Of a stretch of DNA of 32,000 bases, positions 1 through 32,000 are shown piece by piece. Within the stretch, counting starts at the first letter, position 1. Every line of letters starts with the position of its first letter. The position numbers and the translations under genes were made by a program. Origin of the DNA: Nitrososphaeria archaeon (GTDB lineage Archaea; Thermoproteota; Nitrososphaeria; Geothermarchaeales; JDFR-13); NCBI GenBank assembly GCA_027078545.1, contig JALWXN010000004.1, forward strand, positions 705,100 through 737,099, given 5' to 3'. The notes beneath the pieces were generated by a model that was not told where the DNA came from, searched no databases, and worked only from the letters and a program-made list of their open reading frames with translations.

Positions 1-4
1 TTAG

Positions 5-1039
5 GTGGTGAGGTGTATGATCGCGGCGAGGGTGGGCATAATAGTGTTATGTCTAATTCTAGTAGGGTCTCTGGTGGTTACTGACGCTAAGCCCAGCGGT
101 GTCAGCTATCAAACAATAATTATCAACTCGCGTTATGAGGTGACTAGGGTTCATATGCCCTTCGAGTACGTGGATGATATGCTTGTTTACAATGAGCTGA
201 TGTTAGATGCATATGTATTGGTCAATGCCAGTATAGCTAATAAAAGTCAGCATAAGCCTTTCCTAAGGTTGATCGAGGAGGATCCGATTTTCTATGGGTT
301 ACTAAAGGACAAATTCATGCAGGAGAGAATAGTCTTGTTCCCTAACATGAATGTGTTCTGGGTAACTCTTGACAGCTTCTACGCTGAAGTGATGAATGCG
401 GATGAGGATGAGGCTCTGGAAGAGGTTTTGAGGCTAGCTGGCTATCTATGGTCTCTGCTCCGCTCTAATAAGATTCATGTAGATAGGGTTAGGGTGTACT
501 ATCTTCAGATACCGTTGGATCCGTACATACCTAGTGAGATGGAGATGTACTATGCGGATAAGTACTTCGGGTTGATGGACAACGGCTCTATACCCGAGTA
601 CGTCTTTATGTTCGGCTTCCTATATGGGCGTGATGCCATGATACCTCAGTTCGGTGGCTGGCTTAGCTGTAAGTTTGACGACACCAAGGTGTTGTATACC
701 CGTCAGGAGGTCCTGTCGGGTATCCGCTCCCTGGCGGATAGGATGTTTGGTGAGGGATCCCCAATAGTTGTGATCATCACATCAGAGTGCCCCGAGATAG
801 CGCCATTACCAGCTAGATTAAATGACGTTCAGGGGATGGATACTCAGGTCACCCCCAATACCACTCCTGGTGATGGTAATACCGAGCCTATAGCCAGGGA
901 TGGTAGGGATGTTGAGCGTGTGGATACGGGTCTTGAGGTTGGCGGGGTCGATGAGAGCTATCTACTATCCTTCCTGGCCGCTGTGGCTATAGTGTTGCTA
1001 ACCACTTTCGTGCTCCTGGGTAAGAGGCTTGGTGGCTAG
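5..1039 (+). CDS. Hypothetical cell-surface protein (signal/anchor N-terminus, Thr/Pro/Asp-rich stalk, C-terminal TM anchor)
   Basis: 344-aa ORF opening right after an in-frame TAG at 2-4. It has a hydrophobic N-terminus (IIVLCLILVGSLVV..DA/KPSG), a low-complexity linker (TPNTTPGDGNTEP) and a C-terminal helix (LLSFLAAVAIVLLTTFVLLGKR). ATG at 17 is an alternative start. No family recognised. Confidence 0.55.
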   Translation: MVRCMIAARVGIIVLCLILVGSLVVTDAKPSGVSYQTIIINSRYEVTRVHMPFEYVDDMLVYNELMLDAYVLVNASIANKSQHKPFLRLIEEDPIFYGLLKDKFMQERIVLFPNMNVFWVTLDSFYAEVMNADEDEALEEVLRLAGYLWSLLRSNKIHVDRVRVYYLQIPLDPYIPSEMEMYYADKYFGLMDNGSIPEYVFMFGFLYGRDAMIPQFGGWLSCKFDDTKVLYTRQEVLSGIRSLADRMFGEGSPIVVIITSECPEIAPLPARLNDVQGMDTQVTPNTTPGDGNTEPIARDGRDVERVDTGLEVGGVDESYLLSFLAAVAIVLLTTFVLLGKRLGG

Positions 1040-1461
1040 GGTTTCTGTACTACCCCCTCCCCCTCTTTATCTCCTCCCCTCTCGGTGAATAGGTTCTTAG
1101 CCTCCTCGGTGGATAGTAGATAGATTATCCCCAGGTTTATCACTATGAGTATGAAGCCTTGGGGGAGGAAGAGGGTAGCGACTATCCCAGCAGTTGCCGC
1201 CAGGGCGATGGCTATGTATCTCCCCCACCACCTCCTGAGTATTAGCCCTACCCCCGCGGCAACGGAGAGGCTGTTTATGAAGAGGATTATTATGATGTCG
1301 AGTAGGTAGAGGAGGGGCTGGTCCCTCTCCACTGGGAGGCCGGGCATCCTAGAGCCGGTTATGAGTGAGTATGCCAGGACACCTAGGTTTGCGGCTCCCC
1401 ATACTAGGTAGACCACGCCTAGACCCTGTATAACCGTCTTCAACGCCATGCTACTCCCCAC
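1036..1461 (-). CDS. Small integral membrane protein (4 predicted TM helices), paralog of the next gene
   Basis: 141-aa ORF made of four hydrophobic segments with an acidic C-terminal tail. It has the same length and architecture as the adjacent 1451-1876 ORF (GLILRRWWGRY vs GLYHGRIWSWY; YLLSTEEAKNLF vs YLASPGVKRFF). Confidence 0.6.
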   Translation of the reverse strand: MGSSMALKTVIQGLGVVYLVWGAANLGVLAYSLITGSRMPGLPVERDQPLLYLLDIIIILFINSLSVAAGVGLILRRWWGRYIAIALAATAGIVATLFLPQGFILIVINLGIIYLLSTEEAKNLFTERGGDKEGEGVVQKP

Positions 1462-1876
1462 CCATCGTCACATCCTCACCAGGCTCCTCCAGGAGGTTGA
1501 AGAACCTCTTCACCCCTGGGCTGGCGAGGTATGCAAGGGGTATTAGGAGGAGGCCTGCAAATACTATGTTGCCTATACTGAATATACTTGTGAAGAGTAT
1601 GTTGAGTATCCCCGTGAGTATGAGTAGGACCTCCCCATACCAGGACCATATCCTCCCGTGGTAGAGGCCATAGCTCATCATGAATCCCAGGCCCGAGAGG
1701 ATCATGATCGTGGTGGATATGTATAGGACCTGTACAAGCCCAACTTCACCGTTATCTACCATCGTTATGGGGAGGAGTAGGGTTGTTATGGCGGTGAAGA
1801 ATAGTAGGGTGGAGAAGGCTATCTGTATGAGTGACAGGACCACTATGCCTGTTGGCCTCTCGACGCCCCTGTCCAT
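1451..1876 (-). CDS. Small integral membrane protein (4 predicted TM helices), tandem paralog
   Basis: 141-aa ORF that overlaps the downstream paralog by 11 nt. It has four hydrophobic segments and an acidic C-terminus (LLEEPGEDV). Confidence 0.6.
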   Translation of the reverse strand: MDRGVERPTGIVVLSLIQIAFSTLLFFTAITTLLLPITMVDNGEVGLVQVLYISTTIMILSGLGFMMSYGLYHGRIWSWYGEVLLILTGILNILFTSIFSIGNIVFAGLLLIPLAYLASPGVKRFFNLLEEPGEDVTMGGE

Positions 1877-1917
1877 GACAAGATGTATATCATGGCGAGT
1901 AGGTATAATAGTGTGGC

Positions 1918-2388
1918 ATGGAGGGGCTGGGGGATAGGTACGACGCCTCTGTCGAGGCCTATGAGAAGCTCTACTCGGGTATAAACACTAGGAAGTATAT
2001 GGTCCTCCTAGACAGGCTGGGTGATGGCGACCTACTCGAGATAGGTATTGGGACTGGCTACCACTGCGGACTTATCGGGGGCTACGGGGTAGGCGTGGAT
2101 ATAAGCCTCGAGAGTCTTAGGAGGGCGTCGGGGAGATGTGGAAACCTTGATCTTATCTATGGCGATGTTAGGCATGGCTTCCTCAGGCCCGGATTCAGGA
2201 GGGGCTTAGCAGTGTCGACATGCCACCACATCGGGCTAGATAAATGTATCGAGATACTGGGCAGGCTTACCGAGAGATGGGCGGCTGGGCTCCTAGCAAA
2301 ACTGGTTAGTGATGACCTCCTCCAGATGCTTAGCGAGGACTATGAGGTTGTGAGGCTCTGGGACGAGGTATTCATACTAGGGCCCTAG
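1918..2388 (+). CDS. Short class I SAM-dependent methyltransferase-like protein
   Basis: Motif I LLEIGIGTGY, followed by the acidic post-I strand VGVDIS and then LIYGDV. At 156 aa it is short for the fold, so the call is tentative. Confidence 0.5.
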   Translation: MEGLGDRYDASVEAYEKLYSGINTRKYMVLLDRLGDGDLLEIGIGTGYHCGLIGGYGVGVDISLESLRRASGRCGNLDLIYGDVRHGFLRPGFRRGLAVSTCHHIGLDKCIEILGRLTERWAAGLLAKLVSDDLLQMLSEDYEVVRLWDEVFILGP

Positions 2389-2519
2389 TGGGATCCCAAT
2401 TGGAGTCACTCCTCATCCCATGAAGGGTCAGAACCCTTTAGCGGTCATCTCCCACTCAAATAGGATTGGCTAGAGAGAAAATTATCCCGTTTTAACCCTG
2501 GAGGGTGGAATGTATTCTT

Positions 2520-2584
2520 GGCGATGATATAGGATCAACCGGCTGACCCCCAAGGGGGATGAAGAGTTTTACCCATGTTGAGCC
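2520..2584 (+). ncRNA. Candidate archaeal C/D-box sRNA (2'-O-methylation guide)
   Basis: In the 251-nt gap before the aminopeptidase: C-like AUGAUAU (2524-2530), a 12-nt guide, D' CUGA (2543-2546), C' AUGAAGA (2559-2565), a 12-nt guide, D-like UUGA (2578-2581). A terminal 3-bp stem joins ggc (2520-2522) to gcc (2582-2584). The C-box G6->A change is matched by D-box C1->U, which preserves the stem-II pair. The boxes are degenerate and no target was checked. Confidence 0.4.
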
Positions 2585-2603
2585 TTCAAGCAGATGGGAT
2601 GAA

Positions 2604-2615
2604 CCCTTTATTCCC
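2604..2615 (+). promoter_or_regulatory. Putative BRE/TATA element (CCCTTTATTCCC) for the aminopeptidase gene
   Basis: The TTTATT core is centred about 31 nt upstream of ATG 2640, which fits a leaderless transcript. The same 12-mer occurs about 36-39 nt upstream of the regulator gene at 19857. Confidence 0.3.
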
Positions 2616-2639
2616 GACCCCGGCTAATCACCTATATAC

Positions 2640-5111
2640 ATGGTCGTAGAGGCCTATCGAAAGGTGGGTAGGGGGTTCACCTTCCCCGGCTATGAAGCGA
2701 GGTTCACCCCTAGGCCCGGCTACCTACTCACACATGCATCGATAGAGGTGTGGATCAAGCCTGTGGAGAAGACCCTTGAGGGCGTGGTGGAGTATAAGAT
2801 CTCCTCGGGTGAGAGGGCTAGGAGGATCGAGCTCGACGCCTCGGAGATGGAGATCCTGGAGGTCCTGGTTGATGGGGAGCCGGTAGAGTTTAGATATACC
2901 GGTGAGAAGCTGGTAATACCCTTTACACCCCCTCTTACAAGGAGGATTAGGAGCCTCGTCGTCAGGTATCGGGTTGTGGATCCCAGGTATGGCCTCTACT
3001 TCATAGAGGACCCGCCTATGGTATATACCCAGGGGGAGACGATATGGACTAGCTACTGGCTCCCCACCTATAGGGAGCCTAACATGAGGATCTCCTTCGA
3101 CATGACTATCCACGCACCAGCCGAGTGGAGGGCCTTCTCAAACGGCGTCCTAGTCTCGGCCGAGAGGGTTGGGGGCGAGTCTATATGGAGATACAGCTTC
3201 AGCTACCCAGTCCCGACCTACCTCATAGCCTTCGCGGCGGGCCGCTTCACCGTTGAGAGGGAGGATTATAGGGGTATCCAGCTCGAGTATATAGTGGCTG
3301 AGGGTGAGGAGGCCAAGATAGAGCCTACCTTCAGGATGACCCGGGACATGATGAGGTTCTTCGAGGAGTGGCTCGGGGTACAGTATCCCTACCCGGTCTA
3401 TAGACAGGTCATGGTTAGGGACTTCGTCGTGGGTGGTATGGAGAACGTATCGATAACTATCCTTAATGACGCCACACTCATGGATGAGCATTCCAAGAAG
3501 GACTTCAGGGTCGAGGATCTCCTGAGCCATGAGCTTGCCCACCAGTGGTTCGGAGACCTAGTCACGTGTAGGGACTGGAGCCATATATGGATAAACGAGG
3601 GCTTCGCCACCTTCCTCAACCTACTGTATATCAGGCACTGGCTCGGGATGGATGAATACATATATAGCCTCTTAGGAGTCATGGATAGGTACCTCGAGGA
3701 GACGAGGAGGTATACAAGGCCGACTGTATATAGGGTGTATAGATATCCCGAGGAGCTCTTCGACAGGCACGTCTATGAACGGGGAGCCCTGATCCTAAAC
3801 ATGCTGATGAACCTACTGGGGGAGGAGGTCTTCAGGAAGGCTGTTAAGAAGTTCCTCAACCGTTACCGCTTCCAGAACGTGGATACTGAGGATCTCAGGA
3901 AGACTTTTGAGGAGGTCTCCGGCGAGGATCTCGACTGGTTCTTCGAGACATTCGTCTACAACGCGGGGCATATGGAGCTGGAGGTCTCTGTGGAGCCCCT
4001 GGAGGATCAGCAGGCTGTCAGGATAGACATATCACAGAGGCAGGGTGTGGATATGCCGGAGGTCTATAAAGTGCCTATCGAGGTGGAGGTTGTCGGGGAT
4101 GGCTGGAGCATAAGGAGGACATACAGGCTTGAGAAGAGGGATGAGCGGATAATAATGCCTGTTAGGAAGGGCTTCAAATATGTACTGGTGGATCCGGACT
4201 TCAAGTTGATGGCTAGGATCAGGCCTAAGTATCCCCTCGACATGCTGGGTGAGATACTCCTCGGCTCCAAGAGCACTTATTGGAGGCTCCTAGCCGCGAG
4301 GGCACTAGGGGAGAAGAAGGGGAAGAGGGTGGTCGACCTACTCGTAGAGGCGATAAGGAGGAGCGGCTTCTATGGTGTAGCCAAGGAGGCGGCGGTATCA
4401 CTCGGCCTCGAAGGCTCGGACTATGCGAAGAAGATGCTTAGGGAGCTGCTTGGGGAGGATCTACACCCCAGGGTGAGGGCCGCCCTAGTAAGATCCCTAG
4501 GAGGCTATAGGGACGAGGGTGATGCCCAGCTATTCATTGACATCCTTAGGGATCCCGGTGAGCCCTACGGGGTCAGGGCGGAGGCTGCCCAGGCCCTCGG
4601 CAAGACAAGGTATAGAGGGGGTATAGATGTGCTTAGATCCATACTTAATGAGTGGAGCTATGCATATGTTGTCCAGAGATATGCACTCAGAGGCCTAGCG
4701 GAGTATGACGATGACGAGGCCTTCCAGGAGATACTTAGGAGATCGAGGCCCGGGAACCCCCTACCGATAAGGGTGGAGGCTATTACACAGCTGGGCAGGT
4801 ATCCGGAGAGGAAGGAGGTCTACAGGGCTCTTGACGAGTATGCCTCGGACAGGCATGAGCGGGTCAGGAGGGCCGTGGTAGCCGCGGCTAGGCAGCTGAT
4901 GAATAGGCGGGCATTACCCATTATTGAGAAGATACTTAGGGACGAGGCCAACGGGTTCATAGCCAAGGCATGCCTCCTGGCAAGGAGAGAGGTTGAGGAG
5001 GCCCTGGAGAAGGGTGAGGAGTATAAGAGGCTTATAAAGAAGCTGGAGGAGATCGAGAGCCGCTGGAGAGACATATACAGTAGGATCGAGGTGCTCGACA
5101 TCCATGGATAG
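2640..5111 (+). CDS. M1-family zinc aminopeptidase (aminopeptidase N / tricorn-interacting-factor-like) with C-terminal HEAT-like repeats
   Basis: Exopeptidase motif VGGMENV. Zinc site HELAH-x18-E (HELAHQWFGDLVTCRDWSHIWINEGFATF). The C-terminal ~270 aa carry repeated VR..A..ALG-type HEAT/PBS-lyase-like units and a terminal coiled-coil-like EEYKRLIKKLEEIESRW. Confidence 0.9.
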   Translation: MVVEAYRKVGRGFTFPGYEARFTPRPGYLLTHASIEVWIKPVEKTLEGVVEYKISSGERARRIELDASEMEILEVLVDGEPVEFRYTGEKLVIPFTPPLTRRIRSLVVRYRVVDPRYGLYFIEDPPMVYTQGETIWTSYWLPTYREPNMRISFDMTIHAPAEWRAFSNGVLVSAERVGGESIWRYSFSYPVPTYLIAFAAGRFTVEREDYRGIQLEYIVAEGEEAKIEPTFRMTRDMMRFFEEWLGVQYPYPVYRQVMVRDFVVGGMENVSITILNDATLMDEHSKKDFRVEDLLSHELAHQWFGDLVTCRDWSHIWINEGFATFLNLLYIRHWLGMDEYIYSLLGVMDRYLEETRRYTRPTVYRVYRYPEELFDRHVYERGALILNMLMNLLGEEVFRKAVKKFLNRYRFQNVDTEDLRKTFEEVSGEDLDWFFETFVYNAGHMELEVSVEPLEDQQAVRIDISQRQGVDMPEVYKVPIEVEVVGDGWSIRRTYRLEKRDERIIMPVRKGFKYVLVDPDFKLMARIRPKYPLDMLGEILLGSKSTYWRLLAARALGEKKGKRVVDLLVEAIRRSGFYGVAKEAAVSLGLEGSDYAKKMLRELLGEDLHPRVRAALVRSLGGYRDEGDAQLFIDILRDPGEPYGVRAEAAQALGKTRYRGGIDVLRSILNEWSYAYVVQRYALRGLAEYDDDEAFQEILRRSRPGNPLPIRVEAITQLGRYPERKEVYRALDEYASDRHERVRRAVVAAARQLMNRRALPIIEKILRDEANGFIAKACLLARREVEEALEKGEEYKRLIKKLEEIESRWRDIYSRIEVLDIHG

Positions 5112-5210
5112 CATAGAGAAGCGCTATATCGCCGATTTCAATACTTAATTATAAGTAGGTCGTATATACGAATCGGTATATTGGCCTAATAACATAATTT
5201 ATATTTTTCA

Positions 5211-5771
5211 ATGAGGACGAGTAGAGCCATCATACTTTTGGCGCTGTTGACGCTCTTAGCACTGGTAGGTACTGCGGTCTTCGTCTACCTACCAGTGAAC
5301 GTCACCATCAATTCCGTAGGCCCACCAGTGATATTCCAGGCCGGTTCCAACGCTGGTGGAACTGATCTGGGCGGCAACACAATTCAAGTGACACTTGGGC
5401 CAAACTCGTCTAGTGCAACGATAGTTCTCCACCCAACGTATCAGAAGACATATTACCACGATATACTCCAGGTCTCTAACCCATCTCCCCCGGCTGGTGA
5501 CAACTACTACATAGGTATAAAGGTAGTATCACCCCTCACTGGAGCCGCCTTCTCATCAGCCGTTGCTAGGGTCTACGACTCTGCGAACAACCTCTTATTC
5601 ACAGCGGACCTGAAGACAGCTGGTACATATGGCTGGGCCACGCTTCTCCCAGATGGCCAGACATTCAGGATAGATATAGAGATAGTTATTACTGAGGGTG
5701 TCCCACTACCCAGCGGGTCGGTGACGTTCGAGCTAGTCTACAGCCCGCAGAGCGTGACGCCGCCACCGTAG
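5211..5771 (+). CDS. Secreted Cys-free beta-rich protein; candidate major subunit of a SipW-dependent (TasA/ABP/thread/cannula-like) filament
   Basis: N-terminal signal (RAIILLALLTLLALVGTA). The mature start VFVYLPVNVTINSVGPPV and the block VTLGPNSSSATI are shared with the next ORF. It has 2 N-x-S/T sequons and lies in an apparent operon with a signal peptidase I. The fold and family are not verified. Confidence 0.55.
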   Translation: MRTSRAIILLALLTLLALVGTAVFVYLPVNVTINSVGPPVIFQAGSNAGGTDLGGNTIQVTLGPNSSSATIVLHPTYQKTYYHDILQVSNPSPPAGDNYYIGIKVVSPLTGAAFSSAVARVYDSANNLLFTADLKTAGTYGWATLLPDGQTFRIDIEIVITEGVPLPSGSVTFELVYSPQSVTPPP

Positions 5772-5776
5772 TAGCG

Positions 5777-6985
5777 ATGCTCTCCAGGATAGTGGCTATA
5801 CCCCTCATACCAATACTTTTTTTCATACCATATGTCCTGGGTGCAGAGTTTAGCTACTATCCTACATCCCTCACCCTTAATTCCGTCTCTCCCCCCATAT
5901 CACTGTATGATCCTGGGGTGTCGGGGGTAACGGTCTCCCTAGGGCCTAACTCGACTAGTGCCTCTATAACTGTTAAGGCTAGCGCACAGCCCTTCGATAT
6001 AGTGGCTAATAGCGACTTTATAGGGCCTAGCCCCTGGCTATTCATCCCAGGCACGGACCTGATTAGTGCCACGGTTCTCCCGAGCTACTTAGGTAGGGTG
6101 GGTGTTGCTAATGTCTCTGGATCAGGTTCTCTCTTCACGGGATATACGGACTCGGCGTTCCTCTATCAGCAGATTACTTGGCCGACGACGCCTATCCTAT
6201 TCGCCAATGTATATCTCGAGGCCTGTGTAGAGTATGCAGTGACCTCGGGCTTCTCAATACTTCTCCTCGACGCCACCGTATTCGTGGTTGATGCCAATAC
6301 GTTGGCCGTGGTAGACTCGATAACCTTCATCCTAGACGTAGGATCATCATCCACCTGTACATGGAACACCTATACTGGTGGCCTGAACGTGGGTGCTTAT
6401 ACCCCTGGTGGGACGTACTACTTCCTTATCAGGTATAGGGTGCAGAGCCTCTTTACACTCTTCGGTGGCTCGTACTATGCCAGGTTCTATACCGATCTGG
6501 CGAACATCACGGTTGCACCGGCTAACCCCACCTTCCTAGGTATATTCCTACTTGCCAATGCGTCTACAGGTATTTATAACGCCTCGCTGAGCCTCGTATC
6601 AGCCAGCTTCACCGGCACCGTGGATGCCAATATATGGCTGAGGAACAATACGGTCCAGGTCCAGTCCAGCTCGATCACTATATCGGCCTCCACGATAGTC
6701 ACCAGCCAGACATCAGAGCTCATCGTTACAACGGTTCCACCTGGATATTATAGTCTCGAGATGTGGCTGGACACCACGATCTCGCCTGGTGCCTCGGCCA
6801 CCCTAAACCTGGTCCTCAAGTATAGGATTCAGGACGGTGTTTATGTCGAGTACCCCATCCTGCTCAATATTGTTGACCCTCCCGATAGGGGTGGCCAGCC
6901 TAGTGAACCCCCTGATAAGATCTTCAAGATCTTATCTATTGATCCGCCCCCATATATTGAGTTCTTGAGGAGCTATGATCCGTAG
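5777..6985 (+). CDS. Secreted, sequon-rich beta-rich protein; candidate minor/tip or anchor subunit paralogous at its N-terminus to the 5211 product
   Basis: Signal peptide (IVAIPLIPILFFIPYVLGA). The blocks EFSYYPTSLTLNSVSPPI and VSLGPNSTSASI match the upstream protein. It has 6 N-x-S/T sequons and V/T/S/Y-rich composition. It starts 6 nt after a double stop (tagtag) and overlaps the signal peptidase gene by 11 nt. Confidence 0.55.
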   Translation: MLSRIVAIPLIPILFFIPYVLGAEFSYYPTSLTLNSVSPPISLYDPGVSGVTVSLGPNSTSASITVKASAQPFDIVANSDFIGPSPWLFIPGTDLISATVLPSYLGRVGVANVSGSGSLFTGYTDSAFLYQQITWPTTPILFANVYLEACVEYAVTSGFSILLLDATVFVVDANTLAVVDSITFILDVGSSSTCTWNTYTGGLNVGAYTPGGTYYFLIRYRVQSLFTLFGGSYYARFYTDLANITVAPANPTFLGIFLLANASTGIYNASLSLVSASFTGTVDANIWLRNNTVQVQSSSITISASTIVTSQTSELIVTTVPPGYYSLEMWLDTTISPGASATLNLVLKYRIQDGVYVEYPILLNIVDPPDRGGQPSEPPDKIFKILSIDPPPYIEFLRSYDP

Positions 6986-7388
6986 GCCGGGGCCCACGAC
7001 ACTTATCGTACTAGTATTCGCCATACTGGTTCTCGGACGCTTCGTGGGTAGCCCGGTTGCAGCTGTGGTGATTGTTGGGCCCTCTATGGAGCCTACCCTG
7101 AACGTGGGTGACCTGGTCATTCTCCGCTGGGCCGATCCGGAGGTTGGGGATATAGTCCTCTGGTGTAACACCCTGATGAACTGTGTTCTACACCGTGTTG
7201 TTGAGGTGGGCAAGGACTATATAGTTACGAGGGGAGACGCCAACGACATCAATGACCCTCCCGTCCTGAGGGAGCAGGTTAGATATGAGGCCCTACTATC
7301 GATACCCAGGTATCTATGGATACCCGGCCTAGCCATACTGGTTATAGGTGCACATCTATATGAGAAGAGGAAGGAGGGGGGCGATTAA
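6975..7388 (+). CDS. Signal peptidase I, archaeal/ER Sec11-SipW type (S26B)
   Basis: N-terminal TM, Ser box GPSMEPTL, His box VLHRVV, box E TRGDANDINDP and a C-terminal TM (YLWIPGLAILVIGAHLY). Confidence 0.85.
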   Translation: MIRRPGPTTLIVLVFAILVLGRFVGSPVAAVVIVGPSMEPTLNVGDLVILRWADPEVGDIVLWCNTLMNCVLHRVVEVGKDYIVTRGDANDINDPPVLREQVRYEALLSIPRYLWIPGLAILVIGAHLYEKRKEGGD

Positions 7389-8127
7389 GGGGCTCGTAGC
7401 TGGCGGCCTAGGCCTATGGCTCTACAGCTTTTACGAGCCAGTCCTAAGGATAGAGTTAGTGAGGCATAGGATTGACCTTGACCTGGGGCTGGAGATCCTC
7501 TTCGTGACTGACACCCATCTCCACGGTGTCCCGGGTAGGGAGGATAGCGTCATAAAGCTTGTTGAGGATCTCTCTAGGGAGGTAGACCTCACGATACTGG
7601 GGGGAGACATGTATGACGAGTTCTCGGAGAGCCTGGAGAGCTTCTCATCCCTCCTAGATGCGATAAGTGGCGAGGCTATCATGGTTCTCGGTAACCATGA
7701 ACACTGGGCTGCCGATAGGTATCCCCTCGAAGAGACTATAGAGATGGCTGAGTCGAGAGGCGTGACTGTGCTTAGGAACGGGGTGGTGGAGTATAAAGGT
7801 CTCCATATCGGAGGGGTAGACTGGTATGGTGATAACCCGCAGCTGGCGAGGAGGTACTACAGGGACGTTGGGAGTGTAGATATCCTGGTATCCCACACAC
7901 CCGACATACTTGGTGATGCGGAGGTCGATGCACGCCTCGTATTGGCTGGCCATACGCATGGTGGCCAGATACTGGGTCCACTTGGGCTGATAACGAATAG
8001 TAGGCATGGCTATGTAAGCGGCTTCTATAGGAGGGGTGAGGCCCTGATGTATGTCTCTAGGGGGGCTGGGGAGATTATTCCCTTCCGCCTATTGACGCCC
8101 CGGGAGGTCACATTACTAAGCGTCTAG
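7348..8127 (+). CDS. Membrane-anchored calcineurin-like metallophosphoesterase
   Basis: Motifs FVTDTHLH (DxH), GGDMYDE (GD), GNHEHW (GNHE), SHTPD and AGHTHGGQ (GHxH), plus one N-terminal TM. ATG 7360 is an alternative start. It overlaps the 3' end of the peptidase gene. Confidence 0.85.
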   Translation: MHIYMRRGRRGAIKGLVAGGLGLWLYSFYEPVLRIELVRHRIDLDLGLEILFVTDTHLHGVPGREDSVIKLVEDLSREVDLTILGGDMYDEFSESLESFSSLLDAISGEAIMVLGNHEHWAADRYPLEETIEMAESRGVTVLRNGVVEYKGLHIGGVDWYGDNPQLARRYYRDVGSVDILVSHTPDILGDAEVDARLVLAGHTHGGQILGPLGLITNSRHGYVSGFYRRGEALMYVSRGAGEIIPFRLLTPREVTLLSV

Positions 8128-9119
8128 CCAGACATCCTTATCAATATCTTCCCGTCACGCTCCCTGCTGAATAGGCTGTTTAGCGCCTCACCAGCCTGGT
8201 CTAGGCTATATATCCTCCATATCCTAGGCTTTACCACACCCCTCTCTAAATCCCTAAGCACATCCTTGAACTCTTGGATGGTTCCCCCGGTCACCCCTAT
8301 TAGGCTGGTCTCTCTACGGTAGATCGGGGCTACCCCGCCTGGAATGTCCATCGAGGTTAGGCCGCCGAATGTCATTACATATCCATGTCTCTTGACGATG
8401 ATTAGCGACTCTGCCAATAATTTTCCGCCCAATGGGTTGATGATGAGGTCTGGCTCTCCCCACTCATCTATAAGCTGCTTAACATCCCCGGGAGGGACTA
8501 CCCTGGAGGCCCCGAGCCCTGAGACCCAGTCCTTCCTCGTTACGGCTGCGACGTCTATCCCTGCTTTTGCTAGGTACTGGACTATATACATCCCGACGTT
8601 GCCCGATGCCCCATATACCAGGGCCTTCTCAATACATAGCTCCAAAGCCCTATTCACCGCATGCTTGGCCGTTAGGGCTGATACACCGGCCGTGGCCTGT
8701 ATCTCAGGCTCTCCACCAGCCTCATAAACGTTCTTCTCCGGTAGCTTGACATACTCCGCGTATGTCCCATCCACTACACCACCTACGATACCGCCCCGTA
8801 GGCAGAGGTTCTCATGCCCCTCCCTACACTCCTCACACTCTCCACAGTGTATCCAGGGATAGATACTGACCTGCATCCCCTTCTTGAGGCGGTTTACACC
8901 ATCGCCCACATCGACGACTATCCCTGAGGCCTCGCTCCCCACGATCCTTTTAGGCGGGTCCAATGGGTATCTACCACTGGCTATCCAGTAGTCTATAGGA
9001 TTCACACCTGTATAGAGAATCTTCACCAGGACCTCTCCCGGGCCAGGCTCCGGCGTCCCTACCTCCCCAACCACTAGTCTGGGCGGGTCAACCTTCCCAC
9101 TATATGTTGCTGCCCTCAT
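8124..9119 (-). CDS. MDR-superfamily NAD(P)-dependent oxidoreductase (zinc-ADH/quinone-oxidoreductase-like)
   Basis: Structural-zinc lobe CGECEECREGHENLC (C-x2-C-x2-C-x7-C). Rossmann motif VYGASGNVG. The GHE signature reads GSEASG and the first ligand region is QOR-like (GVNPIDY). Confidence 0.85.
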   Translation of the reverse strand: MRAATYSGKVDPPRLVVGEVGTPEPGPGEVLVKILYTGVNPIDYWIASGRYPLDPPKRIVGSEASGIVVDVGDGVNRLKKGMQVSIYPWIHCGECEECREGHENLCLRGGIVGGVVDGTYAEYVKLPEKNVYEAGGEPEIQATAGVSALTAKHAVNRALELCIEKALVYGASGNVGMYIVQYLAKAGIDVAAVTRKDWVSGLGASRVVPPGDVKQLIDEWGEPDLIINPLGGKLLAESLIIVKRHGYVMTFGGLTSMDIPGGVAPIYRRETSLIGVTGGTIQEFKDVLRDLERGVVKPRIWRIYSLDQAGEALNSLFSRERDGKILIRMSG

Positions 9120-9188
9120 CCCATATCCACATCATTATCTATAGCCTCCGACCGATTATGTATCATCTACATTGCCTGGTGGTGGGGC

Positions 9189-9929
9189 TTGAGGATACGC
9201 GGCGTATCTATAGACCTATGGTTCACACTCGTGTATGACGATGCTGAGAGGTATAGGCTGTTCCAGAGGTCTAGGATAGACTATATCTATGGAGTCCTGA
9301 AGATGTATCGTGACGATGTGGCGAGGGAGGACTTAGAAGGCCTATTCGAGGAGTTCAAGACCTTCATGATGGAGGTTCATCCCTATAGGCTGATGCAGAT
9401 GGTCGCCGCGGCTCTTGGAGTCGACTCCGAGGCTGTGGACGAGATGTATAGCAGGTATATAGACGCCGCCTGGAATGCGAGGCCCTATGTAAACAGAGAC
9501 GCCCTCAAATTCCTCGAGTGGTGTGAGGAGCGTGGCCTACCAGTAGTTATAACAACGAACACGACCTACTCTAGGGAGATGATAGAGCGGATGTTCAGCA
9601 ACATCGGGCTGGAGAAGTATTCCGAGAACGTGGTCTCGTCGGCGGAGGTGGGTGCTGCCAAGCCTAAGCCCGAGATCTTCAGGGCAGCGGTCGATAAGCT
9701 TGGACTTAATCCCAAGGAGGTTCTACACGTGGGGGACAAGTATGTCCATGACGCGTTAGGGGCGTATCTAGCAGGGCTTAGGCCTGCCCTCTACAGGGGG
9801 CTCTGGGACAGGTATGGACGGTTCATGGGCTTTGGTGAGGAGTTCGAGGTCAGGAGTTATCCACCGTATATCTGGGTCGTGGATAGCTTCGAGGAGCTTA
9901 TCGAGAGGCTGGAGAGGATAACAGGCTAG
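9189..9929 (+). CDS. HAD-superfamily hydrolase (subfamily IA-like)
   Basis: TTG start. Motif I SIDLWFTLV, motif II VITTNT, motif III Lys in AAKPKPEIF, motif IV HVGDKYVHDALGA. Confidence 0.8.
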   Translation: MRIRGVSIDLWFTLVYDDAERYRLFQRSRIDYIYGVLKMYRDDVAREDLEGLFEEFKTFMMEVHPYRLMQMVAAALGVDSEAVDEMYSRYIDAAWNARPYVNRDALKFLEWCEERGLPVVITTNTTYSREMIERMFSNIGLEKYSENVVSSAEVGAAKPKPEIFRAAVDKLGLNPKEVLHVGDKYVHDALGAYLAGLRPALYRGLWDRYGRFMGFGEEFEVRSYPPYIWVVDSFEELIERLERITG

Positions 9930-9982
9930 CCTAATACCCCTATTTAAATCGGCGTGGGGGCAATACAATACTTGACACTTAT

Positions 9983-11155
9983 TTGAACACCCCATTGGAT
10001 GAGGTGTCGCCGGTGGCCGATGTCGGTATAATAGGGGTTGGGACGACCCAGTTCCGTCCCGAGACCCGTGAGAAGCTGTTCAAGGAGCTTATGTACGAGG
10101 CTGCCTACCGAGCCTATCTCGAGGCGGGTGTCGATCCTAGGCGTGACATAGATGCCTTCATAACGGCCTCTGAAGACCTCTGGGAGGGCCTGGCAATATT
10201 CGATGAGTATGTCCCAGACCAGCTGGGCGGAGTATTGAAACCGGTCTTCACTGTGGGTGGGGACGGTATACATGGGCTTATCCATGGATACATGCTCATA
10301 AAGACAGGTAGGTTCGACGTCGTGGCCGTGGAGGCGCATAGTAAGGCCAGCGAGATAGAGAATATCAAGAAGGTGGTTAGGTTCGCCCTCGACCCGATAT
10401 ATCTACGCCCAGTCATCGAGGATGTCGACGTCCTAGCGGGGCTGGAGATGGCTGCCTCCCTAGGCTGCTACGGCATAGACATGGATACTGTGAACGAGGT
10501 GATACTGAAGAACCACTTCAACGGATCCTTCAACTCGGCTCCCTATGCCCAGAACCTCGACGAGAACAGCTTCGAGACCCCTGAATACCTTGCCGAGCCG
10601 CTGAGGGCACTGGACGTGGCTCAATACGTCGATGGAGGAGTGGTCATCGTCCTAGCCTCCAAGGAGTACATCTCGAGGGAGGGATTGGAGCCCGTATGGA
10701 TAGAGGGTGTAGGCTGGGCTACACAGGGTGGACGCTTCGAACGCTTCCTAGACATGCCCGGCGAGGGCTTGGCTGCAGCTGCTAGGATGGCCTACGACAT
10801 GGCTGGCGTCTCGAGGCCTAGGAGGTATTTCGACCTGGCAGAGGTGGACGACAGGTTCAGCTTTAGGGAGCCTGTATCACTGATAGCCCTCGGCCTAGCC
10901 AGTGGAGACGTCAACCTGGACTATGCGGACAGGATTTTCGATATGGATGGGGAGCTCCCAGTGAACGTCTCCGGCGGGTTCCTCGCAAATGGGTATCCAC
11001 TAGAGGCGGGAGGCCTTATGAAGCTTGTCTACGCAGCTAGGCAGATATGGGGCGAGGCCGGGCCCAACCAGCTCGACGATGTGGAGAAGGCGTTGGTGGC
11101 GACTAGGAGGGAGATACCCTCAACCACATATGGGGTAGTAGTCCTATCGGGGTGA
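9983..11155 (+). CDS. Thiolase-fold (SCP2-thiolase-like) protein lacking canonical catalytic residues
   Basis: N-terminal VGIIGVGTTQF and C-terminal DLAEVDDRFSF...PVNVSGGFLANGYPLEAGG follow the thiolase layout. The nucleophile elbow reads TVGGDG (no Cys), HDCF reads VDDRF and GHP reads GYP. The start is uncertain (TTG 9983, or GTG 10004/10013). Confidence 0.8.
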   Translation: MNTPLDEVSPVADVGIIGVGTTQFRPETREKLFKELMYEAAYRAYLEAGVDPRRDIDAFITASEDLWEGLAIFDEYVPDQLGGVLKPVFTVGGDGIHGLIHGYMLIKTGRFDVVAVEAHSKASEIENIKKVVRFALDPIYLRPVIEDVDVLAGLEMAASLGCYGIDMDTVNEVILKNHFNGSFNSAPYAQNLDENSFETPEYLAEPLRALDVAQYVDGGVVIVLASKEYISREGLEPVWIEGVGWATQGGRFERFLDMPGEGLAAAARMAYDMAGVSRPRRYFDLAEVDDRFSFREPVSLIALGLASGDVNLDYADRIFDMDGELPVNVSGGFLANGYPLEAGGLMKLVYAARQIWGEAGPNQLDDVEKALVATRREIPSTTYGVVVLSG

Positions 11156-12339
11156 TCAATATGAAGATGAATATCTATAGGAAGAACCGTGTCGCGTGTG
11201 TTGGGGCCGGGCTAACCCTCTTCAGGCGTAGGCTGATGGAGACGAGCGACGAGCTCATGTGGCTAGCCGCTAGACAGGCGCTCGACGAGGCAGGCCTAAC
11301 CATAGAGGATATAGACTGCATAATATTCGGGACAGCCCCGGACAACTTCGACGGCATCCATATGCAGAGCGAGGCCCTTGCTGATGGGGCAGGAGCCGTG
11401 AATAAGCCCTATACAAGGGTCTATGTAGGTGGTGGTACAGGGGTCTTCAGCGTTATAGCCGGGTGGTGGCACGTGGCCTCTGGACTGTGTGACAGGGTGC
11501 TCGTCATAGCGGAGGAGAAGATGAGCCATGTACAGCCCCATCCCCAGTACCTCTTCCACCACATCTTCGACCCCGTGACTGAGAAGCCCCTGGGCGTCAA
11601 CCTGATATGGATCTTCGCCCTGGAGATGCATCGATACATGTATAAATACGGCATCAAGAAGGAGGACATCGCCCTCGTCTCGGTGAAGAATAAGAGGAAC
11701 GCGTTGGACCATCCATCCGCCCAGGTGGCTGCGAAGATAACTGTGGAGGACGTCCTCAACAGCGAGGTACTGGTATGGCCCGTCCAGAGGCTCGACATCT
11801 CACCCGTCTCAGACGGTGCTGGGGCCCTCGTGCTTGTCAGTGAGTCGGAGGCTAAGAAGCTTACCGACGAGCCTATATGGATCGACGGCGTAGGGTGGAG
11901 CCTCGACACGATGTACTGGACAAATAGGGACCTGGCATTCCCCGTCTACCTATACTACGCAGGTAAGATGGCCTATGAGATGGCGGGGATCGAGAACCCG
12001 AGGAAGGAGATAGACTTCGCAGAGGTCTACGACCCCTTCGACTATAAGGAGCTCCACCACATGGAGGGTCTACAGCTTGCTAGGAAGGGTGAGGCGCCTA
12101 TACTAACTAGGGAGGGAGTCACCGAGCGGGATGGAGACCTCCCGATAAACCCGAGCGGAGGCCTACTAGGCGTGGGGAACCCGATCGCTGCAGCCGGGAT
12201 AATGAAGGTGGCCGAGGTCTACTGGCAGCTGAGAGGAATGGCGGGTAAGAGGCAGGTCAAGAAGGATGTGGTCACCGGCCTGGCCCAGGCCTGGGGAGAC
12301 CTTATGCAGGTGGGCACAGTCGTGGTTATGAGGAGGTGA
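11152..12339 (+). CDS. Thiolase-fold (SCP2-thiolase-like) protein, second paralog, also lacking canonical catalytic residues
   Basis: VACVGAGLTLF, VLVIAEEKMS and DFAEVYDPFDY...PINPSGGLLGVGNPIAAAG. The nucleophile position reads VGGGTG, HDCF reads VYDPF and GHP reads GNP. GTGA overlap with the upstream stop; ATG 11161/11167 are alternative starts. Confidence 0.8.
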   Translation: MINMKMNIYRKNRVACVGAGLTLFRRRLMETSDELMWLAARQALDEAGLTIEDIDCIIFGTAPDNFDGIHMQSEALADGAGAVNKPYTRVYVGGGTGVFSVIAGWWHVASGLCDRVLVIAEEKMSHVQPHPQYLFHHIFDPVTEKPLGVNLIWIFALEMHRYMYKYGIKKEDIALVSVKNKRNALDHPSAQVAAKITVEDVLNSEVLVWPVQRLDISPVSDGAGALVLVSESEAKKLTDEPIWIDGVGWSLDTMYWTNRDLAFPVYLYYAGKMAYEMAGIENPRKEIDFAEVYDPFDYKELHHMEGLQLARKGEAPILTREGVTERDGDLPINPSGGLLGVGNPIAAAGIMKVAEVYWQLRGMAGKRQVKKDVVTGLAQAWGDLMQVGTVVVMRR

Positions 12340-12344
12340 GCCGG

Positions 12345-12872
12345 ATGGATACTAGGCCTAAGAACCCGGAGGGAACCCCATATAGGATGGAGGATCTGAG
12401 GAGTGGGGCCATACCATATACCGAGGATAGTCTAGAGGCATGGTACCGCTGGAGCCTGGGGAAATATCTAGGCAAGTATCTAGAGGGGCTTAGGGAGGGT
12501 AAGATCTATGGTAGGAGGTGTAACAACTGTGAGAGGATCTATGTCCCGCCTAGAGAGGTGTGCCACCACTGCTTCCGCACCACCGATGAGTGGGTGGAGG
12601 TCGGTGATACTGGGAGGGTTAACACAGCCGTGGTTAGCTATATATCCGCTGATAGGGGTAGGGTGGAGGAGCCCATAATAATTGCGGTTATAGAGCTGGA
12701 GGGAGCCTCGCCAGGGATCGGCATCCTACATAGGCTTGGAAACGTGTCCCCCGAGGACGTGAAGAGTATGAAGATATTCGGTAAGAGGGTAAGAGCAGTT
12801 TGGAAGCCTCCTGAGGAGAGGACTGGCTCGGTAAACGATATCCTATACTTCGAGCCTATCGAGGAGGTGTAG
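12345..12872 (+). CDS. DUF35-family protein (rubredoxin-like zinc ribbon + OB fold), thiolase-associated
   Basis: Zinc ribbon CNNCERIYVPPREVCHHC followed by an OB-like segment (GRVNTAVVSYI). ATG 12345 is preceded by GGAGGTGA at a 7-nt spacing. The ORF track opens at GTG 12336, overlapping the upstream stop. Confidence 0.8.
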   Translation: MDTRPKNPEGTPYRMEDLRSGAIPYTEDSLEAWYRWSLGKYLGKYLEGLREGKIYGRRCNNCERIYVPPREVCHHCFRTTDEWVEVGDTGRVNTAVVSYISADRGRVEEPIIIAVIELEGASPGIGILHRLGNVSPEDVKSMKIFGKRVRAVWKPPEERTGSVNDILYFEPIEEV

Positions 12873-12876
12873 GGGT

Positions 12877-13293
12877 ATGGAGTATAGGTTTAAGGTGGAT
12901 GTCCCCGGCTATATCTACCCCACGGGGAGGGCTGGAAAGATATTCGCCGAGAACATTAAGAAGGGCGTAGTAGTAGCGTCTCGCTGTGACGAGTGTAGGG
13001 TGTACTTCCTACCCCCAACAGCCTACTGCCCACACTGCTTCAACGAGCTCAGGAACTATACCCCGGTGGAGACATTCATACTGGTCGCCAAGACGGTCCT
13101 GGAAAAGGGTGTTGAGAAGGTCGCCTATGGATATGTCAAGGGGATTATAGGTGGTGAGGAGACCCAGGGAGGCTTCATACACAGGGTCGACCCCGACGCC
13201 GAGCCGGGAGAGGTTTTGAAACCCGTTCTGAAGCCCGAGGAGGAGCGCCGGGGGATCATTACAGATATAGAGTTCTTCGCCAAGGCGGACTAG
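12877..13293 (+). CDS. DUF35-family protein (zinc ribbon + OB fold), second copy
   Basis: Zinc ribbon CDECRVYFLPPTAYCPHC. A GGAGGTG Shine-Dalgarno sequence lies upstream of ATG 12877. This is the last gene of the four-gene operon. Confidence 0.8.
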   Translation: MEYRFKVDVPGYIYPTGRAGKIFAENIKKGVVVASRCDECRVYFLPPTAYCPHCFNELRNYTPVETFILVAKTVLEKGVEKVAYGYVKGIIGGEETQGGFIHRVDPDAEPGEVLKPVLKPEEERRGIITDIEFFAKAD

Positions 13294-13307
13294 CCCCCCT
13301 CCCCCAA

Positions 13308-13312
13308 TTTTT
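13308..13312 (+). terminator. Oligo-T archaeal terminator candidate after the thiolase-like/DUF35 operon
   Basis: T5 run 15 nt after the TAG at 13291-13293, preceded by a C-rich tract. Confidence 0.35.
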
Positions 13313-13415
13313 ACACCAGTCGTAAATACTCTTATCCTAAGTAATTAGGGGGATTGATTAAATCTGCCCTGATTGATATGAGATTGTGGATAACTAAGAC
13401 CGGAGGTGAAGCGAT

Positions 13416-14012
13416 ATGGATCAGAAGGTTATTGCCGGTGTAGCGATCGTCATACTCATAGCTGCCATCGCGGGATACTTCATGATGAGTAGCCCCGCCG
13501 GTGAAACAGGCGGGGGTGAGGCTGGTGAGGAGACATACATAGTTATCGGCTACTACTGGGGCTTCAAGATATACGACTCCAACTACAACCCTGTGGACAA
13601 GATCATGGTTAAGAAGGGAACGACCCTAAAGATAATATTCCTCAACGCCAGATCCTTCGCCGAGGACTTCTATGGCCCACTGGAGGAGGAGAGTAAGCAG
13701 AAAGGCGTAGGTGGCCTCGACAACGGGCCATTGGAGCAGAAGATCATGGAGGCTTTGGAGACTAACTTGGTTGACCATGGCCTACAGATAATTGGATATG
13801 GCGTGAGTGTAGCTACGAACTATAAGGCTTTCAGCGGAACTGCCAAGACACTCCAGGAGTTCTTCCAGAACGAGCCTCAGGACGCTATTAACCAGCACAC
13901 AGTAGTCTTCAAGGCCGATAAGACGGGTGTATTCGACTTCGTCTGCTACGTCGTCTGTGGCTATGGCCACTCCTTCATGAGCCTAAAGGGCGCTCTCCAG
14001 GTGTACGAGTAG
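13416..14012 (+). CDS. Membrane-anchored CuA-type cupredoxin (cytochrome oxidase subunit II-like), orphan
   Basis: One N-terminal TM. There is an upstream His in LVDHGLQI and a complete CuA motif, C-x3-C-x3-H-x2-M, in FVCYVVCGYGHSFM (compare the mitochondrial CG..HSFM). GGAGGTGA lies 8 nt before the ATG. Confidence 0.75.
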   Translation: MDQKVIAGVAIVILIAAIAGYFMMSSPAGETGGGEAGEETYIVIGYYWGFKIYDSNYNPVDKIMVKKGTTLKIIFLNARSFAEDFYGPLEEESKQKGVGGLDNGPLEQKIMEALETNLVDHGLQIIGYGVSVATNYKAFSGTAKTLQEFFQNEPQDAINQHTVVFKADKTGVFDFVCYVVCGYGHSFMSLKGALQVYE

Positions 14013-14023
14013 GCGCCCAACAC

Positions 14024-14608
14024 CTAATCCTTTTTACCCAGCTTGTCAAACTCTCCTCTGAGGGCTAGCTCCAGGTTCCTGAGGTACCATCTAGTATCCT
14101 CGTCCACCCACTTCTCAACTTCATAGTATCTAATCTTCCCGTCACTACCCATCGTGACGACGAGGGAGATCCCGCTGTTTATTATGGCCCTCCTACATCT
14201 CTCACAGGGCTTTGCGTCTAGGACCTTGCCTGTCTTCGGGTCTATGCCGTAGAGGTATAGTGTCCCTCCATACACCGAGGCGCCGTTCCTGGCGGCGTTG
14301 ATTATACAGTTCTCCTCGGCATGTACCGCTGGGCATAGGTCGTAGGCCGTGCCATGTGGAAGGTTGAGTATATCCTTTATACACCCACCGACCTCGTAGC
14401 AGTTTACACCTCCCCTTACAGGGCCGTTGTAGCCGGTAGATACGATTGCGTCCTTAACCACGACTATGGCTCCGTAGTGTGCCCTTGTACATGGGCTCCT
14501 CATCGAGACTGCCTTGGCTATCTCGAGGTAGTATAGGTCCTTCTCTATCCGCCCACCGCTCTGGCCAGACATAATATCAATAACTCTCCCTGGGCGGGGA
14601 TAAACCAT
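14024..14608 (-). CDS. dCMP (deoxycytidylate) deaminase, zinc-dependent CDA fold
   Basis: HAEENCI (H-A-E zinc/catalytic motif) and PCERCRRAI (PCxxC). ATG at 14572 (MSGQSGG...) is an alternative start. Confidence 0.9.
   Translation of the reverse strand: MVYPRPGRVIDIMSGQSGGRIEKDLYYLEIAKAVSMRSPCTRAHYGAIVVVKDAIVSTGYNGPVRGGVNCYEVGGCIKDILNLPHGTAYDLCPAVHAEENCIINAARNGASVYGGTLYLYGIDPKTGKVLDAKPCERCRRAIINSGISLVVTMGSDGKIRYYEVEKWVDEDTRWYLRNLELALRGEFDKLGKKD
14031..14035 (+). terminator. Oligo-T terminator candidate for the cupredoxin gene
   Basis: T5 run 19 nt downstream of the TAG at 14010-14012. It lies inside the last codons of the convergent deaminase gene. Confidence 0.25.
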
Positions 14609-14620
14609 TCCAACCTATTA

Positions 14621-16000
14621 ATGGGAAGCCTGATTGAAATATCTCCTAGCCAGAACACCACCTACATGGATAGCCTCAAGAGGGGGATAGAGTCCTTCCT
14701 CCTCGAGAAGCTGGGTGGTAGGCCTCCAAGCGCCAGCTACACAGTCGTATGGAGGGATGGAGAGACTCTACGAGGGGCTGTTGGCTATAGGGATGTGGAG
14801 GAGGGGCTCCCGGCGACGCCTGAGACGCTATACGGGGTGGGTAGTATAACGAAGACCTTCACCGCCTTAACAGTACTCATGCTCCAGAGGGAGGGCCTAC
14901 TATCGCTCGACGACCCCATATCACGATACGTACCCATCGATATGGAGATCGGGGGTGAGGAGGTTAGGATATGGCACCTCCTAAGCCACACCTCTGGGGT
15001 AGCCGCACTGGCCTATGCGGAGAGCCTGCTGAGGGGCTATGTAGGTGAGTCGCCCAGCTACCTACCCATCTCGGGGCCGGAGGACATACTCTCCTTTATG
15101 GAGGGGTGGAGGGACTGGGCCATCGCATGGCCTGGTGAGAAGTACTTCTACCTTAACGAGGGGTTCGTCCTCGTGGGTATGGCCATCGAGAAGGCGACTG
15201 GGATGAAGTATGAGGATGCCCTCAGGAAGTATGTCCTGGAAAGGCTGGGCATGAGTAGCACAACTGTTGGTAGGCCTATAGACATGGGTATGATGGCGAC
15301 GCCCTACGTGGTCGGTAAAGAGGGTTTGAGGAGGGCTAGGGTCCCACCCCTAGGGGCAGATGGAGGGATGATAACAAATGCAGTTGACATGTCACGCTTC
15401 CTAATGGCTATGCTCAACAGGGGTGGCGACGCCCTTCCCAGAGAGGTTGTCGATGAGCTTGAGAAGCCAAGGATAAGGACCTCCCTACTCAATAGGGAGG
15501 AGTATTACTGCCTAGGCCTATCAAAGACCGTCGTGGGTGGGCTGGAGCTGTATGGGCATAGCGGCTCAGTCCTGGTCTACACGGCCTACATGGCCTACAA
15601 CAGGGAGGAGGGCGTCGGCGTCGCCGTCATGTCGAACGGGACTGGCTACCCAATGTCTAGCGCCGGGCTATACATACTGGCCAGGGCCCTAGGCAGGAAC
15701 CCGCTAGAGTTCGAGCCACTCCTCATCGACGAGGCTCTGAACAGCCTGGTAGGCACCTATGAGAGCTTCAAGGGCGGCTTCAGAGCCAGGGTTGAGAGGA
15801 TGGGTGGTATACTCATAATCAAGTATAGTGGGAGGAGCTACGAGGTCTCAATACCCCTGATTCCAAGGGATCTCTCAGGGGACGAGAAGATCTTCGAGGC
15901 TATAAATGGTGACCGGCGCTACGAGGCGGTCTTCTACAAGCGGGACGGTGAGCTGTATCTACAGGTTGAGAGGTATCTATTCCGGAGAGTCCCTGCTTGA
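14621..16000 (+). CDS. Beta-lactamase-fold serine hydrolase / S12 peptidase with beta-rich C-terminal domain (Pab87/CubicO-like)
   Basis: SxxK (SITKTF), YxN (YLNEG) and H-x-G (GHSGS) motifs. The ~100-aa beta-rich C-terminal extension and the size are consistent with archaeal S12 self-compartmentalising peptidases. That subfamily assignment is from memory and unverified. Confidence 0.8.
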   Translation: MGSLIEISPSQNTTYMDSLKRGIESFLLEKLGGRPPSASYTVVWRDGETLRGAVGYRDVEEGLPATPETLYGVGSITKTFTALTVLMLQREGLLSLDDPISRYVPIDMEIGGEEVRIWHLLSHTSGVAALAYAESLLRGYVGESPSYLPISGPEDILSFMEGWRDWAIAWPGEKYFYLNEGFVLVGMAIEKATGMKYEDALRKYVLERLGMSSTTVGRPIDMGMMATPYVVGKEGLRRARVPPLGADGGMITNAVDMSRFLMAMLNRGGDALPREVVDELEKPRIRTSLLNREEYYCLGLSKTVVGGLELYGHSGSVLVYTAYMAYNREEGVGVAVMSNGTGYPMSSAGLYILARALGRNPLEFEPLLIDEALNSLVGTYESFKGGFRARVERMGGILIIKYSGRSYEVSIPLIPRDLSGDEKIFEAINGDRRYEAVFYKRDGELYLQVERYLFRRVPA

Positions 16001-16116
16001 TACCCATAGACGGGTCGCCCGGCATATATAGTATATCGCCCCATTAGGGCGGGAGAGGTGTTCAGACACTGAGTAATAGGAGGCTACTAGTCCTACTCCT
16101 AATCCCCATCCTAATC

Positions 16117-16926
16117 ATGCCTGGGGTCTCGGCCGAGACCTACAGCTTCATGGATGGCTCGGGAGTAGACTACTTGGCGGATAACCTGGGAGAGTTTAGC
16201 GACTTGATGGATAAGGTTGATGTTATACGTGGCTCATTCACACTGGAGGGTAACAGCTTCAGCATAGAGGTAGAGATGGCTGATAAGCCCCTAGTGGGGG
16301 CCGAGGCGAGCAGCTATGCAAGCAACGCCTCAGGCCTACTGATGCGCATACTGATGATGTTCAGGATGGATGGACCCGGCGGCGAGGCTGTTGACCTAAG
16401 CGTCAGAACCCTATATACCTATAGCGAGGCACCCAGTGGGGATGGCTACGTGTTCACAACCTTCTACTGGGAGCTGCTGGTTGACTACTATAGGGTCGAC
16501 GAGGGTTATGGCAACTACAGCGTCATGGGCAATACGATGATCTTCGCTGGCGAGGCTACAAACACATCTATACTAGACGGCTCGACACCGAACCTGCTGA
16601 ACGTCACAGCCCTATTCAACTGGCAGGGTATCTACCTAGCTGTGGACTATGCAGGGGAGGGATGGGAAGCTCCCGACACCGCGCCTGTAGACACACCCGT
16701 CGTGGATCCCGACACGACGCCGGGAGTAGTCGATGATACAGACCAGGGAGTACCTAGTGATACTGATGATGCTGTGGAAGATAGTCAGGAGAAAGGTGGA
16801 GAGGAGAAAACTGGTGTGGAGACGGGTGATACGGGTATGTGGATACTCATCGGACTAGTGGCGGTTGGAATTGTAGGTGCCGGTGTAGCGCTTTACATCC
16901 TGAGGAGTGGTGGGCTATCCAAGTAG
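16117..16926 (+). CDS. Hypothetical cell-surface protein (acidic Thr/Pro/Asp stalk + C-terminal TM anchor); 5' end unresolved
   Basis: 269-aa ORF from ATG 16117. It has a stalk (PDTAPVDTPVVDPDTTPGVVDDTD) and a C-terminal helix (MWILIGLVAVGIVGAGVALYIL). The in-frame upstream sequence encodes a signal peptide but has no canonical start codon (see findings). Confidence 0.6.
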   Translation: MPGVSAETYSFMDGSGVDYLADNLGEFSDLMDKVDVIRGSFTLEGNSFSIEVEMADKPLVGAEASSYASNASGLLMRILMMFRMDGPGGEAVDLSVRTLYTYSEAPSGDGYVFTTFYWELLVDYYRVDEGYGNYSVMGNTMIFAGEATNTSILDGSTPNLLNVTALFNWQGIYLAVDYAGEGWEAPDTAPVDTPVVDPDTTPGVVDDTDQGVPSDTDDAVEDSQEKGGEEKTGVETGDTGMWILIGLVAVGIVGAGVALYILRSGGLSK

Positions 16927-17517
16927 CCTAGCCATATACTCCTCAAGCCCCTTGAAGATCATCTCAGCAGCTATCGAGGCAACTATTATCGACATTAGGC
17001 GGCCGAACGTCTTTATAACTCCTGGCCCCAGTATGCTGTAAAGCTTATCAACATACCTAAGCATCAGGTAGGTAGCCCCCACGACTAAGTAGCCAGCAAG
17101 GAGGACTAGATATACGGGGTAGACCGTTGTTAGGAGGATCAGGGTCGTTATCGTGCCCGGCCCGACTAGCAGGGGTGTGGATATAGGCACCACCGCCATC
17201 TCCTCTGGCGAGATCTTCTTAGCCTTTGGCAGGCCGCCGAGCATATCTATGGCTATCGCCATGAGCAGGACTCCACCGCCTATACGTGTAGCCGCTACAC
17301 TCACGCCGAAGAACATCAGGATGTAGGCCCCTCCAATGGTGAATACGGTTATCAATACTGCGCATACAAGGGCTATGCTCCTCACGATCCTCAGGTGCCT
17401 ATCACGGTCGAGGCCGGACATGAAGCTGAGGTATAGGGGTAGGATCCCAGGTGGATCCATGATGGCGAAGATCTGTATGAAGGCCGTGGCCAGCGCTATA
17501 AAAGTCACCGGGTCCAT
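16915..17517 (-). CDS. MarC-family (UPF0056) integral membrane protein
   Basis: From ATG 17517 the product starts MDPVTFIALATAFIQIFAIMDPPGILPLYLSF, typical of the MarC family, and has 6 TM segments. The ORF track extends to 17682, but those extra 55 aa are Cys/Pro-rich and overlap the divergent oxidase gene. Confidence 0.8.
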   Translation of the reverse strand: MDPVTFIALATAFIQIFAIMDPPGILPLYLSFMSGLDRDRHLRIVRSIALVCAVLITVFTIGGAYILMFFGVSVAATRIGGGVLLMAIAIDMLGGLPKAKKISPEEMAVVPISTPLLVGPGTITTLILLTTVYPVYLVLLAGYLVVGATYLMLRYVDKLYSILGPGVIKTFGRLMSIIVASIAAEMIFKGLEEYMARLLG

Positions 17518-17670
17518 GATACACCACTCCCTGGGCCCATGGCGTTGATACGGATGATTAGTAATTAAATCATCCCCTGGGCATGGTTTAGAAAACATAT
17601 ACTCCAAAGGTCTTAGGGATATACCATATATACAGATAGGGAGGAAGTATATACATGCGGGGGGTTCGAG

Positions 17671-18231
17671 ATGGAGGTCCAATGGGCCGTCGAGATGTTC
17701 TACTACAGCCTCATAACGACCTACACCATAGTCATCCTACTATTCATCTACAAGACCCGTAAACCCCCCAAGATATCGACCGACGGCGGAGTCCACCAGG
17801 GGATGGATAGGCGGGAGAAGATATGGATGTACAGCCTGATAACAGTGGCAATAATAGGCAACATAATCTTCTTTAGTCCACTCATACCATCGATGCAGTA
17901 CAACATCTACCTTGACGAGGAGCCTGTGAAGACAATCGTGATAAGGATGGAGGACCATAGATTCATCCTGCCTGAGGAGCCTATAGTCATACCCCTGGGC
18001 GAGCCTGTGGAGTTCAAGGTGTATAGCGAGGATCTTACCTATGGCTTCGGGGTCTTCAGGGAGGATGGTATGCTAGTCTTCCAGATGCAGGTCGTGCCCG
18101 GCTATGAGAATAGGCTGGTCTGGATATTCACCGAGCCTGGCAACTACACGATCAGGAGTACTGAGTACAGTGGGCCGGAGCATCCCTACATGTATATCGA
18201 GGACGCGATAGTCGTGGAGGAGGTGGGTTAG
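17671..18231 (+). CDS. Heme-copper oxidase subunit II-like cupredoxin protein without a CuA site
   Basis: Two N-terminal TM helices plus a cupredoxin domain that can be aligned by eye to ba3-type subunit II. The CuA ligands are replaced: TYGFGV for xHGFxV, and S-x3-S-x3-H-x2-M (RSTEYSGPEHPYM) for C-x3-C-x3-H-x2-M. Confidence 0.75.
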   Translation: MEVQWAVEMFYYSLITTYTIVILLFIYKTRKPPKISTDGGVHQGMDRREKIWMYSLITVAIIGNIIFFSPLIPSMQYNIYLDEEPVKTIVIRMEDHRFILPEEPIVIPLGEPVEFKVYSEDLTYGFGVFREDGMLVFQMQVVPGYENRLVWIFTEPGNYTIRSTEYSGPEHPYMYIEDAIVVEEVG

Positions 18232-18232
18232 C

Positions 18233-19765
18233 ATGGGGCCTAGGGAGAAGCTAGCCCTTAAATACGTCTTGGCAGGGGTCTTCTGGCTAGGCGTCGCAGG
18301 TATAGAGGGCATATTAATGAGGCTCAGGATACTTAACCTCCTCACCGAGATCTATACACCTGAGCATTACTACGCCATGATGACTGTCCACCCCTTTGTA
18401 GGCATATATGGCTGGGCCTACATGGCCGTCATGGGTGCCTTCTACTACCTAGTCCCGGTCGTGCTTAAGAAGGATCTCTATAGTGAGTGGGTCGCCAACC
18501 TGGCCTGGTATGTGATGATGGCCGGTGTATTGATAACCTGGCTCTCAGGCTTCCTATTCAGCTATAGCCCCCTATACACGCTCTACTGGCCCCTACCAGT
18601 CGTTGAGTATAACGGTATCCAGCAGATAGTCTTCGGCTTCGGCAGCGCACTCATCTTCATCTCCGTACTCATGTTCTTCTTCAACATGTTCGCCACGATC
18701 TTCCTCCCCCAGAGGGGCGCGGGTGGAGCTGGCTACGTGGCTAAGGAGCTCCTCACACTCGCCTTCAACCTTGATAAGCTGAAGGCTAAGACGAAGGGTA
18801 TTAAGGAGTATCTACCAAGGGTGAATAACTACCCAGTCTTCGTAGTGGGCGTCTTCAGGGGCTGTGTAGACACCACTCTTAACGCTATTGTCCTACTACT
18901 AGTATCCCTCACGATAGGTGTCTATGGGATAACGGAGGTTCTGGGCAACGAGCTGAGCCCCAGCCTTATAGACCCGCTTATCTATAAGAACGTCTTCTGG
19001 TGGGGCCTCGACCTCATAGCGGATGGCAACGTCCTCATCTTCACAGCGGCAACCTGGTACTTCCTGGTCCCACTACTTACTAACCAGCCACTATTCGGGG
19101 AGAACGTGGTTAGGAGCGTGATCCTGGCCGACCTCGTGATAAGCCTCTTCGTCTGGAACCACCACATGATGAGTGATACTCCACAGCCACTATTCCTACT
19201 CGTCCAGGGCCAGATATTCACATGGGGTGAGTTGATAACCATGGGGCTAACCATGTTCGCCGTGCTGATGACGATCTGGAGGGCTAGGCCGGTAGAGTAT
19301 AGCCCAGCCCTACTGGCGATAGTCCTCTCGATCCTCGGCTACGCCATGGGTGGCTCGGCAGGTATGATACAGGCCAACATAGCTATGAACAGGTATTTCC
19401 ACAATACCCAGTGGGTCATAGGTATACATGGCCATATCCAGCTACTGGCTGGTCTTAGCCTAACGATCTTCGCGGCGATCTACGCACTAGCCCCGATCCT
19501 CACTGGTAAGGAGATGGATAGGAGGCTGTCATACCTACACATTGTCCTCTTCTTCGTGGGGGCTGTGGTGATGGGTCTGAGTCAGGGAGCGGCTGGGGCC
19601 GCTGGTATGCTTAGGAGGACGCTGTACTTCAACGGTGAGTACGCTGGATACATGACTGTTGCCGCCATCGGGTCCTTCCTAATGGCGGTAGGCTTCCTAA
19701 TATTCCTATACAACTTCGTCAAGACCTACGGCTTCAAGAGTGTGATAGAGGTTCTAAAGCCATAG
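18233..19765 (+). CDS. Heme-copper oxidase superfamily subunit I, atypical active site
   Basis: About 12-13 TM segments. Present: helix-II His (TVHPF), WNHHMM and HNTQWVIGIHGH, resembling B-family subunit I. The helix-VI FWW-GHPxVY motif reads FWWGLDLIADGN, and there is no His anywhere between TVHPF and WNHH. Confidence 0.85.
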   Translation: MGPREKLALKYVLAGVFWLGVAGIEGILMRLRILNLLTEIYTPEHYYAMMTVHPFVGIYGWAYMAVMGAFYYLVPVVLKKDLYSEWVANLAWYVMMAGVLITWLSGFLFSYSPLYTLYWPLPVVEYNGIQQIVFGFGSALIFISVLMFFFNMFATIFLPQRGAGGAGYVAKELLTLAFNLDKLKAKTKGIKEYLPRVNNYPVFVVGVFRGCVDTTLNAIVLLLVSLTIGVYGITEVLGNELSPSLIDPLIYKNVFWWGLDLIADGNVLIFTAATWYFLVPLLTNQPLFGENVVRSVILADLVISLFVWNHHMMSDTPQPLFLLVQGQIFTWGELITMGLTMFAVLMTIWRARPVEYSPALLAIVLSILGYAMGGSAGMIQANIAMNRYFHNTQWVIGIHGHIQLLAGLSLTIFAAIYALAPILTGKEMDRRLSYLHIVLFFVGAVVMGLSQGAAGAAGMLRRTLYFNGEYAGYMTVAAIGSFLMAVGFLIFLYNFVKTYGFKSVIEVLKP

Positions 19766-19782
19766 CCTCCCACCCCTACCCA

Positions 19783-19788
19783 TTTTTT
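19783..19788 (+). terminator. Oligo-T terminator candidate after the oxidase operon
   Basis: T6 run 18 nt after the TAG at 19763-19765, preceded by a C-rich tract. Confidence 0.4.
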
Positions 19789-19815
19789 ATCACATGTATT
19801 ATCGGGTATCGAGCC

Positions 19816-19827
19816 CCCTTTATTCCC
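19816..19827 (+). promoter_or_regulatory. Putative BRE/TATA element (CCCTTTATTCCC) for the HTH_10 regulator gene
   Basis: TTTATT core about 36-39 nt upstream of GTG 19857 / ATG 19860. The 12-mer is identical to the one at 2604-2615. Confidence 0.3.
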
Positions 19828-19856
19828 CACCTCTATAGAGATATGTATATGAGCCT

Positions 19857-20456
19857 GTGATGAGTATATCCGAGGTCTCGATAGATATTGCTAGGAGCAG
19901 GTGTAGGCTCTACAGGAAGTATGGGAGCCGTATAAAGATCCTGTCGATCACGAATAATGGGGAGCGTATCATCCACCTCGTCACATGTCCAAAGGACCTG
20001 GTGGGTAATATCAGGGATGAGGAGGATCTCAAGGTACTGGGTCTAAACCTCGTCGATAACGAGGCGAGTGTATGGTGCCTATCCAGGGGCTGCGATGTAT
20101 GTAAGCCGCTTGTGGATGAGGGCTGTATAATCCTGGATGGCTATATAGGGCAGGACGGCTCGATGAACATAACCTTCCTATCCCCCAGCGACAAGACTAC
20201 TGAGAAGATCTTCAGGATCTATAGGGAGCTGGGTATCGAGTATGAGGTGAGGTATACGAGGAGGTATGGGAAGAGTAGGATACTGACCGATAGGCAGGAG
20301 CAGGTCCTATACCTGGCGTATAAAATGGGGTTCTTCGACTTCCCCAGGAAGACCTCGCTGAAGGAGCTGAGTGAGATACTGGGTATTAAGGAGGCGACCC
20401 TCAGCGAGATCCTGAGGAGGGGTGTGAAGAAGGTTATCCAGGAATACTTCAAATAG
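19857..20456 (+). CDS. Transcriptional regulator with C-terminal HTH_10 (Bat-type) DNA-binding domain and Cys-rich N-terminal domain
   Basis: The C-terminus LTDRQEQVLYLAYKMGFFDFPRKTSLKELSEILGIKEATLSEILRRGVKKV matches the HTH_10 pattern. The N-terminal domain carries C-x4-C-x2-C-x7-C (WCLSRGCDVCKPLVDEGC). Confidence 0.8.
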   Translation: MMSISEVSIDIARSRCRLYRKYGSRIKILSITNNGERIIHLVTCPKDLVGNIRDEEDLKVLGLNLVDNEASVWCLSRGCDVCKPLVDEGCIILDGYIGQDGSMNITFLSPSDKTTEKIFRIYRELGIEYEVRYTRRYGKSRILTDRQEQVLYLAYKMGFFDFPRKTSLKELSEILGIKEATLSEILRRGVKKVIQEYFK

Positions 20457-20554
20457 GCTCTACAGAGAATCTATAAAGTTTTAACTATTGCCACTCCTCC
20501 CCAGGATGTATAAACAGTCTGGTTAAATATTATGGCCCCCACTTATCTCGGCTC

Positions 20555-21112
20555 ATGAGCCGGGGAGATGGGCTTAGGTATGGACTCCTAGCCAGCATAG
20601 CAGCCTTCATAATTATCGAGTACCTCTTGATACAGGTCTTCCTATACGGTGTCTACACCCCCTATGCCTGGCCAAACATAATACTCATCTCGAGCCTCAT
20701 ACCCATAGGGCTTGTAGCCTATATAGGCTATCTATCCTGGCTGGTTGAGGGTAGGGATGTGTTTAAATACGCCAGTGCACTGGCCCTCCTGCTTGGCTCG
20801 GCCTCCATCGCCACTGGCTATATGGGGGAGCCGGTATCCCTATACCTCCTCTTCACCGCATACTTCACCGAGGTTGTCGTCGGGCCCTTCCTCATGAGGG
20901 GGTTCGAGACCTATGACTGGCTAGGTGCCAGGCTCTTCCTGGTCGGTATCATGGGCTTCGTCCTCAGCCTCCCACTGGTCTCACTGGCGAACGAGTTTGC
21001 CCTTGTACCCTTCGCCGCCAACCTGTTGAAGGGATATGGACTCATAAGGATCTATCTAAAGGCTGTTGAGAAGCCTATACCTGTTGAGGAGGCGGTCGAG
21101 GCGGTTGCCTAG
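20555..21112 (+). CDS. Hypothetical integral membrane protein (5-6 TM)
   Basis: 185-aa ORF, almost entirely hydrophobic segments. No family recognised. Confidence 0.5.
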   Translation: MSRGDGLRYGLLASIAAFIIIEYLLIQVFLYGVYTPYAWPNIILISSLIPIGLVAYIGYLSWLVEGRDVFKYASALALLLGSASIATGYMGEPVSLYLLFTAYFTEVVVGPFLMRGFETYDWLGARLFLVGIMGFVLSLPLVSLANEFALVPFAANLLKGYGLIRIYLKAVEKPIPVEEAVEAVA

Positions 21113-21954
21113 TGGTGTAGGCTGGCCTCCAACATACCCGTCTTCCTGACCAACCTCTCCACCAGCCTGAAGTATAGGTATGTTATGACTATCGTGGCTA
21201 GGGTCTTGATCACGAGCAGTGTCCATAGACCCCCTATATCCCCGGGTATGTAGCTGGGGTTTAGGTAGTGCCTCATAAGCTCCATCCACTCAACCATTGG
21301 GAAGATGTGTGCCAGGGGCTGTAGCCAGGGCGGGAGTGCAGATACTGGGTATAGCACGGCTCCTAGGAGGAATAGTAGGCCTCCGAAGGACTCGCTTATG
21401 ACTGGACCATACTCGGAGCTGTAGATGCTTAGGCCCGCCACTACTACCCCTATCTGGCTGCTCCAGGCGATGCCTATGAGGAGTAGGATGGCTATGTTGG
21501 GGAGTGTGTCGAGGCTCCCAAGCATTGGGTATCCTATAAGTAGCATTCCCAGCCCCAGCATTGCTAGGGAAGTGGCTAGTCCGACGAGGTAGTGGTATAG
21601 CCCGCGGGAGGTGAGGTATAGCTGTAGGTCTGGGAATGCTAAGTAGGTGTATTTCAGGGTTCTGAAGTGCTCCCTCTCACTATGGATCGTCCATATCACC
21701 CCGTATAGGCCGGAGCCTATATAGTTGAAGAGGGCTATCCCAGAGACCATGTAGAAGGCCGCCTCTGGACTGGTTATCCCTGATAGGTGGGCCACAGCTA
21801 TGTAGATATAGCCGTATAGAGCCACCTGGAACACGGGGTTTATAAAGATGTAGAGGAGGTATACGGGGAGGCTGGTCCAGTTACTCTGCTCCTTAAAGGT
21901 CAGCCATACGACGGCCAACATCCTCCTTATAATCCCCCACATAGCTATAGCCAC
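21109..21954 (-). CDS. ABC-2-type transporter permease
   Basis: 281 aa with 6 TM segments, downstream of and overlapping a second permease and an ABC ATPase. The topology is typical of ABC-2 exporters. Confidence 0.7.
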   Translation of the reverse strand: MAIAMWGIIRRMLAVVWLTFKEQSNWTSLPVYLLYIFINPVFQVALYGYIYIAVAHLSGITSPEAAFYMVSGIALFNYIGSGLYGVIWTIHSEREHFRTLKYTYLAFPDLQLYLTSRGLYHYLVGLATSLAMLGLGMLLIGYPMLGSLDTLPNIAILLLIGIAWSSQIGVVVAGLSIYSSEYGPVISESFGGLLFLLGAVLYPVSALPPWLQPLAHIFPMVEWMELMRHYLNPSYIPGDIGGLWTLLVIKTLATIVITYLYFRLVERLVRKTGMLEASLHH

Positions 21955-22766
21955 CTCATGATAAGCCTCCCATCCCTCCTCCCCTTCTCAACCATCCTAT
22001 TCAGTATCCATATGCCGAGTGGGAGGAGGATAAGGGTCATTATCCCCAGGCCGGCTAGATGGATATATAGGTTCTCCATTCCCTCTCCAAGGAGTAGGGC
22101 CCTCCTGACACCGTCTAGACCTATGGTGAGTGGTAGTAGGGATGCCACTGCCTGGAGCAGGGTTGGGAAGACGGATATCGGGTAGTACTGGCCGGATAGA
22201 AAGCTTATGGGGTCGCCCAACACCTCGTTTATCCTTATCCCCTTCCTCCCATATACCAGGTGCAGGCTTGAGAACATTAGGCCGAGGCTGTATAGAGCTG
22301 CTAGAGTGAGCAGGAAGACGAGTGTGGCTGGGAGGAGGCCAGCAGCATTGAACTCGGCTCCGAATACGAGTATCCCGATCAGCAGTATGGCTAGGCTCCT
22401 AATACCAGTGTTTAGCATACCGCCTAGCGCCATACCCAGTAGGAGCATGTAGATCGGCCTATTGCTAAGTAGATATACCTCTAGGTTACCAGTCTCCTTC
22501 TCCCAGTATAGTACGTTGCCCATACCCCAGAGCACGTTGAACCAGAAGTTCATCATCATCGTGCCGACCACGACGAAGCCGATGAATATTCGGGGTGCGT
22601 CGAGGTTGTGGTACGCGTATATCACGCTGGCCATGAATATCGTTGGTAGGACAACCTCCCACAGGAGCCATGTCTTCACCCTCATGTTCCCCCTGATCCT
22701 CACCCATGCCCTTGCATAGGCTGGTCTCAGGGCATCAAGTATCCTACTCATCAAGCCCCCTCCCAA
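21945..22766 (-). CDS. ABC-2-type transporter permease
   Basis: 273 aa with 6 TM segments. It overlaps the ATPase gene by 23 nt and the next permease by 10 nt. Confidence 0.7.
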   Translation of the reverse strand: MGGGLMSRILDALRPAYARAWVRIRGNMRVKTWLLWEVVLPTIFMASVIYAYHNLDAPRIFIGFVVVGTMMMNFWFNVLWGMGNVLYWEKETGNLEVYLLSNRPIYMLLLGMALGGMLNTGIRSLAILLIGILVFGAEFNAAGLLPATLVFLLTLAALYSLGLMFSSLHLVYGRKGIRINEVLGDPISFLSGQYYPISVFPTLLQAVASLLPLTIGLDGVRRALLLGEGMENLYIHLAGLGIMTLILLPLGIWILNRMVEKGRRDGRLIMRWL

Positions 22767-23748
22767 CCAGCTTTAGGAAGACGTCCTCCAGACTGATCTC
22801 ATCCCTCACGATCCTCCTAACCCTATACATCTTCCTCTCTAGGAGGCTGATCACCCTGGAGATGTCTTCATAAGCCATTATGATCCTAAGCCTAGCCTCT
22901 CCAGGTACGTTGCTCAGCCTTACCTTGTAGCCGATTACGCTGTCGAGCTCCCTCAGAAAGTCTAGGTTTCCATTACTCCCCTGTAGGGTCAGTTCATATA
23001 TTACGTGGCTACTGACCCTCTCCTTCAACTCCTCGACAGTTCCCTCCTCAATTATTCTGCCCCGATGTATGATCGCTACCCTGTCACACAGCTCCTCCAC
23101 CTCGTGCATATAGTGGCTGGTCAGTAGGATAGTCTCTATATACCCCTCGTCCACCAGGCGTCTGATCAGCCTCCTTATAGACCTAGCGTTCTCAACATCG
23201 AGGCCTAGGGTCGGCTCATCTAGGAAGAGTATCCTCGGATTGTTTAGGAGTCCCCTGGCGAGGCTATATTTTTGAACCATCCCCGTGGAGAGCTCGTTGA
23301 GCCTCTTATTCATAAACTCGTCCAGTCCTATCAGCTGGGAGACCTCCTCCACCCTCCTCTCCGCCTCTCTCCGGCTATAGCCGTATAGCATAGCATAGTA
23401 GATCAGGTTCTCTCTAGTAGTGAGTATCCCGTAGCCCGGCCTCTCACCACCCGAGACAAGGTTTATTATACTCCTGACCTTGGACGCCTCTCTAACTACG
23501 TGGTATCCACCTACATATGCGTCTCCCGAGGTGGGTAGTAGGAGTGTGGATAGGATCCTTATCAACGTTGTCTTCCCCGCCCCGTTGGGGCCGAGTAGGC
23601 CATATATCATCCCGCTGGGTATCTCCAGGTTGACCCCGTCGAGGGCCCTGAAGACACCCTTACTCGTCTTGAACTCCCTGACGAGGTCTATCGTCTTTAT
23701 AGCCGTCTCCAAGGGGCTCCACCAATATATAGTGGCTATGGAGGCCAT
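22744..23748 (-). CDS. ABC transporter ATP-binding protein (DrrA/ABC-2 exporter type)
   Basis: Walker A GPNGAGKTT, signature LSTGMVQK, Walker B ILFLDEPTLGLD and an H-loop in LLTSHYMHE. Confidence 0.9.
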   Translation of the reverse strand: MASIATIYWWSPLETAIKTIDLVREFKTSKGVFRALDGVNLEIPSGMIYGLLGPNGAGKTTLIRILSTLLLPTSGDAYVGGYHVVREASKVRSIINLVSGGERPGYGILTTRENLIYYAMLYGYSRREAERRVEEVSQLIGLDEFMNKRLNELSTGMVQKYSLARGLLNNPRILFLDEPTLGLDVENARSIRRLIRRLVDEGYIETILLTSHYMHEVEELCDRVAIIHRGRIIEEGTVEELKERVSSHVIYELTLQGSNGNLDFLRELDSVIGYKVRLSNVPGEARLRIIMAYEDISRVISLLERKMYRVRRIVRDEISLEDVFLKLVGRGLDE

Positions 23749-23766
23749 GCTTGATTAATATATGGT

Positions 23767-24531
23767 CTATCCACCCCTCATCTCTGGTGGGTATAGGTCT
23801 CTGTAGAGGCATTTATCAGGCTCTATCACCAGGTCGCGCCATGTCCCCTCTCCCAGTATGTCTAGTCCCCTTACCAGTGCCCCGGGCCTCGACTCGCTCC
23901 CCTCACCCATGACTAGGTGTGCCGCCGAGGCTATCTCATCCGCCAGGTTTAGGACTGTGTACTCTATCCTCCGGCCATACATGTCCTTCTCGCCCCTATA
24001 GTCCCTCAGGGGCTTGATCCCGGCTATATCCACTGCGTATGCCCTGGTACCCATCCTGAGGGGGTATACTACGCTGTCCGTTATAACAACGCCTATCTCG
24101 ACCTCCAGCCTATGCATAACCACATTCCTAATCTCGTTGGCCACCCCCCTTAGTAGGTGTGGCGGTAGGGCGGCCCTCCCATGCCCAATGTTCTTCCTAT
24201 CTATCCCCGCGTTGGCCGTCAATACGCCGCCTGTATAGGTCAGTATGACTCCCTCCACGCCTCCTAGTATGGCGTCGGAGTATTCAGTGACTAGCTGGGC
24301 CATCCTTGGGTCTACACGGTATTCCTCGGCGAGCATTATGGCATATTTACTTAGTAGCACCTTGTTCAGCTCTACATACATCTCCCTAGCCATTAGGAGG
24401 GGTTTCGAGGCCAGTACAAGTATGTCTCCATCCTGTATCATTGTCCTGAGCCTATCCACAAGCTTGTCGAGGAACTCTCTCCACCCAGGCTCTACACGCA
24501 TCTCGATGGGTATGATGCTTATCCCATCCAT
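23767..24531 (-). CDS. CofE-family protein (F420-0:gamma-glutamyl ligase-like)
   Basis: Family-like blocks LVLASKPL, TANAGIDRKN, VVITDSVVYPLRMGTRAYAV and LNLADEIASAAHLVMGEGSESRPGALVRG. The substrate is not inferable from sequence alone. Confidence 0.7.
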   Translation of the reverse strand: MDGISIIPIEMRVEPGWREFLDKLVDRLRTMIQDGDILVLASKPLLMAREMYVELNKVLLSKYAIMLAEEYRVDPRMAQLVTEYSDAILGGVEGVILTYTGGVLTANAGIDRKNIGHGRAALPPHLLRGVANEIRNVVMHRLEVEIGVVITDSVVYPLRMGTRAYAVDIAGIKPLRDYRGEKDMYGRRIEYTVLNLADEIASAAHLVMGEGSESRPGALVRGLDILGEGTWRDLVIEPDKCLYRDLYPPEMRGG

Positions 24532-24644
24532 CCCATTGCACCGGATACTGGATTGGTCGTCGCCACATTATATGTTATATACGGCGGCCAGAAATCGTAT
24601 TATAAATCTTCTCTTGACTTGGGCATGGATATGGGTGTCTAGGG

Positions 24645-25913
24645 ATGGGGGATAGGTTCGACGTAGTGGTGATCGGGGCGGGGCCGGCTGGCTCCTCAGC
24701 AGCATACAACCTTGCGAAGAGGGGCTTCAAGGTCGCCCTGATAGAGAGGGGGCGGAAGCCCGGCTCCAAGAACATGTTTGGGGGGCGTGTATATGCAAAG
24801 CCCCTGGAGGAGGCCTTCGACGGCCTGGATAAGGCGCCTATCCATAGGTGGGTGGTGAAGGAGCGGCTATCGATAGTGAATGGGGAGGAGTACGTCACCC
24901 TCGAGTATAGTGGTAGTGGGGGGAAGAGCTTCACCACATACCTGACCGACCTCACAGACTGGATGGCCAGCAAGGCGGTCGATGCTGGTGCAACCCTGAT
25001 CACAGAGGTGGTCGTGGATAGGCTCCTGATTAGGGATGGACGCGTCGCAGGGATCGTCTCAGGCAGTGACGAGCTGGAGGCTGATGTGGTGGTCGATGCC
25101 GAGGGGGTTAATAGGCTCGTGCTCGAGAAGAGCGGCCTCGTTGAGAGGCTTACACCTAGGCATGTAGCCCTCGGTGTGAAGGAGGTGATCAAGGTTGAGA
25201 AGGGGGATATCGAGAAATTCTTCGGCCTCGGTGAGGATGAGGGCCTCGCCTGGGTATTCATGGGTAGTGTGAGCGACGGCCTCCCCGGGGGCGGCTTCTT
25301 CTACACGAATAGGGATAGCCTGAGCCTAGGCCTAGTAATCTATCTCGAGAAGGCTGTGGAGGGGATGAAGCGGCATATCTACGACATGGTGGAGGATCTT
25401 AGGATAGGCCCCCTATTCAGCAAGTATGTTGAGAATGGTAGGGTGATGGAGTACTCGGCCCACATGATACCAGCCGATCCAAGGGCTATCAGGCCTCCAC
25501 GCCTGGTCTGGGACGGCCTCCTAGTTACCGGTGACGCCGCCGGCCTACTCATAAACATGGGCTATACCTACCGCGGAGTCGATACAGCCGCCTATTCAGG
25601 CATGTTGGCCGCCAAGGCTATTGAGGAGGCGGAGGGGGATTACAGCGCCTCCAGCCTAAAAAGGTATGAGGAGATGCTTATGAAGAGCTATGTGGGACGT
25701 GACCTAGAGAAGTTCAAGGGTGTCCACGACCTATACATGAACCCGAGGCTCTTCAAGGAGTACCCCATCCTCCTAACCGGCCTCCTCAGGAGGCTATACG
25801 AGTTCGACTATGGTGGGTATAGGCTATCCGAGGCCTTCTCCGAGGCTAGGAGAGGCCTTGTGAGCCTACCCCGTATAATACTCGACCTCTTGGAGGTGTA
25901 TAGGAAGCTATGA
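24645..25913 (+). CDS. fixC: Electron-transfer-flavoprotein:quinone oxidoreductase FixC (FAD-dependent)
   Basis: N-terminal FAD dinucleotide fold DVVVIGAGPAGSSAA, GD motif VTGDAAG, and an ATGA overlap with a FixX-type ferredoxin gene, followed by etfB/etfA. Confidence 0.9.
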   Translation: MGDRFDVVVIGAGPAGSSAAYNLAKRGFKVALIERGRKPGSKNMFGGRVYAKPLEEAFDGLDKAPIHRWVVKERLSIVNGEEYVTLEYSGSGGKSFTTYLTDLTDWMASKAVDAGATLITEVVVDRLLIRDGRVAGIVSGSDELEADVVVDAEGVNRLVLEKSGLVERLTPRHVALGVKEVIKVEKGDIEKFFGLGEDEGLAWVFMGSVSDGLPGGGFFYTNRDSLSLGLVIYLEKAVEGMKRHIYDMVEDLRIGPLFSKYVENGRVMEYSAHMIPADPRAIRPPRLVWDGLLVTGDAAGLLINMGYTYRGVDTAAYSGMLAAKAIEEAEGDYSASSLKRYEEMLMKSYVGRDLEKFKGVHDLYMNPRLFKEYPILLTGLLRRLYEFDYGGYRLSEAFSEARRGLVSLPRIILDLLEVYRKL

Positions 25914-26218
25914 GTAGCCAGGCAGCTGGGGAGAGGAAGAGGAGGAAGATCAGGCTTGAGGATCTCCTGAACAATAATATATGGGACGTCGATCCAAGGC
26001 CACATATTAGGCTGGACACCTCGAAGTGTAGGGACTGTAACTATAAGCCCTGTGTACTCCTATGCCCCACCGGCTGCTACACGACACATGGTGACGACGT
26101 CCTCTTCAGCTATGAGGGGTGTGTGGAGTGTGGAACCTGTAGGGTGGTATGCCCAGAGGAGGCTATCACCTGGGAATACCCCAGGAGTGGGCGTGGGATA
26201 CACTTCCGCTTCAGCTAG
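25910..26218 (+). CDS. fixX: FixX ferredoxin-like protein
   Basis: 102 aa with CxxxxxxCxxxCP-like and CVECGTCRVVCP clusters. The size and position between fixC and the etf genes are typical. Confidence 0.9.
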   Translation: MSSQAAGERKRRKIRLEDLLNNNIWDVDPRPHIRLDTSKCRDCNYKPCVLLCPTGCYTTHGDDVLFSYEGCVECGTCRVVCPEEAITWEYPRSGRGIHFRFS

Positions 26219-26287
26219 TATATACCAATCCATCAACCGGGTGGAGAGACAATGATATGGATTAGGGTCTGGGGGAGGTAGTCCGAG

Positions 26288-27082
26288 GTGGGGCTGGACA
26301 TCATAGTCGGTATCAAATACGTCCCCAACACGACGAATGTCAACATCGATCCCAAGACGGGTACACTCGTGAGGGAAGGCGTGCCCAGCGTGGTGAATCC
26401 CCATGACCTCGTGGCTGTGGAGCTGGCCCTACGCCTACGCGACCGCTACGGGGGGAGCGTGACAGCCATATCTATGGCTCCTCCCCACGCAGTTGCTGGT
26501 CTTGAGCATGTCCTAGGCATGGGTGTAGACAGGGCTATACTAGTCTCCGACAGGGTATTCGCGGGGGCTGATACACTGGCGACCTCATATGTACTGGCTA
26601 AGACGATCGAGAGGATTGGGAGGTATGACCTGATAGTCATGGGTCAGGAGACCATCGACAGCTCCACAGGCCATATAGGGGCGCAGGTCGCCTCGTGGCT
26701 AGACCTTCCATACGTCTACTACGCGATAGAGGTTGAGTATACCGGGGACGGCTTCATCGTGACCCGTGAGCTGGAGGATAGGATAGAGAAGTATCGGCTC
26801 TCGAAGCCCGCGTTGATCTCGGCTAAGATGTACTCCCTGGAGCCTAGACAGGTGACGCTTAGGGATAAGCTCAGGGCAGTACTCGAGAGGCCTATTGAGA
26901 CGTGGAGCAATAAGGACCTAGGCCTAGACCCCAACTGTGTAGGGCTGAGGGGGAGCCCAACAATAGTCTCGAAGGTGGAGTTCACGCCGAAGGTCCCCAG
27001 GAAGAACATCATCTTCGAGGGGGATCTCCGGGAAGCCGTTAGGAAGCTTGTCCAGGCCCTGGTCGAGGAGGGGGTGATATAG
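26288..27082 (+). CDS. etfB: Electron transfer flavoprotein beta subunit (FixA/EtfB)
   Basis: GTG start after a GGGGGAGG Shine-Dalgarno sequence. The N-terminus IIVGIKYVPN..., the block DLIVMGQETIDSSTGHIGAQVASWL and the 264-aa length are typical of EtfB. Confidence 0.9.
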   Translation: MGLDIIVGIKYVPNTTNVNIDPKTGTLVREGVPSVVNPHDLVAVELALRLRDRYGGSVTAISMAPPHAVAGLEHVLGMGVDRAILVSDRVFAGADTLATSYVLAKTIERIGRYDLIVMGQETIDSSTGHIGAQVASWLDLPYVYYAIEVEYTGDGFIVTRELEDRIEKYRLSKPALISAKMYSLEPRQVTLRDKLRAVLERPIETWSNKDLGLDPNCVGLRGSPTIVSKVEFTPKVPRKNIIFEGDLREAVRKLVQALVEEGVI

Positions 27083-28129
27083 ATGTCCGAGCCGAGGTGT
27101 AGCGAATGGTCACCACTCAAGGAGGGTGTCTTCAGGGGTGTCTGGGTCTATCTTGAGGTGGTGGATGGAGAGATTCATGAGGCTAGTCTACAGCTCCTAT
27201 CCAAGGCCCGTGAGGTGGCCGATATCCTGGAGACCTATGTAGGTGGGGTACTTATTGGTAGCGGGGTCTCCCACCTCGCCGAGACTGCCTGGGAGTATGG
27301 CGTGGACAAGGTATTCCTCGTCGATGACGAGAGGCTTGAGAAGTATTCCCCACCGCTGTATGGCTATGTCGTCTCGGAGCTCTGTAGGGAGTATAGGCCT
27401 GAGGGCCTACTAGTGGCTGGTACACTGAGGGGTAGGGAGCTCGCCCCAAACATAGCGAACAACCTGAAGACCGGTATAACTGCTGATCTAACCATGGTCT
27501 CGGTGGATAAGGAGACGAGGGACATCATACTGATCAGGCCCCCCTTCGGTGCCTATATGCTAGCCCATATCAAGACGAGGTGGGGGAAGCCGGTGATGGG
27601 GAGTGTCAGGCCCAATGTATTCCCAATGCCTGAGAGAGAACCTGGTAGGAAGGGTGAGCTGGTGGAGTATAGCCTCGGCGAGCTTCCCAGCTATGGTGTC
27701 GAGCTCCTAGAGACTAGGAGGATCGAGAAGGCCGAGGAGATACCTATCGAGAAGGCCCGTGTAATAGTCGCTGGTGGGAAGGGGCTGGGTAGTAAGGAGG
27801 GCTTCAAACTACTGGAGGAGCTGGCGAACCTACTTGGGGGAGTCGTCGGTGGGAGTAGGAAGGCTGTGGACGCTGGGTGGATAAGCCATGATAGGCAGAT
27901 TGGGCAGACTGGGAAGACGGTGAAGCCAGACCTCTACATAGCCGTGGGTATAAGCGGGGCTGCCCAGCACATCTTCGGGATTAGGGAGGCGAAGATAATC
28001 GTCGCGATAAATATCGACCGCTACGCCCCGATATTCGAGAACGCGGACTACGGCATTGTGGGCGACTATAGAGAGGTTATACCCCTCCTTATAGAGGAGA
28101 TAAAGAGGGTCAGGATGGAGCTCAGGTAG
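27083..28129 (+). CDS. etfA: Electron transfer flavoprotein alpha subunit (FixB/EtfA)
   Basis: Starts immediately after the etfB stop. The C-terminal FAD-binding block is VVGGSRKAVDAGW...QIGQTGKTVKPDLYIAVGISGAAQH. Confidence 0.9.
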   Translation: MSEPRCSEWSPLKEGVFRGVWVYLEVVDGEIHEASLQLLSKAREVADILETYVGGVLIGSGVSHLAETAWEYGVDKVFLVDDERLEKYSPPLYGYVVSELCREYRPEGLLVAGTLRGRELAPNIANNLKTGITADLTMVSVDKETRDIILIRPPFGAYMLAHIKTRWGKPVMGSVRPNVFPMPEREPGRKGELVEYSLGELPSYGVELLETRRIEKAEEIPIEKARVIVAGGKGLGSKEGFKLLEELANLLGGVVGGSRKAVDAGWISHDRQIGQTGKTVKPDLYIAVGISGAAQHIFGIREAKIIVAINIDRYAPIFENADYGIVGDYREVIPLLIEEIKRVRMELR

Positions 28130-28131
28130 GG

Positions 28132-29049
28132 CTAGGAGACGAGCTCCCTAAGCAGGTTCTCAAGCCCCGATCCACAGCTCTCCGCCAGTCTATAGACAGG
28201 GCTCTCCACGTCGTCTATCAATGTTCCTGAGAAGCGGAGTATCCTCGTGGCGAGTAGGAGCTTGGCAAGCTCACCAGTCATTATGGGTAGATCGGCTAGG
28301 TGGTCCACCATGAGGACGTACTCCTCCCTGTCAGAGTTCGTCCCCACGAGGTAGACGCTATTGATCGTCTTGAGGGCATCATCGACTATACGTCCATTCT
28401 CCAGTAGATCCATCATCGTCTTGTAGAGCCCCTGGTTATAGGCTAGGCCGCCCATCCTGAGCCTGGCCACAACATCTATCCCAATATCCTCGAAGGGGTT
28501 TATAGCCCTCCAGTCCACCGTCCCTGTTGATCCCTGGGGTTCACCATCACCATGTATCACTAGGCGCCACCCACCCCTGATCCTGTTCTCCACCGCGAAG
28601 AGGTCGCGTACAACCCTCTCCAACACCCCTGATGCATAGGTGTTGCTCAGGTATAGCGTCGCCTCCACCTCCTCCTCAACAAGGTCTGAGAGGGGCTTCA
28701 CAAGCTCCATGTAGAGATACTGGTCTAGGGAGACCCTTCCCTTGAACCTCCCGGTGAACCCCGTCTCTGGGCATCTATACTCCCCCGTTACAGGGTATAC
28801 AATCACCCTGTAGTCGAAGCTGTTCTCCAGGCGGTATATAATGTCTTCATAGACGCCCCAGGCCGAGTATATCACGTTCTTATACTCGAACATGTGGAGC
28901 TCAGCCACCGCCACGTTATGTATGGCGGCGTCCTCACCCACGACTAGGATTATATAGTCCGGCTCCAGGCTGGAGAGGACCTCATCCAGCCTATGCCTAA
29001 GCTTGTGTACCTCCTCATCAGTCGCTATGGATCCTATGAAGAGCTTCAT
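28132..29049 (-). CDS. Hypothetical protein, no family recognised
   Basis: Long ORF with normal composition. ATG 29049 (MKLFIGS...) lies about 31 nt from the TATA-like TTATAAATATA at 29075-29085. The ORF track extends to 29160, which would overlap the divergent gene by 40 nt. Confidence 0.5.
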   Translation of the reverse strand: MKLFIGSIATDEEVHKLRHRLDEVLSSLEPDYIILVVGEDAAIHNVAVAELHMFEYKNVIYSAWGVYEDIIYRLENSFDYRVIVYPVTGEYRCPETGFTGRFKGRVSLDQYLYMELVKPLSDLVEEEVEATLYLSNTYASGVLERVVRDLFAVENRIRGGWRLVIHGDGEPQGSTGTVDWRAINPFEDIGIDVVARLRMGGLAYNQGLYKTMMDLLENGRIVDDALKTINSVYLVGTNSDREEYVLMVDHLADLPIMTGELAKLLLATRILRFSGTLIDDVESPVYRLAESCGSGLENLLRELVS

Positions 29050-29074
29050 AGGATTGTGAATCCCAGGATATACG

Positions 29075-29085
29075 TTATAAATATA
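29075..29085. promoter_or_regulatory. TATA-like element in a divergent intergenic region
   Basis: TTATAAATATA lies between the divergent starts 29049 (-) and 29121 (+). The spacing fits a leaderless minus-strand transcript best. Confidence 0.3.
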
Positions 29086-29120
29086 GTCGGCGGGAGAAAT
29101 CAGTATGCCAGGGATGAGTA

Positions 29121-29831
29121 ATGGTATTATACACAACCCTATCAAGGGGCTCCTCCACATCTATAGGGGGGCAGAGGATAGAGCTTAGGGATGGGGATCC
29201 ACCCAGGTACGTGAGGGATGGTTATGAGGTACTTCTAGCGGGGATAGATAGGCTCCTCATACACCCCGCACCGCCGATCTACCTACCGATACTAGGGCTT
29301 TTCAGGCATGTGATGATACCGATAAAGCCGGCAGTAATAGTGGGGCCTAAGGCGGAGATAGAGGTTGTCAGGAGGGTGGTCACGGATATAGCCGTCTCCA
29401 CCCCTACAGAGGAGGTCGAGTATGTCGACGTCTTCCCCCTCAGGACGCCTAAGATGGCTGTATATGGTAGGACTGCCGACGGCCTACTCTGTAGATACAT
29501 GTTCCCCGGCGAGGGGCCGGGCACTGTTGAGGTTAGGCTCAGGATCAGGAGTGACTGTAGACATCCCGTGACGCTCAGCAGGATAGTTGTCCCCACATCA
29601 CTATTCCGAATCTTCTACGCACCTGAGAGTGATAGGGCGGTGACAGCCCCACTAGACGTTACATTGGAGTGTGACGTCGCTGTGATAAGGGCTGGTGATG
29701 AGCCTGAGGACATGGTCCCAATACCGCTGGAGACGGAGAGGATGTTGACGAGGAGGATGCAGGTGGAGCCGAGGATACTGCGTACCGTTTTAGCACATGT
29801 CGAGGAGTTTATTATGGATAGGGGGTATTGA
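29121..29831 (+). CDS. Hypothetical protein, no family confidently recognised
   Basis: 236-aa ORF ending 3 nt before the MscS start, so it is probably co-transcribed. It is beta-rich and soluble-looking. Confidence 0.5.
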   Translation: MVLYTTLSRGSSTSIGGQRIELRDGDPPRYVRDGYEVLLAGIDRLLIHPAPPIYLPILGLFRHVMIPIKPAVIVGPKAEIEVVRRVVTDIAVSTPTEEVEYVDVFPLRTPKMAVYGRTADGLLCRYMFPGEGPGTVEVRLRIRSDCRHPVTLSRIVVPTSLFRIFYAPESDRAVTAPLDVTLECDVAVIRAGDEPEDMVPIPLETERMLTRRMQVEPRILRTVLAHVEEFIMDRGY

Positions 29832-29834
29832 GGC

Positions 29835-30647
29835 ATGGCCAACATAGAGATCTTGGGCTTCCAGCTACCCTTCACATATCAACAGCTCTACAGCGGGGTA
29901 GTGACACTGGCATTCTTCGCGGTTCTAGGACTCATACTACGGGTAATCCTCTACAGGTATGGTGTCCGTGTCCTCCCCAAGAAGATCGCCGAGAGCATAT
30001 CGAACACCGTATTCTACATACTGATCTTCATAGGCGTCCTGGGCCTACTGGGCAACCTAGGTGTAGACCCAACCAGCCTCGTGGTTGCCGGCGGCATAGC
30101 CGGACTAGCAATCGGCTTCGCCAGTAGGACGGTTGTCTCCAACCTCTTGAGCGGGATCTTCCTATACATCGATAGGCCGATTAAGGAGGGCGACCCAGTC
30201 GAGGTCGAGGGAGTCGGAGGAGTAGTGGAGGATATAAACGTACTCTCCACGAGGATAACCAGCTGGGACGGCGTCTTCCACAGGATACCCAATGAGAAGG
30301 TGTTCACCACCATTATAAAGAACTTCAGCAAGACCACGGCTAGGAGGGTGGAGTATAAGATAGGCATCTCGTATAAGGACGATGTAGACAAGGCGAGGGA
30401 GATCATCTATAGGGTCATCGATGAGGAGCCCTTGGCACTGGTGGAACCGGGTCCACAGGTCTTCCTAGAGAGCCTGGGAGACTCGGCCCAGATACTGGCC
30501 GTCAGGTTCTGGGCACCCACTCCACAGTGGTTCACGGCGAAGACGAAGGTGTTGCAGAGGATTAAGGAGGCCTTCGACAGGGAGGGTATAGAGATACCGT
30601 TCCCGAGGAGGGTTGTCTATATAAAGGATGAGAGGGATATGGCCTAG
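29835..30647 (+). CDS. Small-conductance mechanosensitive channel (MscS family)
   Basis: Three TM helices followed by the MscS core GIAGLAIGFASRTVVSNLLSGIFLYIDRPIKEGDPVEV..G.VEDINVLSTRI...DG....IPN. Confidence 0.9.
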   Translation: MANIEILGFQLPFTYQQLYSGVVTLAFFAVLGLILRVILYRYGVRVLPKKIAESISNTVFYILIFIGVLGLLGNLGVDPTSLVVAGGIAGLAIGFASRTVVSNLLSGIFLYIDRPIKEGDPVEVEGVGGVVEDINVLSTRITSWDGVFHRIPNEKVFTTIIKNFSKTTARRVEYKIGISYKDDVDKAREIIYRVIDEEPLALVEPGPQVFLESLGDSAQILAVRFWAPTPQWFTAKTKVLQRIKEAFDREGIEIPFPRRVVYIKDERDMA

Positions 30648-31090
30648 ATAGTCAGCCTCTTAACCGCCTCGACCTCGACCTCGGACCCGTCGTCGAACAT
30701 TAGTATTACGCGGAGCCTATCCTCATCGGCTACGCGGGCACCCTTAAACATTATGTGGTAGCCACCCCTCTCAAGCCTGATCTCCCCACCCGGGGAGGCG
30801 CATACCCTCTCGACAGGCCTCATCATCTCGACTCCTCCGCTACTCACCGTCTCGTGGAGAGTTACCTTCGCCTCGGGATAGTCCGGGAGCCTAGCCCCCA
30901 CCAGGCATATCTCCTTGTCCAGCCCATTCCTAATAATCATGAAGACTCCACCACCGTCGGGGGTGGCCGTGAAATAGGGATCCTCAACTGATATCCCACC
31001 ACCCGTCCCGAGCTCCAACGTTATGTAGACCAGGATTGCGAGGGCCGCGATAAGCGCCACTACTAGGGTGAGCCGCTGCCTCTCAATCAT
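30644..31090 (-). CDS. PCu(A)C-type periplasmic copper chaperone (DUF461), membrane-anchored
   Basis: N-terminal TM, then an exact match to the H(M)-x10-M-x21-H-x-M copper motif: HETVSSGGVEMM-(21 residues)-HIM. Confidence 0.8.
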   Translation of the reverse strand: MIERQRLTLVVALIAALAILVYITLELGTGGGISVEDPYFTATPDGGGVFMIIRNGLDKEICLVGARLPDYPEAKVTLHETVSSGGVEMMRPVERVCASPGGEIRLERGGYHIMFKGARVADEDRLRVILMFDDGSEVEVEAVKRLTI

Positions 31091-31233
31091 AATATTACAC
31101 CCTTCACGAACCCATCTAAACCCTATGTCACCGTTATTACTCGTGGGTATAGATAATTATGACGCCTCGGAACTATTGGCCGTGGGTTAATCAATTCTGG
31201 GGCTGGCCTATAATTATGTATTAGTGAGCCGGG

Positions 31234-32000
31234 GTGGATGTATACCAGGATCTACGTAGGATGCTCGGTGGCTCCAAGGTCTCTAGGGATCCCTTCATCC
31301 TAGGCCTCCACACCAGGGACGCCGCTTACCTTAGGGGGGAGGCCGATGCCGTGGTATATCCCGAGTCGGTAGATGATGTTAGGCGTGTAGTTAGGTACTG
31401 TTACGAGACTGGTACACCACTGTATCCACAGGGTGGTAGCAGCGAGTTGACTGGCTCCTCCATACCTGAGGGAGGCGTCGTCATGAGCATGATACGTATG
31501 AGGCGTGTCTTGGAGTCCTCCCCCGGCGATGGATATATATATGTGGAGCCTGGGATCCGGCTGGTCGAGGTTAATATGGAGCTGGCAGGCACAGGGATGT
31601 TCTTCCCCATAGACCCTGCAAGTATAAAGACAGCCACGGTGGGTGGAGCCGTCTCGACCGGCGCGGGTGGGCTGAGAGGCTTTAAATACGGCTTGATGAG
31701 GGACTGGGTACTGGGTCTTGACCTAGTCCTGCCCGACGAGGAGGCGAGCCTACTCAGGCTTAGCTATAAGACCCTGAAGAGCCGTGAGGGATACGACCTG
31801 GTGAGGCTGATAGTTGGTAGTGAGGGGACACTAGCCATAGTTGTGGGCGCCGTCCTGAGGCTGGCACCGGTACAGGGAGACCTCTCCACAGTAGCGGCTC
31901 TATACGACTCCCTAGAGGATCTAGTCGAGACGGTTATCCGGCTCAGGTCCTCGGGGCTCGACCTAAGTATACTCGAGTTCGTCGATAGGAACACCGTGGC
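31234..32000 (+). CDS. FAD-linked oxidase (GlcD / D-lactate dehydrogenase family), 3'-partial at the window edge
   Basis: Not in the ORF track because no stop falls within the window. My translation from GTG 31234 (alternative ATG 31261) is below.
- ...AVVYPESVDDVRRVVRYCYETGTPLYPQGGSSELTGSSIPEGGVVMSM...VEPGIRLVEVNMELAGTGMFFPIDPAS...ATVGGAVSTGAGGLRGFKYG...GSEGTLAIVVGAVLRL
This is the PCMH-type FAD-binding domain pattern. Confidence 0.85.
   Translation, partial: MDVYQDLRRMLGGSKVSRDPFILGLHTRDAAYLRGEADAVVYPESVDDVRRVVRYCYETGTPLYPQGGSSELTGSSIPEGGVVMSMIRMRRVLESSPGDGYIYVEPGIRLVEVNMELAGTGMFFPIDPASIKTATVGGAVSTGAGGLRGFKYGLMRDWVLGLDLVLPDEEASLLRLSYKTLKSREGYDLVRLIVGSEGTLAIVVGAVLRLAPVQGDLSTVAALYDSLEDLVETVIRLRSSGLDLSILEFVDRNTV

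Follow-up and report, generated by a model that had tools for sequence, protein, structure and literature searches.

A probable thread-type surface filament locus with a linked signal peptidase gene in a Geothermarchaeota-like archaeon

Background

The thread filament of Sulfolobus acidocaldarius is built of the protein Saci_0406, in whose cryo-EM structure the segment DVIYYYQGQITVGNVAPPMYF acts as donor strand (PMC9715654). Filaments of the thread family assemble without PibD (PMC9715654), the pathway of their assembly has been described as unknown (PMC9715654, PMC11607397), and the solved structure comes from one organism only. In a 32,000-nt stretch of DNA from a Nitrososphaeria archaeon (the whole of it referred to here as the window), three tightly packed genes on the + strand have products of 186, 402 and 137 aa, the last of them a signal peptidase I. 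A sequence-only reading of this locus proposed that the two secreted proteins, alike in their mature N-termini, form a donor-strand filament, possibly of an undescribed type, and that the peptidase is dedicated to them. The locus therefore raises the question of what the two proteins are, and of whether the peptidase belongs to the same system.

Results

Organization of the locus

The open reading frames of the small subunit (5211..5771), the large protein (5777..6985) and the signal peptidase I (6975..7388) follow each other on the + strand. The gene packing described from the sequence was reproduced in the 11-nt overlap of the large gene with the peptidase gene; the gap between the small and the large gene, given as 6 nt, is actually 5 nt, a trivial correction. 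The intergenic stretch that precedes the small gene (5112..5210, + strand) is AT-rich, includes TATA-like runs, among them GTATATTG and TTTATAT, and may be read as the likely archaeal promoter of this gene; the promoter/terminator scan applied was of the bacterial type and uninformative for an archaeon. No tRNA or Rfam features were found within the window.

The peptidase gene is overlapped by 41 nt by a gene for a metallophosphoesterase with a Tat-like RR signal (7348..8127, + strand; PF00149 at 5.8e-13). This neighbour is conserved only in the present lineage, with the arrangement repeated in loci L001, L004, L007 and L089, and in other lineages its position is occupied by a polytopic membrane protein. 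Its participation in the filament system is doubtful.

The two structural proteins have a common N-terminal module

Both structural proteins start with the signal sequences ascribed to them, a short basic n-region being followed by approximately 15 hydrophobic residues (MRTSR-AIILLALLTLLALVGTA in the small protein and MLSR-IVAIPLIPILFFIPYVLGA in the large one), and no obvious membrane anchor is present in the sequence of either. The two conserved blocks reported behind the signal sequences were found as claimed, F24-VYLPVNVTINSVGPPV and V60-TLGPNSSSATI in the small protein and F25-SYYPTSLTLNSVSPPI and V53-SLGPNSTSASI in the large one. The counts of glycosylation sequons were likewise correct: two in the small protein (N30 and N65), which has no Cys, and six in the large protein.

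The common part comprises the signal peptide and roughly the first 50 mature residues. In a pairwise BLASTP comparison the two proteins are 36% identical over 91 residues (E = 1e-8), and profile-profile alignment of the two families with hhalign gave a probability of 98.3% (E = 1.6e-14) over the N-terminal 68 columns only, with an 8-residue loop, GSNAG..DL, missing in the large protein. In the large protein the module, consisting of the tail and the first strands, corresponds to aa 24-71 (5846..5989, + strand). Judged by these sequence comparisons, and since 26 of 30 independent metagenomic loci show the two genes paired in the same way (see below), the similarity is beyond chance.

The small protein is a homolog of the Sulfolobus thread subunit

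The small protein taken alone had no match in Pfam or NCBIfam (E ≤ 1) or, as a single sequence, among PDB entries, and the SipW-cognate signal-peptide model of NCBIfam did not match it either (E ≤ 1). Clustering at 50% identity divides its family, which is without annotation, into at least 128 clusters. When 101 members of the family were compared with Pfam, scattered sub-threshold matches to Ig/fn3-like domains were obtained and no DUF family was found; a comparison with the TasA/camelysin profile, PF12389, gave no match for the window protein or for the 101 family members (E ≤ 0.1).

A profile built from the 101 sequences and run with hmmsearch against the sequences of PDB identified 7pnb_A, the Saci_0406 thread subunit, with an E-value of 1.9e-13 and 53.9 bits, residues 1-187 being aligned with 1-199. 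Local hhalign of the small family with Saci_0406 gave a probability of 98.1% and an E-value of 8.3e-14 over 179 columns. The small protein is thus homologous along its full length to Saci_0406, the representative of the 0406-thread family (arCOG10215 sensu lato), and the suggestion of an undescribed filament type could not be upheld.

The AlphaFold2 model of the small protein (pLDDT 86.8) leaves residues 20-40 unpaired and without secondary structure. Foldseek search of PDB with this model ranked 7pnb_A at the top (E 4.9e-8, TM 0.64/0.65, rmsd 4.2, 188 columns), followed by AbpA, 7ueg (E 3.2e-6, TM 0.62); the cannula-like structures 9bab and 9h8b and then chaperone-usher pilins occupied lower ranks. 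The modeled protein hence has the fold of the 0406-thread family, an N-terminal tail and a beta head of two sheets.

The predicted signal peptide of the small subunit covers aa 1-21 or 1-22 (5211..5276, + strand), with cleavage by signal peptidase I read from the small residues at -3/-1 as VGT|A or GTA|V. In the family profile alignment this site coincides with the A23|D24 cleavage of Saci_0406. Directly behind it, aa 22-42 (5274..5336, + strand) form the predicted tail or donor strand, AVFVYLPVNVTINSVGPPVIF. Its conserved block can be aligned position by position with DVIYYYQGQITVGNVAPPMYF of Saci_0406, and a Sec/SPase I signal peptide would be removed immediately N-terminal to the putative donor strand. 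Conservation within the small family is higher in the N-terminal mature half (2.24-2.46 bits over aa 22-78) than in aa 79-176 (1.75 bits), with the limit that the tail, at a mean of 2.24 bits, is only moderately more informative than the rest of the head, at 1.98 bits. In more than 100 family members both the tail and the C-terminal YSPQ..PP strand are conserved, and a nearly invariant asparagine, N47 (in G-x-N-A), is situated close to Gly50. The donor-strand proposal is consequently supported by the full-length profile match, by the ranking of the predicted fold and by the alignment of the tail with the known donor strand, and the 186-aa protein is presumably a thread-type, Saci_0406-like pilin and the major filament subunit.

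We also considered a type IV pilin, as R5-A6 could mimic the class III motif [KR]-[GA]. This candidate was rejected because the homologs have R-L, R-I or K-T in these positions, the cleavage motif not being conserved, and because both fold and homology are indicative of the thread family.

The large protein combines the common module with a jelly-roll core

Searches with the large protein in Pfam, NCBIfam and, as a single sequence, in PDB produced no meaningful match, and its only homologs are six close relatives. For neither structural protein was an S-layer, solute-binding or enzyme family found, and such identities were rejected. In the AlphaFold2 model of the large protein (pLDDT 76.6) the tail is disordered and the pLDDT exceeds 90 over aa 90-260, which form most of a central beta-jelly-roll domain (aa ~88-262; 6038..6562, + strand). 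The core had weak Foldseek matches in PDB with E-values from 4e-5 to 1e-3 to CBM22, CBM16, CBM4, MAM, AgI/II, ClfB and CfaE, the TM of the target being 0.53 for CBM16 (2zex). The designation of the core as CBM-like relies on these weak matches with low TM-scores and on a 7-sequence alignment, and sugar binding would be a possible property of the protein.

Only the signal peptide, the tail and the first strands are common to the large and the small protein. Both the size of the partner (337 to 637 aa) and its middle part vary between lineages. Given a tail common with the small protein and a core resembling carbohydrate-binding modules, the 402-aa protein probably serves as tip or nucleator.

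The signal peptidase is of the archaeal Sec11 type and linked to the subunit gene

The peptidase, with two TM segments, contains the boxes noticed earlier, GPSMEPT (Ser37), LHRV (His73) and GDAND (Asp88), which in an alignment with human SEC11A/C fall in the catalytic region (E 2.9e-4 for SEC11C). The alignment assigns catalytic positions to Ser37 (7083-7085), His73 (7191-7193), Asp88 (7236-7238) and Asp94 on the + strand. The protein scored 63.1 bits with TIGR02228, the archaeal signal peptidase I model, a small margin over the cut-off of 51.85, and 29.1 bits with PF10502 (cut-off 22.9); by its score and its Ser-His-Asp residues it is an archaeal/Sec11-type signal peptidase I (TIGR02228; MEROPS S26B). 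In 36 operon-linked homologs all four catalytic residues are conserved to at least 90%, and two Cys residues are conserved as well. Orthology to Bacillus SipW was rejected, the NF046067 score of 22.9 bits falling short of the cut-off, 190; by analogy, the window peptidase may be called SipW-like in role, and it is not an ortholog of SipW.

Related loci were sought in metagenomes with a query alignment of 33 sequences, and the count was made on the 30 distinct loci in which the downstream sequence reaches at least 2.5 kb; a single-protein scan of genome contigs matched one MAG locus. The signal peptidase gene is linked on the same strand to the subunit gene in 30 of the 30 loci, and a tail-sharing paralog stands directly 3' of the small gene in 26 of them, in the conserved order small gene, tail-sharing paralog, signal peptidase. 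The encoded subunits are only 33-60% identical to the window small subunit. The linkage supports the proposal of a dedicated peptidase. Most lineages have a peptidase with a fused extracellular C-terminal domain, and there its gene is followed by a fourth, for a polytopic membrane protein. DUF5305 was not detected in the longer operon peptidases (356-422 aa) at E ≤ 1, and a relation of their C-terminal domain to the subunit head, as expected of a strand-accepting anchor, was rejected on the negative outcome of hhalign.

Discussion

Proposed mechanism

The homology, the fold, the conservation of the tail, the intact catalytic residues and the operon linkage are established features of this locus. 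We consider it quite probable that it encodes a thread-type donor-strand surface filament of the TasA superfamily, closest to the S. acidocaldarius thread Saci_0406. In the mechanism that we infer, which extends to polymerisation, filament polarity and a coupling of cleavage to strand donation, both structural proteins would be exported by Sec, and the Sec11/SipW-type peptidase of the operon would cut both precursors just before the conserved (A)VFVY-P...PPV-F segment. The freed N-terminal strand would then enter an adjacent 186-aa subunit, whose beta-sandwich would be incomplete, and repeated insertion would give a beads-on-a-string, N-glycosylated fibre. From its signal peptide and cleavage site through the tail to the first strands the 402-aa protein matches the small one, and a CBM-like jelly-roll appears to replace a recognisable thread head; with the tail present and the head so replaced, it may donate a strand and probably cannot accept one. 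Most likely it would be the first subunit at one end, a tip or nucleator with a possibly adhesive role, in a position comparable to that of TapA, AbpB, TafC or the proposed Saci_0405.

A broader proposal is that a subunit, a variable partner with the same tail and a signal peptidase I constitute the assembly machinery of thread-type filaments, in which the peptidase licenses polymerisation. The uncleaved signal peptide would tether each subunit to the membrane until cleavage there freed the donor strand for the next subunit, a chaperone-free and protease-gated strand exchange analogous to that of type V pili. The signal peptidase with fused extracellular beta-domain and the polytopic membrane protein of most lineages would be the fuller form of such a machinery, and the locus in the window a minimal version of three genes. 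We regard this extension as rather improbable.

Alternative explanations

The same filament could be constructed with the 402-aa protein as the last subunit added, a terminator or anchor next to the cell comparable to PapH of chaperone-usher pili. A donor tail without a detectable acceptor domain suits either end depending on polarity, which even for the Sulfolobus thread is undecided (PMC9715654, hypotheses 1 and 2). In the sequence of the large protein, however, neither a C-terminal TM segment nor any other anchor is present, the similarities of its central domain are to CBM and adhesin modules, and its variation in size and middle part between lineages is of the kind published for tip proteins (10.64898/2026.01.04.697558), which makes the terminator role unlikely. 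Another reading would regard both proteins as monomeric secreted or S-layer-associated glycoproteins, with the common N-terminal block serving as a recognition or sorting motif for the peptidase; the block does abut the cleavage site, where it could take part in substrate recognition, and neither protein has a curated family. Against this stand the full-length homology of the small protein, in sequence and fold, to a subunit whose donor strand has been seen by cryo-EM, the fact that donor-strand filament subunits occupy all the top places among its structural neighbours, and the lack of matches to S-layer, solute-binding or enzyme families, and we hold monomeric glycoproteins to be highly improbable.

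It could also be argued that the peptidase is the housekeeping signal peptidase I and that its position beside the pilin genes has no functional meaning. It is the single signal peptidase within the 32-kb window, it passes the general archaeal model TIGR02228, and a generic peptidase has been credited with the processing of the Pyrobaculum calidifontis ABP and proposed for the Sulfolobus thread (PMC9245690, PMC9715654). Such an explanation is very doubtful in view of the same-strand linkage kept in all the loci counted despite the divergence of their subunits, the overlap of the peptidase gene with the large gene, the distinct features of this peptidase clade (two conserved Cys and, mostly, the fused extracellular C-terminal domain) and the small margin over the TIGR02228 cut-off.

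Through this locus the thread family now reaches a Geothermarchaeota-like lineage, and a family without a Pfam model is defined. The near-constant linkage to the partner and the peptidase makes the locus a compact, testable candidate for fibre initiation and for the relation of processing to strand donation. In addition, a branch that is devoid of the proposed isopeptide residues offers a natural test of whether a thermostable filament needs the covalent link.

Comparison with known systems

The closest known system is the S. acidocaldarius thread (Saci_0406, PDB 7PNB/8RZL; Gaines et al. 2022, PMC9715654), with profile-level full-length homology and the best structural match (TM 0.64). Both have a Sec signal peptide cut before an aromatic-rich strand (VFVYLP in the window, DVIYYY in Saci_0406), a PPV-F motif, a C-terminal [YF]SP...PP end, N-glycosylation sequons and a second, subunit-related gene downstream of the subunit gene. 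They differ in that the pairwise identity of the window subunit to Saci_0406 is about 25% and the proposed isopeptide pair is not kept, Asp24 corresponding to Ala22 or Val (Ser/Ala in the family) and Asn57 to Gly50. [quoted passage not shown] When the Sulfolobus neighbours (131, 442, 276 and 266 aa; L087, L088) were compared by hmmsearch, six-frame search and hhalign with the profiles of the large protein, the signal peptidase, its C-terminal domain and the membrane protein, no match was obtained; the 131-aa ORF is the only neighbour resembling the thread head (3.5e-7). A by-eye likeness of the 266-aa membrane protein to the fourth gene of other loci was rejected on the negative profile comparison.

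Subunits completed by the N-terminal strand of a neighbour, with a jelly-roll or Ig-like fold, are also found in the Pyrodictium cannulae (CanA/CanX) and in chaperone-usher pilins, although their TM-scores to the small subunit are much lower (0.3-0.44). Cannula loci have been reported without dedicated peptidases (PMC12518558), and chaperone-usher pili require a chaperone and an usher, neither of which is present here. The second-best structural match of the small subunit, AbpA of the AbpA/AbpB system of P. calidifontis (PDB 7UEG, TM 0.62; PMC9245690), resembles it in gene context too, as a multi-domain partner of about 400 aa bearing a signal peptide, the proposed nucleator and adhesin, is encoded directly 3' of the pilin gene (PMC9245690). 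AbpA nevertheless has no significant sequence match to the small family (E 2.2), and no dedicated signal peptidase has been reported near the ABP operon (PMC9245690).

A dedicated peptidase is a feature of two further groups. [quoted passage not shown] The window locus differs in the order of its genes, in having no match to PF12389/TasA or to the SipW model, and in an accessory protein that has the tail of the major subunit, whereas the fold of TapA is unrelated. The Tafi (TafD/TafC) and AbpX loci (PMC12337348; 10.64898/2026.01.04.697558) have a signal peptidase I of their own, encoded together with a major pilin and with tip or minor subunits, and their tip proteins vary between lineages as the partner does here. 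Their pilin families are distinct, neither being a significant sequence match to ours; they have a DUF5305 accessory, none being detectable here; the AbpX signal peptidase has 10 TM segments against two, and Tafi pilins are often Tat-dependent. Operons of pilin, tip and peptidase have already been described for TasA, Tafi and AbpX, and the window locus, which introduces no new principle, is another arrangement of this kind.

Organization of the three-gene locus

ORF calling placed three packed genes on the forward strand of the window, encoding the small protein (5211-5771, 186 amino acids), the large protein (5777-6985, 402 amino acids) and a signal peptidase (6975-7388, 137 amino acids). The 11-nt overlap of the last two ORFs, noticed in the sequence-only reading, was confirmed, and the gap between the first two was corrected from 6 to 5 nt. 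As that reading had described, the small and large proteins begin with signal sequences (a basic n-region, then some 15 hydrophobic residues as the core) and share two blocks located after the core; the small protein carries two sequons and no Cys, the large one six sequons. Their resemblance is not a matter of chance, since BLASTP gives an E-value of 1e-8 and comparison of the two family profiles a probability of 98.3% (E 1.6e-14).

The assignment of the third product to signal peptidase I also holds: it scores 63.1 bits against the curated archaeal family TIGR02228 (cut-off 51.85), matches Pfam Peptidase_S26, and its catalytic region can be aligned with that of human SEC11A/C. Ser37, His73, Asp88 and Asp94 are conserved in 36 operon-linked peptidases, and C64 and C70 (window 7164-7184), flanking the catalytic His box, are at least 90% conserved in the same set and may form a disulfide or metal site specific to this clade.

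Further from the locus lie two adjacent 141-aa hydrophobic ORFs (1036-1876, reverse strand) with no family assignment, mutually dissimilar, one having a sub-threshold match to DUF7144; the syntenic contig L004 has three genes of this kind. Ordinary housekeeping genes occupy 9983-13293 and 14621-16000 on the forward strand. By synteny with L004 and L089 they comprise a thiolase pair followed by two zf-ChsH2/OB (DUF35-type) genes, and they include a Pab87-type beta-lactamase-fold protein with an octamerisation domain.

The small protein is a homolog of the Sulfolobus thread subunit

As a single query the small protein matched nothing in Pfam, NCBIfam or PDB sequences. A word-indexed search yielded 12 close relatives; when 1.84 billion cluster representatives were searched with a profile, the family grew to at least 128 clusters. 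Nearly all have 175-210 amino acids and are built alike, the signal peptide closing with a small-x-small site and being followed in order by [SA]-VFVYYP, PPV-F, G-x-N-A, HPTYQ-TYY and, at the C terminus, YSPQ..PP. None of 101 members matched a curated Pfam family. The 101-sequence profile matched Saci_0406, the Sulfolobus acidocaldarius thread subunit (PDB 7PNB) whose structure has been solved by cryo-EM (PMC9715654), over its full length (positions 1-187 against 1-199) with an E-value of 1.9e-13, or about 2e-9 if rescaled by database size to a 1.8-billion-sequence library; hhalign gave a probability of 98.1% (E 8.3e-14).

The AlphaFold2 model (pLDDT 86.8, from a shallow alignment of 13 sequences) is a beta-sandwich from residue ~41 onwards, preceded by residues 20-40 devoid of secondary structure. 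Against the PDB, Foldseek ranked Saci_0406 first (E 4.9e-8, TM 0.64) and the Pyrobaculum bundling pilin AbpA second (3.2e-6, TM 0.62), with cannula-like tubes, cannulae and chaperone-usher pilins further down the list. The best neighbours are without exception filament subunits held together by donor-strand complementation. The first conserved block falls, in the profile alignment, on DVIYYYQGQITVGNVAPPMYF of Saci_0406, which in the published structure is the N-terminal tail that enters the next subunits (PMC9715654). The earlier proposal of a donor-strand role for the block is therefore supported by homology to a donor strand seen experimentally.

The most conserved residues of the family are G45 and N47 (G45-S46-N47, window 5343-5351), each carried by at least 90% of 101 sequences; they lie just a few positions ahead of the loop aligning with the isopeptide residue Asn57 of Saci_0406. 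One member from the profile search, P0048 (492 amino acids), consists of a complete small subunit fused to a C-terminal domain of ~300 amino acids with a WRFDGIDDYL motif, by eye of LamG or concanavalin-type lectin appearance; this protein would combine a pilin and a putative lectin in one chain.

Conservation of the operon

A scan of metagenome contigs gave 80 loci, 79 of them distinct, in which ORFs were then called and searched with locally built profiles. The 30 loci that reach 2.5 kb or more downstream from the subunit gene all have a same-strand signal peptidase I within 3.5 kb, and in 26 of them the subunit gene is directly followed by a gene for a tail-sharing paralogue of 337-637 amino acids. 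Of the evidence at hand, this linkage speaks most strongly for a dedicated peptidase.

In most lineages outside that of the window the operon peptidase has 356-422 amino acids (contigs L006, 5924-7385; L002, 8593-10204, reverse strand; L014, 9827-11558; and about 30 other loci). Read through, the L006 enzyme has, besides its catalytic domain, additional TM segments and a beta-rich C-terminal domain of ~200 amino acids, probably extracellular in these long peptidases. The next gene in these lineages encodes a polytopic membrane protein of 180-230 amino acids; neither this protein nor the extra part of the peptidase matched Pfam or DUF5305, and together the two proteins may form an assembly or anchoring platform. 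The window's lineage, which takes in syntenic contigs and a Candidatus Geothermarchaeota MAG locus 95% identical at the protein level, represents a reduced form of the operon: the peptidase has 137-141 amino acids and two TM segments, and the fourth-gene membrane protein is absent. In its place, a metallophosphoesterase gene with a Tat signal overlaps the peptidase gene. In the window this gene (7348-8127, forward strand; YaeI-like, PF00149) overlaps by 41 nt and starts with the Tat-like twin-arginine sequence MRRGRRGAIKG (RRGFLK in L007); the arrangement is kept in L001, L004, L007 and L089, all of this lineage only.

The large protein and a proposed assembly mechanism

The homology of the large protein to the small subunit covers only the signal peptide, the tail and the first strands (to about residue 71), and the 8-residue G-S-N-A-G..D-L loop of the small subunit is missing. 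Its model (pLDDT 76.6, from a shallow alignment of only 7 sequences) has a disordered tail, a very confident beta-jelly-roll at ~90-260 and a further beta domain; weak domain-level Foldseek matches were CBM22, CBM16, CBM4 and MAM, together with AgI/II, ClfB and CfaE adhesin domains. There is no C-terminal TM segment. A protein able to donate the family's strand and lacking a recognisable acceptor head would have to sit at a filament end; with lower probability, it may be a basal terminator. A variable, CBM-like middle part marks tip components in published work (10.64898/2026.01.04.697558; PMC12337348), and we favour a tip or nucleator role for the large protein, at about even odds. Its role would resemble those proposed for TapA, AbpB and Saci_0405 (PMC9245690, PMC9715654).

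The homology, fold, conserved tail, intact catalytic triad of the peptidase and operon linkage established here suggest the following assembly route. Both proteins would leave the cell by Sec export and probably be N-glycosylated. The operon peptidase would cut the small protein at VGT/A or GTA/V and the large one at LG/A or GA/E, predicted sites equally distant from the F-x-Y-x-P motif, and the freed strand would enter the sheet of the next subunit. More speculatively, cleavage at the membrane may license strand donation, and the last subunit might anchor the fibre via its uncleaved signal peptide, which would explain how three genes, none of them for an anchor, could be enough.

Comparison with known filament systems

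The archaeal TasA superfamily has been described as made up of the TasA/AbpX, CanX, AbpA and 0406-thread families, with most thread homologues mapped to Thermoproteota (PMC12518558). Tip proteins and signal peptidases of their own have been reported for TasA, Tafi and AbpX loci (10.64898/2026.01.04.697558; PMC12337348). The AbpX preprint adds AbpA to these (10.64898/2026.01.04.697558); the ABP paper found no dedicated peptidase near the ABP operon (PMC9245690). Our literature search revealed no link between thread-family subunits and a peptidase. Given the thread-family homology and the peptidase and tip-protein loci already known, the suggested undescribed filament type is not borne out: the locus probably encodes a previously unannotated example of a known filament system. 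It brings no new principle, but as a model of thread-type assembly it is compact, and the small-subunit family merits a Pfam entry.

The small protein and Saci_0406 share only ~25% pairwise identity. The covalent link proposed for the thread connects the Asp24 alpha-amine with Asn57 in a subunit two positions away (PMC9715654); the small protein instead has Ala22, a position taken by Ser or Ala across the family, and Gly50. The isopeptide feature is not conserved, less certainly so at the loop, where the alignment has an insertion. Accessory genes of the Sulfolobus thread have been called elusive (PMC11607397). In the canonical locus, fetched from two S. acidocaldarius genomes, no signal peptidase was found within 8 kb on either side of the thread gene, six-frame search included, and the neighbours did not match the partner profiles of our family. 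Downstream of Saci_0406 in the thread locus (L087, 8776-10496), the one exception is a 131-aa ORF that resembles a thread head, matching that portion of the subunit profile (3.5e-7). A 442-aa ORF there has a signal peptide followed by a tail-like motif, SA/SVYYFFQ, and gave no profile match to the large protein. The locus in the window has some variant features: it lacks the isopeptide residues and has its own peptidase and a tail-sharing partner.

Follow-up and report, generated by a model that had tools for sequence, protein, structure and literature searches.

A conserved four-gene module of two thiolase-fold paralogs without catalytic cysteines and two DUF35 proteins in Candidatus Geothermarchaeota

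Gene organisation and sequence motifs

The window (the whole stretch of DNA that was analysed, 32,000 nt) derives from Candidatus Geothermarchaeota, a host lying outside the Thermoprotei sensu stricto. An ORF check of the window recovered four reading frames, T1, T2, D1 and D2, at the positions previously claimed for them. The genes and their candidate flanking signals are as follows.

9941..9949, + strand: TATA-like box TATTTAAAT, read from sequence, approximately 60 nt 5' of the probable start of T1
10013..11155, + strand: T1, thiolase-fold paralog, 380 aa from GTG 10013 (Pfam Thiolase_C_1)
11152..12339, + strand: T2, thiolase-fold paralog, 395 aa (Pfam Thiolase_N and Thiolase_C_1)
12336..12872, + strand: D1, DUF35 protein, 178 aa (Pfam zf-ChsH2 and OB_ChsH2_C)
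12877..13293, + strand: D2, DUF35 protein, 138 aa (Pfam zf-ChsH2 only)
13306..13313, + strand: oligo-T run AATTTTTA, read from sequence, 13 nt after the D2 stop

The preliminary description had read this region as an operon of two thiolase-fold paralogs and two coupled DUF35 genes, and the ORFs, Pfam domains and gene junctions agree with that reading. GTGA overlaps were found at the T1/T2 (11152) and T2/D1 (12336) junctions, while D1 and D2 are separated by a 4-nt gap, with a Shine-Dalgarno (SD) site (GAGGAGGTG) before D2. The TATA-like box, which lies 3' of the stop codon of the upstream HAD gene (9927-9929), is a putative operon promoter, and the oligo-T run is a possible archaeal terminator at the operon end; a scan for bacterial-type hairpins revealed none at this run. 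The T1 frame is open from TTG 9983, which is probably the wrong start: translation most likely begins at GTG 10013, since an SD sequence (GAGGTG) is present at 10001-10006 and the closest T1 homolog begins with MADVGIIG.

Translation and alignment to canonical thiolases confirmed the motif substitutions (GGDG/GGGTG, DDRF/YDPF and GYP/GNP in T1/T2). In T1, (i) the nucleophile elbow, A-C-A-S-G in canonical enzymes, reads TVGGDG (10250-10267), with Gly82 as the Cys equivalent, (ii) the HDCF position is DDRF (10847-10858), and (iii) the GHP position is GYP (10991-10999). In T2, (i) the elbow is YVGGGTG (11422-11442), with Gly94 in place of the Cys nucleophile, (ii) the HDCF position is YDPF, within YDPFDYK (12028-12048), which carries Tyr293, and (iii) the GHP position is GNP (12175-12183), which carries Asn343; the oxyanion-hole Gly382 is kept in the motif AWGD (12289-12300). 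T2 belongs to the NCBIfam equivalog PRK06065 (715 bits vs a 455-bit cut-off), and the closest model to T1 is PRK06066, at 393 bits, under the 516-bit cut-off. With AF2 models of pLDDT 91.5 (T1) and 88 (T2), Foldseek placed T1 among SCP2-type and DUF35-partnered thiolases and gave 4yzo, 7yvy and 6esq as the best matches of T2.

D1 combines a helical extension at its N terminus with a zinc ribbon (C62-x2-C-x10-C-x2-C79, motif CNNC...CHHC, 12519-12572) and an OB fold; in the PDB it matches SSO2064/3irb best (E = 2e-14), N-terminal helices included. D2, the more divergent DUF35 protein (24% identical to D1), has a zinc ribbon of the same spacing, as described earlier (C37-x2-C-x10-C-x2-C54, motif CDEC...CPHC, 12985-13038), and also matches 3irb best (E = 1e-9); its orthologs at other loci additionally match OB_ChsH2_C.

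Conservation of the module

The residues G94, Y293-D-P-F and G-N343-P were invariant in 119 of 119 T2 homologs, and the copies from Chloroflexi and Thermoplasmata carry this signature too. At least 99% invariance was observed at 173 of the 395 T2 positions, and the family has gained invariant histidines (H70, H107, H130, H187, H302, H303) and basic residues (R25, K181, K299). T2 identity remains at 65-75% from archaea to Chloroflexi (74% between the window and Pyrobaculum), and in the same genome pairs T2 evolves far more slowly than its neighbours: between the window and Chloroflexi it is 65% identical, compared with ~45% for T1, ~46% for D1 and ~30% for D2. T2, the highly constrained paralog, is probably the functional subunit.

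Of 80 genome loci, which span Geothermarchaeota, Thermoproteales, Bathyarchaeia, Hod- and Promethearchaeota, Sulfolobales, Desulfurococcales and Methanofastidiosia, nearly all show the genes in the order T1-T2-D1-D2, either overlapping or abutting. Chloroflexi and Thermoplasmata keep this order as well. The four-gene operon is thus spread across TACK, Asgard, Thermoplasmata and some bacteria. Natural T2-D1-D2 fusion proteins exist as well (P0241, 731 aa, and P0257); the P0241 gene is preceded by a separate T1-like gene that stops 3 nt before it. With 119 of 119 T2 homologs sharing the substitutions and nearly all 80 loci the gene order, the motif changes are far beyond chance. Because the T2 replacements are invariant, T2 identity is high, gene order is kept and fusions exist, the loss of catalytic residues reflects selected replacement, maintained by purifying selection, and not decay.

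The T1 family is less uniform. Among its 119 homologs, G-[D/E]-G is present in all and DD in 117, but the GHP position varies (H in 61, Y in 31 and N in 22). The earlier claim that both paralogs have lost all canonical catalytic residues therefore stands for T1 and T2 of the window, but not for the T1 family, about half of which keep the GHP His. T1 is the diverged partner, which may be structural or may supply a second binding pocket.

A displaced catalytic Cys was sought in the family alignments. None is conserved in T2 (no column above 62%) or in T1 (no column above 80%), with none of these columns at the active site, nor in D1 and D2 outside the zinc ribbons. Thiolysis and Claisen condensation in the thiolase superfamily need a covalent acyl-Cys intermediate. 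It is thus extremely improbable that T1 and T2 are genuine thiolases or Claisen-condensing enzymes with displaced catalytic residues, even though the new invariant T2 histidines could be viewed in this light and NCBI and JGI label homologs acetyl-CoA C-acetyltransferase; these names are automatic annotation. The acyl-cysteine route is excluded as far as can be judged from sequence, in line with the earlier view that Claisen thiolysis is unlikely. The acetyl-CoA acetyltransferase label in genome annotation thus appears to misname a probable uncharacterised acyl-CoA enzyme complex, and our literature search found no paper describing this archaeal four-gene module, in keeping with the earlier statement that no characterised archaeal example was known.

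The absence of every canonical catalytic residue from both paralogs could also mean that the complex is non-catalytic, i.e. a pseudoenzyme that carries or binds acyl-CoA or lipid, or a PhlA-like scaffold or regulator of a true thiolase/DUF35 pair or of other acyl-CoA enzymes; a heteromeric scaffold was also the alternative named in the preliminary description. PhlA, MucA and the HMGS-like unit of a Pseudomonas fluorescens complex are examples of inert thiolase-fold partners; non-enzymatic DUF35 roles also occur (e.g. Trf), and an SCP2 lipid-carrier gene lies 3' of the module at one Hodarchaeota locus. Moreover, a canonical Cys-containing thiolase with its own DUF35 divergently adjoins the module in 26 loci, although this is largely a Bathyarchaeia feature. 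We consider this explanation a live rival but less likely, as T2 conservation (65% between archaea and Chloroflexi) exceeds that of most enzymes, and the invariance of its former active-site positions, together with new polar residues that cluster in the catalytic motifs (H107, E121, K181, H187, D297, H303, D383), fits a rebuilt catalytic site better than a relaxed pocket.

Genomic neighbours and the proposed reaction

The neighbours of the module are lineage-dependent. An acyl-CoA dehydrogenase gene is located within 8 kb at 15 of the 80 loci, in at least six lineages but mainly in Thermoproteaceae, where it lies directly 3' of D2, and acyl-CoA synthetase and CoA-transferase III genes recur nearby. 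Near the module, enoyl-CoA hydratase (ECH) was detected at only one of the 80 loci, and is thus not conserved, and ALDH at none; the two occur together only at the Pyrobaculum aerophilum locus L001, which was fetched apart from the 80.

A B12 mutase accompanies the module in Bathyarchaeia alone: at 15-17 loci, genes for the large and small methylmalonyl-CoA mutase subunits and a MeaB-adenosyltransferase fusion lie 3' of the module in the same orientation. This arrangement is similar to E. coli sbm-ygfD-ygfG, in which a decarboxylase follows the mutase. The complex might accordingly be a cofactor-independent decarboxylase or another enolate-forming, non-cleaving enzyme (e.g. a 2-methylacyl-CoA epimerase), with (methyl)malonyl-CoA or a related carboxy-acyl-CoA as its substrate. 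Tyr293 and Asn343 would then form an enolate-stabilising oxyanion hole, like His/Asn in KAS III-type enzymes, and the invariant R25, K181 and K299 could bind the carboxylate. Asn also takes the place of the GHP His in KAS III and chalcone synthases. This interpretation, too, is a live rival but less likely: the link to the mutase holds for a single lineage (17 of 17 mutase-containing loci are from Bathyarchaeia) and the adjacency of acyl-CoA dehydrogenase in other phyla is left unexplained. The Cys-less, SCP2-thiolase-like TbSLP does have weak malonyl-CoA decarboxylase activity, but with a very low kcat (0.005 per s), and the successors of its authors suspect it to be an aldolase, while CtSal shows no malonyl-CoA decarboxylation.

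Our preferred, still tentative, reading is that T1 and T2 form a heteromer stapled by DUF35 proteins, which performs enolate chemistry on acyl-CoA, most likely retro-aldol cleavage. The four genes would encode one hetero-oligomeric complex, with a T1-T2 heterodimer as its core instead of the usual thiolase homodimer. In every solved DUF35 complex a thiolase-fold dimer is flanked by DUF35 units; D1 and D2 would each clamp one of the non-equivalent subunits, which would account for the 2+2 composition. T2 keeps the thiolase fold and the backbone oxyanion-hole glycines (Gly94, Gly382), with Tyr293 and Asn343 as hydrogen-bond donors in place of the two thiolase histidines. Having neither nucleophile nor acid/base Cys in T2, the complex should be unable to form an acyl-enzyme or to catalyse thiolysis or Claisen condensation; it would bind acyl-CoA, polarise the thioester and proceed without a covalent intermediate. 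In the leading reaction, retro-aldol (or aldol) cleavage of a beta-hydroxyacyl-CoA, Tyr293 would serve as catalytic base towards the beta-hydroxyl, in the manner of Ltp2 and Sal. Such a reaction would belong to a beta-oxidation-like route linked to acyl-CoA dehydrogenase.

In the alignment, Tyr293 falls on the HDCF His, a position that the literature equates with the tyrosine acting as catalytic base in Ltp2 (Tyr294, motif YDHF) and Sal (Tyr302, motif YDCY). Asn343 lies at +50 from Tyr293, matching Ltp2 Tyr344 and Sal Gln352, and the 9MYR alignment coordinates agree if the crystallised chain has a 24-residue tag. These alignments indicate that the informative tyrosine is Tyr293 of T2, in the invariant YDPF, and not that of the variable T1 GYP, which had been put forward as a clue. 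The retro-aldolase idea, already raised in the preliminary description, is plausible; against it, no hydratase is conserved nearby and the general acid of the aldolases is absent from T2 (Pro295 replaces Sal Cys304/Ltp2 His296, and Asn343 replaces Ltp2 Tyr344). T2 is also closer to archaeal DUF35-partnered thiolases (7yvy, E = 6e-48; TM 0.90) than to Ltp2 and Sal (6ok1, 4e-24; 9myr, 1e-22; TM 0.83), so any aldolase function would be convergent.

Comparison with known systems

Orphan thiolase-fold proteins without the nucleophilic Cys, like T1 and T2, are Trypanosoma brucei TbSLP (5AB4-7) and Sulfolobus tokodaii ST0096 (4YZO), neither with an established function. TbSLP differs from T2 in keeping the motif Cys (YDCF) and in having no DUF35 partner. 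ST0096, a top sequence and structure match of both paralogs, has Ser at the Cys position and, unlike them, keeps both histidines.

The Friedel-Crafts acyltransferases PhlABC and MucABC resemble the module in combining two thiolase-superfamily subunits, one of them (PhlA, MucA) without catalytic residues, with DUF35. However, PhlC and MucB keep the catalytic Cys and the GHx motif, their inert partner resembles HMGCS, only a single type of DUF35 protein is present, and the setting is bacterial secondary metabolism.

Actinobacterial Ltp3/Ltp4 are, like T1/T2, adjacent non-identical thiolase-like paralogs, for which we know of no published structure or biochemistry. They are not orthologs of T1/T2 (T1 and T2 reach only 65-180 bits on the NCBIfam 'lipid-transfer protein' models, vs 715 for T2 on PRK06065) and, unlike the module, belong to steroid catabolism. 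These 'lipid-transfer proteins' are reported to be aldol-lyases for C24-branched sterol side chains, to which genetics assigns aldolytic, not thiolytic, C-C cleavage of acyl-CoA; they thus provide a precedent for two such paralogs acting as aldol-lyases.

The literature agrees with the preliminary description that DUF35 proteins scaffold thiolase-fold enzymes and that Ltp2 is a Cys-less thiolase-fold aldolase relying on two tyrosines. Ltp2-ChsH2 (6OK1) and Sal-Shy (9MYR) share with the module (i) an SCP2-type thiolase fold with Gly at the nucleophile position, (ii) Tyr opening the HDCF-equivalent motif (YDHF and YDCY vs YDPF in T2), (iii) replacement of the GHP His (by Tyr in Ltp2, by Gln in Sal and by Asn in T2) and (iv) a DUF35 zinc-ribbon/OB partner. 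In contrast to these homodimers, the module has two different thiolase-fold subunits, no equivalent in T2 of the general acid (Ltp2 Tyr344, Sal Cys304), and two free-standing DUF35 proteins without the MaoC hydratase fusion of ChsH2/Shy; it also lies outside any steroid gene context and occurs mostly in archaea.

The archaeal thiolase/HMGCS/DUF35 complex differs from the module in that both its enzymes retain the catalytic Cys, its second subunit is HMGCS and it has one DUF35 type. It is nevertheless the closest structural relative of T1 (TM 0.89) and T2 (TM 0.90) and, like the module, is archaeal and operon-encoded, with two thiolase-superfamily subunits joined by DUF35.

Organization and family assignment of the four genes

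An ORF scan combined with Pfam analysis revealed four co-directional genes, encoding two thiolase-fold paralogs (T1 and T2) followed by two DUF35 proteins (D1 and D2), and two putative signals were read directly from the sequence:

9941-9949: TATA-like box TATTTAAAT, just past the stop codon of the upstream HAD gene
10013-11155, + strand: T1, Pfam thiolase domain (ORF open from 9983)
11152-12339, + strand: T2, Pfam thiolase domains
12336-12872, + strand: D1, Pfam ChsH2-type zinc ribbon and OB fold
before D2, which follows D1 after a 4-nt gap: Shine-Dalgarno site GAGGAGGTG
12877-13293, + strand: D2, Pfam ChsH2-type zinc ribbon

Both the T1/T2 and the T2/D1 junctions are GTGA overlaps, and an oligo-T run is present 3' of D2. 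Taken together with the 4-nt gap and the TATA-like box, these features make the four genes look like a single transcription unit; the coupling of all four genes, claimed in the preliminary description, was borne out by the two overlaps and the Shine-Dalgarno site. A scan for sigma-70 promoters and hairpin terminators, which are bacterial-type models not applicable to an archaeon, gave nothing above background. T1 probably starts at the GTG in position 10013, located behind GAGGTG; a T1 homolog with 97% identity (P0001) has the N-terminus MADVGIIG.

Two further genes of the + strand are found 3' of the operon. The nearer ORF (13416-14012, 198 aa), lying just behind D2, encodes a hydrophobic segment at the N-terminus and a C-x3-C-x3-H-x2-M motif (FVCYVVCGYGHSFM) at the C-terminus. 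No Pfam match was obtained for this ORF, and its only PDB matches were weak (E 0.16-0.9), all of them aligning with the CuA loop in subunit II of cytochrome c oxidase; its product may be a divergent CuA-type cupredoxin. The other gene (14621-16000, 459 aa), unrelated to the operon, encodes a beta-lactamase fold with a Pab87 octamerisation domain, i.e. a homolog of the archaeal Pab87-type self-compartmentalising peptidase.

The SCP2-type, DUF35-partnered thiolase fold was confirmed for T1 and T2 by Pfam (Thiolase_N/Thiolase_C_1). Their AF2 models (pTM 0.91-0.92; pLDDT 91.5 for T1 and 88 for T2) gave Foldseek TM scores of 0.8-0.9 against 7yvy, 6esq, 4yzo and 6hrv; Foldseek confirmed the fold and could not separate thiolases from aldolases. 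The top match of both proteins, 4YZO (ST0096 of Sulfolobus tokodaii), is an orphan structural-genomics 'thiolase-like protein' with Ser at the nucleophile position (N-T-S-G-S-G-G) and both histidines kept. Among the NCBIfam equivalogs, T2 passed PRK06065 (NF004721, 'thiolase domain-containing protein') with 715.6 bits (cut-off 455), a family that has no functional name; the closest model of T1, PRK06066 (NF004722), gave 393.5 bits, below its threshold of 516. T1 and T2 are 33% identical and share 16 positions derived with respect to canonical thiolases (e.g. those in Y-K-E-L-x-H, C-terminal to the HDCF-equivalent motif), and they are therefore probably sister paralogs.

D1 and D2 are 24% identical, and 3irb is the best PDB match of each. 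D1 matched both domains of the DUF35 family (PF12172 ribbon and PF01796 OB fold). D2 of the window matched the ribbon only; its orthologs elsewhere gave an OB-domain match as well. The ribbon previously read in each protein was recovered by Pfam, and its four Cys are the only cysteines of D1 and of D2.

Distribution of the module and evidence for a proposed complex

T2-specific peptide patterns were identified in at least 366 species genomes, and the range of T2 comprises TACK, Asgard, Thermoplasmata, some methanogen-related lineages and Chloroflexi. The best 80 loci of these matches, which we used as the locus set, originate from Geothermarchaeota, other Nitrososphaeria, Pyrobaculum, Thermoproteus, Vulcanisaeta, Thermocladium, Bathyarchaeia, Baldrarchaeia, Hodarchaeota, Promethearchaeota, Sulfolobales, Desulfurococcales and Methanofastidiosia. 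The same four genes are also present in Chloroflexi and Thermoplasmata. The order T1-T2-D1-D2 is kept in nearly all sufficiently long loci, the exceptions being (i) some Vulcanisaeta loci, among them L026, and the Thaumarchaeota locus L077, T1-T2 of L026 and L077 lacking an adjacent DUF35, (ii) the Nitrososphaeria locus L040, where the two DUF35 genes lie upstream and are read from the other strand, and (iii) the locus L027, with T1 downstream on the opposite strand. A tblastn search of plasmids with T2 returned generic thiolases only (<40% identity).

The module is widespread, and its T2 is unusually conserved. The window T2 is 99% identical to a copy in a Candidatus Geothermarchaeota MAG, and in the same genome pairs it is by far the slowest-evolving of the four proteins: identities to Pyrobaculum were 74% for T2, 43% for T1, 47% for D1 and 32% for D2, and those to Chloroflexi 65%, 45%, 46% and 30%, respectively.

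Natural T2-D1-D2 fusions were retrieved when 1.84 billion cluster representatives were searched exhaustively with HMMER, so that in some organisms T2 is covalently joined to both DUF35 proteins. In P0241 (731 aa) and P0257, two successive DUF35 modules follow a T2 that carries the complete signature; Pfam recognised the thiolase, zf-ChsH2 and, in two stretches, OB_ChsH2_C. P0241 is encoded on a bacterial contig, where its gene adjoins one for a class A penicillin-binding protein and is preceded by a separate T1-like gene ending 3 nt upstream. Gene order, translational coupling and these fusions lend indirect support to the presence of T1, T2, D1 and D2 in one particle. In all solved DUF35 assemblies, the DUF35 units flank a thiolase-fold dimer, from which we infer a T1-T2 heterodimer carrying one DUF35 protein on each of its non-equivalent subunits; this arrangement would explain the two DUF35 genes. 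An apparent T1-T2 fusion, P0012 (679 aa), was rejected as a chimera or deletion: in this single record the T1 sequence breaks at ...LPVN and that of T2 is picked up at GTAP..., which leaves out both the T1 C-terminus and the T2 N-terminus.

Conserved acidic loops were identified in both paralogs:

10160-10220: T1, residues 51-70 (E54, D55, E58, D64, E65, D69)
11340-11376: T2, residues 64-75 (D64, D67, H70, E74)

They coincide with the sole low-confidence stretch of the AlphaFold monomer models and may be ordered only within the complex. A basic cleft has been described in DUF35 proteins, and the loops may dock there.

Catalytic positions and annotation of T1 and T2

From the T1 and the T2 family, 119 homologs each were aligned with two canonical thiolases, Pyrococcus PFC_04095 (7YVY) and one Bathyarchaeial thiolase, which carry the Cys, HDCF/HDAF and GHP. 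All 119 T2-family members have (i) Gly (Gly94) at the nucleophile Cys position, in V-G-G-[A/G]-T-G, (ii) Y-D-P-F-D-Y in place of HDCF, and (iii) G-N-P-I-A-A-A-G in place of GHP. The T1 family has (i) Pro, Ser, Thr or Gly (Gly82 in the window) at the nucleophile position, directly followed by Asp or Glu in 119/119, (ii) D-D-x-[F/Y] (DDRF in the window; DD in 117/119), and (iii) a variable GHP position (61 His, 31 Tyr and 22 Asn among the 119; GYP in the window). The nucleophilic Cys of the thiolase (EC 2.3.1.9/16) C-x-S elbow and the SCP2-type HDCF, with its oxyanion-hole His and acid/base Cys, are consequently absent from T1 and T2. The loss of all catalytic residues that had been proposed applies to T2 throughout its family and to the window T1; it does not extend to the T1 family, where the GHP His persists in 61/119 members. 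The Tyr of the T1 GYP, previously put forward as a clue, does sit at the position of Tyr344 of the steroid aldolase Ltp2, but it loses its weight through the His/Tyr/Asn variation in the family.

A displaced catalytic Cys was also sought. The best Cys column reached at most 80% in the T1 family and at most 62% in the T2 family, and none of these Cys columns lies at the active site, which excludes a displaced nucleophile. To judge from the alignment, the T1/T2 complex cannot take a route through an acyl-cysteine intermediate; it is very unlikely that the two proteins are cryptic thiolases.

As many as 173 of the 395 positions of T2 are at least 99% invariant. New invariant polar residues (H107, E121, K181, H187, D297-Y298-K299, H303 and D383) occur in or beside the old catalytic motifs, and the backbone oxyanion-hole glycines Gly94 and Gly382 are retained. 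The invariant replacements and the new polar residues indicate a site rebuilt under purifying selection rather than a decaying enzyme.

Source databases name the homologs acetyl-CoA acetyltransferase, which T1/T2-type proteins almost certainly are not. Among 109 full-length 50%-identity cluster representatives nearest T2 (from the homologs P0240-P0389), the canonical Cys/His/His triad was present in only 18; the commonest signature was Gly/Tyr/Asn (21/109), accompanied by many other Cys-less combinations. A large Cys-less radiation is therefore hidden beneath the thiolase annotation, and automatic annotation of the T2 branch is widely unreliable. The capacity of archaea, Asgard lineages included, for fatty-acid synthesis has been inferred from the number of thiolase/DUF35 pairs; given the few canonical triads near T2, many non-thiolases may be among the pairs counted. 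The literature search yielded no paper on the T1-T2-D1-D2 module, which is uncharacterised within the literature searched.

Genomic context, candidate reaction and comparison with known systems

Neighbouring genes were clustered in the 80 loci, and the identity of the cluster representatives was confirmed by Pfam. Recurrent neighbours were (i) a divergent canonical Cys-thiolase with its own DUF35 (26/80 loci, mostly Bathyarchaeia), (ii) a HAD hydrolase (18/80, Bathyarchaeia), (iii) a methylmalonyl-CoA-type B12 mutase (15-17/80, Bathyarchaeia only), (iv) an acyl-CoA dehydrogenase (ACAD) within 8 kb (15/80; Pyrobaculum, Thermoproteus, Geothermarchaeota, Nitrososphaeria, Hodarchaeota and Bathyarchaeia), (v) an AMP-forming acyl-CoA synthetase (8-10/80, several lineages), and (vi) a family III CoA-transferase (5/80, Thermoproteaceae). 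An ACAD gene is also found near the module in Thermoplasmata. The Thermoproteaceae order is CoA-transferase, synthetase, T1, T2, D1, D2, ACAD, with ACAD directly 3' of D2. The mutase genes form a same-strand downstream trio, encoding the large subunit, a fusion of a MeaB GTPase with a corrinoid adenosyltransferase, and the B12-binding small subunit (examples downstream of D2: L055 10326-12008, L060 7767-9269, L066 12037-12444). The context of the module is consistently acyl-CoA metabolism, with no universal single partner.

The immediate neighbours in the window, a HAD hydrolase (9189-9929) and a divergent MDR dehydrogenase (8124-9119), recur only in close Geothermarchaeota relatives and are weak functional evidence; the upstream HAD of the 18 Bathyarchaeia loci is about 28% identical and separated from the module by other genes. 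In one Hodarchaeota locus (L022, 10271-11864), the module is directly followed by a gene of the SCP2 sterol-carrier family and one for an iron-type alcohol dehydrogenase, with ACAD upstream.

According to the paper describing the aldolase Sal, the thiolase HDCF reads YDHF in Ltp2, YDCY in Sal and YDCF in TbSLP (the SCP2-thiolase-like protein of Trypanosoma brucei), with Tyr as the catalytic base; the nucleophile position of Sal is Gly, and the general acid Tyr344 of Ltp2 corresponds to Gln352 of Sal. We mapped T2 onto these aldolases by motif equivalence, a +50 offset and the 9MYR alignment coordinates. The +50 spacing separates the acid-position residue from the motif Tyr in Ltp2 and Sal, as well as the GHP His from the HDCF His in canonical thiolases, and it also separates Asn343 from Tyr293 in T2. 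In the alignment with 9MYR (query 2-96, chain 309-401), Tyr293 falls on chain residue 326, which is Tyr302 provided that the chain has a 24-residue tag. By this mapping, T2 resembles Ltp2 and Sal in Gly94 at the nucleophile position and the base-position Tyr293 (in Y-D-x-[F/Y]), but has the invariant Pro295 and Asn343 where the general acid (Ltp2 Tyr344, Sal Cys304) sits. T1, unlike the aldolases, has Asp at the motif position of the base Tyr.

T2 would bind an acyl-CoA and polarise its thioester in an oxyanion hole made of the backbone NH groups at Gly94 and Gly382, with Tyr293 and Asn343 as hydrogen-bond donors in place of the thiolase histidines, and the reaction would follow an enolate route without covalent catalysis. 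Retro-aldol/aldol C-C cleavage is our tentative choice, with somewhat less than an even chance; it is favoured by the Gly and Tyr that T2 has in common with Ltp2 and Sal, by the partnership with DUF35 proteins, by the repeated presence of ACAD and by the precedent of ltp3/ltp4 for a two-paralog aldol-lyase. Against it stands the lack of a general acid and of a hydratase; the acid might come from one of the new invariant His/Asp/Glu residues of T2, or from T1. Enoyl-CoA hydratase and aldehyde dehydrogenase, considered as the complement of a lyase pathway, are nearby in Pyrobaculum aerophilum and do not recur together across the 80 loci. A decarboxylase or another enolate-forming enzyme would fit the Bathyarchaeial mutase neighbours, the weak decarboxylase activity of TbSLP and the KAS III-like Asn343; we consider this unlikely. 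Similarly improbable is a non-catalytic scaffold or carrier acting beside the neighbouring true thiolase, which is present in 26 loci.

Should the complex be a lyase, it would represent a third, independently evolved rebuilt active site on the thiolase fold, and it would offer a concrete candidate for those C-C cleavage steps of archaeal acyl-CoA metabolism that have no assigned enzyme. A far more speculative extension, to which we give little credence, is that T2-type proteins (Gly/Tyr/Asn for Cys/His/His) form a new, ancient archaeal-bacterial class of obligate heteromeric DUF35-clamped thiolase-fold lyases, with a catalytic apparatus unlike those of thiolases and steroid aldolases, acting on beta-hydroxyacyl-CoAs that cannot be oxidised to ketones, e.g. 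tertiary 3-hydroxy-3-methylacyl-CoAs from isoprenoid or branched-chain acids. If true, this would provide a missing C-C cleavage step for archaeal isoprenoid lipid turnover.

Compared with known systems, T2 lies outside the Ltp2/Sal clade. Its best Foldseek matches were ST0096 (4YZO), PFC_04095 (7YVY) and, from the thiolase/HMGCS/DUF35 complex, the Methanothermococcus thiolase (TM 0.90), with Ltp2 (6OK1) and Sal (9MYR) ranked behind these (TM 0.83); the ranking by sequence agreed, with 6ok1 and 9myr far below 7yvy, 4yzo and 6esq. D1 and D2 are free-standing, whereas in Ltp2 and Sal the DUF35 forms part of a MaoC-type hydratase (ChsH2 and Shy) and the context is steroid catabolism; the operon contains no hydratase, and enoyl-CoA hydratase occurs in 1/80 loci. 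The archaeal thiolase/HMGCS/DUF35 complex combines HMGCS with a Cys-active thiolase, whereas T1 and T2 lack the Cys and matches to HMGCS models. The likeness to the Ltp3/Ltp4 aldol-lyase pair is architectural, the NCBIfam 'lipid-transfer protein' scores being weak; Rv3521, a neighbour of ltp3/ltp4, may carry two DUF35 domains. The module would belong among the DUF35-clamped thiolase-fold complexes, some of which no longer use the thiolase mechanism.

Follow-up and report, generated by a model that had tools for sequence, protein, structure and literature searches.

What kind of enzyme is a heme-copper oxidase-like protein that appears to have exchanged a histidine of its active-site metal and the neighbouring cross-linked tyrosine for aspartates, and that is encoded beside a subunit II without CuA? 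This question is raised by a two-gene operon in a 32,000-nt stretch of DNA (the window), which is 88% identical at the DNA level to a Candidatus Geothermarchaeota MAG in GenBank (L001). A database search found no record of the exact protein in the contig index. The preliminary description of the operon offered two answers, namely an enzyme resembling the NO reductases, with a His2-carboxylate metal site and no CuA, and a novel heme-copper oxidoreductase (HCO) family.

Organization of the operon

The subunit II and subunit I genes (Table 1) are separated by a single nucleotide between the stop codon of the former and the start of the latter, and the same gene pair occurs at every related locus for which upstream DNA is present. 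The AT-rich region 5′ of subunit II contains two TATA-like elements, ATATAT at 17626 and TATATA at 17648, the second of which lies 23 nt before the ATG, and from its sequence this region is presumed to be an archaeal promoter. On the opposite strand, the Pfam MarC match begins only at residue 64 of the listed open reading frame, so that the divergent gene probably starts at a Met near 17518. The T6 run that follows subunit I is a probable archaeal terminator, in which case the operon would be bicistronic.

Table 1. Features of the operon and its surroundings, in window coordinates.
Feature	Position	Strand	Remarks
Orphan CuA-type cupredoxin	13416-14012		198 aa; full C-x3-C-x3-H-x2-M loop; 3.7 kb upstream of the operon
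AT-rich divergent intergenic region 5′ of subunit II	17519-17670	+	Direct sequence reading
gNOR subunit II gene	17671-18231	+	186 aa; coordinates checked by translation
RSTEYSGPEHPYM	18154-18192	+	Subunit II aa 162-174; translation
gNOR subunit I gene	18233-19765	+	510 aa; coordinates checked by translation
E25	18305-18307	+	Helix I/II candidate quinol-site residue; 212/212 in alignment
H45	18365-18367	+	Helix I/II candidate quinol-site residue; 140/217 (65%) in alignment
H53 in TVHPF	18389-18391	+	Axial ligand of the low-spin heme; aligns with the helix II heme His of the oxidases
FWWGLDLIADGN, helix VI signature	18995-19030	+	Subunit I aa 255-266; oxidases read WW-x-G-H-P-x-V-Y there
D260	19010-19012	+	Putatively at the helix VI CuB His position
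D264	19022-19024	+	Putatively at the cross-linked Tyr position
H310-H311 in WNHHMM	19160-19165	+	Helix VII ligand pair of the active-site metal
T330, E333, T336	19220-19240	+	Helix VIII polar stripe; each 217/217
HNTQWVIGIHGH	19400-19435	+	H390 (HNT motif); H399 (proximal ligand, high-spin heme); H401 (second low-spin heme ligand)
T6 run	19783-19788	+	18 nt 3′ of the subunit I stop; direct sequence reading
HTH_10-type transcription regulator	19857-20456	+	Pfam HTH_10, E=4.9e-20

Heme and metal ligands of subunit I

Subunit I matches Pfam COX1 over its full length (E=3.3e-65). Its AF2 model (pLDDT 82.7, pTM 0.86), in which confidence is lower at residues 261-270 and 300-330, that is, in the active-site region, resembles A-type subunit I structures in a Foldseek search with a TM-score of about 0.8. 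Sequence and model agree in assigning the protein to the HCO superfamily, whose subunit I is a 12-helix COX1 fold in which helices II and X supply the His ligands of the low-spin heme and helix X that of the high-spin heme.

The only histidines in the translation are those at positions 45, 53, 310, 311, 390, 399, 401 and 436. The earlier observation that no His lies between the TVHPF and WNHH motifs is therefore borne out, there being none from H53 to H310, and this gap has two consequences: at most two His can reach the active-site metal, and the helix VI His is certainly absent. The remaining invariant His are indeed retained, as first described. In an alignment of 217 distinct subunit I homologues, from which all conservation counts were taken, H53, H310, H311, H390 and H401 are each present in 217/217 sequences and H399 in 216/217. 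The H310-H311 pair coincides with the HH of caa3, aa3-600 and ba3 in every alignment run, and the segment HNTQWVIGIHGH was aligned by hhalign to VVHNTAWVPGHFH of ba3. A His-to-Glu exchange of a heme ligand, which the FIND preprint claims for gNOR, does not apply to this protein, as all three heme His are present.

Two further groups of residues in subunit I may be of functional relevance. Profile alignment to B. subtilis aa3-600 placed E25 opposite the Asp of GVDGLMMR and H45 opposite the His of SNHYNE, which we take to be the menaquinol-site residues D74 and H94. This pairing suggests that E25 and H45 may bind quinol. Conserved putative quinol-binding residues in gNOR have reportedly been described by Murali, Hemp and Gennis in BBA in 2022. 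The quinol-site Arg of bo3 and aa3-600 is missing from the family in the 217-sequence alignment, and the Glu/Gln of that site is likewise not conserved. The second group, the helix VIII stripe of T330, E333 and T336, is a candidate proton path or source of an active-site carboxylate by analogy with the helix VIII K-path residues of the oxidases and with Glu280 of cNOR, the helix VIII carboxylate that we take to correspond to E333.

The helix VI signature and its register

D260 and D264 are found in 217/217 distinct homologues, and the odd helix VI site is therefore a family signature and not a quirk of one sequence. The pattern WWG[LF]D[LM][IV]ADG was present in 240/240 retrieved proteins and at 80/80 genomic loci, with one GFD as the sole departure. 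The two Asp residues lie one helical turn apart, and together with the invariant W256 at i-4 they mirror the W-H-Y face of the oxidase helix; no Tyr occurs in subunit I between W257 and Y276.

The pairing of these residues with those of the oxidases depends on how the alignment is made. An ungapped anchor on DPL-x5-FWW and a phmmer alignment to caa3 both place D260 opposite the His and D264 opposite the Tyr, while phmmer and hmmsearch against aa3-600 move the register by one. When the family profile was aligned by hhalign to the PDB-verified ba3 sequence, a 6-residue gap was introduced and N266 was paired with the His. Since position 266 is Leu throughout the Campylobacterales clade, this last pairing cannot mark a ligand, and N266 was ruled out as the replacement of the His. 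Four formal alignments thus yield three pairings, and sequence alignment alone cannot decide the helix VI register. The preliminary description had placed Asp at both the His and the Tyr positions; the loss of the His and the Tyr and the invariance of the Asp pair stand, whereas the exact pairing varies among programs. From the anchored register, the caa3 alignment and the published accounts of gNOR, we infer that D260 replaces the helix VI CuB His and D264 the cross-linked Tyr.

Subunit II is a cupredoxin without CuA ligands

In subunit II, which matches Pfam COX2 (E=1.9e-5) and contains no Cys, a cupredoxin domain comes after two hydrophobic segments at the N terminus. Its closest PDB match is subunit II of ba3, and phmmer comparison with the T. 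thermophilus ba3 CuA domain (2CUA, 2LLN, 1EHK_B) gave E-values of about 5e-6 to 8e-6. In this alignment the pairs, each given as subunit II/ba3, are Y124/H114, S163/C149, E165/Q151, S167/C153, H171/H157 and M174/M160. The CuA ligand positions are thus occupied by Tyr, Ser, Ser, His and Met, so that a formal alignment upholds what had been proposed by eye.

The replacement is general in the family. Among 76 aligned related subunit II sequences, 74 contain [RK]STEYSG, and T-Y-G-[FL] fills the position of the first CuA His ligand. The two exceptions to the former motif are an unrelated COX2-like open reading frame (from L027) and a protein from a member of the Thermofilaceae (L003), which keeps its Cys residues. 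The CuA ligand set of the latter is intact, and it is the only CuA-retaining subunit II of the family that was aligned.

Assignment to the gNOR family

Both the aspartates of subunit I and the altered subunit II have a counterpart in the literature. Alone among the HCO families, gNOR has Asp in place of an active-site His (Murali et al., PNAS 2024, PMC11214002); the preliminary description had correctly named gNOR in connection with such an exchange. The cupredoxin subunit of gNOR lacks the CuA residues, and the enzyme probably oxidizes quinol (Murali et al. 2024, PMC11214002). In a table of PMC8756737 the gNOR entry for the Tyr position is Asp, and the same paper credits the name to Sievert et al. 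2008. The organisms for which gNOR was named are Sulfurimonas, Sulfurovum and Persephonella, along with Ca. Methylomirabilis oxyfera (Damo_1118-1119).

The same traits are found here: the helix VI His is gone and D260 is invariant, the Tyr is gone and D264 stands four residues on, and subunit II has the cupredoxin fold without the CuA residues. By identity and motif, subunit I groups with the Sulfurimonas, Sulfurovum and Persephonella proteins, which are 40-42% identical to it over the full length and read FWWGLDL[IV]ADGL. Proteins from Methylomirabilota MAGs are 57% identical, and no homologue labelled M. oxyfera was among the top 120 subunit I hits.

As judged from its sequence, the operon is therefore a two-subunit gNOR-type member of the HCO superfamily, and a typical one. 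The proposal of a NOR-like enzyme without CuA is supported by this match to published gNOR, the His2-carboxylate site itself being predicted, while that of a novel family proved wrong. Because gNOR has already been named in the literature, the odd active site is real but no new discovery. The two-gene operon, the distribution over Bacteria and Archaea and the sulfidic and hydrothermal habitats are all common features of gNOR, candidate quinol-site residues are present, and no feature distinguishing this copy from the family consensus was found. This copy belongs to a Geothermarchaeota-like lineage and adjoins an HTH_10 regulator, as is typical of archaeal members.

Comparison with other heme-copper enzymes

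Subunit I has in common with the B-family oxidase ba3 from Thermus thermophilus (PDB 1EHK, 1XME) the DPL-x5-FWW start of helix VI, the HH pair, HNT-W and the H-x-H heme ligands. However, ba3 has H233 and the cross-linked Y237 in place of D260 and D264, and it has a complete CuA with cytochrome c as the donor, whereas the present subunit II carries other residues instead of the Cys, Cys and His of that site. With the helix VI His and Tyr absent and the CuA ligands exchanged, the protein is not an O2 reductase of the ba3 type. gNOR has been placed next to the B family (Murali et al., PMC11214002), yet in both sequence and structure searches the scores of subunit I were higher with A-family structures than with ba3.

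Among the A-family quinol oxidases, aa3-600 was the top PDB sequence match of the family profile. Like the operon described here, E. coli bo3 and B. subtilis aa3-600 combine subunit I with a cupredoxin subunit II without CuA, but they have three CuB His and the His-Tyr cofactor and reduce O2, unlike this protein.

cNOR and qNOR resemble the present enzyme in having no Tyr cofactor and in their non-heme Fe site, which is predicted here; qNOR also uses quinol. Their subunit I is related to the C family, and their heme c subunit or fused N-terminal domain differs from the cupredoxin partner found in this operon. In cNOR from P. aeruginosa (2010 crystal structure), E211 provides a carboxylate one turn below the ligand H207, an arrangement that D260 and D264 may reproduce. 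Instead of the three His and one Glu that are the FeB ligands of cNOR and qNOR, only two His are available in subunit I. As the 60 PDB matches listed for the family profile include no cNOR or qNOR (NorB) chain at E<=0.001, the resemblance is convergent at best.

Proposed mechanism

The operon probably encodes a quinol-fed, two-subunit gNOR-type NO reductase, with a heme and a non-heme metal in a site of two His and one or two Asp, a reading drawn from sequence and held with moderate confidence; as in all other gNORs, the reduction of NO is predicted here. Electrons would most likely enter from membrane quinol at the helix I/II site of subunit I (E25, H45), with subunit II acting as a structural cupredoxin that has lost all CuA chemistry. 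They would then pass via the low-spin heme, with its two His ligands (H53, H401), to a binuclear centre composed of the high-spin heme (H399) and a non-heme metal. H310, H311 and D260 would bind this metal, and D264 would serve either as a fourth ligand or as a second-shell carboxylate. A site of two His and a carboxylate without a redox-active Tyr would favour Fe(II) and two-electron chemistry, and the predicted reaction is 2 NO + 2 e- + 2 H+ -> N2O + H2O. Whereas the data demonstrate the fold, family membership, the inventory of ligands and their conservation across the family, and the structure of the operon, we infer which metal is bound, that quinol is the donor and that NO is the substrate.

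The role of such an enzyme would probably be NO detoxification or small-scale NO respiration, under the control of the adjacent HTH_10 protein. The latter contains a conserved Cys16 and C79-x2-C82, and a homologue stands beside the subunit II/subunit I pair at 14 archaeal loci. It is probably a dedicated regulator of the operon, and it may sense through its conserved Cys. A 185-aa membrane protein encoded at 20555-21112 was considered as a third subunit and rejected: it is kept only in L001 and shows no relationship to the gene that is conserved downstream in Sulfurimonas.

Genomic context and alternative substrates

About 2000 homologues of subunit I were found. In Sulfurimonas the gene pair adjoins a Mo-oxidoreductase, a NIR_SIR protein and a nitrate-transporter cluster, and elsewhere hemerythrin-domain genes lie within 5 kb of the operon at 14/80 loci and Crp/Fnr regulators near it at 7/80. 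These neighbours are a weak hint of an N-oxide or NO context elsewhere in the family.

Other aspects of the context would suit a reductase that detoxifies or scavenges something other than NO, for instance trace O2, H2O2 or another small oxidant, by chemistry new to the superfamily. Members of the family are frequent among strict anaerobes and in settings that are sulfidic or hydrothermal (own survey; PMC11214002). Neither nirK, nirS, nosZ nor nar was found within the window, most archaeal loci examined have no denitrification neighbours, and the hemerythrin domains may bind O2 as well as NO. Furthermore, no report of a purified or assayed gNOR, or of gNOR activity, was found in the papers searched, up to 2026. 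Many carriers of the family, namely Bathyarchaeia, Methanomethylicia and Anaerolineae, are strict anaerobes that are not known to denitrify. However, HCO enzymes require the His-Tyr cofactor for four-electron O2 reduction, and this protein lacks it. The biochemically characterised Tyr-less branches, moreover, are all NO reductases, namely the well characterised cNOR and qNOR together with eNOR and bNOR (PMC11214002). A substrate other than NO is thus considered unlikely. With a similarly low probability, H310, H311 and the two Asp may form a two-His two-carboxylate site unlike that of any structurally characterised member, and the true job of the enzyme may not be respiratory NO reduction, as its abundance in strict anaerobes without nearby nir/nos genes would suggest.

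Possible routes of electron entry and possible loss of function

The proposed quinol route has to be weighed against a cytochrome- or cupredoxin-dependent enzyme, in which a separate carrier docks on subunit II. The CuA-type cupredoxin encoded upstream, which the preliminary description put forward as a donor, possesses a full ligand loop, the intact CuA of the Thermofilaceae subunit II would imply an ancestral donor route through CuA, and the match to the quinol site is only partial. Yet among 80 loci this cupredoxin is found near the operon in L001 alone, and its part as donor is accordingly without support; in addition, the present subunit II has no redox centre through which electrons could be relayed, and E25 is invariant and aligned with the quinol-site Asp of aa3-600. 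Dependence on a separate carrier is consequently improbable, and entry from quinol is the preferred reading.

Finally, having lost one metal ligand, the Tyr cofactor and all of CuA, the protein might be an oxidase relic without catalytic activity that persists in a structural or sensory role. This is very improbable. Its heme ligands and HH pair are conserved in 216-217 of 217 homologues, D260 and D264 do not vary across archaeal and bacterial phyla, and a relative is encoded in at least 559 candidate stretches of species-representative genomes. At the protein level subunit I is 98% identical to that of L001, compared with 83-97% for neighbouring proteins and 88% for the regional DNA. The identity of subunit I to its L001 counterpart exceeds that of every neighbouring gene compared, which suggests purifying selection.

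Implications

Conceptually, the operon adds nothing new, being a textbook gNOR operon in a Geothermarchaeota-like hydrothermal archaeon; a literature search for reports of heme-copper enzymes in Geothermarchaeota yielded none. Annotation pipelines label subunit I as 'cbb3-type cytochrome c oxidase subunit I', and it would be a mistake to conclude from this label that such lineages respire aerobically. Several predicted NO reductase families, gNOR among them, may together supply a large share of environmental N2O. Should the true job of gNOR instead lie outside respiratory NO reduction, for example in sulfide-tolerant scavenging of NO or O2 or in a new small-molecule reduction, the name would be a misnomer. 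For a first gNOR structure and activity assay, a thermostable archaeal version could be a practical choice, and this thermophilic copy, together with the CuA-retaining relative from the Thermofilaceae, would be good material for settling its true reaction.

Assignment of the operon to the gNOR family

By its sequence, the operon encodes a gNOR, and it is an ordinary member of this already named family of heme-copper oxidoreductases (HCOs), which are predicted NO reductases. The gNORs were described as the first HCO family with an active-site His replaced, in this case by Asp; their secondary subunit has a cupredoxin fold without CuA residues, they may oxidise quinol, and they are found in archaea as well as bacteria, chiefly from sulfidic habitats (Murali, Hemp and co-workers, PNAS 2024, PMC11214002). 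The exchange of a CuB His for Asp, which the preliminary description had given as a gNOR trait, agrees with that account. For gNOR, a table of PMC8756737 shows Asp in place of the Tyr and, citing Sievert 2008, names Sulfurimonas, Sulfurovum and Persephonella. A search from a Campylobacterales member of our 80 related loci returned proteins of these three genera, all of which read FWWGLDL[IV]ADGL; their identity to subunit I of the window is 40-42%. The Methylomirabilota MAG proteins compared here are 57% identical to subunit I; M. oxyfera is reported to carry a gNOR, Damo_1118-1119. Together, the gNOR traits and the match to the named genera support the earlier interpretation of a NOR-like enzyme.

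The subunit genes are translationally coupled through the junction TAG-C-ATG, and the unit looks like a bicistronic archaeal operon, since a ~150 bp AT-rich spacer with TATA-like hexamers precedes subunit II and a T6 run lies 3' of subunit I. NCBIfam has no model specific for either subunit, and every oxidase match falls far under its cut-off. The listed MarC ORF overlaps the start of subunit II; because its Pfam match begins only at residue 64, translation probably starts at a Met near 17518, leaving a divergent intergenic region of ~150 bp. The window is collinear with WAKB01000012.1 (a Candidatus Geothermarchaeota MAG) at 88% DNA identity across 21.5 kb. Subunit I shares 98% protein identity with its counterpart in this sister MAG, as against 83-97% for neighbouring genes, which indicates purifying selection.

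Features of the operon and its surroundings in the window
Feature	Position	Strand	Description
Orphan CuA-type cupredoxin	13416-14012	+	198 aa, membrane-anchored; loop C-x3-C-x3-H-x2-M (FVCYVVCGYGHSFM)
MarC ORF as listed	16915-17682	-	TTG start
Subunit II	17671-18231	+	186 aa; Pfam COX2 E=1.9e-5
Subunit I	18233-19765	+	510 aa; Pfam COX1 E=3.3e-65
HTH_10 transcription regulator	19857-20456	+	next gene after subunit I

Active-site residues of subunit I

The sequence statements of the preliminary description all proved correct. Subunit I contains His only at positions 45, 53, 310, 311, 390, 399, 401 and 436, so that none lies between TVH53PF and WNH310H311, as had been noted, and the helix VI motif FWWGLDLIADGN (residues 255-266) falls exactly at 18995-19030. 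A protein database search gave about 2000 relatives, and a scan of species-representative genomes at least 559 stretches encoding one. The core WWG[LF]D[LM][IV]ADG is present in 240/240 retrieved proteins and 80/80 loci, the sole departure being one GFD. Among 217 distinct aligned sequences, D260, D264, H310, H311 and H390 are each kept in all, as are T330, E333 and T336. On this evidence from alignments, the D260/D264 motif is a trait of the whole family; the subunit II/subunit I pair likewise occurs in 75 of the 75 loci having upstream DNA. A reported His-to-Glu change at a heme ligand of gNOR (bioRxiv 10.1101/592808) is at odds with the sampled family, because H53 and H401 are invariant in the window protein and its 217 relatives and H399 is kept in 216 of the 217.

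Whether D260 and D264 fall at the His and the Tyr positions of helix VI turns on an indel of one residue within or close to the helix, and the pairing differs between alignment programs. Without gaps, the DPL-x5-FWW anchor on the upstream side, compared with ba3, sets D260 against H233 and D264 against Y237, phmmer against caa3 yields the same His and Tyr pairing, and published modelling favours D260 at the His position. Against aa3-600, phmmer and hmmsearch move the register by one. On the downstream side, the PLFG and HH anchors stand a residue further off than in ba3 and caa3, and an insertion must therefore lie somewhere between W256 and P286; the lower confidence of the AF2 model at 261-270 fits an irregularity just past D260. 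Finally, hhalign against ba3 opens a six-residue gap and then places N266 opposite the His, but N266 is ruled out as a metal ligand, since Leu replaces it across a whole clade. We consider it likely that D260 takes the His position. Under any register, the active site holds at most two His.

Helix V (residues 201-218, 18833-18886) contains an unusually polar, near-invariant stretch, PVFVVGVFRGCVDTTLNA, with R209 in 215, D213 in 214 and N217 in 212 of 217 sequences, and is preceded by a family-specific insertion of ~40 residues with short helices (residues 160-200). The polar stretch may provide an alternative proton or substrate path.

Subunit II and the CuA site

Subunit II has no Cys. Its likeness to ba3 subunit II, previously seen by eye, was recovered by phmmer against the CuA domain of Thermus ba3 (E roughly 5e-6 to 8e-6), as was the replacement of the CuA ligands by Tyr, Ser, Ser, His and Met (Y124/H114, S163/C149, S167/C153, H171/H157 and M174/M160); E165 is paired with Q151. 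The motif [RK]STEYSG occurs in all but two of 76 aligned subunit II sequences, the exceptions being an unrelated COX2-like ORF picked up from locus L027 and the Cys-keeping protein of L003.

In L003 (Thermofilaceae MAG JALURH010000216.1; 1713-3827 of the locus), subunit II has a complete CuA ligand set, DVTHGFGVF ... RCTEYCGFRHSEM, and subunit I nonetheless carries the gNOR motif FWWGLDLVADGN. This set runs counter to the lack of CuA that marks gNOR, and the protein could be an intermediate in evolution or else a variant that depends on a cytochrome or cupredoxin. By eye, a 660-aa ORF of the same locus (5542-7524), with a Cys-rich N-terminus, resembles a molybdopterin oxidoreductase.

The orphan cupredoxin of the window has Asp-His upstream of its complete CuA-type loop, matches COX2/CoxB only weakly, and is adjoined by no subunit I gene. 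Its proposed role as electron donor found no support, because the sister MAG is the only one of the 80 loci in which a homologue accompanies the operon.

Proposed mechanism

By analogy with quinol oxidases, quinol is the proposed electron donor. E25 (212/212 in an alignment of subunit I homologues) and H45 align to the Asp of GVDGLMMR and the His of SNHYNE in aa3-600, which we take to be menaquinol-site residues. The match is partial: 65% of members have H45, and both the Arg and the Glu of aa3-600 are absent. Electrons would pass from quinol to the low-spin heme (H53, H401) and on to the high-spin heme (H399), beside which a non-heme metal would be held by H310, H311, D260 and possibly D264. 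In cNOR, FeB is surrounded by E211, E215 and E280, which D260 and D264 (helix VI) and E333 (helix VIII) recall; by this resemblance, the carboxylate surroundings would favour Fe(II) and NO reduction.

Genomic context

Besides the gNOR pair, the window contains no nir, nor, nos or nar genes; it encodes thiolases, a beta-lactamase-like protein, MarC, an ABC-2 exporter, F420 ligase and ETF / ETF-QO. The only neighbours recurring across related loci are HTH_10 regulators (14 archaeal loci), hemerythrin-domain proteins (14), Crp/Fnr (7), UbiA-type prenyltransferases (7) and DUF166 (5). In Sulfurimonas (L083, 5256-12245; L081, 9414-12255), a cluster of Mo-oxidoreductase, NIR_SIR nitrite/sulfite reductase and nitrate-type ABC transporter lies beside the gNOR pair in divergent orientation. 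The link to NO from genomic context is therefore weak and indirect. Sulfurimonas and Persephonella share a third gene of about 197 aa directly 3' of the pair, for which Pfam gave no match; it is absent from the window, where ORF 20555-21112 is unrelated.

In Geothermarchaeota the HTH_10 gene lies downstream of the gNOR pair; in other lineages it is upstream or divergent. Its closer homologues keep Cys16 and C79-x2-C82, and these residues may point to a sensor of redox state or NO with a metal or Fe-S centre. In Caldarchaeales / Nitrososphaerota MAGs (L085 and L086, 6811-12627; also L007, L009 and L010), HTH_10, subunit II and subunit I stand between the L1 and L10 ribosomal protein genes; this insertion within the Spt5-L11-L1-L10-L12 cluster is odd, and therefore suggests that the three genes move together as a cassette.

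The finding will not surprise a specialist; the operon is useful for annotation, and gNOR biochemistry could begin with it as a candidate.
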